A DNA stretch of 54,511 bases, from NCBI GenBank assembly GCA_028719205.1, contig JAQUKH010000016.1, positions 1-54,511 of the forward strand, read 5' to 3'. Positions 1-54,511 of this stretch are shown in pieces. Source of the stretch: a bacterium (lineage in GTDB: Bacteria > JACRDZ01 > JAQUKH01). The translations under genes and the position numbers were made by a program. Position 1 is the stretch's first letter. Each line of letters starts with the position of its first letter. Under the pieces are notes generated by a model. It had not been told where the DNA came from. It saw only the letters and a program-made list of their open reading frames with translations, and did not search any database.

Positions 1-67
1 ATAAACCGGATATAAACGCTATGATATATAATGCCAGGCTGATATTTGAGTCAATAAGCAAACAATA

Positions 68-898
68 TCATATTAATGGTAAGTAAAGTGCTTCATTCAT
101 GCTTCCCGAACGGTAACCGTGCAGGTCCAGTGTAATATAAATAAAACCCAGTGATTTTAACTTATTAATTACTTTCACGCGAATATCTTTTTGAGTGATT
201 TTTTTGATATCTGACTGTTCAACCTCAATTCGCGCAAGGACTCCATGCGACCTTACGCGAAAAGATCTAAACCCCAGAAGAGAAATAAATTCCTCGGCTT
301 CTTCTATTCTTACCAGATTTTCTTTTGTTATTTTTTCCCCATAAGGGATCCGGGACGAAAGACAGGCAAGTGAAGGTTTATCCCATGTAGAAAGCCCCAT
401 ATCGCGGCTTAAAGCCCTGATATCTTCTTTAGTCAGCCCCGCATCAAGAAGCGGGCTGAGCACTTTAAACTCCTTTGCCGCCTGCCTGCCGGGACGAACA
501 TCTTTTAGATCATCTTTATTTGTTCCGTCGCATATCCATTTTATGTTTTCTTCTTTTGCGATATGATCCAGTTTCGAGAATAACTCTTTCTTGCAATAAT
601 AACAGCGGTTAGGGGGATTAGATATAAAATCGTGGTTATTCAACTCTTCAGTTCTTATAACTTTATGCCTTGCGCCGATAATTTTTGCTATTGCTTTCGC
701 CTCCCGCAATTCCGCGTCAGGATATGTCTCCGACCGGGCTGTAACCGCCAATACTTTTTTACCTAAGACATCATATCCGGCTTTTAATAAAAACGCGCTG
801 TCCACTCCGCCGGAATAAGCCAACACGAACGAACCCATATTTTTTATATTTTTTTTGAGCCTGCTGAATTTTTCTTTTAATGGATCTTTCATAATCAC
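68..898 (-). CDS. larE: ATP-dependent sacrificial sulfur transferase, LarE/TIGR00268 family
   Basis: PP-loop AYSGGVDS, NPPNRCYYCK, DGTNKDD, RPG, PS-ACLSSRIPYG and C-terminal GYRSGSMN motifs. Confidence 0.9.
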   Translation of the reverse strand: MIMKDPLKEKFSRLKKNIKNMGSFVLAYSGGVDSAFLLKAGYDVLGKKVLAVTARSETYPDAELREAKAIAKIIGARHKVIRTEELNNHDFISNPPNRCYYCKKELFSKLDHIAKEENIKWICDGTNKDDLKDVRPGRQAAKEFKVLSPLLDAGLTKEDIRALSRDMGLSTWDKPSLACLSSRIPYGEKITKENLVRIEEAEEFISLLGFRSFRVRSHGVLARIEVEQSDIKKITQKDIRVKVINKLKSLGFIYITLDLHGYRSGSMNEALYLPLI

Positions 899-1722
899 GC
901 GACTAAATCGTCTCTGACCTTAGACAATTTGCCCTTTAACCTTAAAATTGCTTTAGTATGCATCTGGGATACCCGTGATTCAGATACATCCATCAGGTCT
1001 CCTATTTGTTTCAATGTCAACTCTTCAAAATAATACATGGAAACCACCTTTTTTTCCCTTTCAGGTAATCTCTCTATAGCCTGCTGTAAAACTTCTTTTT
1101 TCTCCAGGGTTTCACTCTCTTCTTCCGGATTTGGGATCTTAAAATCCTCCACCATATCAAGGATCTGCACTGCCTGATCATCATCCTTAACTGTCCAGAA
1201 TTTATCCAGGGAAACAATGGCTGTATGATTCACTTTTGTAACCAGATCATGAAAATCATCCATATTTATACCCATCGCGCCGGCCATTTCAGAATCAGTA
1301 GCCTGACGTTTTAACACATTTTCCAACTCACTGCAAGTTGTCTCAAATTGTCTTGCCTTCTGCCTGACTGAACGGGGAACCCAGTCTAATGACCTTAATT
1401 CATCTAAAATCGAACCCCTTACCCGGGAAATTGCGTAAGTTTTAAACTTTATACCTCTATCCGGATCAAATTTCTCGATCGCGTCCATAAGCCCTATAAT
1501 GCCGCAGCTTATCAGATCATCTGATTCACTATTCGGTTTGTAAGTCGGCAGGCACATTTCAATACGGCTGACTACATACCTAACAAGATACATATTTTTC
1601 TTTATAAGTATCTCCTTAACCCTGTAATCTTTTCTTTTTTTATACCGGGCCCATAATTCGCTGTCATCCTCTGATCCGGAATTTTGTTCCTTGGAAAAAA
1701 ACAATTTTGATATACTTTTCAT
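895..1722 (-). CDS. fliA: RNA polymerase sigma factor, FliA/WhiG (sigma-28) family
   Basis: DLISCGIIGLMDAIEKFDPDRGIKFKTYA..RVRGSILDELRSLDWVPRSVR; region 4 LTLKQIG..VSESRVSQMH; SD AAGGAG upstream. Confidence 0.88.
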   Translation of the reverse strand: MKSISKLFFSKEQNSGSEDDSELWARYKKRKDYRVKEILIKKNMYLVRYVVSRIEMCLPTYKPNSESDDLISCGIIGLMDAIEKFDPDRGIKFKTYAISRVRGSILDELRSLDWVPRSVRQKARQFETTCSELENVLKRQATDSEMAGAMGINMDDFHDLVTKVNHTAIVSLDKFWTVKDDDQAVQILDMVEDFKIPNPEEESETLEKKEVLQQAIERLPEREKKVVSMYYFEELTLKQIGDLMDVSESRVSQMHTKAILRLKGKLSKVRDDLVA

Positions 1723-1742
1723 CCCGCTCCTCCTTTTAAAAC

Positions 1743-2108
1743 TTATGAGTTAGGAACATATTTTTTTTCAATTTTCTTTTTACATAATTCCAAAAGTTCT
1801 TCTTCATTTCTTACCGACTTAGGATCTATATCAAGCCAGAAAAATAAATCCAGCGCGGTCCGGCACATTTCACTATCGTTGAGCTGTACTCCATCAATAT
1901 TTCCGCTGTGAAAAGCAAATTCCCTTAATTTTCTTATCTGATCAATACGCAGCTGGATATTCTTCTGCCTGATCTTAAAAACCTTTCTGGGGGATTCATC
2001 TTTTATCTTTAATTTAAAACCATTATCCTGTGACAAACTCAGCTTATTGATCATCACTTCTTTTTTCCCGTCCTTTAAATATTTTTTGTTAATTGTATTA
2101 AAGTTCAT
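1743..2108 (-). CDS. Small basic hypothetical protein, possibly ribbon-helix-helix DNA-binding
   Basis: 121-aa ORF below a consensus promoter; segment RQKNIQLRIDQIRKLREFA..NDSEMCRTALD resembles strand-helix-helix; start uncertain. Confidence 0.55.
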   Translation of the reverse strand: MNFNTINKKYLKDGKKEVMINKLSLSQDNGFKLKIKDESPRKVFKIRQKNIQLRIDQIRKLREFAFHSGNIDGVQLNDSEMCRTALDLFFWLDIDPKSVRNEEELLELCKKKIEKKYVPNS

Positions 2109-2109
2109 A

Positions 2110-2244
2110 GTGTAATATTATAATATTGTAGTATCATTATAGTATAATATACTTACATGTCAAGAGAAATATTATTATATTTTATGCATAGTTACAATTT
2201 ACTAAATAATAAATACAATAATATAATCATATTATCGTATTATA
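2110..2244. repeat. Two degenerate 8-bp-period AT-rich arrays
   Basis: 2110-2157 GTGTAATA TTATAATA TTGTAGTA TCATTATA GTATAATA TACTTACA; 2213-2244 ATACAATA ATATAATC ATATTATC GTATTATA. Confidence 0.5.
2136..2163 (-). promoter_or_regulatory. Sigma-70 promoter
   Basis: TTGACA (2163-2158), 16-nt spacer, TATAAT (2141-2136). Confidence 0.7.
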
Positions 2245-2298
2245 TAAAATTAACTTTAATATATTGTTGAATAAAATTTATAAAAAGATCAGGGGGGA

Positions 2299-4296
2299 TT
2301 ATTTTCCCTGGGGATTGAATTGTACCATCCAGCTTCTGATATTTTGCGCTTTGGGAGAGTTCGGGTCCAATTTCAAATATTCATTGAATTCCCTGATAGC
2401 AGAATCAATCATTTTTTCCTCGTAATATAAAAAACCAAGATTATAATATGCCTCAGAATTTGGAAATATTTTATTGGTTAATTGGTATTGATAGATCGCT
2501 AAATATGCTTTTTTTTCTTTTAAATATTTACGCGCCATATTAATGTTAAAGCTGTATAACTGGCGTAATATTTCATTGTCTCTGACAAGGCGGATAGATT
2601 TGTTATTGCCTAAACCTCTATAGCAATAATTAAACCATATTTTCCCGTTAATAAGATCCAAATCTTCATTTGTATCCTGCCAGAGAATACCTCTATATTT
2701 TATCGGTTTATCTTTTGGTAAAAAATCCTTTGTAAAGATCGTATAATAAAATTTATATTCCGGATTATTTAACATAATATCATTTGTAATGATCTGAGAC
2801 CTCGCATCAAGATAATCATCATTATTCCAGTCCGAAAATTCCGGCCTTGTCAAAACTAATTTGGGTTCATCCTGCATCATCTGGGCATAATACCAGGGCA
2901 GGGCAGCCATTTTTTGATGCACTACAGCTAAATCTCCTCTCCTCCCCTCGGCATACCTGTAATACCAGAAAGGAAAGGTATCAATTGATATAGAAGTAAA
3001 TATTACACTTTTTTCCTCAACACTATTTGCCATATTTGCCGCAAAATCATACGCGAAATAATTCCCTTTAAAATCATATGCCTCGTAATGATCTAAAAGT
3101 GATGTAGCTGGCATAAGGAAAAAAGGTATCAAAATAAAAGCCCATGCTGTTGAAGAGACCGGTTTTATTTTTCCCAGATATAAATATATTTTCTCAATAA
3201 CAAACGCTATCCCAAAACTTATCCAGATAGCAAACATAGCATACAACGGCAAATAAAATGTTCTAAGAAGGGCGAAAATTTGAGTAGGGATAGGAGGATC
3301 CACTAAATAAATAAAACCTATACTGCTGCAAAAGGTTATCAATGAAAAAGTAATAAATATTTTTAAATTTTTTCTAAGCAGCCGATATAAACCAAAAAAA
3401 GAAAAAAAGAAGGTCCAAATACTGACCTGTTCAAAAAAACCAAACAGGTTTAACTGTTGAACCCATTTTATAATATCCCTTGGTACTTCCGATCCTCCGA
3501 TGTATTGCTCCCTTCTAACAGCAAATAAAAATCCCCGTAAGCTTTCCGCATTACTCCAATCTAAATAAGGATTTTTAGCAGAGCGTAAAGGTAAATAAAC
3601 ATAAATTAAAAGCCCCAGGCCAAACAACATTATTATGGAAATCAGATGTTTTATTTTAAGTATTTCTCTCCAATCGGTGATTAATAAAAAATATATGAAT
3701 GCCGGGAAAAATAAAACAGCCTCTTCATGGTTCCCTAAACTCAGGCCATAAATTAATGAACCTAAAAAAACATAACGAATATCCCTTTTAATATCCCAAA
3801 CCAGCATAAAATAAGTTAAAAGCATCATAAGAAAAAGATTTAAGGTGTAAACTTCTGTGGTTACGGAATGAAGCCATATCATACTGGAAAAACTTGTAAG
3901 TAAAGCCGCGATTACTGCCGGGACATAACCATTCAGTAAGGGTTCAAAATTTTGAACCCCTGCAACTTTATTTTTTCCAATAAAATCCCTTTCTACTTTT
4001 AACACAATAAAATAAACCATCAGGACACTTAAAGATCCAAAAACCGCGGTGGCTAAATTAGCCCTGAAAGCAATATTGCTTATAGGTAAAAGAGTCATTA
4101 AAACTTTCATTATTATTGTATAAAAAGGATAACCTGACGGATGGGAAATGCCTAAAATATAAGGAGTGGTAATTAGTTCCCCGCTATCTTCGTAAGTTAT
4201 ACTGGGAGCTAAGGTATGAATATAAACACCTAAAGAGATAAGAAAAACCAAAAGGCCTATTAGATGAGTTTTGTCAGCTTCTTTAAAAATTTTCAT
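2299..4296 (-). CDS. DUF2723 (TMEM260-like, GT-C fold) membrane protein with C-terminal TPR
   Basis: YIHTLAPSITYEDSGEL..LGISHPSGYPFY, EVYTLN, YVYLPLRS, DTFPFWY; many TM segments; terminal TPR EAYYNLG. Confidence 0.85.
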   Translation of the reverse strand: MKIFKEADKTHLIGLLVFLISLGVYIHTLAPSITYEDSGELITTPYILGISHPSGYPFYTIIMKVLMTLLPISNIAFRANLATAVFGSLSVLMVYFIVLKVERDFIGKNKVAGVQNFEPLLNGYVPAVIAALLTSFSSMIWLHSVTTEVYTLNLFLMMLLTYFMLVWDIKRDIRYVFLGSLIYGLSLGNHEEAVLFFPAFIYFLLITDWREILKIKHLISIIMLFGLGLLIYVYLPLRSAKNPYLDWSNAESLRGFLFAVRREQYIGGSEVPRDIIKWVQQLNLFGFFEQVSIWTFFFSFFGLYRLLRKNLKIFITFSLITFCSSIGFIYLVDPPIPTQIFALLRTFYLPLYAMFAIWISFGIAFVIEKIYLYLGKIKPVSSTAWAFILIPFFLMPATSLLDHYEAYDFKGNYFAYDFAANMANSVEEKSVIFTSISIDTFPFWYYRYAEGRRGDLAVVHQKMAALPWYYAQMMQDEPKLVLTRPEFSDWNNDDYLDARSQIITNDIMLNNPEYKFYYTIFTKDFLPKDKPIKYRGILWQDTNEDLDLINGKIWFNYCYRGLGNNKSIRLVRDNEILRQLYSFNINMARKYLKEKKAYLAIYQYQLTNKIFPNSEAYYNLGFLYYEEKMIDSAIREFNEYLKLDPNSPKAQNIRSWMVQFNPQGK

Positions 4297-4302
4297 TTTT
4301 AT

Positions 4303-4974
4303 TTAATATAATAGCGCGTAGGTAATTATATTGATACCCATTTCAAACGCCTTTTCTCTGATCGCAGGAGGATCATTATAAACCTCCGGGCTTACCCAGC
4401 CGTCACTAATATTCGTATTGTAAGTGTAAAAAAGAACTAATCTTCCTTCATGGAATATACCAAAGCCCTGTGGACGCCCGGGATAGTGTTCATGGATTTT
4501 AGGCAGGCCTTGCGGGAAATCGTAGACTAAATGATAAATAGGATGTGAGAACGGCAATTCTATTAATTCATTATCAGGAAAGATCTTTTTAACTTCCTGC
4601 CTGAAATATTTATCCATTCCATAATCATCATCAACATAAAGAAAACCGCCATTCGCCAGATAAACGCGAAGCCTGGCAATTTCCGGATCAGAAAATTTTA
4701 TATTCCCGTGCCCGGTGGCAAACAAGAACGGATAAGAGAAAAGATCTTCATCTTCGATCGAAACAACCTTTTCTTTTGAAGAAATATTAATATTCGTATT
4801 TTTTTGAATGTTTTTCGCGAAATTAGGGATCAGCGACGGGTCATTATACCAATCTCCGCCTCCGCTATATTTCAATCTTGCGATGGTAAATTCTGACCCC
4901 GCGAAATAGAATTTATTTAAGGTGAAAAATAAAATAAATAATAATAAGAGCCTATTTCTTAGTTTCTGCTGCAT
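4303..4974 (-). CDS. DUF4159 family protein
   Basis: IARLKYSGGGDWY, YPFLFATGHG, GGFLYVDDDYG, LPFSHPIYH, GLPKIHEH; N-terminal signal-like segment. Confidence 0.85.
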   Translation of the reverse strand: MQQKLRNRLLLLFILFFTLNKFYFAGSEFTIARLKYSGGGDWYNDPSLIPNFAKNIQKNTNINISSKEKVVSIEDEDLFSYPFLFATGHGNIKFSDPEIARLRVYLANGGFLYVDDDYGMDKYFRQEVKKIFPDNELIELPFSHPIYHLVYDFPQGLPKIHEHYPGRPQGFGIFHEGRLVLFYTYNTNISDGWVSPEVYNDPPAIREKAFEMGINIITYALLY

Positions 4975-5662
4975 TCATACTCAATTCTTTTGTCAAAACT
5001 GACCCATTATGAATGATTGTTAAAAAAACAGTTTCACTTAATTTTACCTGGCTTGTTACCTCGCCGAATTCTTTTAAATTCCTGAAAGTTTTCCGGTTTA
5101 TTCCCAGAAGCAGATCTCCTTTTTCCAATTTAGCGTTATAAGATAATGAATCTATTTTTATATCGGAAATAACAATATTGACCGGTTTATCTGAAACTTC
5201 TATAACCTTAACTTTAAAACCAAGTTTATCTAAAATATCTCTTACCTGGTTCCACGTATCTTCCAGCGTAACTTCTATTTCTATTTCTCTTGTTTCACGC
5301 ATGAGCTTAATTTTAATTTTATCTCCGACTTTTTTAGCATAAATCGCGTTTTCAAATTCAGTTTGGTTCATAACAGCCTGGCCATCAATAGATTTAATAA
5401 TATCACCTTTATTAATTCCTGATATTTTGGCAGGGCCCTTTTCAATAAAATCATCCACCAATACCCCATCCGCCTCTTTCTTTTTCACCTTTTCTTTTAA
5501 ATAATCTTTGGTAATTAAACCGGTCCATGGAGTTTTATTAATCTTTTCTTCCAAATCAATTCCCTTATTTACATTAGAAGTATCAGATTCTATCGCGAAA
5601 ACAGAACTAAAACTAACAGCAACCAAAAATAAAAACAACATACTATAATTTTTCATCACCAA
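4952..5662 (-). CDS. Exported tandem PDZ-domain protein
   Basis: Signal peptide; two PDZ-like units (GPAKISGINKGDIIKSIDG; AKLEKGDLLLGINRK); no protease domain. Confidence 0.75.
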   Translation of the reverse strand: MVMKNYSMLFLFLVAVSFSSVFAIESDTSNVNKGIDLEEKINKTPWTGLITKDYLKEKVKKKEADGVLVDDFIEKGPAKISGINKGDIIKSIDGQAVMNQTEFENAIYAKKVGDKIKIKLMRETREIEIEVTLEDTWNQVRDILDKLGFKVKVIEVSDKPVNIVISDIKIDSLSYNAKLEKGDLLLGINRKTFRNLKEFGEVTSQVKLSETVFLTIIHNGSVLTKELSMNAAETKK

Positions 5663-6633
5663 TCCCTTTCTAAAATATGATCCGCCAGAGTTAAAAGCGC
5701 CTGTTTTATATTTGAAGCTGGAAATATATCCAGTTCTTTTTTTGCCGACAGAATATATTTTTCACCTAAATCAGCCACTTTTTCCAATATTTTATAACCA
5801 TCCATTTTATTGCGTATAGACAGAATATCTTCCTCGCTCAAACTTTCATTATCAAGCATTTTATAAAGCCAATCTTTATCAGCTAAACTTGCTTCCTGAA
5901 GAAAATATATCAAAGGAAGCGTATACCCTCCCTCACGCAGGTCGTTCGTTACCGGTTTACCCAGTTTTTCTTTTTTTGCTTTCCAGTCCAGAGTATCATC
6001 AATTATCTCAAAGGCAATACCCAGATTTAAGCCAAATCTTTCTAACGCGTCGATCTTATCCTGTGATAAACCGCCGCACATTCCGCCGGCTTTTGCGCAG
6101 GCCGCGATCAATCCCGCGGTTTTTGCCCGTACAATATATAAATAATCTTCAAAACTTACATCAGGATCGTTTTTTACCGCTTCCTGAAGAACCTCCCCCT
6201 CAGTCATATCATTAGTAGCCCCAATAACTAATCTTATTGCTGCTATGTCCTTGTCTTTTAAAAGCAAACGGCATCCCTTAGTGTATAAATAATCTCCCAA
6301 AAGCACAGCAAATTTATTATCCCATTTCGCGTTAATAGAGGGCTTTCCCCTGCGTATATCAGCTTCATCCACAACATCATCATGCACCAGTGTAGCGGTA
6401 TGAATCAGCTCAATAGCAACAGCCAATTGAACACTTCTTTTGCGGTCGAATTCACCAAACTTCGCGCAAAGAATTAATATTGCCGGACGTATTCGTTTCC
6501 CTCCGGGCAAAAGAATGTGAGAAATAACAGGTGAAATCTTTTTATTGTCAGCCTCAAGTTCTTTTTTAAGCGCCGTTTCAACTTCATCCAACTCACTCTT
6601 TACTAAATTATACAAAAATATTAGGTTGAACAA
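5656..6633 (-). CDS. Long-chain polyprenyl diphosphate synthase (IspB/HepT-like)
   Basis: GGKRIRP, first Asp-rich motif HDDVVD..RRG, KTA, second motif DDTLD, GKPVTNDLREG. Confidence 0.9.
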   Translation of the reverse strand: MFNLIFLYNLVKSELDEVETALKKELEADNKKISPVISHILLPGGKRIRPAILILCAKFGEFDRKRSVQLAVAIELIHTATLVHDDVVDEADIRRGKPSINAKWDNKFAVLLGDYLYTKGCRLLLKDKDIAAIRLVIGATNDMTEGEVLQEAVKNDPDVSFEDYLYIVRAKTAGLIAACAKAGGMCGGLSQDKIDALERFGLNLGIAFEIIDDTLDWKAKKEKLGKPVTNDLREGGYTLPLIYFLQEASLADKDWLYKMLDNESLSEEDILSIRNKMDGYKILEKVADLGEKYILSAKKELDIFPASNIKQALLTLADHILERDW

Positions 6634-6642
6634 AGTTTACTC

Positions 6643-7716
6643 CTAAAAACTTATTTCAAGCTCTGTTCTTAATATATTACTGTCAAATGTCCTCATCCCG
6701 TCAGGCCCGATATATTTTAAATAAATGATCCTGAAATCTGAATTCTCCGCTAAATTAAACTCCAGCTGAGGTGAAATCTCCTTATATTTATCCCACCCGG
6801 AATAATGCAATATTCCCATCACCCTTTCATAAAATCTATAGTTCATATTTATCCAGTATCCATAAGAATATATATCTTTACTTATTGGACTGACTCCCAG
6901 AGGATCAGACCCGATAACAAAATTTTTAAATTTATCTTTTTTAATGTATGCGGTATATTGGGATTTAAAATCAAAATCATGCCCGGTATATATCAAATAA
7001 AAAGCATATTTTGACACATCGCCTTCCGCGTCTTCCGCGATCCTGTCATTGTAGTAAGATCCTCCTACCCTGATCCCGTTTCCGGCCTCAGTTGAAAAAT
7101 CTATACAATAATCCTTGCTTGGCCTGGGCCTGATACTCGTTGTAGTATCATGTCCAAAACCGTCAATTAACGCAAAAGAATAATCTACAACCTCCGCCTT
7201 TCCGTTCAGGAGCAATTGCCAATGCCTTGTGTTAAAACGTTCAGGGCTTGTACCTCCTACCCCTAACTCTTCCGCAAAAAGCGCAGGGTCTATACCAAAC
7301 TTAGGCTTGTTATAAGATACTCTAAAATCACCAACAACATCTATTTTGTGGCTTATATATGTATCTCCTAAAACTATATCGGTCTGTCCTTTTCCCGCGC
7401 CGGAAAAACCAATACGGGAATCAATTTTTTCATTTACTTTAGAATCTATCCATAAATCCAATCCGGTTCCGGCATCAAAAGACCTTTGTTCAGCACCGGT
7501 ATATATATTCTGAAAATCAAGATTTTTTTCATTATCACCGCCGACAATAACTGAAGTGGTAGCCATAGGGTCAGCTATTACCTTTTTAAATTCATCCGCG
7601 TCACCCATATCCTGCCTTACCGTCATTTTCCCATGGACGGAAAAATTAAAGGCCCGCGCACTTGAAGCCATAGCCAAAACAGACAAAACACATATAATGC
7701 CGCTAACTTTTTTCAT
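6643..7716 (-). CDS. Putative outer-membrane beta-barrel/porin
   Basis: Signal peptide ending ARA, alternating aromatic/polar strands, C-terminal Phe (TELEISF). Confidence 0.6.
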   Translation of the reverse strand: MKKVSGIICVLSVLAMASSARAFNFSVHGKMTVRQDMGDADEFKKVIADPMATTSVIVGGDNEKNLDFQNIYTGAEQRSFDAGTGLDLWIDSKVNEKIDSRIGFSGAGKGQTDIVLGDTYISHKIDVVGDFRVSYNKPKFGIDPALFAEELGVGGTSPERFNTRHWQLLLNGKAEVVDYSFALIDGFGHDTTTSIRPRPSKDYCIDFSTEAGNGIRVGGSYYNDRIAEDAEGDVSKYAFYLIYTGHDFDFKSQYTAYIKKDKFKNFVIGSDPLGVSPISKDIYSYGYWINMNYRFYERVMGILHYSGWDKYKEISPQLEFNLAENSDFRIIYLKYIGPDGMRTFDSNILRTELEISF

Positions 7717-7746
7717 ATTTTCCTCATTTCAAGAAACTCCCCCTCA

Positions 7747-7770
7747 CCCCCTCTTTAAATAAAGAGGGGG
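7747..7770. repeat. GC-rich REP-like hairpin in the porin gene leader
   Basis: CCCCCTCTTT-AAAT-AAAGAGGGGG perfect 10-bp stem, preceded by CCCCCTCAC. Confidence 0.6.
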
Positions 7771-7788
7771 GATTGATGGAATTGATAG

Positions 7789-7816
7789 ATTATATCAAAA
7801 ATATTGCATAATTCAA
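7789..7816 (-). promoter_or_regulatory. Sigma-70 promoter for the porin-like gene
   Basis: TTGAAT, 16-nt spacer ending TGA (extended -10), TATAAT. Confidence 0.55.
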
Positions 7817-7824
7817 GAAAATAA

Positions 7825-9003
7825 TCACTTTACACCTTCAGGTTCATAAACCCCATCATTAATAACCTCCTCTAATATCTTAACTATATTCAAATCATAT
7901 TTATCTTTTTCCTTTTTGAAAATGTCAAACGCGTCTTTAATATCCATAGCCCTCCTGTATGGCCTGTCGGAAGTTAACGCCTCAAACACATCAGCTACAG
8001 TAATGATCCTGCACATTTCAGATATTTCACTGTTTTTAAGGCCATCGGGATAACCGGTTCCATCCAATTTTTCATGATGCCCCCGTATTAAAGGCAAAGT
8101 TTCTGCCAGAAAATGGATCGGCTCAATTATTTTCTCTCCGATTAAAGGATGTTTCTTAATTATATCGAATTCTTCTTCGCTTAATTTTCCGGGTTTTCTT
8201 AAAATTGCCTTATCTATGCCGATTTTACCGATATCATGCAGGACCGCGGCATATTTTAATGTTACCTTGTCATGTTCCGATAAAAAGATCTTATCCGCAA
8301 GACAGGATACAAGTTTATCTACCCTCTCCGTATGTCCGCTGGTATAGGTATCTTTCGCCTCAATAGCATTCACCAATCCATACAGAGTTTCAATATAACT
8401 CCTCTGTAAATCATTATAAAGCGCGTCTCTTTCCGCGGATACAGCCGAAAGATGTGCCAGATTTTTTTTAAGATTTATATTAACCTCTTCCAGCTCTTTT
8501 TTTGCCTTAAGAAGCAGTGATGTTTTCTCATAAAATCTTTCTTCTAAATGTATATTCAGGGTCTCGAGTTCAACATTTTTATGTGATATTTCCATGTTTT
8601 TCGAATTATATCTCTCCATATAATTATATCTGTTTACAGCCATGCTTATAATATTTTTAAACTCTTCCGGCGATCCCGTACTGGAAAGAATATTATATAC
8701 CTCGCATTCATTAATTACTCTGGCCAGGATATCAAATTCCTTTGCTCCGCTTAACATCAACCTTATAACATCAGGATATTTGGCTTTTATCTTTTTGAAA
8801 AATTCTATTCCATCCAGCCCGGGAACATGATGTTCACAAATAACTAATTTAAGTTTATTATTTTTCAGGATCTGTAACGCGTCATTTGTATTTTGAACAA
8901 TAAATATTTTATATGGCTCTTTTTCAAGTAAATCCAAAAAATAATCATACAACACGACATTATGTAAAACTATAAGGATCGGATTTTCTTCCGTTACATT
9001 CAT
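7825..9003 (-). CDS. HD-GYP c-di-GMP phosphodiesterase with degenerate receiver domain
   Basis: EAKDTYTSGH, LHDIGK, HHEKLDGTGYP, ADVFEALTSDRPYR; N-terminal REC-like fold. Confidence 0.88.
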   Translation of the reverse strand: MNVTEENPILIVLHNVVLYDYFLDLLEKEPYKIFIVQNTNDALQILKNNKLKLVICEHHVPGLDGIEFFKKIKAKYPDVIRLMLSGAKEFDILARVINECEVYNILSSTGSPEEFKNIISMAVNRYNYMERYNSKNMEISHKNVELETLNIHLEERFYEKTSLLLKAKKELEEVNINLKKNLAHLSAVSAERDALYNDLQRSYIETLYGLVNAIEAKDTYTSGHTERVDKLVSCLADKIFLSEHDKVTLKYAAVLHDIGKIGIDKAILRKPGKLSEEEFDIIKKHPLIGEKIIEPIHFLAETLPLIRGHHEKLDGTGYPDGLKNSEISEMCRIITVADVFEALTSDRPYRRAMDIKDAFDIFKKEKDKYDLNIVKILEEVINDGVYEPEGVK

Positions 9004-10095
9004 AATTTCTTCTCCTTTTTCAAATACGCCTCAATAAAAGGATATATTTTACCGTCAATTACAGCCTGTACATTCCCGCTTTCTAACCCTGTTCTATGGT
9101 CTTTAACCAGCTGATACGGTTGAAATATATAAGACCGTATCTGGCTGCCCCATCCGATCTCTTTTTTATCACCTGATAATTTAGCTTCTTCGGCTTTTTT
9201 CTCATTTTGCTGCAGGTCATATAACTTTGAACGCAGCATTTTCATAGCCATGGCTTTATTCTTAAATTGCGACCTTTCATTCTGGCATTGGACCACAATA
9301 CCCGTGGGTATATGTGTGATCCTGATCGCGGAATCTGTTTTATTTACATGCTGGCCGCCCGCTCCGCCCGCGCGGAAAGTATCTATCCTGAGATCTTTCT
9401 CATTTATAACTATCTCAACATCATCTTCTACTTCAGGATAAACGAAAACTGAAGCAAAAGAAGTATGCCTGCGTTTATTTGAATCAAAAGGTGAAATACG
9501 CACCAACCTATGCACCCCTGTCTCCGCGTTAAGATACCCGAAAGCGTATTGCCCCTCAACAAAAACCGTGACACTCTTTATTCCTGCTTCTTCTCCGGCC
9601 AGATAATCAACGATTTCCGTCCTGTAATTTTTAATTTCGGCGAAACGCATATACATCCTTAAAAGTATTTGAGCCCAGTCCTGCGACTCCGTCCCGCCAG
9701 CTCCGGGATGAATGACCAAAAAGGCATTATTGATATCCTGCGGGTTATTTAAGACTGCCTTTAATTCTAATTCATCCAGCTCGCCGATAAGTTTATCAAG
9801 CTCAAACATTAATTCTTTACCGCTGTCCTCTTCATCTCCGCTCAAAACAGCTAATTCCGACAGATCTTCCAGTTCTTTAGTCAATTTTTGGAATATTTCA
9901 ACTATATTTTTAGTGTTTTTTAATTCTTCCACTTTCTTCAGGGCCACGTCTTTTTGATCCCAGAAAGAACTTTTCTCCATTTCTTTCTTTAACTCGTCAA
10001 GCCTTTTTTCACTTTTATCCAGGTCAAAGATACCTCCGCAGGCTAACGATCTTCATTTTCCCTTTATTTATTTTATCTTCAAGTTCTCTAATCAT
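9000..10095 (-). CDS. prfB: Peptide chain release factor 2 with programmed +1 frameshift
   Basis: ATG at 10095, 23 codons (MIRELEDKINKGKMKIVSLRRYL) then CTT-TGA-C; +1 frame continues DLDKSEKRLDELKKEMEK into the 9000-9980 ORF with SPF and GGQ motifs. Confidence 0.95.
10023..10037 (-). promoter_or_regulatory. prfB +1 frameshift site
   Basis: GGAGG-TAT-CTT-TGA-C: internal SD three nucleotides before the CUU-UGA slippery site. Confidence 0.93.
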
Positions 10096-11555
10096 TATCT
10101 TTCCTCACTTTCCATATCCATTATATTTTTTTTACATATTTTAATAAAAACCTCGAGGTTTATCCCTTTTACGAATTTATCCTTATCAATATCACAACCT
10201 TCTTTATTAAGGTATTCCAGAGCATTATTAAAAGACATAACGGCATTTTGATAATCCCCTGTTTTTTGATATATATTTCCCAAATAGTAATGCACTAAAA
10301 AATATTTAGGATTGATATAAATGACTTTTTTAAACTGGATAATAGCGTCCTCAAGCTTCCCGGCATTATTATAGATCAAACCTAATAAAAAATAAGCGTT
10401 CCATGCAAGAGGATCCAGATTTTCCGCTTCAAGACAGAACTTTACAGCATCCTCGATATTCTCTTTATTTATGGATCTCTCCGCGTTTTTCAGCAGAATT
10501 TCGATTTTTTTTGAAAGATCATCTTTTGCTCTATTAATCGGAACAACGCCGGGAGATGAAGGAACATTTTTTTCTCTGCCGTCCAGGTTTTCCCAGGAAA
10601 ATAAATCCTTTTGGAATATTCTATTATCAATTTTTCGTAAAACATTATTTTTTACATAATTAAGCTCTGATTTTATTTTCTCCCGGCCTGTTTTGCAATA
10701 AAAAAATGCTCCCCTGGCTCCGACTAATTCAAATTCATCAGAAATATTGCTTAAGGTTTCAGAATGTCCTATAAAAAGATATCCTTTCCCGGCAAGGCTT
10801 TGGTAAAAATTATGTATGACCCGTTTTGTAGATTCCGGTTTAAAATAGATCGTAACATTTCTGCAGAATATTATATCCCAATTTTCCATTTCATTCAGAG
10901 GATACGGAGTTTCGACCAGATTAAAATACTTGAATTGCACCATTTCTTTTATACTGTCTTTTACCGCGTAACAATCCTTGTCCCTTTCATCATCCCTTTT
11001 TTCAAAAAAATTTCTAAGGAAAGAATCATCCACTCCCCTTAGCGTCCTTTTTGAATAAACACCTTTTTTCGCAGCCTCTAAAACACGATTAGACACATCC
11101 GTCCCTAATATATGGACCTTCCAGCTTTTCCTGTCCAAAAGGGAGGACCAGACGGTCATAGCGATACTGTAAGGCTCTTCTCCGCTTGAACATCCCGCGG
11201 CCCAGATACGGATAGTCTTATCTTTCGCGCATTTTCTATTTATGATCTCAGGAAGGACTACCTCTCTAAGCGCTGTGAACTGGTCTGGATTTCTAAAAAA
11301 ACTGGTTTCATTTATTGTAATTAAATTCAGTAATTCCCTGAATTCATCTTCACGTAACACGTTAAACTTTAAAAAATCATAATATTCCGCGTAACTGGAA
11401 ATATTTTTTTTAGTTACTCTGGACAAAAGGCTCATCCTTAAAGAATCCAGTTTGCTTTTATCAAGGTAAAGACCGCTTTTTTCATGAATAAAATCACGAA
11501 ACAATTTGAACAACTCTAATGATAATTCTTTTTCATTTATTATTCCGCTATGCAT
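10095..11555 (-). CDS. cheR: CheR methyltransferase with C-terminal TPRs (WspC-like)
   Basis: TINETSFFR, RIWAAGCSSGEEPYSIAM, GTDVS, DIIFCRNVTIYF, GHSE; TPRs at the C-terminus. Confidence 0.9.
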   Translation of the reverse strand: MHSGIINEKELSLELFKLFRDFIHEKSGLYLDKSKLDSLRMSLLSRVTKKNISSYAEYYDFLKFNVLREDEFRELLNLITINETSFFRNPDQFTALREVVLPEIINRKCAKDKTIRIWAAGCSSGEEPYSIAMTVWSSLLDRKSWKVHILGTDVSNRVLEAAKKGVYSKRTLRGVDDSFLRNFFEKRDDERDKDCYAVKDSIKEMVQFKYFNLVETPYPLNEMENWDIIFCRNVTIYFKPESTKRVIHNFYQSLAGKGYLFIGHSETLSNISDEFELVGARGAFFYCKTGREKIKSELNYVKNNVLRKIDNRIFQKDLFSWENLDGREKNVPSSPGVVPINRAKDDLSKKIEILLKNAERSINKENIEDAVKFCLEAENLDPLAWNAYFLLGLIYNNAGKLEDAIIQFKKVIYINPKYFLVHYYLGNIYQKTGDYQNAVMSFNNALEYLNKEGCDIDKDKFVKGINLEVFIKICKKNIMDMESEER

Positions 11556-13003
11556 ACGCGATTCCGCCCGGATTTTTTTGCCTTATAAAGCGCTTCATCA
11601 ACAAACGCGATCAGTTTCTTCCCATTATCATCAACCAGCTCTTTTGTACAAAGCCCTACGCCAAGGCTTATAGTCACATTTAAAGTCCCCTTCTCACCCG
11701 GAAAAGGAAATTTTTCTATTGCCGCTCTTATCCGTTCCGCGACATTTTTCGCTCCTTCCAAATTTATTTCCGGCAGGATAATTATAAACTCCTCGCCTCC
11801 GTAACGGATCGGTATATCCATTTTCCTTATCTCCTGCCTTGCTATCTTTGAAACCTCGCGCAAAATAATATCTCCCTGCAGATGGCCGTAAGTGTCATTA
11901 AATTTTTTAAAGAAATCAATATCAAACATTATTATTGAAAATACGCGGTCATACCGCTTTACCCTTAATAATTCCTGTGGAAGGACCTGTCCCATATACC
12001 TTTTGTTATACATTTTTGTTAACTCATCAGTTATAGACAAAGATTCCACCTTTTGATACAGCCTGGCATTATCCATTACAATGGAAGTCTGATTCACGAT
12101 TAACCGCATTAATTCGTTATCTTTATCCGTATAGCCGTCTTCTATAAAACGTCCGATCATCAAGATCCCCATAATACGGTCCCTTGTTGAAAGTTCAGAC
12201 GCTAAAAAGGATTTCAGCTCCTGGCCTTCATTCCCCTGATCTTTTCCGCATGATTCTTCAATAAATTCAATATTCAATTCATTTTTAGCAATAGACTGTT
12301 CCATCAATTTATTAAAACGGCCTAACACGCGTTCTACTATTAATTCTTTATTTTTTTCAGACAAATTTCCTTTTTGACATATTAATATTTTCTTCTCTTC
12401 TCCCAAAAAAATAAGCCCGACGTCAAAAATAATTATTTTCTGGAGCAGGCTGAGTATGGAAGACATTGTTTTTTCGACATCGTAAATTGTCCTGCCGAGA
12501 TAACTGATCTCATTCAAAACCGTTGATTCTAACAGTTTTTTATCCATCATATCATTTACTCTGGCAAAAACCCCCGAATCATCGATCTCGGTACCGGGAG
12601 ATTCCGTAGTTTCTCTCTTTGATTTTATCTGCAAAAGCACTTTTACTTTTTTTTGCAGTTCATCCGATTTAAATCCCTGGATAAGATCCTTAAGCATATA
12701 TTCATCAGCCCCGGTCTGCATACCCCAGAATTTGTCTATCGGTTTATCCTCGCTTGTTAAAATAATTATAGGGATATGCCTTGTTAAATTGTCATGCTTT
12801 AATAACCGGCAGGCCTGATAACCGTTTAATTTCGGCATGCGCAGGTCCATAATAATAAGATCAGGCATCTGGCTGTAAACTTTTTTTACAGCTTCAATAC
12901 CATCAGAAGCCGTGATAACCATATATCCTTCTTCTTCCAGGATATATTTAACCATCATAACAATGGTTGCCACATCATCAGCAATAAGAATTTTTTTTAA
13001 CAT
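11540..13003 (-). CDS. Response-regulator diguanylate cyclase, REC-GAF-GGDEF
   Basis: Intact REC (ADD, DLRMP, K), central GAF-like region, TDELT, DIDFFK, I-site RKMD, active site GGEEF. Confidence 0.9.
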   Translation of the reverse strand: MLKKILIADDVATIVMMVKYILEEEGYMVITASDGIEAVKKVYSQMPDLIIMDLRMPKLNGYQACRLLKHDNLTRHIPIIILTSEDKPIDKFWGMQTGADEYMLKDLIQGFKSDELQKKVKVLLQIKSKRETTESPGTEIDDSGVFARVNDMMDKKLLESTVLNEISYLGRTIYDVEKTMSSILSLLQKIIIFDVGLIFLGEEKKILICQKGNLSEKNKELIVERVLGRFNKLMEQSIAKNELNIEFIEESCGKDQGNEGQELKSFLASELSTRDRIMGILMIGRFIEDGYTDKDNELMRLIVNQTSIVMDNARLYQKVESLSITDELTKMYNKRYMGQVLPQELLRVKRYDRVFSIIMFDIDFFKKFNDTYGHLQGDIILREVSKIARQEIRKMDIPIRYGGEEFIIILPEINLEGAKNVAERIRAAIEKFPFPGEKGTLNVTISLGVGLCTKELVDDNGKKLIAFVDEALYKAKKSGRNRVCIAE

Positions 13004-13006
13004 TTT

Positions 13007-14026
13007 TTACACCAATTTCAATAATTTTATTATCGTCTCCGGTATCATATGGAGCGGGACTACCTTATCAATAATTTTTCTGTCAATAGCCGCTTTGGGC
13101 ATCCCGAAAACAACGCAACTATCCTCATCCTGCGCAATGGTTCCGCCTCCGCTTTTTTTTATCACTTCCATGCCCCTGGCTCCATCATCGCCCATTCCCG
13201 TCATTATTACTCCGACAAGCGAACTGCCGTAATATTTCGCGACTGAAGGAAATAAAATATCCGCTGAAGGCCTTACTCCGCCGACAGGGGGAGAATTTTC
13301 AAATTTAATCCTGCCTTTTTCATCAAGTATAATATGACAAGTATCAGGAGAAAACAAAACCTCTCCCGGAGTAATAATATCATTTTCACGAGCCACGCGT
13401 ATTTTAATCCTGCTCAATTTTTGGAGCCAATCAACCAAGCCGCCGATAAAACCCTGAGAGATATGCTGGACTATAATTATCCCCACGGGAAAATCCTTAG
13501 GCAATAACGGAATAATTTTCCTCAATGCCCCGGGTCCCCCCGTGGAAGAGGCTATAGCTACCGCTTTTTTTCTGTCAATATTGGATTTTGTATATGTTAA
13601 AATCCTTTCTTTTTCAAATTTCGCGTTTAAACTGCTGCTTACCTTGGCCTTAGAAAGAGCTTTAACCTTGTTAATTAAAATAGACGCCTGAATAAAGTCA
13701 TTTTCCAAAATGGATAAAGACGGTTTTTCAATAAAATCCAGCGCTCCGCACTCAAAAACCTGGAACATATTGGTGCTCGTCGAAGAAATTATTAAAATAG
13801 GAACAGGAAAATATCCCATAATGTGGCGGACTGTCTGAAATCCATCCATATCCGGCATCCTAAGGTCCATCAAGACTATATCGGGTTTCAAAACAGGAAT
13901 TATATCAATTGCCTGTTTTCCCCCGTTCGCCATTCCAACGATCCTGATCTCAGGATCCTTCTCTAAAACAATTTTCAACAGTTCCCTGACTGTCGCAACA
14001 TCATCCACGATTACAACTCGGATCAT
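13007..14026 (-). CDS. cheB: Chemotaxis methylesterase, REC-CheB
   Basis: REC domain plus ASSTGGP, VQHI, RPSAD, MTGMGDDG, VFGMPK. Confidence 0.93.
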   Translation of the reverse strand: MIRVVIVDDVATVRELLKIVLEKDPEIRIVGMANGGKQAIDIIPVLKPDIVLMDLRMPDMDGFQTVRHIMGYFPVPILIISSTSTNMFQVFECGALDFIEKPSLSILENDFIQASILINKVKALSKAKVSSSLNAKFEKERILTYTKSNIDRKKAVAIASSTGGPGALRKIIPLLPKDFPVGIIIVQHISQGFIGGLVDWLQKLSRIKIRVARENDIITPGEVLFSPDTCHIILDEKGRIKFENSPPVGGVRPSADILFPSVAKYYGSSLVGVIMTGMGDDGARGMEVIKKSGGGTIAQDEDSCVVFGMPKAAIDRKIIDKVVPLHMIPETIIKLLKLV

Positions 14027-14035
14027 TTCAGCCCC

Positions 14036-16261
14036 CTATTTCTGCCTGCCTAACAGGATTTTGACGATTTCTATAAGATTTTGCTGGTTAAAATCGGTTT
14101 TTGTAAGATAAGCGTCCGCCCCCAGCTTAATTCCTCTTTTTTTATCCTCTTCACTCCCCAACCCCGAAACTATGATAACCGGAATATTTTTCATTGAATC
14201 TTTTGATTTTATATTTTCCGTAAGCTCCAAACCGGTCATCCTTGGCATCTCAATATCAGTAACCACCAGATCAATTTGTAATTTTGATATCTTTTCCAGC
14301 GCTTCAATTCCATCTCTTGCCTCTTCAACATGATATCCGGCTGATTCAAGTATGCTTCTCTGCAATTGCCTGATGGTCATTTGATCGTCCGTTACTAAAA
14401 TATTATGGCCCTTGGTAAATATTTTTTTCCCTTCTTCACCTGTCAAACTCTGGGTCTCTTTTTTCCTGGCGGAAATAATTAATTCAAAAGGGTCAAGAAT
14501 AAATACCAATTCTCCGCTTCCCAATATAGTCACTCCGATAATATTAAAAATATCCTGGAATTTTTCTCCGACACTTTTTATCACTACCTCGCATTCATCA
14601 ACCAGCCGGTCAGCGACAAAAACTACTCTCTTATCTTCTCTTCCGACCACAACCGCTGAAAGAGGATCCAGTTTTTTTAGCTTTTTCTTCTTCCTGTTTA
14701 TTCCCAAAACCGTATCCAGCCACGCTAAGGGCAGAATATGGTCTCTTATGGAAATTGCCTCCCTGCCTTCTACCGTGTGGATGTCTTTCATTGTTATTTC
14801 CAAAGTCTCTTCAACGGATAATGAAGGTATCGCGAATAACTGAGATTCAATTTCGAAGATCAAAATATTAGTCGTGGCTAAAGAAAGCGGTATTAACAAA
14901 ATTATCTTTGTCCCCGCGTTTTTTTCAGTCTCAACATGCAAAAAACCGTTTAATCCCTTAATATTTTTTTGCACAACATCCATACCCACTCCCCTGCCGG
15001 ACACCGAGGTTATGATCTCAGATGTGCTGAAACCTGGCCTGAAAATAAGATTAAGCAGGTCTTCCCGTTCCATTAATTCGATCTCTTTTTCCCTGTAAAA
15101 ACCTTTTTTTACCGCGGACTTCTTGATCTCTTCAATATCTATTCCGTGGCCGTCATCCGAAAATTCGATCTTCAGATGGCTGCCCTGATAACTTATTGAT
15201 ATTTTTATCTTACCGACCGCGGGTTTTCCTTTTTCCGCGCGCTGAGCGGGCCCTTCTATTCCATGATCCACGGCGTTACGCAAAAGATGGATCAAAGGGT
15301 CCCTTATGTTCTCAAGTATTTTTTTATCGATCTCTATTTCCCCTCCCTCAATAGAAAAATCGATCTGCTTGCCGAACTGATTTGCCAGGTCATGAACAAG
15401 CCTTGGAAAAGTTGAAAATAAAATGGATAACGGAAGCATACGGACTTCCATGATCTTCTGCTGATAATCAGCGACTATAATATTATGGTGCTGAATAGTC
15501 CTGGAATGGTCATTATAAAAATTAATAATGTGGTCATTTAGAACAGAAATATTCCGGATATTTTTATCCAGATGATCTCCCAGGTCTCTAACCCTTGTAT
15601 CATCAGTTTTTAAAAACAGTTTTTGAAATTTCTTGCTGAAATTCTGCCATTCCTGGTTTTCTTTATAAACCATATCCTGTATATTTTCCATGTCCTTAAG
15701 CTCTTTATTCAGGCAGATCCGGTCAATGATCATCTCGCTCGATAGATTTAAAAGATAGTCCAGCCTGTCCGTGCGGATCCTTACGGAATCCTGAATTCCT
15801 GACGGAATGATCACCGCGGTATCAGAAAGCTTCGCTTGAGGGGCCTTTGTTTTTTCCGCCGTTTCAACTTCCAACGGCTCCCCCTTGGCCATCGCGTCCA
15901 GTTGATCCATAATTTTAGCCGCGTTAAAATCTGTTTCCCGGTTTTCTACAACTGCCTTTAAATACAGGTCAATACCGTCTACCGCCTGTAAAAAGGTGTT
16001 CATCATTGAAGGAGAAAAAGAAATTTTTCTGTCAGAGATCATTTTAACGATATCTTCCATGCGGTGGGATAAAGCCCCGACATTATCAAATCCCATCACC
16101 CTGCTTAACCCTTTCAGATTATGGAGGCTGCGCATAACATCCTCCAAAACCTCTTTTTTTAAGGGGTCTTTTTCTATGCTCAAAAAGCCTGTGTTAAGTT
16201 TTTGTATTAACTCCAGGCTGTCTTCCTTTAAGGCTTTTAAAATAACAGATTTATCTGGCAT
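14036..16261 (-). CDS. cheA: Hybrid CheA histidine kinase with C-terminal receiver (WspE-like)
   Basis: Hpt [33 protein letters not shown], CheW-like domain, terminal REC (TDD..TDIEMP). Confidence 0.92.
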
Positions 16262-17873
16262 TTCTTCTGTTTTCCTCTATTTTAAACTTACCGATCTCTA
16301 TTTTCAGTTCTTCAGCCAGATTATTAAGTTCACTCGCCGAAGATGTGCCGTCTTTCGCTCCGGCGGCAGACTGGCGCGCGACGGTTGAAACCTCTTTCAT
16401 TGACATGGCAACCTGTTCGCTCGCGCTTTTCTGCTGCTGCGTCGCAACATTGATCTGGTTTACGGATTCCGCTGTCTGCTTCGCTATTTCCAGGATCTCT
16501 TTCAATATATCTCCTGCCTTACGGGCAAGCCCTACTCCATTTTCTATCCCTTTCATACCTTGTTCCGTAGACATGACCGACGCGTTTGAAGAAGATTGTA
16601 TCTCTGTAACAAAATTTTTTATTTTAGTCGTGGATTTTACTACATTTTCCGCTAATTGCCTTATTTCCACGGCCACCACAGCAAAACCTTTTCCATATTC
16701 ACCGGCCTTAGCCGCTTCGATCGCCGCGTTCAAGGATAACAATTTCGTCTGATTGGCAATATCATCAATAATATCAATTACTTCACCGATCTTCTGTGAA
16801 TGTTCTCCTAACGCGATTATTTTTTCCGCGGTTTGCTGCGCCTTATTTTTAATATCTTCCATCGCGCTGATCGTATCCGCAACGGCCCTTTGGCCTATCT
16901 CAGCGCCTTTTAACGTTTGTTCAGTGATCTTTACCACACCATTCGCGTTATCCGCGATCTGGCTGGCGGAGGCGGATAATTCCTCAACAGTAGCGCTGAT
17001 CTCACTGACTGAGGCGGCCTGTTCAGCGGCACCGCTGGCCTGCTGTTCCGAGGAAGCCAGAAGCTCATTTGAAACCGTGCCGATCCTAAACCCCGCGGAC
17101 TGAATATGTTCAACTAAATTTCTGAGATGTTCAACCATATCATTAAAATGGCTGGCTAATTGTCCGATCTCATCATTGGATTTAATATTGATCTCTTTCG
17201 TCAGGTCTCCCGAATCTGTTATCAAATTTGAAATTGCTGAAATACTGTTTATTGGATTTACAACAAACCATTTTATATAATAATAAAGAATGATCATAAT
17301 GATCCCGATACCCACCATAAAAATAAGGCCTAGCATAACCTGCCGTCTCTTTATCGCCACATCGCTTTCTTTTAAAGACACTGCAACAGACATAGCGGCT
17401 ATTACTTCATCCTGTTCCCCTTCATGGCACTTCATACAATCTTTTTCAAGTCTTAATGGTATTATTTCTTTGAAAAATCTATTGTTACTTTCTGAAAAAG
17501 TTAACTTAATGACCTCACCATTAATAGCCCTCGCCTCATCATTACCTTTTGGTTTCTGAGCATCCGTTATACCATATTGTTTTCCCAAATGGCTGGACTT
17601 AATAATTTTAAGATCCGATACGACATTTGATTCAGCCAGCTGTTTCATATATTCCCGGACACCTTCATTATCACCTTTAGCCATAAGAATATACGCGCCC
17701 TTAAAAATTACATTATTCACTAGGTCGATCTTTTCTTCTACCTGCTGATTAAACTGTCCTGTTTCAGAAACAAGGGTATAGAGCATCACACTACCCCCGC
17801 CCATAATAAGAATAAGGCCTATGGTCAGCATAAATTTAAAATTTATTCTAGTCCATTTTTTATTCGCGTCCAT
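16251..17873 (-). CDS. Methyl-accepting chemotaxis protein with periplasmic heme-c motif
   Basis: Two TM segments, CMKCH in the periplasmic domain, HAMP (DEIGQLA), signalling tip [27 protein letters not shown]. Confidence 0.92.
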
Positions 17874-18344
17874 TTAACTTCCTCCTTTGATATCTTTTAA
17901 TATTTTTTTTTCTTGTTCTGTCAAAATTCTATCCTTATCTAACATAAGAACTATATTTTTTTTAAGGTACGCAACAGCCCAAAAAACACTGACATTCGAT
18001 CTTAATTTGATAGAACCAGGAAATCCAAGCAACTCTTTCATAAAAACATTAAAGATCTCATCCACTGAATCCACTAAAATCCCGACTAAGTTTTTTTCAA
18101 TTATAACAATTATTATACTGTTTCTATCCCGGGACGATAAAACTTCCCATTTTTTGCTAAGAGAAATTACAGGGATATTCTCATCTCTGAACCTGATTTC
18201 TCCTTCCAAAAAAGGAAAATCTTTTTCAATTGGAAGCATTTTTGGAAAATTAATTATTTCTACAACCTCTTCGATGTCTATCCCTATAAAATATTCTCCC
18301 GCTTTAAAAGTTAAAATCTCAATACGCTCCGGGCTCATGATCAT
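17874..18344 (-). CDS. cheW: CheW-like coupling protein
   Basis: GIDIEEVVEII, GEIRFRDENIPVI, GILVDSVDEI. Confidence 0.82.
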   Translation of the reverse strand: MIMSPERIEILTFKAGEYFIGIDIEEVVEIINFPKMLPIEKDFPFLEGEIRFRDENIPVISLSKKWEVLSSRDRNSIIIVIIEKNLVGILVDSVDEIFNVFMKELLGFPGSIKLRSNVSVFWAVAYLKKNIVLMLDKDRILTEQEKKILKDIKGGS

Positions 18345-18925
18345 TTCCTTACAGTTAGAATATCTTTAATGATATTTTCTAAATGGATTATCGCTAAAAA
18401 ACGGCCGGATGTTTCTTCTTTTTCATCAGAAGACGATGCTTCACTGATCTTTATCTCTCCATATATAAATTCGGACTTCACCCGGTCCAATGTTGATAAA
18501 GGGGAATCGATATGAGACATTTGAATATCGATAACTTCAGAAACACTGTCCACCAGCAAACCGATCTTTACCTTATTATTCTCAACAATTAAAACTCTTG
18601 CTTCACCGCTAAGATCGGAAACCGGTGTACTGAAAAGCTTCCTCAGGTCAATAACCGGTATGATCTCTCCCCTGATATTTGTAACTCCAAGTATATATTC
18701 CAGCACTTGAGGTACAGCAAAAATTCTCGGTACCTTAATGATCTCTTTAACATCTTCTATTTTGGTGCCATACCATTCTTTAGAAAGATTAAATACAACG
18801 AGATACATTCTTTTATCTTCTGATATATCTTTCACGCGGTTTTTTTGGACTGACATATCCTCCTGCCATTGTTCTTTTTTAGACTTAGCCCGGTTAGGAT
18901 TATTATCACTTTTTATTTCAGTCAT
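18341..18925 (-). CDS. cheW: CheW coupling protein
   Basis: VKEII, GVTNIRGEIIPVIDLR, GLLVDSVSEV; SD GGAGG. Confidence 0.9.
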   Translation of the reverse strand: MTEIKSDNNPNRAKSKKEQWQEDMSVQKNRVKDISEDKRMYLVVFNLSKEWYGTKIEDVKEIIKVPRIFAVPQVLEYILGVTNIRGEIIPVIDLRKLFSTPVSDLSGEARVLIVENNKVKIGLLVDSVSEVIDIQMSHIDSPLSTLDRVKSEFIYGEIKISEASSSDEKEETSGRFLAIIHLENIIKDILTVRK

Positions 18926-18960
18926 ATTTTATTCCTCCAAGTAAACAAGTATATAGCGTT

Positions 18961-18988
18961 TTATCGGCAAAAAGCATTTACTTCTAAA
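18961..18988 (-). promoter_or_regulatory. Putative sigma-28 promoter of the chemosensory operon
   Basis: Perfect GCCGATAA -10 box (18968-18961); imperfect TTTAG about 15 nt upstream. Confidence 0.55.
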
Positions 18989-19040
18989 ACATATTTTTCT
19001 AACTAATCACTGGAATATTATGTTATAATTATATATTACA

Positions 19041-21878
19041 ATGGTCTTTTTAAGATTAATAATATTACTATTAGCGGTTATCATCCCCTTTTCGGTATCT
19101 CTTGCCAATTGGTCAAAAGAAACAATCATAAGCGATAAGAATCTTAGGTCAACTAACCCCAGCATAACATCGGATAACAAAGGTAATATATACGCGGTTT
19201 GGCAAACTAACGGCGAAGAATCACAGGACATTTATTTTTCCAAATATGACGGCCGGTGGAGCCCGATCGACAAGATAACAGAATCCAAAGGCAAACCCCA
19301 AATGCCTGTAATAATATCAGATGTTTTTAACAATCTGCATTTGGTTTGGCAGGACAAGATCTCATCAAATTATAATATTTATTTTGAATCTTTTTACAAA
19401 AATTTTTCTAACGGATGGCTGAAAAACATAAAAGTATCGAGGGAAAACTCCCAGGCTGCTGATCCCGATATCGCGGCTGATAAGACCGGGAACATCCATG
19501 TTGTCTGGAAGGCTTTGGAAAATGATAATTATGAAATATATTACAAAAAATTTGATCCCGCTAAAGGCTGGGAACCTGATATAAAACTCACGAAAGGATC
19601 TGTATCTGCCGCGAGCCCGAAACTCGCGGTGGACAAATACAATAACCTGCACCTTGCCTGGCGGGATAACCGCGACGGCAACTATGAAATTTATTATAAA
19701 TATTTTGACGGAAAGAACTGGAGCGATGATTTCCGCATAACTAACGACCCCGCTTCATCGGAAAACCCTGAAATAGCGGTAGATAACTACCAGAATGTCC
19801 ATATTGTCTGGCGGGATAACAGGGATAAAACTTACGCGATATATTATAAAAAATGGAACGGTAAGATATGGGAACCCGATCAGAGGATCTCAAATATTAC
19901 TAACGCCTCCGCTTCAACAACTAATCCGGCTATCACTATAGATATTTTGGGGGTGATCCATGTTGTCTGGCAGGATAACAGGGATGGGAATTACGAGATC
20001 TATTACAAAAAATTCGACGGGAAATGGAGCGAAGATTCACGCGTTACAAATGATAAATTCAATTCATATAATCCCAAAATAATTTCCGATTCCGTGGCTA
20101 ACCTCCATCTGGTATGGTACAACCAGGAAAATGATTCATCTTATATCTACTACAAAAAATTCGTTTCCCCGAGGCCTTTGATCAAAGCGGTAAAAGATAC
20201 CAAAGTGAACAACGATACCGGCGCGGCAGGCCAGGCAGAAACGAGTTTAGCCATAAATACGTACGGGGAAACTTTTATATGCTGGGCCGATGTCAGGCTG
20301 GGTGAATTTAATTCAGATATTTACGCGCAATTTTACAACAATGATTTTATAAAAGCAGGGGACAACTTTCGCGTGAATAATGATAAAAAATCCGCTATCC
20401 AGGGGCATCCGCGCGTGTCTCTTTTTTCAAATGATTATTTTGGTGTTGTCTGGCAGGACGAAAGAAATGAAAACTCAGATATCTATTGCCAGGTTTATGA
20501 TGTCGGCTGTGAACCAAAAGGCGATAATTACAAAATTAATGATGACAAGGCAGGATCAGACCAGGATCAGCCGGATATTGCCGGGTTAAAAAATAAACCG
20601 GCGTTAGTTGTCTGGCGGGATGAAAGGGACGGACAGCTTGAAATTTACGGGCAAATATTAGATACTACAATCTCTTTTATAGGAAAAAATTTTAAAATCA
20701 CCCAGTCACCAAAAAAAATGTATTGCCGGTGGCCGACGGTTTCCGCTTCCGGCCGCGAATTCTATATAGCTGCCTGGGCGGATAACCGCGGAGGAAATTG
20801 GGACATATACGGGCAGAAAATACAAGCTGACGGTAAATTAACAGGAAAAAATTTTAAAATAAATGAAATATCAACAGAAAATTGCAATCACCCGTCTGTC
20901 GCGTGCGACCTGAACGGTAATTTTCTTGTTACCTGGTGGTCAAGCGGAAAAGGGAACACAGTTGTTGTTTACGCGCAATTTTTTGATGAAAACAGCAAAC
21001 CTGTCGGCAAGAATTTTCTGGTCGGTGATACTAATAACGGAGATATCAAACAAATTGATCCTGTAACTGACATTGATACGAATGGAAATTCCGTTATAGC
21101 ATGGCTGGATTACCGCAATGGAGATCCTGATATTTACGCTCAGAGATATGATCCGAAAGGAACAAACATAAATTACAATTTTCAGGTAAATGATTATACA
21201 ATAGAACAAACTCTAATTAAAACCGGCTCAACACCTATCTATGAAGGAATTATCCAAAATGAACCGGAAGTAAAATTTCAGCAAAAAGGAAATATTGTTT
21301 TTACATGGGTAGACCACCGTTTGGGCAATCCTGATATCTTCGCCTGCCGTTTTGAACCTGTAAATATGCTGCCGATAGCCGATCCCGGTTCAGATCTCAT
21401 GTGGGAGGTAAATATGCCGGTTACTCTGGATGGTTCAGCCAGCCGCGACCCTGACGGAGACACTATCGTAAGTTATTCATGGATCCAAACCGCCGGGCCC
21501 GCGGTTACGCTTGAAAATCCGCAGTCTTCCAGGCCGGGTTTTACACCAAAAGCAGTCGGACAATACACATTTAAACTTATAGTCAATGACGGCCTTATAA
21601 ACAGCGAACCCGCGCTGGTCAATATCACAGCCGTGGATAATACTCCTCCAACTATCACAATTGAAAACATTTATCCGGTGAATAAAGAAAATATCCAGCC
21701 TATAATTAAGATTGATGACAATTCAAATCTGCCTGTCGACATAACAATTACATTGGATGAAGGGTCTTATACGCCGGGAACAATGATCAGCGCAAAAGGC
21801 AACCATATACTGGATGTAATCGCGGTTGACAAATGCGGGAACACTTCCTATAAGCAGATAAAGTTCAGTATTGAATAA
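19041..21878 (+). CDS. Large secreted protein: two beta-propeller-like repeat blocks plus PKD/Ig-like domain
   Basis: Signal peptide; repeats of P.I..D..N.H.VW.DNRDGNYEIYYK, then repeats of VW.D.R....DIY.Q; PKD-type PIADPG..VTLDGSASRDPDGD..SYSW. Confidence 0.75.
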   Translation: MVFLRLIILLLAVIIPFSVSLANWSKETIISDKNLRSTNPSITSDNKGNIYAVWQTNGEESQDIYFSKYDGRWSPIDKITESKGKPQMPVIISDVFNNLHLVWQDKISSNYNIYFESFYKNFSNGWLKNIKVSRENSQAADPDIAADKTGNIHVVWKALENDNYEIYYKKFDPAKGWEPDIKLTKGSVSAASPKLAVDKYNNLHLAWRDNRDGNYEIYYKYFDGKNWSDDFRITNDPASSENPEIAVDNYQNVHIVWRDNRDKTYAIYYKKWNGKIWEPDQRISNITNASASTTNPAITIDILGVIHVVWQDNRDGNYEIYYKKFDGKWSEDSRVTNDKFNSYNPKIISDSVANLHLVWYNQENDSSYIYYKKFVSPRPLIKAVKDTKVNNDTGAAGQAETSLAINTYGETFICWADVRLGEFNSDIYAQFYNNDFIKAGDNFRVNNDKKSAIQGHPRVSLFSNDYFGVVWQDERNENSDIYCQVYDVGCEPKGDNYKINDDKAGSDQDQPDIAGLKNKPALVVWRDERDGQLEIYGQILDTTISFIGKNFKITQSPKKMYCRWPTVSASGREFYIAAWADNRGGNWDIYGQKIQADGKLTGKNFKINEISTENCNHPSVACDLNGNFLVTWWSSGKGNTVVVYAQFFDENSKPVGKNFLVGDTNNGDIKQIDPVTDIDTNGNSVIAWLDYRNGDPDIYAQRYDPKGTNINYNFQVNDYTIEQTLIKTGSTPIYEGIIQNEPEVKFQQKGNIVFTWVDHRLGNPDIFACRFEPVNMLPIADPGSDLMWEVNMPVTLDGSASRDPDGDTIVSYSWIQTAGPAVTLENPQSSRPGFTPKAVGQYTFKLIVNDGLINSEPALVNITAVDNTPPTITIENIYPVNKENIQPIIKIDDNSNLPVDITITLDEGSYTPGTMISAKGNHILDVIAVDKCGNTSYKQIKFSIE

Positions 21879-21883
21879 TTTTT

Positions 21884-21958
21884 TTAGAACCAGATATTGA
21901 AAGCAATTAAAAGAATAAATACGACCGCGATACCTACTTTTGACATAATCTTATCCAT
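21884..21958 (-). CDS. Unannotated 24-aa single-TM peptide MDKIMSKVGIAVVFILLIAFNIWF
   Basis: Hand-translated; SD AAGGAG 6 nt before ATG; one hydrophobic helix; below the ORF-track cutoff. Confidence 0.6.
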   Translation of the reverse strand: MDKIMSKVGIAVVFILLIAFNIWF

Positions 21959-22281
21959 AAGAAGCTCCTTTTTAGATTTTTATGTTTTTGCCGGCAAAAA
22001 TAATAAGTTCTCCGATACAAACTAAAAACCTCCTTCCTTTAAAAACCAGGCTGACTCTCTACAGTTTCAAAGGCTAATGCTTTAAGTGATTTCTTACTGG
22101 ATTGTGTCTGACAATGTTAAAATGCCGTCTTTGGATTGGATTTTACGCGTTCATCCTTTTCAGAGATTTTCGAGGCGCATAAGAATACCTCATAATAACA
22201 CAAATAAGCAGCCGCAAGTATTTTATTTTAAAATTGGTGAAAATTATTGTACTCGAAAAAAAACGTCTCGGATACGGAATA

Positions 22282-22455
22282 CTACTTCCTCGGGAAATTA
22301 TTAATACCCTTTGTTATTTGTTCCAGATTGACCAACATCCTAAACGCGACGCATTGCCCTTTTTCTGAGAACGTGTCGGTCATAATATACCACGCGCAAT
22401 TATTATCACATGAGAACTCACGGTTTATCGGGCATTTCTTTTCTGCTTTGTTCAT
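22282..22455 (-). CDS. Unannotated 57-aa four-Cys protein
   Basis: MNKAEKKCPINREFSCDNNCAWYIMTDTFSEKGQCVAFRMLVNLEQITKGINNFPRK; SD AAGGAAGG 6 nt before ATG. Confidence 0.65.
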   Translation of the reverse strand: MNKAEKKCPINREFSCDNNCAWYIMTDTFSEKGQCVAFRMLVNLEQITKGINNFPRK

Positions 22456-22551
22456 ATTTTACCTTCCTTTTTTTATTTATTTAAGAGTACCGCAATTAAT
22501 TATATCAAATATTTATATCAAGAATAGATGAATTGATGGTGGGATTTTATT

Positions 22552-22589
22552 GTAGGGGCAGGTTCTAAACCTGCCCTCTTGATCTGTTT
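22552..22589 (+). repeat. GTAG-type REP-like palindrome, copy 1
   Basis: GTAG-GGGCAGGTT-CTA-AACCTGCCC-T-CTTGATCTGTTT. Confidence 0.75.
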
Positions 22590-22620
22590 GTTTTTTTGTT
22601 AATAGTTATGAAACACCGGA

Positions 22621-22648
22621 CTCCATGCCCCATGCTCTATGCGCCATG
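22621..22648. repeat. 7-bp tandem array, 4 units
   Basis: CTCCATG CCCCATG CTCTATG CGCCATG. Confidence 0.7.
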
Positions 22649-23062
22649 CTTTTTTACATCTGCGCTTTTACAGTCTTTTACCCATTTCATCTCACTAAGA
22701 TATTCATATTTACCGCCGCATTTGCACGACATTTTACAATCATCTAGTTTTACATTTTCGCATTTAGGGCAAATAAGAGACGGCCTGAAGGTGAATAGCG
22801 GGCGTTTCATAATTAATTGCCACGCATATAAGCCTAAAAATAGAAAAAATGTAACGACGAAAATATCAGATAACCAATGTAATAAAAACACATCCAACGG
22901 CATCATATTTTTAATATTATTACCGTATCCGGTTAATGTTAGTACAGACATAAGTAAAAATGCAATAAGAGAGCAGAACAAAGGCCATTTAAGACTCTTA
23001 TATTTTCTTTCTCTTTCTTTTCTATCCTTCTCGATCTCTTCATTACTCATACGGATCCACAT
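22637..23062 (-). CDS. Two-TM membrane protein with C-terminal Zn-ribbon
   Basis: Two hydrophobic segments then CPKC..CKCGG..E; GGAGG upstream; exact start uncertain. Confidence 0.65.
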   Translation of the reverse strand: MWIRMSNEEIEKDRKERERKYKSLKWPLFCSLIAFLLMSVLTLTGYGNNIKNMMPLDVFLLHWLSDIFVVTFFLFLGLYAWQLIMKRPLFTFRPSLICPKCENVKLDDCKMSCKCGGKYEYLSEMKWVKDCKSADVKKHGA

Positions 23063-23200
23063 ATAACTGATTTATCCTCCATTTTCCAACTTCCGCGCTT
23101 CCAAGCTGTATTATTTCTTAAAGAGCGTTTTTAAATTATATCAAAGATTTGGATTGGTATTAGGGAAATTAAACAATAATATTTTGGTGGGTGCATTTTA

Positions 23201-23236
23201 TTAAAATGGTTAAAACGGATTGAACAGTAATTAATT
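23201..23236. repeat. Degenerate 9-bp tandem array
   Basis: TTAAAATGG TTAAAACGG ATTGAACAG TAATTAATT. Confidence 0.5.
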
Positions 23237-23264
23237 CACACTAGAAAACAACGTGGACATTACG

Positions 23265-23513
23265 CTAAATTATTGTGATTACGGTTGGTATTTTTTTCAG
23301 CTTATTGAATATTTCATTTCTTTTTTCTTCGCTTTCGACGGTCACTGTCAAACTAAACGAAGTATATTTACCGGTCTTGCTTTTATTACTAGTACAAAAC
23401 TTATAACTTTCATTCCCCATGATTGACGGCATGGCCTTTTCTACAACATCTCCTTCAAAACCGATGATCTTGTAAGTCCATTCGCAGGGATAATCTATTT
23501 TTGGTTTTTCCAT
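23265..23513 (-). CDS. DUF493/YbeD family protein
   Basis: IDYPCEWTYKIIG..SKTGKYTS; start moved to the ATG at 23513 because TTGCGT-17-TATACT (23552-23524) lies just upstream. Confidence 0.85.
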   Translation of the reverse strand: MEKPKIDYPCEWTYKIIGFEGDVVEKAMPSIMGNESYKFCTSNKSKTGKYTSFSLTVTVESEEKRNEIFNKLKKIPTVITII

Positions 23514-23576
23514 ATGATAGAACAGTATACCAAATATATTTTTACAACGCAATGTCTCAACAATTTTGTTTTATCG

Positions 23577-23623
23577 GTTCAAATCAGTTTAAATTGTTCA
23601 GACGGTTTAAATGGTAATTAATT
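23577..23623. repeat. Degenerate 9-bp tandem array
   Basis: GTTCAAATCA GTTTAAATT GTTCAGACG GTTTAAATG GTAATTAATT. Confidence 0.55.
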
Positions 23624-23700
23624 AAATATAGCAATAACATCCCAAATAGTTAGTATCACTGGGAACCAACGTTTCTGACACAAATAAAAAGATTTTTCTT

Positions 23701-23739
23701 GTAGGGGCGACCCTATGTGGTCGCCCGCTTGATCTGTTT
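23701..23739 (+). repeat. GTAG-type REP-like palindrome, copy 2
   Basis: GTAG-GGGCGACC-CTATGT-GGTCGCCC-G-CTTGATCTGTTT. Confidence 0.78.
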
Positions 23740-24066
23740 ATTTCTATTTTTTCTCCCAAATAATTTAGGGAAAGGATCCCACATGTCACGATACGCGTAT
23801 ACATATTCCACTGCGACATGTTTATCTATTCCATAATAATATCTACAAAGTTTTCTATACAATTCAACCATGTTTTTATCAAAACAAAAACCCAGCATTC
23901 CATCAAGGGTACATTCAATACGATGTTTATCACTACAATCAGAAACAATAATCGAATTTACTTCCTGCGAATAAAAAGTTTCAGCTTTCACCGCAAGCTT
24001 ATGAATGCCATTCGCTAAATTTCTGATATTATTAACAAATTTGGTATTCAATTTTTTTAATGCCAT
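23713..24066 (-). CDS. Hypothetical helical protein at the end of the R-M locus
   Basis: IECTLDGMLGFC..LYRKLCRYYY.ID...YVYAYRDMWD; likely start MALKK 8 nt after the previous stop; stop codon lies in the REP loop. Confidence 0.65.
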   Translation of the reverse strand: MALKKLNTKFVNNIRNLANGIHKLAVKAETFYSQEVNSIIVSDCSDKHRIECTLDGMLGFCFDKNMVELYRKLCRYYYGIDKHVAVEYVYAYRDMWDPFPKLFGRKNRNKQIKRATT

Positions 24067-24073
24067 TATAATC

Positions 24074-24799
24074 CTAAAAACAATATTTAAAACCCTCTTT
24101 ACGAAGCCGTTCACGGCGAATTTCATAATCAGGAATAATTGTACCAAGAATTTTCCAAAAATCTTTTGAATGGTTTACATGTTTCAAGTGGCAAAGTTCA
24201 TGAACTACAATATAATCAATTAACGATATTGGAGCCATAATTATATGCCAATTAAAACGGATACAACCTTTATGATTGCAGCTTCCCCATCGCTTGCTTT
24301 GATTAGCAAGAATTATTTCCGGTACAATCAGTTTTAATTTTTTTGCATATATTTTTACTCTTTTAGCCAAAATTATTTTTGCATGTTTTTTGTACCAATG
24401 TATAAGCTTATTTCTAACCTCGGCTATCGTATTTAAATCACTATTGAGATTAACTAAAAATCTTCCACCTTTCACGGTAATATCTGACTTATTTTTAGAC
24501 TTCAATATTCTCAGCCGTATTTGCCTCCCCAAATATAAAAAAGTTTCACCGGTAATAAATTCTCTTTTTGGCAAATTCTCCATAACTTCATTTATTCGGC
24601 GTTGTTTATCCAAAATCCACGCGGCTTTGGAATGTATCAATTTTGAAAGGAACTTAATAGTTGGTTTTAGGGGTGTCCTCAAAAATACTCCTTCAACCGG
24701 ATCAACAAAAATACTTATGGTTTTTCTTTTTTTACTGCGTTTAACAAAGAAGTTGATTTTTCTTTTGCCAAATAAAACTGTTCCCTTTTCTACTATCAT
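24074..24799 (-). CDS. YgjP/DUF45 (M48/SprT-like) metal-dependent hydrolase
   Basis: GETFLYLGR, RWGSC, IDYIVVHELCH..NHSKDFW; usual position after hsdR. Confidence 0.88.
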   Translation of the reverse strand: MIVEKGTVLFGKRKINFFVKRSKKRKTISIFVDPVEGVFLRTPLKPTIKFLSKLIHSKAAWILDKQRRINEVMENLPKREFITGETFLYLGRQIRLRILKSKNKSDITVKGGRFLVNLNSDLNTIAEVRNKLIHWYKKHAKIILAKRVKIYAKKLKLIVPEIILANQSKRWGSCNHKGCIRFNWHIIMAPISLIDYIVVHELCHLKHVNHSKDFWKILGTIIPDYEIRRERLRKEGFKYCF

Positions 24800-27700
24800 T
24801 TTGCAAGCCTCACTCTTGCCAATTCCATAATCTTAGCTGTCAAAATTTCAATTTCTTCAAATTGATAACCTTTTTCCCTTAAAATTCCTTTTATCTGTTT
24901 TCGCATTTCACGCTGTACATCATCTTTATGAATCCAATCTATAACTGCTAATTTTTTCAGCGATTCAAATATAAAATGCGTCAATTCCTTATTATTATCC
25001 TTTTTATAATTATATTCTGAAGCATCTTCTTGAAAATTGTCTTCATTTGAGTCTTCGTCAGATTTTGTTGCAGGAATATTGCTCACAATAGCCCTGTTAT
25101 TTTCTTTAAGAATTTTATATAAAGCATATTCCGCTTCAGAAAAACCGAGAGAGCCTGCAATTTTTCCAACATTCTGAATTTCACTTACCAAGAACTGTAA
25201 ATGTTTTAATTCTTCAATTGCGTTTAACCGTTCCTGTTTTCTTTCATCAATAATCTGCTCAAGGCGTTCTTTAATTGACTGATAAAAAACCGGATTTTCT
25301 TCTGAATGTATATGTATTTCATAACGAATGGCATGTTCTATCTCGCTTGCCTTTGCTTCAGGTGTTGTCAATGCTTCAACTACCTCGTCAAATTTTTTAG
25401 AGAAAATTGACACCGGTTCCAATAGCTTCTGAATTCCATTTGTTTTTATATGATCTTCAATAAGCTCGCGCACTTTTGCACCGCAGCTTGATAAATCTAA
25501 AGTTGAATCTCTAAAACGGTTCTTCGCGGCATTTCTTACTTTGCCGAGCCATTTTAAATCCGCGCTATATCGTAAAGCTGACGGATCAGGCAAAACCATG
25601 TCCATACTTTGTGAAAAACGCCTGAAGGCAACATCAAAATCGTATCTTATGTCTTCCGGCTCTAATATTTTTATACACGCCTCGAGGTCGGATTTATCCA
25701 CCCTGTCAAAGAACCGCATAGCCGATCGATGCCTCGCTTCAAGACGAGGAAGCTCATCAGTCTTAAGATTAAGCGCACCAATTATATCCGCGGGCTGAAA
25801 CACCGCGAGCGCTTCCTGTAATTCCCTGGATATTCCCCAATAATCAACCACAAGGCCATAATCTTTTTTGTCCGCTGTCCTGTTAACACGGGCAATAGCC
25901 TGTAAAAGCGTATGGTCTTTTAACGGCCTATCGATATACATAACTTGTTCAACAGGCGCATCAAATCCGGTTAAAAGCTTATCGCAAACAACAATAATGG
26001 CTAATTTTTCTGCCGAATCTTCTTTAAAACTTCTAATAATTTCTTTTTCCTCTGCCTGTGTCTTATGGTGTTTTTTAAGACGCATCGGATCGTTATTACT
26101 ACCTGATATTAAAATCGCTGATGGCGGCGCGTTTAATTTATCAAGTATTTCTTTATAAATAATTGCCGCCTCCCGGCTCGAAGTAACAATCTGGGCTTTA
26201 AACCCGTTTGGCATAATGAATTTCTCATAATGTTCAATGATATCAAGACATATTGTTTCTATTCTTGTAGAAGCAAGCCCGATAATTTCTTCTGTTATAT
26301 ATTTTTTCTTAATTTCCTCACGTTCATTTTCGCTATAATCTTGAAAATACCTGTCAAAAATAACATCCAGATTCTCGCCCTGCACATGAACATCTGGAAG
26401 CCTGCCTTCATAAAATATTGGAACAGTTGCTTCATCCTGAACAGCCTGTTCAATGGTATAAGTGTGGATATATGGGCCAAACGTCTGGATAGTACTGCGG
26501 TCGTTTTTATCTATTGGTGTTCCGGTAAATCCTAAAAAACACGCGTTCGGCAATACTTGCCTCATATTAGCCGCCAAATTTTTATATTGTGTCCTGTGCG
26601 CCTCATCAACCAGAACAAAAACATTTTCATCCTGAAGGGGTAAATCCCCGTGCCCGCCCTGATCTTCAGTTAATTCCTTGAATTTCTGGATTGTGGTCAT
26701 TATAGCCTGGCCATTGCCTGCCCGAATTAATTCTCTAAGGTGTCTTACACCCTCCGCCTGAACAGGATTAGGAAAACCGCAACGTTGAAAAGTTCCGACG
26801 ATCTGGTTGTCAAGATCAATCCTATCGGTAACTATAATTAACATTGGATTTTCGAGTTCTTTACAGCGTTTTAATTTTACAGCAAGCCATAACATCGACA
26901 GCGACTTGCCTGAACCCTGTGTATGCCAGATAACACCTCCGCGTTCTTTTTTATTTTCAGCCTTAATAATCCGTTCCATAGCATTATTTACCGCTATGAA
27001 TTGTTGATATCTGGATATCTTTTTTTGAGTCCGCCCGTTTTCAACTTCAAAAACGATAAAATTACGGATAATATCTAAAATATTTTTCTTTTCAAATAAT
27101 CCATAAATAAGAATATCCTGTGAAAGAGGAGGTTTACCAAAAATACGGGAGGTATATTCTTTATTTAACACATCTAGGCTGATCGGATAAGGCTCCTTCC
27201 ATTCTGAAAAATGCCTGTAAGGCGCGCATATTGTAGCAAATTTTGCTTTCTGTCCGCAGGCCGCGATAAGAATCTGAACAGTTTCAAATAATCCAGGCAC
27301 GCCCCTGTTTTTGAATTCGTCTTTTAATTCTTGATATCTGGAGAGCTGTTCAATTGCTTTATTTATAGGTTCGTGAATTGTGGGGCTTTTACATTCAATA
27401 ACCGCCAAAGGTATCCCATTAATAAAAACCACTACATCGCAAATAATATTTTCTTTCGGCCCTGAAACTTTAAACTGCCGAGTTACAATAAATTCATTTT
27501 CCTCAGGATGTTCAAAATCTATAAAATAAACATTATGACTTTTTTTACCTTTCCCATCAATGTCCTGTTCAAGCGATAATCCATGCACCAGAGAAATATA
27601 AATCTTCTCGTTTGCTTCGATCAAACTGGACGCGGAAACATTAGTTATAGCCCTGACCGCCTTTTTAAGATTTTCATCAGAAAGCCAAGGATTAAGCTCT

Positions 27701-27858
27701 TCGAGCTTTTTTTCTAAGCGATGAACCAAAACAGTATCTCTCAAACTCTCCCGTTCCGCATCCAATTTCTCTGACACCACAAACGTATATCCGAGCTTTT
27801 CCAAAAATTCAACCGCCGGATTTTCAGATAAATTTATTTCATTCCAGTCTTGTGTCAT
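24796..27858 (-). CDS. hsdR: Type I restriction endonuclease subunit R
   Basis: Nuclease D..IECK, Walker A HTQGSGKS, DEAHR, GFTGTP, LLTGFDAP, QAIARVNR. Confidence 0.95.
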   Translation of the reverse strand: MTQDWNEINLSENPAVEFLEKLGYTFVVSEKLDAERESLRDTVLVHRLEKKLEELNPWLSDENLKKAVRAITNVSASSLIEANEKIYISLVHGLSLEQDIDGKGKKSHNVYFIDFEHPEENEFIVTRQFKVSGPKENIICDVVVFINGIPLAVIECKSPTIHEPINKAIEQLSRYQELKDEFKNRGVPGLFETVQILIAACGQKAKFATICAPYRHFSEWKEPYPISLDVLNKEYTSRIFGKPPLSQDILIYGLFEKKNILDIIRNFIVFEVENGRTQKKISRYQQFIAVNNAMERIIKAENKKERGGVIWHTQGSGKSLSMLWLAVKLKRCKELENPMLIIVTDRIDLDNQIVGTFQRCGFPNPVQAEGVRHLRELIRAGNGQAIMTTIQKFKELTEDQGGHGDLPLQDENVFVLVDEAHRTQYKNLAANMRQVLPNACFLGFTGTPIDKNDRSTIQTFGPYIHTYTIEQAVQDEATVPIFYEGRLPDVHVQGENLDVIFDRYFQDYSENEREEIKKKYITEEIIGLASTRIETICLDIIEHYEKFIMPNGFKAQIVTSSREAAIIYKEILDKLNAPPSAILISGSNNDPMRLKKHHKTQAEEKEIIRSFKEDSAEKLAIIVVCDKLLTGFDAPVEQVMYIDRPLKDHTLLQAIARVNRTADKKDYGLVVDYWGISRELQEALAVFQPADIIGALNLKTDELPRLEARHRSAMRFFDRVDKSDLEACIKILEPEDIRYDFDVAFRRFSQSMDMVLPDPSALRYSADLKWLGKVRNAAKNRFRDSTLDLSSCGAKVRELIEDHIKTNGIQKLLEPVSIFSKKFDEVVEALTTPEAKASEIEHAIRYEIHIHSEENPVFYQSIKERLEQIIDERKQERLNAIEELKHLQFLVSEIQNVGKIAGSLGFSEAEYALYKILKENNRAIVSNIPATKSDEDSNEDNFQEDASEYNYKKDNNKELTHFIFESLKKLAVIDWIHKDDVQREMRKQIKGILREKGYQFEEIEILTAKIMELARVRLAK

Positions 27859-27932
27859 TTTAATCCTTTTATTGTTTTTTCATCATCTCAAATAATTTCT
27901 TGCATATGCTGTATAAGTTTTTCAAATCACCT

Positions 27933-28790
27933 TTACTTAATTCTTTTGCAAAAATCATATTTTAATTCAGGCCATTTATTTTTTATAAAGAGCCAACCTA
28001 ATTTTGTTACATGTGTTGCCCAAAAATATGATCCATCTTTTTCAGTAAAATGAGTCCAAGTCATTCTTTTTTCCAACAATTCTTTTAGTGCTAGTTGGAA
28101 CAAATTCGCAGAGGCTTCCCCATATTCCTTCTTAAAAAATTCTGGCATTCTATATGGATAAAACAGGCCTGGAGCGCCTCCAGCTCCTTCTTCTGTTTGA
28201 TACCATGACGCATACTCATATAAAGTTCTTATGGCATCTGTAGTTAGACTTTCAGACAATTGTGTAACGTAAGCACTACGTTCTCGTTCAAAATTTTCAC
28301 CAGCTGACAAAAATGCTTTTACAATCCCATCAACATTTCCATTGGGACAATTATATTCAATAACATTATTAGTTTTAATATCAAAATGTAGTTGGTCTAA
28401 CGGATCTTGAGTCACAAGAATTATTTGATCGTTTGACTTGAAAGCCATTGCTATCCCAGTTTCTAACATCACTCCTGCATTTCCACCTGTTAAATCAGCA
28501 AAGAAAAAATGAGAGGCTAGAATTTTTTTGACTATTTCATCAGTAATTACATTTGCTGTTCCAGAAAAATGTAAAGCAGTTTCTGGTTTTAAAAATTCTT
28601 TAAGCCGTGCCCCTTTCTCTATATTTGCCTGGTCAACAGCCTTAAAAATTACCTCGTTAAATATTTTTTCTACAGAATAATTAAATCTTTCCCTAAATGG
28701 CATAGCTACAAAGGTCGTATAACTATCTGAAGAAAACATTTCGGCTAATGAACTATCGCGGAAATTTTTATAAATAATTTCAGGATTCAT
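27933..28790 (-). CDS. Nucleoside 2-deoxyribosyltransferase/TIR-like fold protein with probable C-terminal winged helix
   Basis: FVAMPF, ITDEIVKKI..HFFFADLTGGNAGVMLETGIAMA, FDIK..IEY; C-terminal LKELLEKR..VTKLG. Confidence 0.62.
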   Translation of the reverse strand: MNPEIIYKNFRDSSLAEMFSSDSYTTFVAMPFRERFNYSVEKIFNEVIFKAVDQANIEKGARLKEFLKPETALHFSGTANVITDEIVKKILASHFFFADLTGGNAGVMLETGIAMAFKSNDQIILVTQDPLDQLHFDIKTNNVIEYNCPNGNVDGIVKAFLSAGENFERERSAYVTQLSESLTTDAIRTLYEYASWYQTEEGAGGAPGLFYPYRMPEFFKKEYGEASANLFQLALKELLEKRMTWTHFTEKDGSYFWATHVTKLGWLFIKNKWPELKYDFCKRIK

Positions 28791-28831
28791 TATTTTCTTC
28801 TTTTCCTTTCATATTTGCACCCTCTTGCATA

Positions 28832-29059
28832 TTATCCTTTTGGCGGATGAGGATCGTTCCCATGGCTATCCGATTGTGAAATTTTTCCATCGCTATTATG
28901 AATTACAAATTCTGTTTTCTGATTTTGGCTAACTTCCCTGCCTTGTTTTACTGCTTCTGCTTTGGTATCGAAATGTCCCGAGGCTCTATCTGCCCCTCCT
29001 TTTTTAACATCCCAACCACCATTTGGATTATGAACTACATGATGACTTTTTCTTGACAT
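28832..29059 (-). CDS. DUF2188 family protein
   Basis: HHVV..GGWDVK..TKAEA..IHNSDGKI..DSHGNDPHPPKG; SD AGGAGGTG. Confidence 0.88.
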   Translation of the reverse strand: MSRKSHHVVHNPNGGWDVKKGGADRASGHFDTKAEAVKQGREVSQNQKTEFVIHNSDGKISQSDSHGNDPHPPKG

Positions 29060-29133
29060 TTGATTTCACCTCCTTGTTCCTAAGTATTTTTTATAGAATT
29101 AAATCCACTATTATTTTGCATTATATTTTTTAA

Positions 29134-29805
29134 TTATGATTTTGCTAATTCCGCTATCGCTTTTATATGTTCCCATGATATTGCCATAAAAATATTTGCA
29201 TCCCCTGCATCCTTAGAAGGACTATCAGACAATACACCAATAACTTTCGTGGGATCATTTTTTAAAACTATTGGTGAACCACTAAACCCTCCGGTTACCG
29301 CTCCTGTAATTTGAATCTTTTTTACAAACCCTGTTTGGCGAAGCTGTGCACCAACAACACCTTCAGAAAAAGTAGGCATATGTGCTGAATCAAGCAGTTG
29401 TAATCCCAAAGGGAATCCAGCATATTGAACTGATTCCCCTACTTCTGGATATCGTCCAGCTAATTCTAAACCATTTAAATATTCTTTTTCTAACATTTCT
29501 TTCGGAGTATCAGAAGACAAACGTAATATAGCTAAATCATGAGAAAAATCTAAAGATTCTACATGTGCCCGCTTGTAATTACCCTTATTACCAACAACTA
29601 GCAAACCAGCTATTTCTAAAGGTGCGCCAACAAGATCCTTAACTACATGAGCACAAGTAATTAATATATTGTATCCTTTCAACCAAAACGCCGTACCAAT
29701 AACATTTAAGGAATCGGCAAACACCTTACCTGAATTAGGTTGGAACTTTGGACGAAATATACCAAGCGCTCTTACCCCACTATACACAATAGGTTCATTA
29801 CTCAT
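29134..29805 (-). CDS. Cytoplasmic trypsin-like (S1) serine protease
   Basis: GTAF, TCAHV, DLAIL, GFSGSP catalytic triad; no signal peptide; SD AGGAGG. Confidence 0.85.
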   Translation of the reverse strand: MSNEPIVYSGVRALGIFRPKFQPNSGKVFADSLNVIGTAFWLKGYNILITCAHVVKDLVGAPLEIAGLLVVGNKGNYKRAHVESLDFSHDLAILRLSSDTPKEMLEKEYLNGLELAGRYPEVGESVQYAGFPLGLQLLDSAHMPTFSEGVVGAQLRQTGFVKKIQITGAVTGGFSGSPIVLKNDPTKVIGVLSDSPSKDAGDANIFMAISWEHIKAIAELAKS

Positions 29806-29816
29806 AAATATACCTC

Positions 29817-31055
29817 CTATTTTTTCGTCCTTACCTTTCCCGTCAAAAGCACCTGCATAAGGGCGTATTTAAGGTTGTTTAAATTTTTTATTTCTTTCAA
29901 CATTTTGTTAATATAATTATCTAAACCTTCTAAAGATTTTATTATTTTTACTTGTTCTTCAATTGTAGGTATAGGCATTTTTGAAATAGTGAAAAAATCA
30001 GATTGTACTCTTTGCTGTCCAGCCGTACCAGTAAAATAGTTTTTTGCAATATTTCTAAATGATTTTTGAGCAATATAATAAAATAAAAATTCTGGAATTA
30101 AAACATTATTTTTTACCCTTAAAACGTGAAATTCTGTTGAGCCAAATCCAATACCATTTTTCAATCCACAAGCAACCACAGATTTGCCATTTTCCATACA
30201 AGGTGTAATCTTTGCGAATAGAACATCTCCATTTTTAAAATATGTATAACCTGTTTCAACATCTAAAATATTTCTTTCATATTGACAAATAATACCCTTC
30301 CCTTCCTCTTGCACTGATTTCATAGGTATAAAAGAAACTTTTATATCTTTGTTAAAATGAGAAATTTCTTTTTTTGAAGGATTAACTACACAAACTTCAG
30401 ATATTTTTTTAAGCTCCCATCCATTCGGGGTCACCCCAATTTCCGTTTTTTTAAATTTCCTATACCTTCCTGGAATGCCGCGCGTAAACAGCTCCTGCAC
30501 CAACCCGTTTTTAAAAATTTGGGTTTGCTCAATTATGGCTTGAGTTTTATCGATAACTGCGTCGATAGAAGATAAAATACCATAGATTTTATGTTGTTCA
30601 GATACTGGAGGAAGCAAAAAAGGAAATCCTGCGAGTGAAGAATAATTTAGAGAATCTCGGACTGTTCCCTGCGTACCGGCTTTAACAAGATTTCTAAAAC
30701 AAGGACTGGATATCCAATAATCTAAATATTTTGCATCGAGCCCTTCTTTTGCTTCAAAAACCACATACATTGGGCTTAAAAGCCCTTTATCGTATTCCTT
30801 AAGACAAGCAATTGAGCCAACATTGACCCTTGAAGGATTATAGGCAAATTGGCCTTTCCGAATAACTTTATAATTACTCAGGTCTTTACTGAATACTTTT
30901 TTACTAAAATAATCTTCTGATATAACAAATCCTGTTTTATTCGTAACACTTAAAACCGGTGTGTTATTATTATTTTTATTTCTCTCACTAACCTCTGTTA
31001 ATAACTTCCCAAGTTTAATTGGATTCCATCCATCCGGCACTTTTTTATTTTTCAT
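29817..31055 (-). CDS. hsdS: Type I R-M specificity subunit with two target-recognition domains
   Basis: VPDGW..TRD1..PPVSEQHKI..GLVQELFTRG..PNGW..TRD2..PTIEEQVKI..LMQVLLTGKVR. Confidence 0.93.
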   Translation of the reverse strand: MKNKKVPDGWNPIKLGKLLTEVSERNKNNNNTPVLSVTNKTGFVISEDYFSKKVFSKDLSNYKVIRKGQFAYNPSRVNVGSIACLKEYDKGLLSPMYVVFEAKEGLDAKYLDYWISSPCFRNLVKAGTQGTVRDSLNYSSLAGFPFLLPPVSEQHKIYGILSSIDAVIDKTQAIIEQTQIFKNGLVQELFTRGIPGRYRKFKKTEIGVTPNGWELKKISEVCVVNPSKKEISHFNKDIKVSFIPMKSVQEEGKGIICQYERNILDVETGYTYFKNGDVLFAKITPCMENGKSVVACGLKNGIGFGSTEFHVLRVKNNVLIPEFLFYYIAQKSFRNIAKNYFTGTAGQQRVQSDFFTISKMPIPTIEEQVKIIKSLEGLDNYINKMLKEIKNLNNLKYALMQVLLTGKVRTKK

Positions 31056-31236
31056 TCACGAGTCCTTTATCAGAGGGCATAGCACGCTGTACCCCTGCAT
31101 TCGCATCAATCTTTTCTTCTGTTTTTACAAATTTTCCGCATCCGGCACAATGATAAATTAGTAATATCTTTTTTATCGCCTGCATTTTTCTCATGTGCGA
31201 TTCAGTGTATTTTTTACAATACGGGCACCAATCCAT
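31045..31236 (-). CDS. Small Zn-ribbon protein
   Basis: CPYC..CAGC in 63 aa, packed between dinD and hsdS. Confidence 0.55.
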   Translation of the reverse strand: MDWCPYCKKYTESHMRKMQAIKKILLIYHCAGCGKFVKTEEKIDANAGVQRAMPSDKGLVNEK

Positions 31237-31239
31237 TTT

Positions 31240-32073
31240 TTATTTCCTTACATTTTTTATTAATTTTTTATCTTCTGATTTTATCTGCCGTTCCAGTTTT
31301 TTAATATCGTCTTCGGGTGGTAATTCTTCTGGTTTTATGCCACTTTTCCCTAGTAATTCCCGCACATCTCTATTATTTTTTACATGTTCAGAAGTTATTA
31401 TATGCTCCCCTCGCAAATCGTTCTTTTTAGTATTAAATCCTGTTATTTCCGCGGCCAAATCTTTCGCCTTTATGGTTATGGTTGGTAAAAAATCTGCAAG
31501 AGGCCTTTTCCCTGGCAATTCAAGTTTCCGTTTCATTTCCATAGTTGTATAACCACCAAATAATGCTTGGTCTCCCTTGCTTCGCAAACGGGCAAATCCC
31601 TCCCCATCAATTCCGCGTTCATAAACTACCCCGGAAAGTTGAGCCTCTGTATCTGCAAGTTTTTCACGCGCGCTAATTCGTTCTACTAAAGCAATTCGTT
31701 TTTCTATCAATTCCTGTTTACGAGTCTGTATCGCAAAATAACTTTGCGCAAAAGCAATTTGTTCCTTGCGAGGGTCACCATTCTGAGCGATTAGATAACA
31801 GGCATAACGAGTAAGCATAATATCGTCGACTTCCCTTTTGGCACCCTTACCTAAATCTATCATTTTGTTGACGTCAACAAAATGATCCGCAATATTTTGC
31901 CCAGAATTTGAACAAGCAATTTTTGCTTTGTCTATAACAAGCAAGAAATTGCGCCACTCCATATAATCAAGTAATTTTTGCAAATCACGTGCCATCCAGT
32001 ATTCAATTCCATCCTGGATAAAAACTGAATCTTCAAATGTTTTATTAAGTTTTACAATCAATTCTTTTTGCAT
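31240..32073 (-). CDS. dinD: DNA-damage-inducible protein D family (BRO-N-like N-terminus)
   Basis: [85 protein letters not shown]. Confidence 0.9.
31859..31886. repeat. 28-bp perfect palindrome inside dinD
   Basis: ATCATTTTGTTGAC|GTCAACAAAATGAT. Confidence 0.95.
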
Positions 32074-32102
32074 AGATCCTCCTGTTCATCTTCATTATAC
32101 AA

Positions 32103-32144
32103 AATAACTATCATATTGTTGACGTCAACAAAATGATAGTTATT
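32103..32144. promoter_or_regulatory. 42-bp near-perfect palindrome (putative operator) over the dinD promoter
   Basis: AATAACTATCATATTGTTGAC|GTCAACAAAATGATAGTTATT, one mismatch; minus-strand TCAACA-17-TATAAT promoter overlaps it. Confidence 0.75.
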
Positions 32145-33657
32145 CATAACCCAATTCTTTCAAACACTCATTCATTTTTTTCTCTGCCTTATCCCGCTCT
32201 TTCTCAAGCTCCCTTAGCTTTTTAAGCGCATCTTTTACATCAATTTTTTCTTCAGGTTCAGATATATCAACATAACGGCTGATATTAAGGTTATGGTCAT
32301 TTTCCCTGATTTCATCAAGGGAAACGACACGGGAAAATTTATCAACATCTTTATATTCGTTGAAGACTTTCACTATTTTTTCTATATCTTCATCACGCAG
32401 CCTGTTTTGTTTTTTGCCTGCTTCGTAATATTCTGAGGCATTGATAAATAAAACTTTATTTTTACGCTCTTTTGGTTTATTGCGGTTTAATATTAAAATT
32501 GCCGCTGGAATACCTGTACCATAAAAAAGATTTGGCACCAGCCCAATAATTGCCTCAAAAAAATCTTCTTCTAACAAAGCCTTTCTTATCCGACCTTCCG
32601 ACGCGCCCCTGAAAAGCACACCATGAGGCATTACAACTCCAACCATACCGTTATTATTTACTGTCGCAATCATGTGCTGAACAAACGCGTAATCACCTTT
32701 TGTTTTAGGTGGGATACCATAGCGGAACCTGCCAAAACCATCATTCTCGGCTGCTTCAGTACCCCATCCATCAAGACTAAAAGGCGGATTGGCTATAACT
32801 CTGTCAAAAAGCACTAATTCCCCGTCTTTTACAAATTTCGGATCACGGATTACGTCACCTTTTTGAATATCCGCATCAGGGAAATTATGCAAAAGCATAT
32901 TCATTTTGCATATGGACCACGTTCCAAGATTTTTTTCCTGGCCACATAAAGAAATATTTTTCGCGTTTCCTTTTTTTCTTTCAACATAATGCGCGCATTC
33001 AATCAACATACCACCAGAGCCGCAGGTTGGATCACATATACGCATACCCTCTTTTGGCTTTAGTATTTCAACAATAAGTTGAACAACTTTACGTGGAGAA
33101 AAAAACTCCCCACCTTTTTTGCCTGCATCATCTGCGAATTTTTCAATCAGGTATTCATAAGCCTGTCCAAGGATATCAGGATCTTCAAGATTTGAATTTT
33201 TTAGATCAATTTTAGAAAAATGGTTAATAAGACGGGATAAAACAGAATCACGATTTTTAGAATCTCCAAGTTTATTTGAGTTGAAATCTATATCCGCTAA
33301 AACTCCTTCCAATGTAGGATTTTGATCTTCCAATACTCCGCAGGCTTTATTAATCCCTTCCCCAATATTTTGAGAAATTTTTCTTATTTCAGTCCATCGG
33401 CTGCGTTTAGGAACAAAAAATTGATGTTCATCAGGGTCATCCTGTGCTATTTTTTGAGCTTCAGATTTTGACACACCCCTTTTCAATTCTCTTTTTTCAA
33501 TCTTTTCCGCCTCTTCATCAAAAACATCCGACAACCGTTTTAGAAAAAGAAAACCAAAAATATAATTTTTGTAATCCGATGAATCAATTGAACCGCGCAA
33601 AATATCTGCGGCCCCCCATAAATAATTATTCAACTCAGAGCTAGTCAGTTTCGCCAC
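32140..33657 (-). CDS. hsdM: Type I R-M N6-adenine methyltransferase subunit M
   Basis: LWGAADILRG, GEFFSPR, DPTCGSGG, NPPF, PHGVLFRG, NLFYGTGIP. Confidence 0.95.
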   Translation of the reverse strand: MAKLTSSELNNYLWGAADILRGSIDSSDYKNYIFGFLFLKRLSDVFDEEAEKIEKRELKRGVSKSEAQKIAQDDPDEHQFFVPKRSRWTEIRKISQNIGEGINKACGVLEDQNPTLEGVLADIDFNSNKLGDSKNRDSVLSRLINHFSKIDLKNSNLEDPDILGQAYEYLIEKFADDAGKKGGEFFSPRKVVQLIVEILKPKEGMRICDPTCGSGGMLIECAHYVERKKGNAKNISLCGQEKNLGTWSICKMNMLLHNFPDADIQKGDVIRDPKFVKDGELVLFDRVIANPPFSLDGWGTEAAENDGFGRFRYGIPPKTKGDYAFVQHMIATVNNNGMVGVVMPHGVLFRGASEGRIRKALLEEDFFEAIIGLVPNLFYGTGIPAAILILNRNKPKERKNKVLFINASEYYEAGKKQNRLRDEDIEKIVKVFNEYKDVDKFSRVVSLDEIRENDHNLNISRYVDISEPEEKIDVKDALKKLRELEKERDKAEKKMNECLKELGYE

Positions 33658-34252
33658 GGTAATCCTCCTTATTCATTAACATATCTGTTACTATTTGATT
33701 TGTAATTTCTTTTCTTAAATTTGCTGATTCAATACTTAAACGATATTGTACCTCTGAAATATTAGCAAGATTAGCTATTCTTTTCTGTAAATCGACAGCT
33801 GGGACCGGAACATTAATCTCACTAATATTAGATACATTTAATACAAGCTGCATTGTTGAAGATGCTATATTGGATAAAAGAACTCTTTGGCCTTCTTTGG
33901 TTTTTAAATATGCTGCTAAAAATATTGGAAGTAATTCACAGGTAAGACGAATAGCTATAAGATTTGATGTTATTATTGCTTTTGGTAAATTATCAGGAAC
34001 AACCGCTATTTTTAGTTGAGTACCACGGCAGGTTATTATTATATCGTCAGGATAAACAATATAATGTTCAGCATTTTTGAAATTATTTAATGAAAATTTT
34101 TTAAGATTGTCAATCTTGATTCCATCATCAGTTATATCTTTAATATTTATAACCGGTATTCCTTTCTCACCTTCTATTAGCTTTACAATACTATATAATG
34201 GAGCACCACAAAATATTTTTTCTGCAACTGATTTTAAACTTTTAGATACCAT
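33641..34252 (-). CDS. Half-size HsdS-like protein, one target-recognition domain plus coiled coil
   Basis: DDIIITCRGT, FLAAYL, ISEINVPVPAVDLQKRI pattern; 17-nt overlap with hsdM. Confidence 0.75.
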   Translation of the reverse strand: MVSKSLKSVAEKIFCGAPLYSIVKLIEGEKGIPVINIKDITDDGIKIDNLKKFSLNNFKNAEHYIVYPDDIIITCRGTQLKIAVVPDNLPKAIITSNLIAIRLTCELLPIFLAAYLKTKEGQRVLLSNIASSTMQLVLNVSNISEINVPVPAVDLQKRIANLANISEVQYRLSIESANLRKEITNQIVTDMLMNKEDYRGETD

Positions 34253-34281
34253 TTATTCTCCAAAAAATGTTATTGTCTAAA

Positions 34282-34310
34282 AGTTTATCGTATAAATTCT
34301 ATTTTGTCAA
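34282..34310 (-). promoter_or_regulatory. Sigma-70 promoter of the R-M operon
   Basis: TTGACA-17 nt-TAAACT. Confidence 0.65.
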
Positions 34311-34498
34311 GAAAATATTATTATATTAATATTTATATTTAATATTACAAATATTAATTTATTTTATCATATAAGTAACCGTGTTTAATAGCGAATATTA
34401 TAATTACTGGCAAAAAATCAACATAATTGCCGATAATTTGATTAATCACAATTCCGTTTTTGCTGAACAAAATTATATCTTTTGGGTATTTTATTCTA

Positions 34499-35011
34499 TT
34501 ATATTTTCTTAATTTTTTTCAGATACATCCCAATCTCATGCTCGAAGTTATCGCTGAAAATAGATTTAGAGAGGTTTTCTTTGATTTCTTTTATGCTCCA
34601 TGCCCTGACTTCATCTATTTCCTGTTTATTAAAAGATATTTTACCGCGATAAACGCAGGAATAAGTATATACAAGCTCCGTTTCATAGGAATTTGAATGG
34701 ATATATGAGTATAGAAATTCAGGACGGCAGTTTTTGATGCCAAGTTCTTTTTCAGTTTCGCGTCTCAACGCTTCGGCCAGGCTTTCTCCATGAGTTACAT
34801 GGCCGCCGACCGATGTATCCCACTTGCCCGGCGCTACATCTTTGTTCATGGAACGTTTTTGCAAAAATAGATCGCCTTCTCCATTAAATACAAGACAATG
34901 CACGACCTTGTGAATTAAGACAGGGTTTCCATGTATTTCATCCCTGGGAAGCAATCTTACAGTTTCTCCCTTTTCGTTAACGATTTCCAGAATTTCTTTA
35001 TTTTCCCGCAT
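34499..35011 (-). CDS. NUDIX hydrolase (IPP-isomerase/YfcD-like)
   Basis: HKVVH, LQKRS..KD..PGKWD, Nudix box GGHV..GES...ALRRETEKELGI. Confidence 0.88.
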   Translation of the reverse strand: MRENKEILEIVNEKGETVRLLPRDEIHGNPVLIHKVVHCLVFNGEGDLFLQKRSMNKDVAPGKWDTSVGGHVTHGESLAEALRRETEKELGIKNCRPEFLYSYIHSNSYETELVYTYSCVYRGKISFNKQEIDEVRAWSIKEIKENLSKSIFSDNFEHEIGMYLKKIKKI

Positions 35012-35066
35012 ATTAATATTAAGCTTTTTGAGGGACGTTGGTTCCTAGCGATACTTATTTATTTAA

Positions 35067-35093
35067 GAGCAGGTACAGAGATCTGCCCCCTAC
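35067..35093 (-). repeat. GTAG-type REP-like palindrome, copy 3 (opposite orientation)
   Basis: Minus strand GTAG-GGGGCAGAT-CTCTGT-ACCTGCTC, imperfect stem. Confidence 0.65.
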
Positions 35094-35105
35094 AAATATA
35101 AATAA

Positions 35106-35137
35106 TAAAAAAAAGGCGATTTGCAAACCGCCCTTAC
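35106..35137 (-). repeat. REP-like palindrome, copy 4, followed by a T-run (possible terminator for the TA operon)
   Basis: Minus strand GTAA-GGGCGGTTTGCAAATCGCC-TTTTTTTT. Confidence 0.6.
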
Positions 35138-35230
35138 AATATTTTCTTATTAAAATCATGGGAGAATGGAGGTGCTAGAAAAATACCATTAATCTAAATA
35201 TATTTTCATATTTAAATTAATGGTGTTTTC

Positions 35231-35509
35231 TTAATAACATACATCATGGTCTCCGACTTCAATAAAATACACCCCTTCGTCTTCTAAAATTTTAAAAACC
35301 ATTCTGTCTGAATAATTGATCCAAAATGCGTAGTAATCTTTTAATTCACCTTTTAATTTGTGTGTTTTCAACCTTTTATCAAAAATATCTTCGACAAATA
35401 TTTCAAGTCTTTTTTTAAGTTTTTGCCTATCATTATCCGTCAATTTACTTTTATATTTTTCAAACTTTTTACCAAACGCTAAATCATACTTAATATATTT
35501 TGGTTTCAT
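35231..35509 (-). CDS. RelE/YafQ-family mRNA interferase toxin
   Basis: 92 aa, basic; LKTHKLKGEL, INYSDRMVF, VGDHDVCY. Confidence 0.85.
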   Translation of the reverse strand: MKPKYIKYDLAFGKKFEKYKSKLTDNDRQKLKKRLEIFVEDIFDKRLKTHKLKGELKDYYAFWINYSDRMVFKILEDEGVYFIEVGDHDVCY

Positions 35510-35514
35510 AAATA

Positions 35515-35700
35515 TTATAAGCTTTCAATAAATTCGTTTACCGACATCTTCTTTGTCTTTCCCGCTTTTAAATTTTGTTCCGCCTCATGTATCCTGAATA
35601 AAAATTGCTGGCGTTTTACAGTCTTATACAATTCTTTTAAAAAAATGTATTCTGACCTGGGAACTTTCACCACATCGTTTAATGCTTCAACCTTACTCAT
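35515..35700 (-). CDS. Putative cognate antitoxin
   Basis: 61 aa directly upstream of the toxin; EAEQNLKAGK..EFIESL; SD AGGAG. Confidence 0.7.
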   Translation of the reverse strand: MSKVEALNDVVKVPRSEYIFLKELYKTVKRQQFLFRIHEAEQNLKAGKTKKMSVNEFIESL

Positions 35701-35719
35701 TATCTTGCTCCTTACAATT

Positions 35720-35745
35720 TAATATTTTGATAAAATATTATACCA
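35720..35745 (-). promoter_or_regulatory. TA operon promoter with overlapping inverted repeat
   Basis: TGG-TATAAT extended -10 (35745-35737); TAATATTTT-GAT-AAAATATTA at 35720-35740. Confidence 0.6.
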
Positions 35746-35766
35746 TAATTTCTTTAATAAGAAAAT

Positions 35767-37239
35767 CTAATCCCTGGATTTTTTGCCAAAAAGAATAAAA
35801 GTCATCACGATACTGCAAAATATGACCACCCGCACAAACATATCCCCGTATTTTGTATAAAATGTTTTCGCGTCATTTTTCAAATGGATCTTCCCTACAA
35901 AAAAACCTTCCTTTTTCATAGGCATTGTATCAATTATTCTTCCGGCGGGGTCAAGGATAAACGATAAACCGGAATTCGCCGCCCTGACATAATAGATCTG
36001 ATTTTCAACGGCCCTGAAGACCGACATATAGGCATGCTGTTTCATTCCTGACGGGTATTTTTTCATCCAGTCGTCTTCAGTAATATTGACCAGAAAATTC
36101 GCGCCTTTATTAACAAATTTCCCGGCGTAATCCCCGAAAATGCCCTCGAAACAGATCATTGTTCCGAATTTGCCTTTGCCCGTATCAAGCACTTGGGCTT
36201 CTGAATCGGGATCATATTCTCCTGATTGGACAAGTTGGGCGAATTTTCCCATAAAACCAAATCTTTTATTGCCGGGCACCAATTCTCCAAAAGGAACCAG
36301 ATGATTTTTATTGTAATAAGAGATCCCGCCGTCAGGTGAAATTAAAACCGCGCTGTTAAAATGCTTTCTTTCATTTCCAACTGTTCTAAAACTCGGCGTC
36401 CCCAGAAGAAGATAACAATTCATATCCTTAACAAGCTGGATCAAACGTTGTTTCAGGATTTCATCTTTCTGAAGATTCTCAAGTAAAACTGTTTCCGTCC
36501 AGACAACAAGATCGATTTTGTTTTGCTTAACTGCCTGCATGCTTAGCGGGCTCAAACGAGAAAGAACAGCATCCGCGGGGAAATAAGTGTAAACGTCAAA
36601 ATTCCCCTGTACTACCGCCACATTTAATTCATCCCCTGAAAAATTTTGCGAATATTTTTTAATGACAGAATGGCCCCATAAATAAATGCAGCCGATGATA
36701 ACAGTCGTCAAAACTAATATTTTATCTAATCTTTTTTTAAGAAGCGCCTGAGAAAAACCCGCGTTGAAAAAAACAATCAAAAACGTTACACCCCAGACAC
36801 CCGTATACCGGCTTATCTGAATTAACTCAAGGAATTTATGCTGGGTATAACCTAAACTGAACCATGGGAAGCCTAAAAAGCCCAGAGTTTTTATATATTC
36901 GATACCGGTCCACGCGGACGCTAAAAAAATCGACTGAAGGAAGGGAGAAGAAAATCCGTTCTTAAAACATATAACAAATCCAAAAAGCCCGAAAAACAGG
37001 CTCAAATAAATGATTCCCAGCGGCAAAGCCAAAGGATGGAAAACACTGACCCAAAAGGCGCTGACCGAAAAAAATACCAATCCGCAAAAAAAAGAAAGCG
37101 TGAAGCCTTCTTTTGATTTTTGCCTGTCAATAGCGATAAAAAGTGGGACTAATGCTATACATGCCATGAAGCCAAGATCAAAAGGCGGGAAACACAGCAT
37201 CAGCAAAAAACCGCTCAGGGCCGAAAGGAAATAGGACAT
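35767..37239 (-). CDS. lnt: Apolipoprotein N-acyltransferase
   Basis: GFPW..LGY.Q, VQGN, W.E, K.HLVPFGE, ICFE, RAVE, RAANSG. Confidence 0.92.
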   Translation of the reverse strand: MSYFLSALSGFLLMLCFPPFDLGFMACIALVPLFIAIDRQKSKEGFTLSFFCGLVFFSVSAFWVSVFHPLALPLGIIYLSLFFGLFGFVICFKNGFSSPFLQSIFLASAWTGIEYIKTLGFLGFPWFSLGYTQHKFLELIQISRYTGVWGVTFLIVFFNAGFSQALLKKRLDKILVLTTVIIGCIYLWGHSVIKKYSQNFSGDELNVAVVQGNFDVYTYFPADAVLSRLSPLSMQAVKQNKIDLVVWTETVLLENLQKDEILKQRLIQLVKDMNCYLLLGTPSFRTVGNERKHFNSAVLISPDGGISYYNKNHLVPFGELVPGNKRFGFMGKFAQLVQSGEYDPDSEAQVLDTGKGKFGTMICFEGIFGDYAGKFVNKGANFLVNITEDDWMKKYPSGMKQHAYMSVFRAVENQIYYVRAANSGLSFILDPAGRIIDTMPMKKEGFFVGKIHLKNDAKTFYTKYGDMFVRVVIFCSIVMTFILFGKKSRD

Positions 37240-37294
37240 AATATAAATTTTGTAATTTCGTTATTTTTATAATTTGTTAACTGTAATATTCCTG

Positions 37295-39943
37295 CTATGC
37301 CTTCATCGCTCCACAGCACTTCTTATATTTTTTCCCGCTGCCACAGGGACAGGGATCGTTCCGGCCTGTTTCCTCGGCATGCCTTGGTTCGGCTTTTTTA
37401 ACAGTTCCGGGTTCCGCGTGAGAAAAATACATGGGCTGATGCTTTCTCTGGACAGGAACAGCATCCTTCTTTAATTGTATCCTGTAAATATAATCAATAA
37501 CTTCTTCTTTGATCTTTTCATTCATATCATTGAACATGATAAAACCTTCGTGCTGATATTCAACCAGCGGGTCCTTCTGCGCGTAAGCCCTGAGATTTAT
37601 CCCCTCTCTCAAATGGTCCATAGTAAGCAAATGGTCTTTCCAGCGGTTATCAACTACCTGAAGGATGATCATCCTCTCCAGTTTCCTCATTATTTCAGAT
37701 GTAATTTCTTTTTCTTTATCTTCATAAATAGTTGTTAATTTGCTGTAAATATTTTCCTCTATCTCTTCCCTTTTTACCTTTGAAAAATCAATATCCGGCC
37801 CAATCGGGCTGAGTGTATGGAACCACTCTATAAAACTCTTGCTGTTCCACTCCTCAGTATGAACATTTTCAGGAAAAAAAATGTCCATTTTATCCTGCAA
37901 AACATCCTGTAACATTTCCTGTATATGTTCCTTCAACTCTTCGCCTTTCAGCACAGCCTGTCTCTCTTCATATATCACCACTCTCTGTTTATTCATAACA
38001 TCATCATATTCCAGAAGATGTTTCCTGATATCAAAATTGTGAGACTCAACCCGTTTCTGAGCCGTTTCGATCGCCTTGGTAACCCACGGATGCTGTATAT
38101 CTTCACCTTCCTGCATTCCTAATTTCGACATCATCCCGGAGATCTTATCCGAACCAAAAAGGCGCATCAGGTCATCTTCCAGTGAAATATAAAACCGCGA
38201 AACTCCGGGATCTCCCTGCCTGCCGCACCGGCCGCGGAGCTGGTTATCTATCCGCCTGCTTTCATGCCGTTCTGTTCCTAAAACATATAACCCGCCAAGC
38301 TCCACAACTTTTTTATGTTCTTCCCCGACACTCATCTTAACCTTTTCCAAAGCGGTTTTATATTGTTTTTCAAATTCCTCAGGAGACTCTATATCGTCTC
38401 CGATTAATTCCTTTGCCAGAACTTCCGAGTTCCCGCCTAAAAGGATATCCGTACCGCGGCCCGCCATATTAGTGGCGATCGTTACCGCGCCAAGCCTTCC
38501 GGCCTGAGAAATTATCTGGGCTTCCTTTTCATGATATTTTGCGTTCAGTACGTTATGTTTTATTCCTTTTCGTTTAAGCATCATGCTTAGTAACTCTGAT
38601 TTTTCAATGGAAATAGTTCCGACAAGAAGAGGCCTTCCTTTTCCATGCCAAAGGCCGATTTCATCCACTACCGCGTTAAATTTTTCTTTTTCAGTGCGGT
38701 AGATCACATCAGAAAAATTCGCGCGGCTTAACGGCCTGTTTGTGGGAATAACCACAACATCCAGGTTATAGATCTTATGAAATTCAACTTCTTCCGTCAC
38801 CGCGGTTCCTGTCATACCTGAAAGTTTTTCATACATACGGAAATAGTTCTGGATCGTTATTGTGGCCAGGGTCTGGTTCTCATTCTCAATTTTAACATGC
38901 TCTTTCGCTTCAATTGCCTGGTGTAATCCGTCAGACCAGCGGCGGCCTGTCATCAATCTTCCGGTAAATTCATCAATAATAAGTATCTGTCCGTCCTTTA
39001 TTATATAATCAACATCCTTCTTGAATAATGTATGCGCCCTCAAAGCCTGATTAATATGATGCACCCACTCGATATTATTGCCGGTATAAAGATTTTCCAC
39101 CTGCAGTAATTTTTCGGCCCTTAAAACACCTTCTTCCGTCAAGAGTACCCGTTTTTCTTTTTCCTCAACTATATAATCCTTATCTTTGCTTAAGAGAGGG
39201 ATAATACTATCTATCCTGTAATATTTATCCGTTGATTCTTCGGCAGGGCCTGAAATAATAAGCGGAGTCCTTGCCTCATCAATAAGAATACTGTCAACCT
39301 CATCAACGATAACAAAATAATGCCCCCTCTGTACCTGTTCCTCTTTGCTTAACGCCATATTATCCCGGAGATAATCAAATCCAAATTCATTATTAGTTCC
39401 GTAAGTAATATCACACATATAAGCATTACGGCGATCCTCATGATTTATACCCGATTGAATAACTCCGACAGTTAAACCCAGATATTCAAAAAGCGGCCCC
39501 ATCCATAAACGGTCCCTTTTCGCCAGGTAATCATTTACAGTAATTACATGAACTCCCTTTCCCGTAAGGGCATTTAAATACGCGGGCAATGTCGCCACAA
39601 GTGTTTTTCCTTCACCTGTAGCCATTTCAGCAATCCTTCCCTGGTGCAAAACTATACCGCCTATTAACTGGACATCAAAATGGACCATATTCCAGGTCGG
39701 GTCCCATTCACGCCGCCTGCGGCTGGCTTCACGGACAACCGCGAATGCCTCAGGCAAAAGATCATCCAGAGTTTCCCCGTTATTCAAACGGCCGCGGAAT
39801 TCATTAGTTTTCGCTTTTAATTCCGGTTCGCTTAGTTTGATCAATTCCTGTCCAAAACTGTTGATCTTTTCGACTTGAGGCAGGATTTTTTTCAATTCTC
39901 TCTCAGACTGGCTTCCAAACATTTTTGTTAAAAAATTAAACAT
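37295..39943 (-). CDS. secA: Preprotein translocase ATPase
   Basis: [65 protein letters not shown]. Confidence 0.98.
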
Positions 39944-39946
39944 TTT

Positions 39947-40681
39947 TTATTTCCCCTTCGCTAATCTTTCGGCTAAAAAACCGGGCAACCCGGCATCCAG
40001 GATCTTTTTTTGTGTTAACTCGTAATTATATTCTAATCTGGTCAGCTTTATTTTTTTACTTTCTGAATCAAATACAAAATAGCATGTCTTATTATTCCCA
40101 TCGCGCGGCTGGCCAACACTGCCGGCGCTTATTACATAACGCATTTCTTTTTTTAAAACAACCTCTCCGCTTAAAAAAATATTACTATTATATAAATTAT
40201 TCGGATTCAATTCAAAAATAAACGGGCGATGCGAATGGCCCACAAAACAGATCCAATTTTTAAAATTCAGAAAACACCTGATAATATCTTCCACGGTTAT
40301 TACATAAAACCATTTTTCAGGAAAATAGGGGCTCGCGTGGACCAGTGTAAAATCATTATGATCCTGCATTAATTTTAATCCATTCAGAAAACTTACGTTA
40401 TCCGGTTTGATAATTTTTTGAGTCCAGAGCACAGCTTCACTGCCCCATTTATTAAAACCGCTCGTGTCAATCCGGTTTACCACCGCGCAATCATGGTTAC
40501 CGGCAACTATTACCGGCTTTAACGCCCTGATCAATTCCACACATTCATTGGGATTCGCCCCATACCCGACCAGATCACCCAAACAAATAAAATTATCAAT
40601 ATTTTCTTTTTTTGAATCTTCGAGGACCCTGTTCAAAGCCTCCAGATTACTGTGCACATCTGAAAAAATTCCATAACGCAT
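39947..40681 (-). CDS. Calcineurin-like metallophosphoesterase
   Basis: SDVHSN, GDLVGYG, GNHD, VHASP, GHSH, GSVGQPRDG. Confidence 0.9.
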   Translation of the reverse strand: MRYGIFSDVHSNLEALNRVLEDSKKENIDNFICLGDLVGYGANPNECVELIRALKPVIVAGNHDCAVVNRIDTSGFNKWGSEAVLWTQKIIKPDNVSFLNGLKLMQDHNDFTLVHASPYFPEKWFYVITVEDIIRCFLNFKNWICFVGHSHRPFIFELNPNNLYNSNIFLSGEVVLKKEMRYVISAGSVGQPRDGNNKTCYFVFDSESKKIKLTRLEYNYELTQKKILDAGLPGFLAERLAKGK

Positions 40682-40703
40682 TGATCGTTTAGCTCCAATT
40701 TAT

Positions 40704-42515
40704 CTATTTCATATAACTCGGCATATCAGGCCCATAATATTTCCTGCCGTGACATCCGGGAAGACAGCTTTTACCCATTTCATTTTGACTAAATCCAACC
40801 GGGTATTTATAACGGAAATTATCCACTCCAAAGGGAACATTGTCATAAAGCATCCGGTAATTATCCGTGGCATGCGGACTGTGGCAAACAGTACATTTCC
40901 TGCCCCTTTTTTTCTGCTGATTTACATGTAAAAAATGCAGATTTAACTCCCCCCTGCGGAAATCACTCTCTTTACCCTGTATAAACTTATATGTGGTTAT
41001 TTTAGCGTCATGGCACATAAAACAAAGCCCGAATTTTTCAGGGGCATAATCAACCTGATGTTCTTCAGGATACTCCCCGCGCAAATTCCTGTAATATGGT
41101 GATCCATGATGCATATGACATTTAAGGCATCCATTTTCCTCTTTGATCGGTTTATGCACGACTTTTTTATCAAACTCCTCTTTTTTAGACTGGTGGCACA
41201 TATAACAAAAATCATTGCCTTTAGCCTTTAATTGAAATTTTACATCCGAACTATGAGGGTCATGACAACCTTTACAATTTCCTTCAGCTACCGGCGTATG
41301 AACATATTTTGTCTTTTCCTTATTCTCATGGCACATATAACATAACCTTTTATCATTTTCGTTCCTGAGCTGATAAATATACGGTGAACTATGGGAATCA
41401 TGGCATTTGTGGCATTCCCCTTTATCTACAGGCAAATGTTTAAACTCTTTCGATGTCTTATTCTCATGACAGTCGTAACAAAGTTCCTTCTCTGTCTTTT
41501 TCAGCAAAAATTTATTTTTTGATGTATGAGGATCATGGCATACCATACAATCTCCGCCTTCATCAGCCGGAACATGTTTAAATTTCCCTTTAGTTTTATC
41601 TTCATGGCAGTTATTGCATAATTTCCCGCCGACTTTAGTCTCAATAAGTAATTTATCATTAGCGGAACTATGCGGATTATGGCACACAGTACAATCCTCC
41701 TCCGCCACAGGTGAATGGTCCACGCCCTGCCCCGTCATTTTGTCATGGCATGAATAACATAGCGTATTTACTTTTTCCTTTAAATGATTTGCATTATCCG
41801 AACTATGGACCGCGTGGCATGCCATACAGTCACCGTCTTTAACAGGAGAATGATTTATCTCTCCTTTTGTTTTATTTTCGTGGCATAAAGCGCAAAGTTT
41901 GGAATTATATTCAGCTCTTAACATAAATTTATTTTTTGAAGTATGCGGATCATGGCACAAGATACACTTTCCTTCTTTCACAGGTGTATGCACATTAGAT
42001 TTTTCCTGTATCTTATGGCATTTAATACAGAGAGAGCTTCCCTCCGCGACGAATTTCACAGGCTGCCAGAAAACCGGCTTTTCATGGCACTCCAGGCATT
42101 TTTTTTCCGCGAACGGTTTATGCTGATTAGAATATATAAGTTTAGGCTCATCGCTTGAATGAGGGTCATGACATTCTATACACTGGCTTTTATCCCTGCC
42201 AACCGGAAGATTAAAATGGCTTAATTTAATTACCGCGAGCTTGCTTTGTTTTTTAAACTCAACTTCATAACTATCATGGCACAAATAGCAGAGGTCATTG
42301 CCCTCTGCTTTTAACATTAATTTATTCTCATTCCCATGATCTTTGTGGCATCCGGTACAACCATTTTTCGCCAGCGGTTTGTGTATATATTTTTTCTGGA
42401 ATTTTTCCTTCAGATCTTTATGACAGTCATAACAATCTTTTTTTTCTTCCGCGAAGGTATTAAAAGTAATAAAAAATATTATTAATAATAAAATTTTTAT
42501 CGTCAATGTTTTCAT
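40704..42515 (-). CDS. Exported multiheme cytochrome c, doubled-CXXCH repeat type
   Basis: Signal peptide; hand count of 21 CxxCH plus one CxxxCH (CLPGCH); repeat unit H.P....CxxCH.PH.S....L....LCxxCH. Confidence 0.92.
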   Translation of the reverse strand: MKTLTIKILLLIIFFITFNTFAEEKKDCYDCHKDLKEKFQKKYIHKPLAKNGCTGCHKDHGNENKLMLKAEGNDLCYLCHDSYEVEFKKQSKLAVIKLSHFNLPVGRDKSQCIECHDPHSSDEPKLIYSNQHKPFAEKKCLECHEKPVFWQPVKFVAEGSSLCIKCHKIQEKSNVHTPVKEGKCILCHDPHTSKNKFMLRAEYNSKLCALCHENKTKGEINHSPVKDGDCMACHAVHSSDNANHLKEKVNTLCYSCHDKMTGQGVDHSPVAEEDCTVCHNPHSSANDKLLIETKVGGKLCNNCHEDKTKGKFKHVPADEGGDCMVCHDPHTSKNKFLLKKTEKELCYDCHENKTSKEFKHLPVDKGECHKCHDSHSSPYIYQLRNENDKRLCYMCHENKEKTKYVHTPVAEGNCKGCHDPHSSDVKFQLKAKGNDFCYMCHQSKKEEFDKKVVHKPIKEENGCLKCHMHHGSPYYRNLRGEYPEEHQVDYAPEKFGLCFMCHDAKITTYKFIQGKESDFRRGELNLHFLHVNQQKKRGRKCTVCHSPHATDNYRMLYDNVPFGVDNFRYKYPVGFSQNEMGKSCLPGCHGRKYYGPDMPSYMK

Positions 42516-42949
42516 TAATTAATCTCTTTATTATCATTTCCAATACTGCTTTTCACGATCTTATCCAGAATTCCATTTACAAACGAGCCTGACTCCTCTG
42601 TTGAATATTCTTTAGCCACCTCAATGGCCTCATTTATTATTATTTTAATTGATGACTCTTTCTCTTTAAGATATAAAAACTCAAAAACCGCTATACGTAA
42701 AATATTTCTGTCAATAACCGGCATTCTGCTTATTTCCCAATTTTCCGCGGTCTTAGAAATAATTTTATCCAGGTTTTCTTTATATTTTATTACTCCGTCC
42801 TTTAATTTCACGGCAAACTCTTTTACGCTGGGTAATATTTTCTGAGATTGCAAATAATTTTCTACGGCATCATCCGCGTTCTCTTCAACAATATCTATCA
42901 TAAAAAGAAGTTCTAAAGCTAATTCACGAGACTCTCGTCTTTTGCCCAT
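42515..42949 (-). CDS. nusB: Transcription antitermination factor
   Basis: RRESRELA, W..SRM..IDRNILR, INEAIEVAK, FVNGILD. Confidence 0.93.
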   Translation of the reverse strand: MGKRRESRELALELLFMIDIVEENADDAVENYLQSQKILPSVKEFAVKLKDGVIKYKENLDKIISKTAENWEISRMPVIDRNILRIAVFEFLYLKEKESSIKIIINEAIEVAKEYSTEESGSFVNGILDKIVKSSIGNDNKEIN

Positions 42950-42968
42950 TAATATCCTTTAATTACAT

Positions 42969-43442
42969 TTATTTTTTGTTTATCTGTAAATACAAATTCG
43001 CCATCTCGATCGCGGTTAACGCGGCATCCCTTCCCTTGTTACCAGCCTTAGTCCCGGCGCGTTCAATTGCCTGCTCCAGGTTATCAGAGGTTATAACCCC
43101 ATAAATCACGGGTGTATCACCGTGTAAAGACAAATGGGCTATGCTCTTTGCTGCCTCGCCCGCGATATAATCAAAATGCGGTGTATCTCCCCTGATTATC
43201 GTCCCAAGGCAAATTACAGCATCAAACTTATTTGCCTTCATCAACTGCCCTGCCGCGTATGAGATCTCAAACGCACCAGGGACCCAGACTATCTTAATAT
43301 CCTTGTCATCCGCCCCATGACGCGTTAAAGTGTCCAATGCTCCCTCTAAAAGACTTTTGCTGATGAATTCATTAAAACGGCTTACAACTATACCAAATTT
43401 TTTCTTTGTAGCGATCAAATTCCCGGAAATTACTTCTGCCAT
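42969..43442 (-). CDS. ribH: 6,7-dimethyl-8-ribityllumazine synthase
   Basis: [32 protein letters not shown]. Confidence 0.96.
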
Positions 43443-43454
43443 GATTTTTTCCTC

Positions 43455-44666
43455 CTATTTCATTTTTAATATATGTCCCATTTTTTCTTTTTTTACCCGC
43501 AGATATTCAATATTCTGTTCCGTAGGTTCTATTTCTATCGGGATCCTTTTTGTTATTTTCAAACCGTAACCTTCCAATCCGATAATTTTTTTAGGATTAT
43601 TGGTTAGAAGTTTTATTTTGTTCAGCCCGAGATCGACAAGGATCTGCGCGCCAATTCCATATTCCCGAAGATCCGGCTCAAATCCCAGGATCTTATTTGC
43701 TTCAACTGTATCAGCCCCTTTATCCTGCAAGGCATAGGCCTTCAGCTTATTAACCAAACCGATCCCGCGGCCCTCCTGGCGCATATATAAAAGCACCCCG
43801 CGGCCCTCTTTATTTATCATCTCCAGCGATTTTTCCAGCTGCCCTCCGCAATCACATCTAAGAGAATGGAACAAGTCTCCCGTCAGGCATTCCGAATGGA
43901 CACGAACCATCATTTCTTTTTTCGGATCGATCCTCCCTTTAACCAGAGCCAGATGATTTTTATTGTCAATAGTTGTTCCATACAGAATTAATTTAAATTC
44001 CCCAAACCTTGTCGGGAATTTTGTTTCTGTTATACGCCTGACCATTTTTTCTGTTCTCTTGCGATAATGTATTAAATCCGCGATCGTAATAAATTTTAGT
44101 TTATGCTTTCTCGCGAATTTAAAAAGCGCCCTGCCACGGCACATCGTCCCATCTTCATTTATTATCTCGCATATCACTCCCGCGGGATACAACCCCGCTA
44201 AAACCGCAAGGTCAACAGATGCTTCAGTGTGCCCGGCGCGAATCAATACCCCGCCCTCTTTTGCCCTTAAAGGGAAAATATGCCCTGGCCGGACTAAGTC
44301 AGCAGGTTCAGAGTCGGGATCAATCGCGGTTTTTATTGTTATCGCCCTGTCATGAGCGGAAATTCCGGTAGTTGTACCTTTTTTGGCGTCAATAGATACT
44401 GTAAACGCTGTCTCCAAATGATCCGTATTATCCGGTACCATTGCAGGAAGTTTCAGGAGGTCCAACCTTTCCCCCTTTAACGGCATACAGACAAGCCCGC
44501 GCCCGTATTTAATCATAAAATTGATAGCTTCCGGTGTAACCTTCTCAGCGGCCATAATAAGGTCACCCTCATTTTCCCTGTTATTATCATCAACAACAAT
44601 AACCAGTTTACCTTTTTTTATATCTTCAACCGCTTCATGAATGGTGTTAAAACTTTTTTCTTTCAT
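43455..44666 (-). CDS. ribBA: Bifunctional DHBP synthase / GTP cyclohydrolase II
   Basis: [48 protein letters not shown]. Confidence 0.96.
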
Positions 44667-44674
44667 AGTTTATC

Positions 44675-45295
44675 CTAGTATCCGCAACTCTTTACAAAAT
44701 CCGTTTTAATTGATTTATCTTCCTTTTTCGATAAGATCTTCTGCACATATTTAGCCAGAATATCAGCCTCAAGGTTTAAAACATCCCCTTTTTCCCTCAT
44801 GCCTAAATTCGTCATCTCGATTGTATGAGGAATAAGCGATATATCAAAATATTCATTCGTAAGTTTCGCGATAGTCAGACTCACGCCATCAACCGCTACA
44901 GGCCCCTGCGGAACAAAATAACACGACAATTCCTTCGGGAACGCGACACTCAAAAGCAAAGCGTTTGAATCCCTGCTTTTTTTGATGATCTTGCCTGTTC
45001 CATCAACATGCCCCAGGACAAAATGGCCTCCCATAAATCCGGAAGGAGATACCGCCCTTTCCAGATTCACCTTACCTTTAACTTTTAAACATCCCAAACT
45101 CGTTTTTTGTAAAGTAACAGGCATTACACTCGACATAAAAAAATCTTTGCCTAACTCCTGGACCGTCAGGCACACACCATTTACAGAAACACTGTCCCCA
45201 AGCTTCAGGCCGGAGATCTTACTAAATTTTATTATTAATCTATCTTTTTCTATTTTTTTTACTTCGCCCACTTCTTCGATTATACCGGTAAACAT
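44675..45295 (-). CDS. ribE: Riboflavin synthase
   Basis: MFTGII, NGVCLTV, VNLERA, GGHFVLGHVDG, DGVSLT. Confidence 0.95.
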   Translation of the reverse strand: MFTGIIEEVGEVKKIEKDRLIIKFSKISGLKLGDSVSVNGVCLTVQELGKDFFMSSVMPVTLQKTSLGCLKVKGKVNLERAVSPSGFMGGHFVLGHVDGTGKIIKKSRDSNALLLSVAFPKELSCYFVPQGPVAVDGVSLTIAKLTNEYFDISLIPHTIEMTNLGMREKGDVLNLEADILAKYVQKILSKKEDKSIKTDFVKSCGY

Positions 45296-45309
45296 ATTAC
45301 ATCCTTAAT

Positions 45310-46401
45310 TTATTTATAAATCGGGTATCCTTCAAACAAATAATCCTGGCCGATCTTTCTAACGCTGACATTTTTCAGCTTGACCGCATTTTTTAACGCG
45401 TTTATGCCTTCGCCGCCTATTGAACTGTATGCTTCTTTCCCGCCAATGATCATGGGGCTTATAAAAAACAATACCTTATCAACTAACTTAGAATCAATAA
45501 AAGAACCGTTTACTTCGCTCCCGCCTTCAACTAATAAACTTGCTATGTTTTTCTCTCCCAACTTTTTTAAAAGCTCATTCAAATCAATTCTATTTTTTAT
45601 TTTATTAATAAATAAAACCTCAGCGCCCGTTTTTTCTATTTTTTTTATTTTAACCTTGGATGCTGACTTTGTTGTGACAACAATTAGATCCTTAGGCTCT
45701 TTAAAAACATTAGAATCAAGAGGGATCCTTCCGCGAGTATCTAAAATAATTTTTTTTGGATTTTTTTTTATTCCCTTCCCATGAGACGTCAAATATGGAT
45801 TATCCGCGAGTACTGTTTTTATTCCGACTAACACCGCGTCTGTTTTACTCCGTAAAGAATAAACGCAGTCCCGCGATCTTTCGCCGGTTATCCACTTAGA
45901 ATCCCCACCCTTAGCCGCTATCTTCCCATCAAGGCTTATACCCGCTTTTAAAATAACAAACGGCCTTTTTTGTGAAATAAACTTAAGAAATATTTCATTT
46001 AAAAGCTTCGACTTCTCTTCCAGTACTCCCACCTTTACTTTTATTCCTGCCTTAAGCAATTTCGCTGCTCCCTTTCCGTTAACTACCGGATTCGGGTCTA
46101 AATGTGAAATTACAACCTCTTTTATTCCTGATTTAATTATACTGTCTACGCATGGAGGAGTCTTTCCAAAATGGACGCACGGTTCTAAATTAACAAAAAG
46201 GGCCGAACCCCTGACTGAATCACCGGCGGATATTATCGCGTTAACTTCCGCGTGATTTCCGCCAAAATATTCATGATACCCCTTTCCGATAATTTTTCCA
46301 TTCTTGACTAAAACAGCTCCCACCAGCGGATTTGGGCTTACATAACCGCTTCCCTTTTTCGCCAGAAACAGTACCTTCCGCATGTAGAAATTTTCATCCA
46401 T
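45310..46401 (-). CDS. ribD: Riboflavin deaminase/reductase
   Basis: PNPLVG, HAE, LEPCVHFGKTPPC, SLDGKIA, VEGGS. Confidence 0.96.
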   Translation of the reverse strand: MDENFYMRKVLFLAKKGSGYVSPNPLVGAVLVKNGKIIGKGYHEYFGGNHAEVNAIISAGDSVRGSALFVNLEPCVHFGKTPPCVDSIIKSGIKEVVISHLDPNPVVNGKGAAKLLKAGIKVKVGVLEEKSKLLNEIFLKFISQKRPFVILKAGISLDGKIAAKGGDSKWITGERSRDCVYSLRSKTDAVLVGIKTVLADNPYLTSHGKGIKKNPKKIILDTRGRIPLDSNVFKEPKDLIVVTTKSASKVKIKKIEKTGAEVLFINKIKNRIDLNELLKKLGEKNIASLLVEGGSEVNGSFIDSKLVDKVLFFISPMIIGGKEAYSSIGGEGINALKNAVKLKNVSVRKIGQDYLFEGYPIYK

Positions 46402-46405
46402 AATA

Positions 46406-47833
46406 TTACAATTCCAGTTGTTCGATACGTGCTTCCATCGTTTCTTCCAGACAATATTTTTTCATATCACACGGAACATCAACAGGATATTTTCCGTCAA
46501 AACACGCGAAACAAAAAGTATCCTTTACTAAAGATAATGCCTCTTTTAAGCCATTCAAACTCAGGTAAGCCAATGAATCAACCTTAAGATATTTGCGTAT
46601 ATCCTCAAGCTCAATATTAGCCGCGATAAGTTCTTTTTGCTGCGGGGTGTCTATCCCGTAAAAACAAGGATTTTTTGAAGGGGGCGAACTGATCCTCAAG
46701 TGGATCTCTTTCGCGCCGGCGTTATACAGCATGCCTATTATCTTTTTACAACTTGTTCCCCGAACTATGGAATCATCAACCACAATGATCTTTTTTCCTT
46801 CCAGGACTTCTCTTACCGGATTAAGTTTTACCCGGACACCTACCTCTCTCATAAATTGATGCGGCTGAATAAATGTTCGTCCTATATAATGATTCCGTAT
46901 GATCCCGGTCTCAAACGGGATCCCTGACTCCTGAGAAAAACCAAGAGCCGCGCTTATCCCTGAATCCGGCACGGGAATTATAAAATCAACATCAGCAGGC
47001 GCTTCTTTAGCTAATATCCTGCCCAATCTTTTCCTGATCGTGTAAACATTCTGACCGAAAATATTGCTGTCAGGCCTGGAAAAATAGATGAATTCAAATG
47101 CGCAAAACGCGTGCTTTTTTTTGGGAAAAGGTTTAAATGAGTTAAGGCCGTCTTTATCGATAATTACCATCTCGCCCGGTTCGACATCGCGAATGTATGT
47201 TGCCCCTATTAAATCCAACGCGCAGGTTTCAGATGTAATGATCCATGTGTTAAGCCCCAATTTCCCTATGCAAAGAGGCCTGAAACCATAAGGGTCACGG
47301 ATACCTATAAGCCTTTTGGCATCCATCAAAACCATAGAATACGCCCCTTCTATTTTTTTGAACGCGTCAATTATAGTTTCCTCAAATTTCGTTTTTTTAG
47401 AATTGGCTATAAGGTGAACTACAACCTCCGTATCCATCGAAGACTGAAAAATCGAACCCTTCTTTTCTAATTGAGTTCGTAACTCCAGAGCGTTCGTAAA
47501 ATTGCCGTTATGCGCGACAGCTATCGATCCGCTGTGATAATTAACCAACAGAGGCTGGGCATTCTTTAAAAAACTCGAGCCGGTAGTAGAATATCTTACA
47601 TGCCCCACGGCTATATGTCCCTGAAGCTTCTTTAAAATATCTTCATTAAAAACATCTGCTACTAATCCCATCTCCTTGAATGAAATTACATTTTTTTCAT
47701 CAGATACAACTATCCCGGCGCTCTCCTGCCCTCTGTGCTGAAGAGAATATAACCCTAAATAAGTCAACCTTGCCGCGTCAGGATGCCCAAATATTCCAAA
47801 CACACCGCATTTATCTTGATTTTTATCTAACAT
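46406..47833 (-). CDS. purF: Amidophosphoribosyltransferase, propeptide and Fe-S type
   Basis: Short propeptide then CGVFG, LQHRGQE, HNG, VDDSIVRGT, PCFYGID, CFAC. Confidence 0.97.
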   Translation of the reverse strand: MLDKNQDKCGVFGIFGHPDAARLTYLGLYSLQHRGQESAGIVVSDEKNVISFKEMGLVADVFNEDILKKLQGHIAVGHVRYSTTGSSFLKNAQPLLVNYHSGSIAVAHNGNFTNALELRTQLEKKGSIFQSSMDTEVVVHLIANSKKTKFEETIIDAFKKIEGAYSMVLMDAKRLIGIRDPYGFRPLCIGKLGLNTWIITSETCALDLIGATYIRDVEPGEMVIIDKDGLNSFKPFPKKKHAFCAFEFIYFSRPDSNIFGQNVYTIRKRLGRILAKEAPADVDFIIPVPDSGISAALGFSQESGIPFETGIIRNHYIGRTFIQPHQFMREVGVRVKLNPVREVLEGKKIIVVDDSIVRGTSCKKIIGMLYNAGAKEIHLRISSPPSKNPCFYGIDTPQQKELIAANIELEDIRKYLKVDSLAYLSLNGLKEALSLVKDTFCFACFDGKYPVDVPCDMKKYCLEETMEARIEQLEL

Positions 47834-48540
47834 TTTGCCCCTACCACTCTTTTCATAACCTCTTGATAAGCATCCACGATCCCGCCCAGATCCCGGCGGA
47901 AACGGTCTTTATCCATTTTTTCTCTTGTATTCAGATCCCAAAAACGGCATGTATCCGGAGAAATTTCATCTCCCAGAATTACCTTACCTTTATAAAGCCC
48001 GAACTCAAGCTTAAAATCCACCAGCTCTATTTTTTTCTTAAGAAAAAATTTTTGCAAAATATTATTAATTTTCAGCGCTGACCCTTTTAAACTCTCTAAT
48101 TGTTTTTTAGTAGCCCATCCCATCGCGTCAATATGAAATTCATTGACCATAGGGTCTCCCAACGCATCGTCCTTATAATAATATTCTAAAACCGGTTTTT
48201 TTAATACCAGCCCCTCATCCACGCCTAACCGTTTCGCGAGGCTTCCCGCGGCAACATTTCTTGCGACAACCTCAATCGGCAAAATTTGTATTTTTTTAAC
48301 AAGCATCTCTCTGGGGCTTAATAATTTAATAAAATGGGTCGGTATCCCTTTTTCTTCAAGTAAAAGAAAAAGTTTTGACGAAATTGCCGCGTTATATATT
48401 CCTTTTCCCTCAATAGTATCCTTCTTTTTTCCATTAAAAGCTGTTGCGTCATCTTTAAAATATTGGATCACAGTATCTTTATCCCGCGTCGCGTAAATGA
48501 TCTTGGCTTTTCCTTCATAAAGCTTTTTCATCTTTTCCAT
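47827..48540 (-). CDS. purC: SAICAR synthase
   Basis: YEGKAK, FKDDATAF, RNVAAGS, LVDFKLEFG, DEISPDTCRFWD, DKDRFR. Confidence 0.97.
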   Translation of the reverse strand: MEKMKKLYEGKAKIIYATRDKDTVIQYFKDDATAFNGKKKDTIEGKGIYNAAISSKLFLLLEEKGIPTHFIKLLSPREMLVKKIQILPIEVVARNVAAGSLAKRLGVDEGLVLKKPVLEYYYKDDALGDPMVNEFHIDAMGWATKKQLESLKGSALKINNILQKFFLKKKIELVDFKLEFGLYKGKVILGDEISPDTCRFWDLNTREKMDKDRFRRDLGGIVDAYQEVMKRVVGAKC

Positions 48541-48558
48541 AAGACAGCCCCTTTTTTT

Positions 48559-48581
48559 AACGAGGGGTTATGCCCCTTGTT
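48559..48581. repeat. REP-like hairpin in the purC leader
   Basis: AACGAGGGG-TTATG-CCCCTTGTT. Confidence 0.55.
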
Positions 48582-48590
48582 TAGAAGTAG

Positions 48591-48619
48591 ATTATAATAA
48601 ATTTTTAATGGATTGTCAA
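48591..48619 (-). promoter_or_regulatory. Consensus sigma-70 promoter of the purC-rib operon
   Basis: TTGACA-17 nt-TATAAT. Confidence 0.8.
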
Positions 48620-48680
48620 TTCTACCACCATTTTTAAAATAGTTGTCAAAAAATATCAAATTATGTTATAATGCCTGCAT

Positions 48681-49349
48681 ATGTCAGATAAAAAACTTAG
48701 AATTGATGACAGCATAAATATTGAAACGCATAGTCAGATAAGATATAATGCCGCCGGAGAGCAACGCGTAGAAGACGAAAAATTTTACACTAAAGATAAA
48801 AATCTTCTTGAAACCGGTGTTGTATACGCTTTAATTGTCATTGGCGTATTAGCCGGCATTATTATCTATTTGCGGGTCCAGTCATATCACAGCAAAAGAG
48901 AAAAAGAAATGATAGATGCTGTTGAAAAGCAGAAAGATAATGAAAAACAAAAAAATAAATATCTCACCGAAGTAAACGCTTTAAAAAATTCCATATCTGA
49001 AATAAAAAATACTGATGTAATGAAATATTCTTCGACAGAAATAAGCGAATCCGAGGCTGCTGCCCGGGAAGCTGACGCTGAATTAAAAAAGTCTAATTTT
49101 GCTAAAGTAACAGAACTTACTAAAAATGGACAAGATAAACTTGAGGAAGCATCCAATAAAGCTAAACGTATTATGGATGCAAATAAAGAAAAAGAGCTAG
49201 CTAAACAAAAAGAATTAGAGGATAAAAAGCGCGCGGAAGAAGAAAAACAAAAACGGGATGAAAAGAAAAGAAAAGAAATTGAAGCTCAAAAACAAAGAGA
49301 AGATGCTCTTAAACAGCTTAAAGAAATTGAAAATATGATAAAAAAATAA
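48681..49349 (+). CDS. Single-TM coiled-coil hypothetical protein
   Basis: TM segment at about residues 46-65 followed by an E/K-rich helical tail. Confidence 0.7.
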   Translation: MSDKKLRIDDSINIETHSQIRYNAAGEQRVEDEKFYTKDKNLLETGVVYALIVIGVLAGIIIYLRVQSYHSKREKEMIDAVEKQKDNEKQKNKYLTEVNALKNSISEIKNTDVMKYSSTEISESEAAAREADAELKKSNFAKVTELTKNGQDKLEEASNKAKRIMDANKEKELAKQKELEDKKRAEEEKQKRDEKKRKEIEAQKQREDALKQLKEIENMIKK

Positions 49350-49371
49350 ATTATAAGTGAATAGTAAAATA

Positions 49372-50121
49372 TTACATAATTTGTTTTAAGTTATCCTTTA
49401 CCAGCTCATAGTTCGGATTACAATCAAGCGCCTTAGAAAGATATTCCTTTGCTTTTTTAGTCTCTCCGCGTTCACTATAAACAACACCAAGATTACAATA
49501 TACCTGAGCAAGCGGAATTTTATCAACAGCCACTTTTTCCCAAAAAGAAACAGCTTCTTCTATCTTTCCGTTCTTATAGGCCAAAATACCTAAATTTAAA
49601 AAAACCTTTGGATTCTTTGGATCATAGTCTAATGCCTTTTTCCAAAAATCTTGAGCTCTTTTCATATCACCTGTATAATAGTAAATTACCCCAAGGTTAT
49701 AATAAGCCTGATGATGTTCCGGTGATATTTCTATTGCCTTTCTAAAAGCTTCAATTGCTTTTTCATAATTTTTAGTATTAAAAGATTCCACTCCATTGCA
49801 AAAATAAACTTCCGCATTTTCACATTTCTTCCGGTCTTCAAGGATCTCAGGTGTACCTTTACCCTCATCTACCAATAAATCCAGCATATATTTAGCCTTC
49901 GAATGCATTGGATCAATTCTTAATACCTTTTCATATGATAAAACCGCTTTATCAGTATTCCCCATTAAATTGTAAACATTCCCCATTAAATAATGCGCTT
50001 CAACAAAATTAGGATCAATATGCAAAACTTTATTCAACTCTTCAATCGCTTTATCATACTGCTCATCGTCTTGAAAAGCAAAAGCCTTTTCAAAAAGCGA
50101 CCTTCTGGCCTTTAAATCCAT
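49372..50121 (-). CDS. Cytoplasmic TPR protein
   Basis: Multiple TPRs (EAHYLMG, QAYYNLG, VYCNLG); start set at MDLK because of SD GAGGTG; an in-frame ATG at 50202 also exists. Confidence 0.82.
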   Translation of the reverse strand: MDLKARRSLFEKAFAFQDDEQYDKAIEELNKVLHIDPNFVEAHYLMGNVYNLMGNTDKAVLSYEKVLRIDPMHSKAKYMLDLLVDEGKGTPEILEDRKKCENAEVYFCNGVESFNTKNYEKAIEAFRKAIEISPEHHQAYYNLGVIYYYTGDMKRAQDFWKKALDYDPKNPKVFLNLGILAYKNGKIEEAVSFWEKVAVDKIPLAQVYCNLGVVYSERGETKKAKEYLSKALDCNPNYELVKDNLKQIM

Positions 50122-50232
50122 GATATTCACCTCTTTAATTGTTATACTTGAGTAAATAGAAAGGTTCTGGCTGAAAGCCAGGTTCTTTCTGCTTTTACTC
50201 ATTGTTATCCTCGTAGGGGATAAATTGTTATT

Positions 50233-50303
50233 ATTATCTATTATTTATTTTTTTATGTCAAGAAAAAAGGAATCTTGACAAAAACCCTATATCACGATAA
50301 AAT
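50233..50303. promoter_or_regulatory. Back-to-back sigma-70 promoters
   Basis: Minus: TTGACA (50261-50256)-17-GATAAT; plus: TTGACA (50275-50280)-17-TAAAAT. Confidence 0.7.
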
Positions 50304-50312
50304 AAAAAAATT

Positions 50313-51575
50313 ATGAAATCGCATCCCTTAAATTTAAAAGCAATAGCAGCTGTCTTCTTTTTTAATTTAATAATTATTTTATCAAACCACTGCGCGTGTG
50401 AGGAAAATTGGCCGATGTTTAAATTTGACCCGCAGCATAAAGGAAGCGTAAGTTCCGGCCCGGTCCCGCCTCTGGAAATTAAAAAAATGTTTAAAACGGG
50501 GGCAATTATTGATTCTTCTCCGGCTGTAGTGAATAAAAAAGTTTATTTTGGCTGTGATGACAATTTTTTTTATTGCTTTGATCTTGAAAGCGGGAAACTT
50601 ATCTGGAAATTCGAGACTGAAGGCTCTATTATCTCATCACCCTGCGTTAATAAAAATAATGTATATTTTGGTTCCGTAGACGGATTTGTTTATTGCCTGA
50701 ACGCGGAAACCGGCAAATTAACATGGAAACTGAATTTGGAAGCAAGAATAGATGTATCTCCGGCCGCGGCTGACGATTCAATATTTATCGGATCTCATAA
50801 TAATAATTTCTATTGTATAGACGCGAATAATGGAAATATTAAATGGAAATATGCTGACGATTGGTTTATTACTTCCGCTCCGGTCATTTTTGAAGATATT
50901 GTTTACTTTGGTTCGCATAACGGCAATATCTTTGGATTAAATATTAAAACTGGGGAAAAACTTATTACTTTTTCCACCGAAGCAAAACTTGAAGAAAAAA
51001 AAGATGAAACAATAGTCCCTAAACAAACTACCTCATCTTTATATGAGGGAATATTATTAAGCCAACCATCAACAGCACAGAAAAACAAAAAAGAAGCTAA
51101 GGAAAAACCGGTTATAAATATCAGAAAGGGAATATACTCATCCCCTGCCGTAAACAAAAACCTGTTAATAGTATCATCCCTTGATTATTATATCTATGCT
51201 TTTAACCGACAAAACGGGAATTTGGAATGGAAATACAGAACTTTTGATTGCTTATTATCTTCTCCGGTAATATCAGGAGATTATGTCTATATTGGTTCAC
51301 TGGATAATAATTTCTATTGTATTAATATATATACCGGAAAAGTAAAATGGAAATTTCAAACAGCAGGAGATATTTATTCAACACCCGCCATTGTTTCAAA
51401 CCTGATCTATTTAGGGTCATGGGATGGCTACTTGTATGTATTGGACGAAGCCACGGGCAATCTTGTATGGAAGTATAATATCGGGAGCTGGATCAGGTCT
51501 TCGCCTGCCATTTATAACGGTTTGCTATTCTTTGGAGCCCAGGATGGAAACCTTTATGTTCTTGGAAAACGCTGA
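50313..51575 (+). CDS. Exported PQQ-like (BamB-type) beta-propeller protein
   Basis: Signal peptide, WPMFK.D..H.G, eight SSP.V....VYFGS.D...Y.....G...WK blades. Confidence 0.88.
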   Translation: MKSHPLNLKAIAAVFFFNLIIILSNHCACEENWPMFKFDPQHKGSVSSGPVPPLEIKKMFKTGAIIDSSPAVVNKKVYFGCDDNFFYCFDLESGKLIWKFETEGSIISSPCVNKNNVYFGSVDGFVYCLNAETGKLTWKLNLEARIDVSPAAADDSIFIGSHNNNFYCIDANNGNIKWKYADDWFITSAPVIFEDIVYFGSHNGNIFGLNIKTGEKLITFSTEAKLEEKKDETIVPKQTTSSLYEGILLSQPSTAQKNKKEAKEKPVINIRKGIYSSPAVNKNLLIVSSLDYYIYAFNRQNGNLEWKYRTFDCLLSSPVISGDYVYIGSLDNNFYCINIYTGKVKWKFQTAGDIYSTPAIVSNLIYLGSWDGYLYVLDEATGNLVWKYNIGSWIRSSPAIYNGLLFFGAQDGNLYVLGKR

Positions 51576-54320
51576 TTACTTTCCGCCTTTTAATTTCACG
51601 GCGATCATATTAATCTGTGCTATAGTTTGGTCTATTAATTCACTCCTTGGATATTTTTCGATCAATTTTCTATAAGCGCCCAAAGCATTCCCCCAACTTT
51701 CTTTTTTTTCATAAGCCTGGCCGATCATAAATAAAGCGTCATCCGCGAGTTCATTTGTCTCATAAAAAGTAACCAGTTTATCCCAATGATAAATCGCTTT
51801 ATCAAATAGCTGGACATTATAATAGTATTGTGCCAGATTAAACATAACTGTGGGAGTTTTATCGCCTGTAGGAAATTTTTCAACAATAAATTCCATATTT
51901 TTTATATAATTTTCGATGTTCCCGGCATCTTCATACAATTTTGCCAGTTCATATATTTTTTCAAAATATAGTTCCTGATCCGGATTTTGCAGTTTTACCT
52001 CAAATGCTTTTTCAGCTTTTTTATATCTGGATATAGCCTCTTCTTTATATTCACTTTGAGAAAATTTATCAATGATCGATTTAAAAGCTTCCATGGCCTC
52101 TTTAAACTTGCCTTGATTGTAATAGTTTGTCCCAAGATTAAAATTTGCGGCTGCGATAAATTTAGTATCGGGAAAATCACTAATTATCGTTTCGTAATGT
52201 TTATTAGCTTCTTCATATTTATTAATTTTAGAATACGTTAACGCGACCTCATAATGAGCTTCAGCCAAAAATTCACTTTTTGGATAATCGTGAAAAACTT
52301 TTTCATAAACTTCAATTGCCTTTTCATATTCTTTCATCTTTTCGTAAGCCCTTGCGATCCCGAATTGCGCTTCATCTAAATATTTACTTTCCGGATACTT
52401 GGAAATCAAACCCTGGAACCATAGGATTGCCTTCTCATAATTTTTGTTTTGATAATACCACAACCCGAGCCAACGCTGAGCAACATCGGCAAATTTGCTT
52501 GCAGGATAATTACGGGCTATTTTTTCAAAAACCGCGGCAGTTTTTTCCATATCTTTTAACTCAATATCCAAAAGAGCAATTTGATACAATGACTCAACTG
52601 CTAAATTATCATCAGGATATTTATCAACTATCTGCTGAAAATAAATAATAGCGGTAGCAAGATCTTTGTTCCCCAGGCAGGAATACGCAAGTTCATAAAT
52701 AGCTTTTAATGTGAATTCACTTTCCGGATATTTTTCTAATACAATTTTATACGCCGCGATCGCTTCATTATATTTTTTCTGGTCATAAAATATTTTAGCG
52801 ATCAGGTATTGGATACGGGAAGCAGTTTTAGTATCAGATTTTAAACTAGTCGCTTTTGTAAATTCTTCAACCGCTGAATCATATTTTTTAGCGGCTAAAA
52901 AATTCTCACCCAGTTTTATCTGTGCCTCCGCGGCTTGGTCACTTTCCGGATATTCGCTGATAAGGCGGCGGTAAATCTTTTCTAATTCATCAATTTTTTT
53001 ATCCGCTTCATAAATTTTAGCTAAACCTAATAAAGCTATAGGAGCATATTCCGTTTTAGGATATTCTGTTAAAATCCTATTGTAATATATTGCCGCTTTA
53101 TCATAACGGCCTATTTTAAAATTACATTCAGCTATACTGCTTATAGTTGAAGCCACAAATTCCTTATCCGGATAAGTTTTTATTATATCTATAAATTCTT
53201 TAACAGCGGGTTCAAACCAATCTATCCAATTAGCCACCTCTTCCGGTTTTTCAGCTTGGGAGATCTTTTCCACAATAATAGTAAAAACCGATAAAGCCTG
53301 ATTATTCTGGCCTAATTTCATATAAAGCTTGCCAACTTCATATAATGAACGGGCAACTAAACTGCTTTCAGGAAAAAGTTCGGTTAATTTTTGATACGCC
53401 TGTATCGCTCCCGAGTAATCATTTTTTATCTTATAAACCTCAGCTAAATTAAACTGCGCGGCATCCAGGAATTCCCCTTTTGTATATTTACTCAAAAGCT
53501 CATTATAAGCAATAATTGCTTCATCAAACTTTGCTTTTTGCTGATAACTATTCCCGATATAATACATCGCGTTAGAAACAAATTCGCTTTCAGGAAAACG
53601 TTTAATTAATTCTTTAAGGGTAGTAATAACATTATCATAATCTTCTTTTTTATAATACGCTAAACCCAGCGCGTAAGAAACATCATCCAATAAATCTCCC
53701 TCCGTGTAATCTTTCAGAATTTGGGAAAAGTCCGCTATGGCCTTGTCATAATCTTTAGACTGGAAATAAGATAAAGCGATCCAGTACTGGGCTTGGGGAG
53801 TAAATTCGCTGCTGGGATACTTCAAAATAACCATTTGATACGCTTCGATCGCCAGAGAATATTCACCCTTATTATAATACGCGTCGCCAATCCGAAACTG
53901 TGCTTCAATACCGGTAAGCGTGCCCGGGTATTTTAGTGTTACCTTCTGGAATTCAGCGATAGCATCATCATATTTTTCTTCTTCAAAATATATCCACGCG
54001 ATATTAAAAGCGGATTTCGCGGAACTTTCACTGCTGGGGTATTTCTGAACTATTTTTTGATATTGCTCAATTGCTTCTTTATTTTGTTTTAACTGGAAAT
54101 AACTTTCTCCGATACGGTATTCCGCGTCAGAGACAAGGTTGTCATTAGGAAAAAGCTGGATAAATTCTTTAAATTGCTTTATAGCATTAACATAGTCCTT
54201 ATCTTTAAATAATCTTATTCCTAATTGATAACTTTCAACTGCTTCCTCACTTGCAAAAGCAATGTTCGCGCAACTGACAATTAAAACAAACAAAATAATA
54301 ATTCTTTTAAATAATAGCAT
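51576..54320 (-). CDS. Large exported TPR-repeat protein (BamD/CpoB-like repeats)
   Basis: Signal peptide; more than 20 repeats of A.Y.I...Y....Y..AI..Y......YP.S. Confidence 0.85.
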   Translation of the reverse strand: MLLFKRIIILFVLIVSCANIAFASEEAVESYQLGIRLFKDKDYVNAIKQFKEFIQLFPNDNLVSDAEYRIGESYFQLKQNKEAIEQYQKIVQKYPSSESSAKSAFNIAWIYFEEEKYDDAIAEFQKVTLKYPGTLTGIEAQFRIGDAYYNKGEYSLAIEAYQMVILKYPSSEFTPQAQYWIALSYFQSKDYDKAIADFSQILKDYTEGDLLDDVSYALGLAYYKKEDYDNVITTLKELIKRFPESEFVSNAMYYIGNSYQQKAKFDEAIIAYNELLSKYTKGEFLDAAQFNLAEVYKIKNDYSGAIQAYQKLTELFPESSLVARSLYEVGKLYMKLGQNNQALSVFTIIVEKISQAEKPEEVANWIDWFEPAVKEFIDIIKTYPDKEFVASTISSIAECNFKIGRYDKAAIYYNRILTEYPKTEYAPIALLGLAKIYEADKKIDELEKIYRRLISEYPESDQAAEAQIKLGENFLAAKKYDSAVEEFTKATSLKSDTKTASRIQYLIAKIFYDQKKYNEAIAAYKIVLEKYPESEFTLKAIYELAYSCLGNKDLATAIIYFQQIVDKYPDDNLAVESLYQIALLDIELKDMEKTAAVFEKIARNYPASKFADVAQRWLGLWYYQNKNYEKAILWFQGLISKYPESKYLDEAQFGIARAYEKMKEYEKAIEVYEKVFHDYPKSEFLAEAHYEVALTYSKINKYEEANKHYETIISDFPDTKFIAAANFNLGTNYYNQGKFKEAMEAFKSIIDKFSQSEYKEEAISRYKKAEKAFEVKLQNPDQELYFEKIYELAKLYEDAGNIENYIKNMEFIVEKFPTGDKTPTVMFNLAQYYYNVQLFDKAIYHWDKLVTFYETNELADDALFMIGQAYEKKESWGNALGAYRKLIEKYPRSELIDQTIAQINMIAVKLKGGK

Positions 54321-54322
54321 CG

Positions 54323-54511
54323 CTACCTTATATTTGTAAAATCAATTTCTATAATAGCTATACGTTCCGCGCCGTCTGAACTTGCTTTAAAAATCCTCTT
54401 TTTTATACTATCCAGCGCCAGTTGATCCAGCTCCATAAATCCGCTTGATCTTGCTATTTCGGCCTTGGTTACTTTACCTTCAGGATTGATCCAAACACGC
54501 ACTGTAGTAAT
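54323..54511 (-). CDS. TonB-family energy transducer, C-terminal part (runs off the window)
   Basis: Hand translation: TVRVWINPEGKVTKAEIARSSGFMELDQLALDSIKK..IEIDFTNIR*. Confidence 0.75.
   Translation of the reverse strand: MTTVRVWINPEGKVTKAEIARSSGFMELDQLALDSIKKRIFKASSDGAERIAIIEIDFTNIR

Follow-up and report, generated by a model that had tools for sequence, protein, structure and literature searches.

A conserved self-complementary palindrome within the coding sequence of dinD, a Bro-N gene in a type I restriction-modification operon

The dinD locus and its two palindromes

The window, i.e. the whole stretch of 54,511 nucleotides analysed here, contains a type I restriction-modification operon on the minus strand. 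The dinD gene (31240 to 32073, minus strand; 277 residues) is embedded in this operon between hsdM, which encodes the type I methylase (32140 to 33657, minus strand), and the downstream hsdS, which encodes two target-recognition domains (29817 to 31055, minus strand). The hsdR gene (24796 to 27858, minus strand) is at the far end of the operon, beyond an embedded cassette of three genes. The dinD product was assigned to DinD by the NCBIfam equivalog model NF008573 (361.1 bits against a cut-off of 242; residues 1–275 of 277), and it matches the PADLOC candidate defence protein PDC-S13 (E value of 1.1e-115; residues 1–274). Its N-terminal region, which the first-pass annotation had likened to BRO-N domains, is a Pfam Bro-N domain (PF02498; residues 19–108; 42.6 bits against a gathering score of 25.6) and is followed by a long helical C-terminal part. 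No recognised nuclease domain was found in DinD, and the 24 ORFs scanned in the interval 14,036–42,515 include no integrase, recombinase or transposase. On a Chondrinema plasmid, dinD lies between cysD and cysN, with gaps of 25–26 nt. Judging from the gene orders at hsdM/hsdS and cysD/cysN, dinD seems to behave like a single-gene insert.

A perfect palindrome of 28 bp, ATCATTTTGTTGACGTCAACAAAATGAT, is located within dinD at 31859–31886. Its 14-nt arms show 100% complementarity without a spacer; alternatively, it can be described as 11-nt arms around a GACGTC centre. In the reading frame, it starts at base 2 of codon 63 and ends at base 2 of codon 72. The upstream palindrome, in the spacer between hsdM and dinD (32103–32144), is 42 bp long with one mismatch (22-nt arms, 95% complementary), and covers the hsdM stop codon (32140–32142) and a -35-like hexamer. 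It contains a 30-nt direct copy of the coding palindrome at 32108–32137, with 29 of 30 nucleotides identical and a start-to-start distance of 251 bp. The 28-bp core of the upstream palindrome (32110–32137) reproduces the coding one and has one arm of the ATATTG form. Both palindromes, already described in the first-pass annotation, are real and have the coordinates given there.

For a 16-nt core with up to two mismatches, 0.01 matches are expected in the window, and two matches were obtained in 0 of 100 shuffles. A chance origin of the two copies is excluded. Thirteen palindromes with arms of at least 11 nt are present in the window, both dinD-associated ones among them. The genome (2.59 Mb, 92.7% completeness) has only these two copies and one two-mismatch match elsewhere; because there are just two genomic copies, a dispersed repeat or MITE was ruled out. 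The internal and upstream copies are both well preserved in the window.

The promoter-like sequence TCAACA-17-TATAAT, a match to the consensus that reads from 32122 to 32094 on the minus strand, was confirmed as the best sigma-70-like match between 31200 and 32400 (10 of 12 positions). Its -35-like hexamer is within the gene-proximal arm of the upstream palindrome. The sequence AGGAGG at 32078–32083 (minus strand), 4 nt ahead of the dinD ATG, is read as the ribosome-binding site. A conserved internal promoter starting from the TTGACG core was rejected, as the window has just weak -10 matches and none is conserved in the consensus flanks. When RNA with both copies was folded, the copies paired with each other around the start region (-116.1 kcal/mol; z-score of -5.98).

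Complementarity in dinD and other Bro-N genes

The coding palindrome accompanies dinD through many bacterial phyla and archaea: in 148 of 157 dinD loci, at least 11 of the 14 arm positions are complementary. It is constrained at the nucleic-acid level in homologues, for which the first-pass annotation had proposed a test of this kind. The phylum of the window is represented by just six genomes in the searchable set. Among 81 dinD sequences, 86.8% of the pair cells are complementary, as against 21.8–51.2% when the partner is slid, and the covariation score was reached by 0 of 500 shuffles. In 80 of the 81 sequences, the third base of the Asp63 codon pairs with base 1 of codon 72 (GAC with GTC for Val; GAT with ATC or ATA for Ile). 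This pairing state switched approximately 18 times on a tree that was built without codons 60–75. At residues 66 and 69, at least six complementary codon pairs are in use (GTT/AAC, GCT/AGC, CCT/AGG, CGT/ACG, TCC/GGA, and GCC/GGC), each altering two amino acids; the proposal that site and peptide change together is borne out by such pairs. The centre is GAC/GTC, GGC/GCC, AAC/GTT, or GAG/CTC. The commonest mismatches in dinD, TTC/AAA and CAT/ACG, correspond to A-C on the sense strand.

The ratio of observed to expected codon entropy was 0.44 for codons 61–70 and 0.71 for codons 51–60, compared with 0.83–1.01 for all other ten-codon bins; synonymous variation collapses at the palindrome codons only. 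The fixed or nearly fixed codons there are CAT for His (81 of 81), AAA for Lys (81 of 81), and GTT for Val66 (71 of 72). On this sequence comparison, dinD homologues keep self-complementarity even at the expense of amino-acid changes, and complementarity is their most strictly conserved property, above sequence itself. The palindrome in the dinD coding sequence is apparently new to the literature, since our literature searches turned up no paper that describes a palindrome within the coding sequence of dinD, RhuM, or bro genes. DinD is not mentioned in the main text of the preprint of Payne et al. (2024), and in the accessible part of Milman et al. (2023), RhuM and dinD are merely named as neighbours of invertible hsdS genes.

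RhuM has a covarying palindrome of its own, with at least 8 of 11 pairs in 29 of 31 genes, and so does a second Bro-N family (5 of 5; in viral contigs, one homologue only). The position is common to DinD, RhuM, and the second family: about 200 nt into the gene, in the codons for the first strand of a predicted β-hairpin wing. The RhuM stems differ greatly even between close relatives, so a sequence-specific operator is unlikely there. Mismatches in RhuM comprise eight G-U, four A-C, and eleven others, and an outside copy was present at 0 of 28 RhuM loci. Pairing that is kept where the sequence is free, RhuM included, favours a structure or a purely mutational process.

A copy upstream of the gene, as in the window, is not a general rule: it is present at only 9 of the 157 homologous loci. 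In the first set of 80 loci, four upstream regions have it; the 150 nt ahead of dinD share no second motif and contain various unrelated palindromes. The upstream copy occurs at 1 of 108 loci with 13–14 of 14 internal pairs, at 4 of 40 with 11–12, and at 4 of 9 with 10 or fewer. Outside copies thus accompany a decayed internal copy, a trend which rests on approximately seven independent lineages, only two of them strongly decayed. Most upstream copies end 14–36 nt ahead of the start codon, and those of L133–L135 and L143 lie 6–10 nt ahead of the ribosome-binding site. They end so near the start that there is no room for a downstream promoter; the placement over the -35 in the window is therefore not typical. 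The suggestion of a copy over the promoter holds to the extent that copies are near the start codon in several lineages. The distances between upstream and internal copies are 229 to 251 bp, with one of 331 bp. These are not in constant helical phase, and phased looping over about 24 helical turns, which had been suggested, is therefore not a conserved feature.

Outside copies were also found about 70–130 nt past the dinD stop codon at some loci, and on either side of dinD in L105. They are often longer and better palindromes than the coding copy (42 bp in the window, 38 bp in L086 and L098, and 42 bp in L116), and the arm extensions of these longer copies are unrelated to dinD. The expectation that each outside copy covaries with its own coding copy was not borne out: the triplets agree in about 8 of 14 loci only, and often differ from those of the adjacent gene (L074, L199, L143, L071, and L171). 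The outside copies of the "KT" clade (L059 and L041) are symmetrised to the variant arm CGT/ACG, not back to the consensus. Hybrid half-sites are seen in the upstream copy of the window and in L093. Coding remnants that resemble dinD flank the outside copies in L048, L053, L071, L094, and L119. Arrays stand beside dinD in L111 (at least five units of about 155 nt, upstream) and in L063 (2.4 units of 214 nt, downstream, with three palindrome copies).

The pattern ATATTGNTGACGTCANCAATAT was found at 29 loci in 596 Gb, whereas the calculated chance expectation is about 0.5. In 28 of the 29, its two N positions complement each other, and five loci are 24–69 nt ahead of a dinD start. The symmetric ATATTG form of the outside copies is common to several phyla. 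Of the 29 ATATTG-type palindromes, 18 have no dinD within 2 kb; of five genomes with such a palindrome that were tested, only two have a full-length dinD, although these genomes are MAGs and may be incomplete. The orphan copies lie in defence or mobile contexts. Around the 29 orphan palindromes, a target-site duplication was seen in L102 only, as a 25-nt direct repeat.

The DinD model and possible roles of the element

The model of DinD has a pLDDT of 88, and residues 65–87 form a β hairpin. The palindrome would code for the first strand of this predicted wing, in agreement with the proposal that the site is within the DNA-binding domain. In a Foldseek search, the top six PDB matches were all DdrC (probability of 1.00; E values of 1.1e-6 to 2.2e-4; TM scores of 0.29–0.48). 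DdrC of Deinococcus radiodurans (PDB 7qvb, 7udi, and 8u0g) is the best structural match to the model, covering both domains, with a sequence identity of 13–15%. The homodimer score of DinD was 0.53 (the median of 0.55, 0.02, and 0.53), compared with 0.00 for the best of three controls; among proteins solved as one-chain pairs, 20 of 30 attain this mark, and among those solved as single chains, 1 of 23. The contact agreement between runs was at least 0%, and the partner pLDDT was at least 78. The predicted interface is formed by residues 49–59 and 89–123, and therefore the wings are free. DinD is thus predicted to be a symmetric DdrC-like homodimer, although the homodimer pass may reflect likeness to the solved DdrC dimers. 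Neither sequence specificity nor binding to its own gene is known for DdrC. According to the accessible part of a study on DdrC, this dimeric protein has two sites for DNA, interacts with nicks, ends, and supercoiled plasmid but not with the relaxed form, and recognises nicks and ends rather than sequence (PMC11347143).

The reading that we tentatively prefer takes the palindrome for a portable cis element that is recognised by the dimeric DdrC-like product of the gene itself. The element would belong to the dinD cassette, occupy the codons that specify strand 1 of the Bro-N wing, and self-pair as a hairpin or cruciform. A symmetric DinD dimer would bind it, either on the gene, where it would serve as an operator or a roadblock to transcription, or on the dinD transcript, and this binding would limit dinD expression. 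With its site inside the ORF, a single-gene cassette that has no promoter might retain control at any landing site, for example between hsdM and hsdS. In the window, the same protein might act through the second copy, at the dinD -35 and the hsdM stop codon, on the local promoter and on read-through from hsdM. The trait travels with the gene across phyla; the product, which also travels, is therefore the simplest candidate for the reader. We infer the product as reader, the form read (duplex, cruciform, or RNA), and the regulatory outcome.

Several observations speak for this own-product reading, among them the constraint on pairing, the local collapse of synonymous variation, and the predicted dimeric fold. 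The outside copies seem to keep the sequence without coding constraint, and upstream copies where internal pairing has decayed point to redundancy. The hybrid half-sites suit two monomers on a duplex, the arrays at L111 and L063 fit titration sites, and covarying palindromes occur at the same place in RhuM and the second Bro-N family. Against it, DdrC, the structural relative, appears from the accessible part of that work to recognise no sequence; 18 of the 29 ATATTG-type palindromes are without a nearby dinD; outside triplets often differ from the adjacent gene; RhuM loci are without outside copies; and the window keeps both copies in good condition. The operator idea of the first-pass annotation is accordingly supported in part: the constraint, the location, the start-proximal outside copies, and the predicted dimer stand, whereas phased looping and a general upstream copy do not. 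A hairpin or recombination site, the alternative named there, is a less likely possibility; complementarity is conserved more strictly than sequence.

A wider version of the reading, which we regard as somewhat doubtful, would extend it to Bro-N-type genes in general (DinD, RhuM, and others): a hairpin internal to the gene, in the wing codons, would be read by the product and make the cassette self-sensing and self-limiting. The arms and the wing residues would be forced to change together. At any insertion site, the promoter-less defence cassette would be a self-contained unit and sense itself or the state of its own DNA (supercoiling, breaks, or single-strandedness), and outside copies and arrays would be extra or replacement sites.

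Alternatively, the palindrome might be neutral and self-perpetuating, with template switching copying arm to arm without any function and the outside copies being relics of decayed or displaced dinD genes. An intrastrand switch in replication would revert or mirror changes in one arm, giving the "compensatory" codon pairs. Correction of quasi-palindromes by template switching is established. Pairing is kept at sequence-free positions in the coding copy, the outside copies (28 of 29), and RhuM; the symmetrised variant copies of the "KT" clade, the dinD-like remnants around five outside copies, and the mismatch types, which show no RNA-like bias, also agree with this explanation. However, three families have different palindromes at one structural position. 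The outside copies frequently surpass the coding copy in length and quality, with arm extensions unrelated to dinD; they share the ATATTG form among several phyla, cluster within 14–36 nt of start codons, and accompany a decayed internal copy. None of these features would be expected from mutational drive alone, and we consider this explanation fairly unlikely. Another explanation is an RNA hairpin in the dinD transcript which acts independently of the product, as a processing, stability, or translation signal for host machinery, e.g. uncoupling dinD from the hsdM message. The conserved property is indeed arm complementarity, the element invariably lies towards the 5' end of the transcript unit (at about +200 nt, or 14–36 nt before the start), and the two copies pair in the folded window RNA. 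On the other hand, G-U is not enriched among the mismatches of RhuM, or of dinD, where A-C is commonest, and compensation extends to the two central pairs (GGCGCC, AACGTT, and GAGCTC), which are unpairable in a hairpin loop. The upstream copy of the window precedes the predicted -10, and would therefore be missing from transcripts that start at this promoter. Bacteria and archaea both keep the element, although their host RNases differ. The covariance models of Rfam 15 gave nothing near the gathering score in 31000–32600 and no match in six related loci. A hairpin of this kind seems unlikely.

Even less probable is a recombination or mobility site, at which the palindrome, folded in single-stranded or supercoiled DNA like attC, would serve to insert, excise, or exchange dinD cassettes, and outside copies would be cassette boundaries or empty sites. 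The insert-like behaviour of dinD, the outside copies just before the start or after the stop (on both sides in L105), and the orphans in defence or mobile contexts, one with a direct repeat, together with the small arrays, are in line with it. However, recombination at the conserved copy, which is mid-gene, would split dinD; no integrase, recombinase, or transposase is among the scanned ORFs; and direct repeats flank only 1 of 29 orphans. A maximum-chi-square scan covered 2849 pairs drawn from 76 sequences, the other five of the 81 (L056, L070, L078, L084, and L088; truncated or with N) being left out. Breakpoints were not concentrated at the palindrome: six pairs exceeded 12, at codons 62–171, and none exceeded 20. 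Metagenome contigs from four runs over 29500–34500, short and of other dinD alleles piled on conserved parts, showed neither a joint between the copies nor a dinD-less form. An operator of a host regulator such as LexA, with the coding copy incidental, is very improbable. E. coli dinD is an SOS gene, and the upstream copy overlaps the promoter-like site, but apart from the one two-mismatch match the sequence is nowhere else in the genome, and therefore there is no regulon. The same core is present in phyla and archaea with different host regulators, and of the 80 upstream regions in the first set, only four have the motif.

Few unexplained genes are as common in restriction-modification and other defence operons as those for DinD and RhuM, both listed as candidates for a role in defence; the conserved element is the first concrete handle on the working or control of their cassettes. 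It is also a clear case in which a nucleic-acid constraint dictates protein sequence, with at least six residue pairs at 66 and 69. This is relevant to evolutionary modelling of dinD-type families and to the annotation of defence islands that contain "orphan" palindromes. Variants in which the site is lost, duplicated, or arrayed occur naturally and can be compared. If mutational drive were the cause, the element would be a striking natural self-healing palindrome that steers protein evolution.

Comparison with known systems

Perfect inverted repeats with both arms coding are described for mitochondrial genes of Nematomorpha (PMC6649704). According to the accessible part of that report, they are up to 284 bp long, numerous, restricted to hairworm mitochondria, and associated with no single protein fold (PMC6649704). 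Compared with these, the dinD-type element is a single one of 24–30 bp, at one structural position in one domain superfamily.

Integron attC sites resemble the element in their self-pairing, structure conserved above sequence, single-gene cassettes, and small arrays. attC, an imperfect palindrome, closes the cassette on its 3' side, beyond the ORF, and needs the integron integrase. In dinD, the conserved copy is perfect and inside the ORF (codons 63–72), with no integrase nearby; both the position of the site and the lack of an integrase or other recombinase among the scanned ORFs speak against an integron gene cassette. A type III toxin-antitoxin system does not fit either, as the window has a single upstream copy instead of an array of short repeats directly upstream. 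The repeat units of known type III antitoxins are far shorter than those of L111 and L063.

E. coli DinD (PcsA) belongs to the same NF008573 family, and its gene is chromosomal and SOS-controlled. E. coli genomes gave no match by DNA similarity, and the dinD sequence was taken from a plasmid-collection record. Its outer arms, ACCATTT...AAATGGT, persist with 10 of 14 positions paired, and the centre has decayed. The gene in the window differs in its type I restriction-modification operon, its perfect palindrome, and its second copy.

The I-TevI homing endonuclease represses itself via an operator at its own promoter. The likeness is that the product of a mobile gene binds near its own gene to limit expression, which for DinD is putative; the difference is that the I-TevI operator is in the promoter, not in the ORF, and that DinD is without a recognised nuclease domain. 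Intragenic operators, such as those of purB/PurR, lacO2, and galOI, act as roadblocks or looping partners. The dinD locus likewise has a dyad-symmetric site in the early coding region, and one just ahead of the coding sequence in the window, which adds a promoter-side second site; binding by a regulator is putative. The purB/PurR, lacO2, and galOI sites are read by a separate host regulator in the operon of one species, without amino-acid-changing compensation. In contrast, the dinD site moves with its gene across phyla and is placed in the codons of the putative DNA-reading element itself.

Palindromes and gene order in the window

The 28-bp perfect palindrome at 31859-31886, which spans codons 63-72 of dinD, and its direct copy at 32108-32137 (29 of 30 positions identical), which lies within a 42-bp palindrome at 32103-32144, were both confirmed. 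As the first-pass annotation had described, the upstream palindrome overlaps the hsdM stop codon as well as the -35-like hexamer of the promoter-like site that scored best in the region, TCAACA-17-TATAAT. The palindrome core occurs only twice in the 2.59-Mb genome; its chance expectation in the window is 0.01 occurrences.

The genes of this run are on the minus strand. A half-size hsdS (33641-34252; 203 aa, one target-recognition domain), present besides the full downstream hsdS, precedes and overlaps hsdM (32140-33657). dinD is located at 31240-32073 (NF008573, 361 bits; PADLOC PDC-S13, E 1.1e-115; Bro-N at residues 19-108). The spacer between dinD and hsdS (29817-31055) is filled by a 63-aa ORF with two CxxC pairs and no Pfam match (31045-31236), which overlaps the hsdS start. 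A second embedded cassette (27933-29805) lies between hsdS and hsdR (24796-27858): it contains a gene for a trypsin-like protease that matches RT-Protease_XI, PDC-M35A, and LmuA of PADLOC weakly, a DUF2188 gene (PADLOC PDC-S16, E 8.5e-37), and an ORF of 285 aa whose only match, nucleoside 2-deoxyribosyltransferase-like, stays under the threshold. A YgjP-like peptidase gene stands with hsdR at the end of the run. Beside the restriction-modification island, the region 35231-35700 (minus strand) holds a 92-aa YafQ-like toxin ORF (25.4 bits, not reaching the cut-off of 30) preceded by a 61-aa ORF, and the two are a possible toxin-antitoxin pair. The source genome has two dinD paralogues besides the window gene. 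One (G000:C15:53652-54461; 58% identical) keeps the palindrome, with 14-nt arms and one mismatch; the other (G000:C2:106892-107692; 39% identical) has an in-frame TAA and a largely decayed palindrome.

The arms of the coding palindrome are held complementary

Two sets of 80 dinD loci were compared. The first, with DinD proteins 64-81% identical, comes from Omnitrophota, Bacteroidota, Nitrospirota, Chlamydiota, Bacillota, several archaeal groups, and others; the second is centred on a Bacillota clade. In the 157 loci of both sets with enough upstream DNA, 13-14 of the 14 arm positions are complementary in 108, 11-12 in 40, and 10 or fewer in nine. The earlier expectation that the codons would stay palindromic while the peptide varies was borne out by compensatory codon pairs in loci across phyla and archaea. 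Complementary pair cells made up 86.8% of a 48-column alignment of 81 sequences, compared with 21.8-51.2% when the partner was slid by 1-3 columns, and none of 500 shuffles reached the covariation score of these sequences. The clearest covarying pair consists of the synonymous third base of Asp63 and the first base of residue 72: GAC occurs with Val GTC in 42 sequences and GAT with Ile ATC/ATA in 38, with one exception. This state switched about 18 times on a tree built without codons 60-75. At residues 66 and 69, complementary codon pairs alter both amino acids: GTT/AAC (Val/Asn), GCT/AGC (Ala/Ser), CCT/AGG (Pro/Arg), CGT/ACG (Arg/Thr), TCC/GGA (Ser/Gly), and GCC/GGC (Ala/Gly). Even the centre varies among homologues (GAC|GTC, GGC|GCC, AAC|GTT, and GAG|CTC), and two loci, L161 and L172, have a perfect palindrome although twelve of the twelve central bases are unlike those of the window. 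Codon-usage entropy, computed among sequences with the majority residue, was 0.44 of expectation at codons 61-70, 0.71 at codons 51-60, and 0.83-1.01 in the other ten-codon bins. Only a partial palindrome remains in homologues of 38-39% identity and in E. coli dinD (10 of 14 in E. coli). These results firmly show that the arms are held complementary by selection or a strong bias, and that the palindrome is a property of the gene and not of the host.

It is also firmly shown that the palindrome occupies one structural position of a nucleic-acid-binding fold. The AlphaFold2 model of DinD (pLDDT 88) has the β hairpin (wing) of the Bro-N domain at residues 65-75 and 78-87; after it come a helix of 49 residues (104-152) and a C-terminal domain that is likewise helical. 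Locus L104 encodes a Bro-N protein that shares only 21% identity with DinD and has a 31-bp palindrome at codons 61-71 (L104:2262-2292); on inspection, its homologues covering the region (L216, L217, L218, and L221) have one there with different arms, that is, five of five including L104. In 14 of 15 full-length loci of RhuM (PF13310), another common passenger of type I operons, a palindrome of 23-29 bp lies where the Pfam match begins, some 200 nt into the gene; the background rate is about 0.24 such palindromes per kb. Among 31 RhuM genes (L222-L251 and L117), 11 of 11 pairs are complementary in 11 genes, 10 in 14, nine in three, eight in one, and seven in two, so that 29 have at least eight. 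The RhuM stems are of at least nine quite different kinds, and the peptide changes to match. Many of the RhuM matches in 151 genomes are fragments that extend no further than model positions 1-70 to 1-140; these N-terminal, palindrome-bearing pieces are the commonest remnants there.

The six best PDB matches to the DinD model are all DdrC of Deinococcus radiodurans. DdrC is described as a dimer that binds nicks and double-strand ends, forming a bridge between two of them; a supercoiled plasmid is bound, a relaxed one is not (PMC11347143). A DinD homodimer was predicted with a median score of 0.53 (runs 0.55, 0.02, and 0.53), against 0.00 for the best of three controls; agreement between runs was no lower than 0% and partner pLDDT no lower than 78. 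Of 30 proteins solved as one-chain pairs, 20 reached the homodimer mark, as did one of 23 solved as single chains; the solved DdrC dimers may have contributed to the DinD pass. The predicted interface comprises residues 49-59 and 89-123, which would leave the wings free. DinD also matches positions 11-268 of the PADLOC model PDLC03083 (717 positions, "type I specificity subunit"), which implies that DinD-HsdS fusion proteins exist. In a Chondrinema litorale plasmid (L131; NZ_CP111067.1, 3852-4697), dinD lies between cysD and cysN with gaps of 25-26 nt; 19 plasmid records of this organism match DinD.

Copies outside the coding sequence

A relaxed pattern revealed a further site in 15 of the 81 first-set loci, compared with 1.4 per shuffled round; 11 of the 15 have convincing sites (at most three mismatches). 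They lie directly before the start codon or about 70-130 nt past the stop. The upstream copy is not a general companion of the coding copy: a site is present in four of 80 upstream regions of the first set and in nine of 157 over both sets. Nor did the proposed helical phasing of the two sites, about 24 turns apart, hold across loci, where the distances (229, 235, 235, 236, 238, 238, 244, and 251 bp, and one of 331 bp) have no fixed helical phase. In ten loci, 14-36 nt separate the end of the upstream core from the start codon, and in L133-L135 and L143 only 6-10 nt separate it from the ribosome-binding site; the site therefore belongs, in most loci, to the 5' untranslated region or immediately precedes the gene. 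The site on the -35 hexamer in the window is one variant of this placement.

As palindromes, many outside copies surpass the coding copy. Their arms extend without relation to dinD (to 42 bp in the window and in L116, and to 38 bp in L086 and L098), and many have ATATTG/CAATAT where the coding copy needs Phe/Lys codons. In 596 Gb, ATATTGNTGACGTCANCAATAT was found at 29 loci of many phyla, against a calculated chance expectation of about 0.5, and its two free positions are complementary in 28 of them. Five of these sites lie 24-69 nt before a dinD start and one 260 nt before; one precedes the second kind of Bro-N gene, and one is within a dinD fragment preceding a RhuM gene. Eighteen have no dinD within 2 kb and are mostly in non-coding DNA, in defence or mobile contexts; a full-length dinD exists elsewhere in two of five genomes with such an orphan. 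At the RhuM loci, no outside copy was found (0 of 28). One orphan of the ATATTG type (L102:1970-2058), alone among the 29, has the same 25-nt sequence on both sides and resembles an insertion bounded by a long target duplication. In two Akkermansia loci (L117 and L118), a 36-38-bp palindrome of this type precedes a 365-aa DinD fused to a C-terminal winged-helix (ArsR/MarR-like) domain; in L117 the RhuM gene is directly upstream.

Repeated units also occur. About 620 nt upstream of dinD in L111 is a tandem array, partly masked with N, of five or more units, each about 155 nt long and with a dinD-like coding fragment of about 55 nt bearing the palindrome, and 2.4 units of 214 nt with three palindrome copies follow dinD in L063.

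An upstream copy is present in one of 108 loci with 13-14 internal pairs, four of 40 with 11-12, and four of nine with 10 or fewer. In the L133-L135 clade the internal palindrome is lost (5-7 of 14) and an ATATTG palindrome lies 235 nt upstream of the internal site. An upstream copy tends to accompany a decayed internal one, a trend that is suggestive and not proof when reckoned over about seven lineages. The window is an exception to this trend: both copies are in a good state.

Possible role of the palindrome

We tentatively favour the possibility that the palindrome is a portable site acting in cis, whose reader would be the product of dinD itself, a predicted dimer. The bound product would limit its own expression, either as a roadblock or at an operator on the DNA, or by binding the transcript; the upstream copy in the window would be a second site, at the local promoter and the hsdM-dinD junction. 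The element accompanies dinD in more than one domain of life, and the outside copies retain the sequence without coding constraint, stand at gene starts, and include hybrid half-sites and arrays. Internal decay in the presence of an upstream copy fits a replaceable site. Against this stand the lack of sequence specificity of DdrC and the many orphans without a nearby dinD. In addition, positions at which the sequence is free still keep their complementarity, with RhuM as the clearest case; this suggests a folded form or a mutational mechanism and not sequence reading. A structure-sensing, DdrC-like protein acting on a hairpin or cruciform would reconcile most of these points.

It seems rather unlikely that the palindrome is neutral and self-healing, with relics as outside copies: this would explain the covariation and the symmetrisation towards variant arms (L059 and L041), but not the recurrence at one structural position in three families, nor the extended and ATATTG-type outside copies and their placement. 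The 5' location and a long-range pairing predicted in the window would fit an RNA hairpin acting independently of the product; the absence of G-U bias, the compensation at the very centre, and the conservation in archaea make this unlikely. A recombination or mobility site is doubtful, since the position is mid-gene, no recombinase was found among 24 ORFs scanned, and breakpoints do not cluster, although the cassette behaviour of dinD and the flanking copies at L105 would fit. An operator of a host regulator such as LexA is highly improbable, being contradicted by the two-copy genome count, by the spread over phyla and archaea, and by the low proportion of upstream regions with a site.

Full-text searches of the literature did not turn up any account of a palindrome within the coding sequences of dinD, RhuM, or bro. 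The present analysis extends the finding to RhuM and a second Bro-N family, and adds the redundancy trend. The nearest known systems are operators that lie within coding regions, the attC sites of integrons, and, in hairworm mitochondria, coding palindromes; none of the three combines a fixed position in the protein fold, compensation that changes amino acids, and spread across phyla, as the dinD palindrome does.
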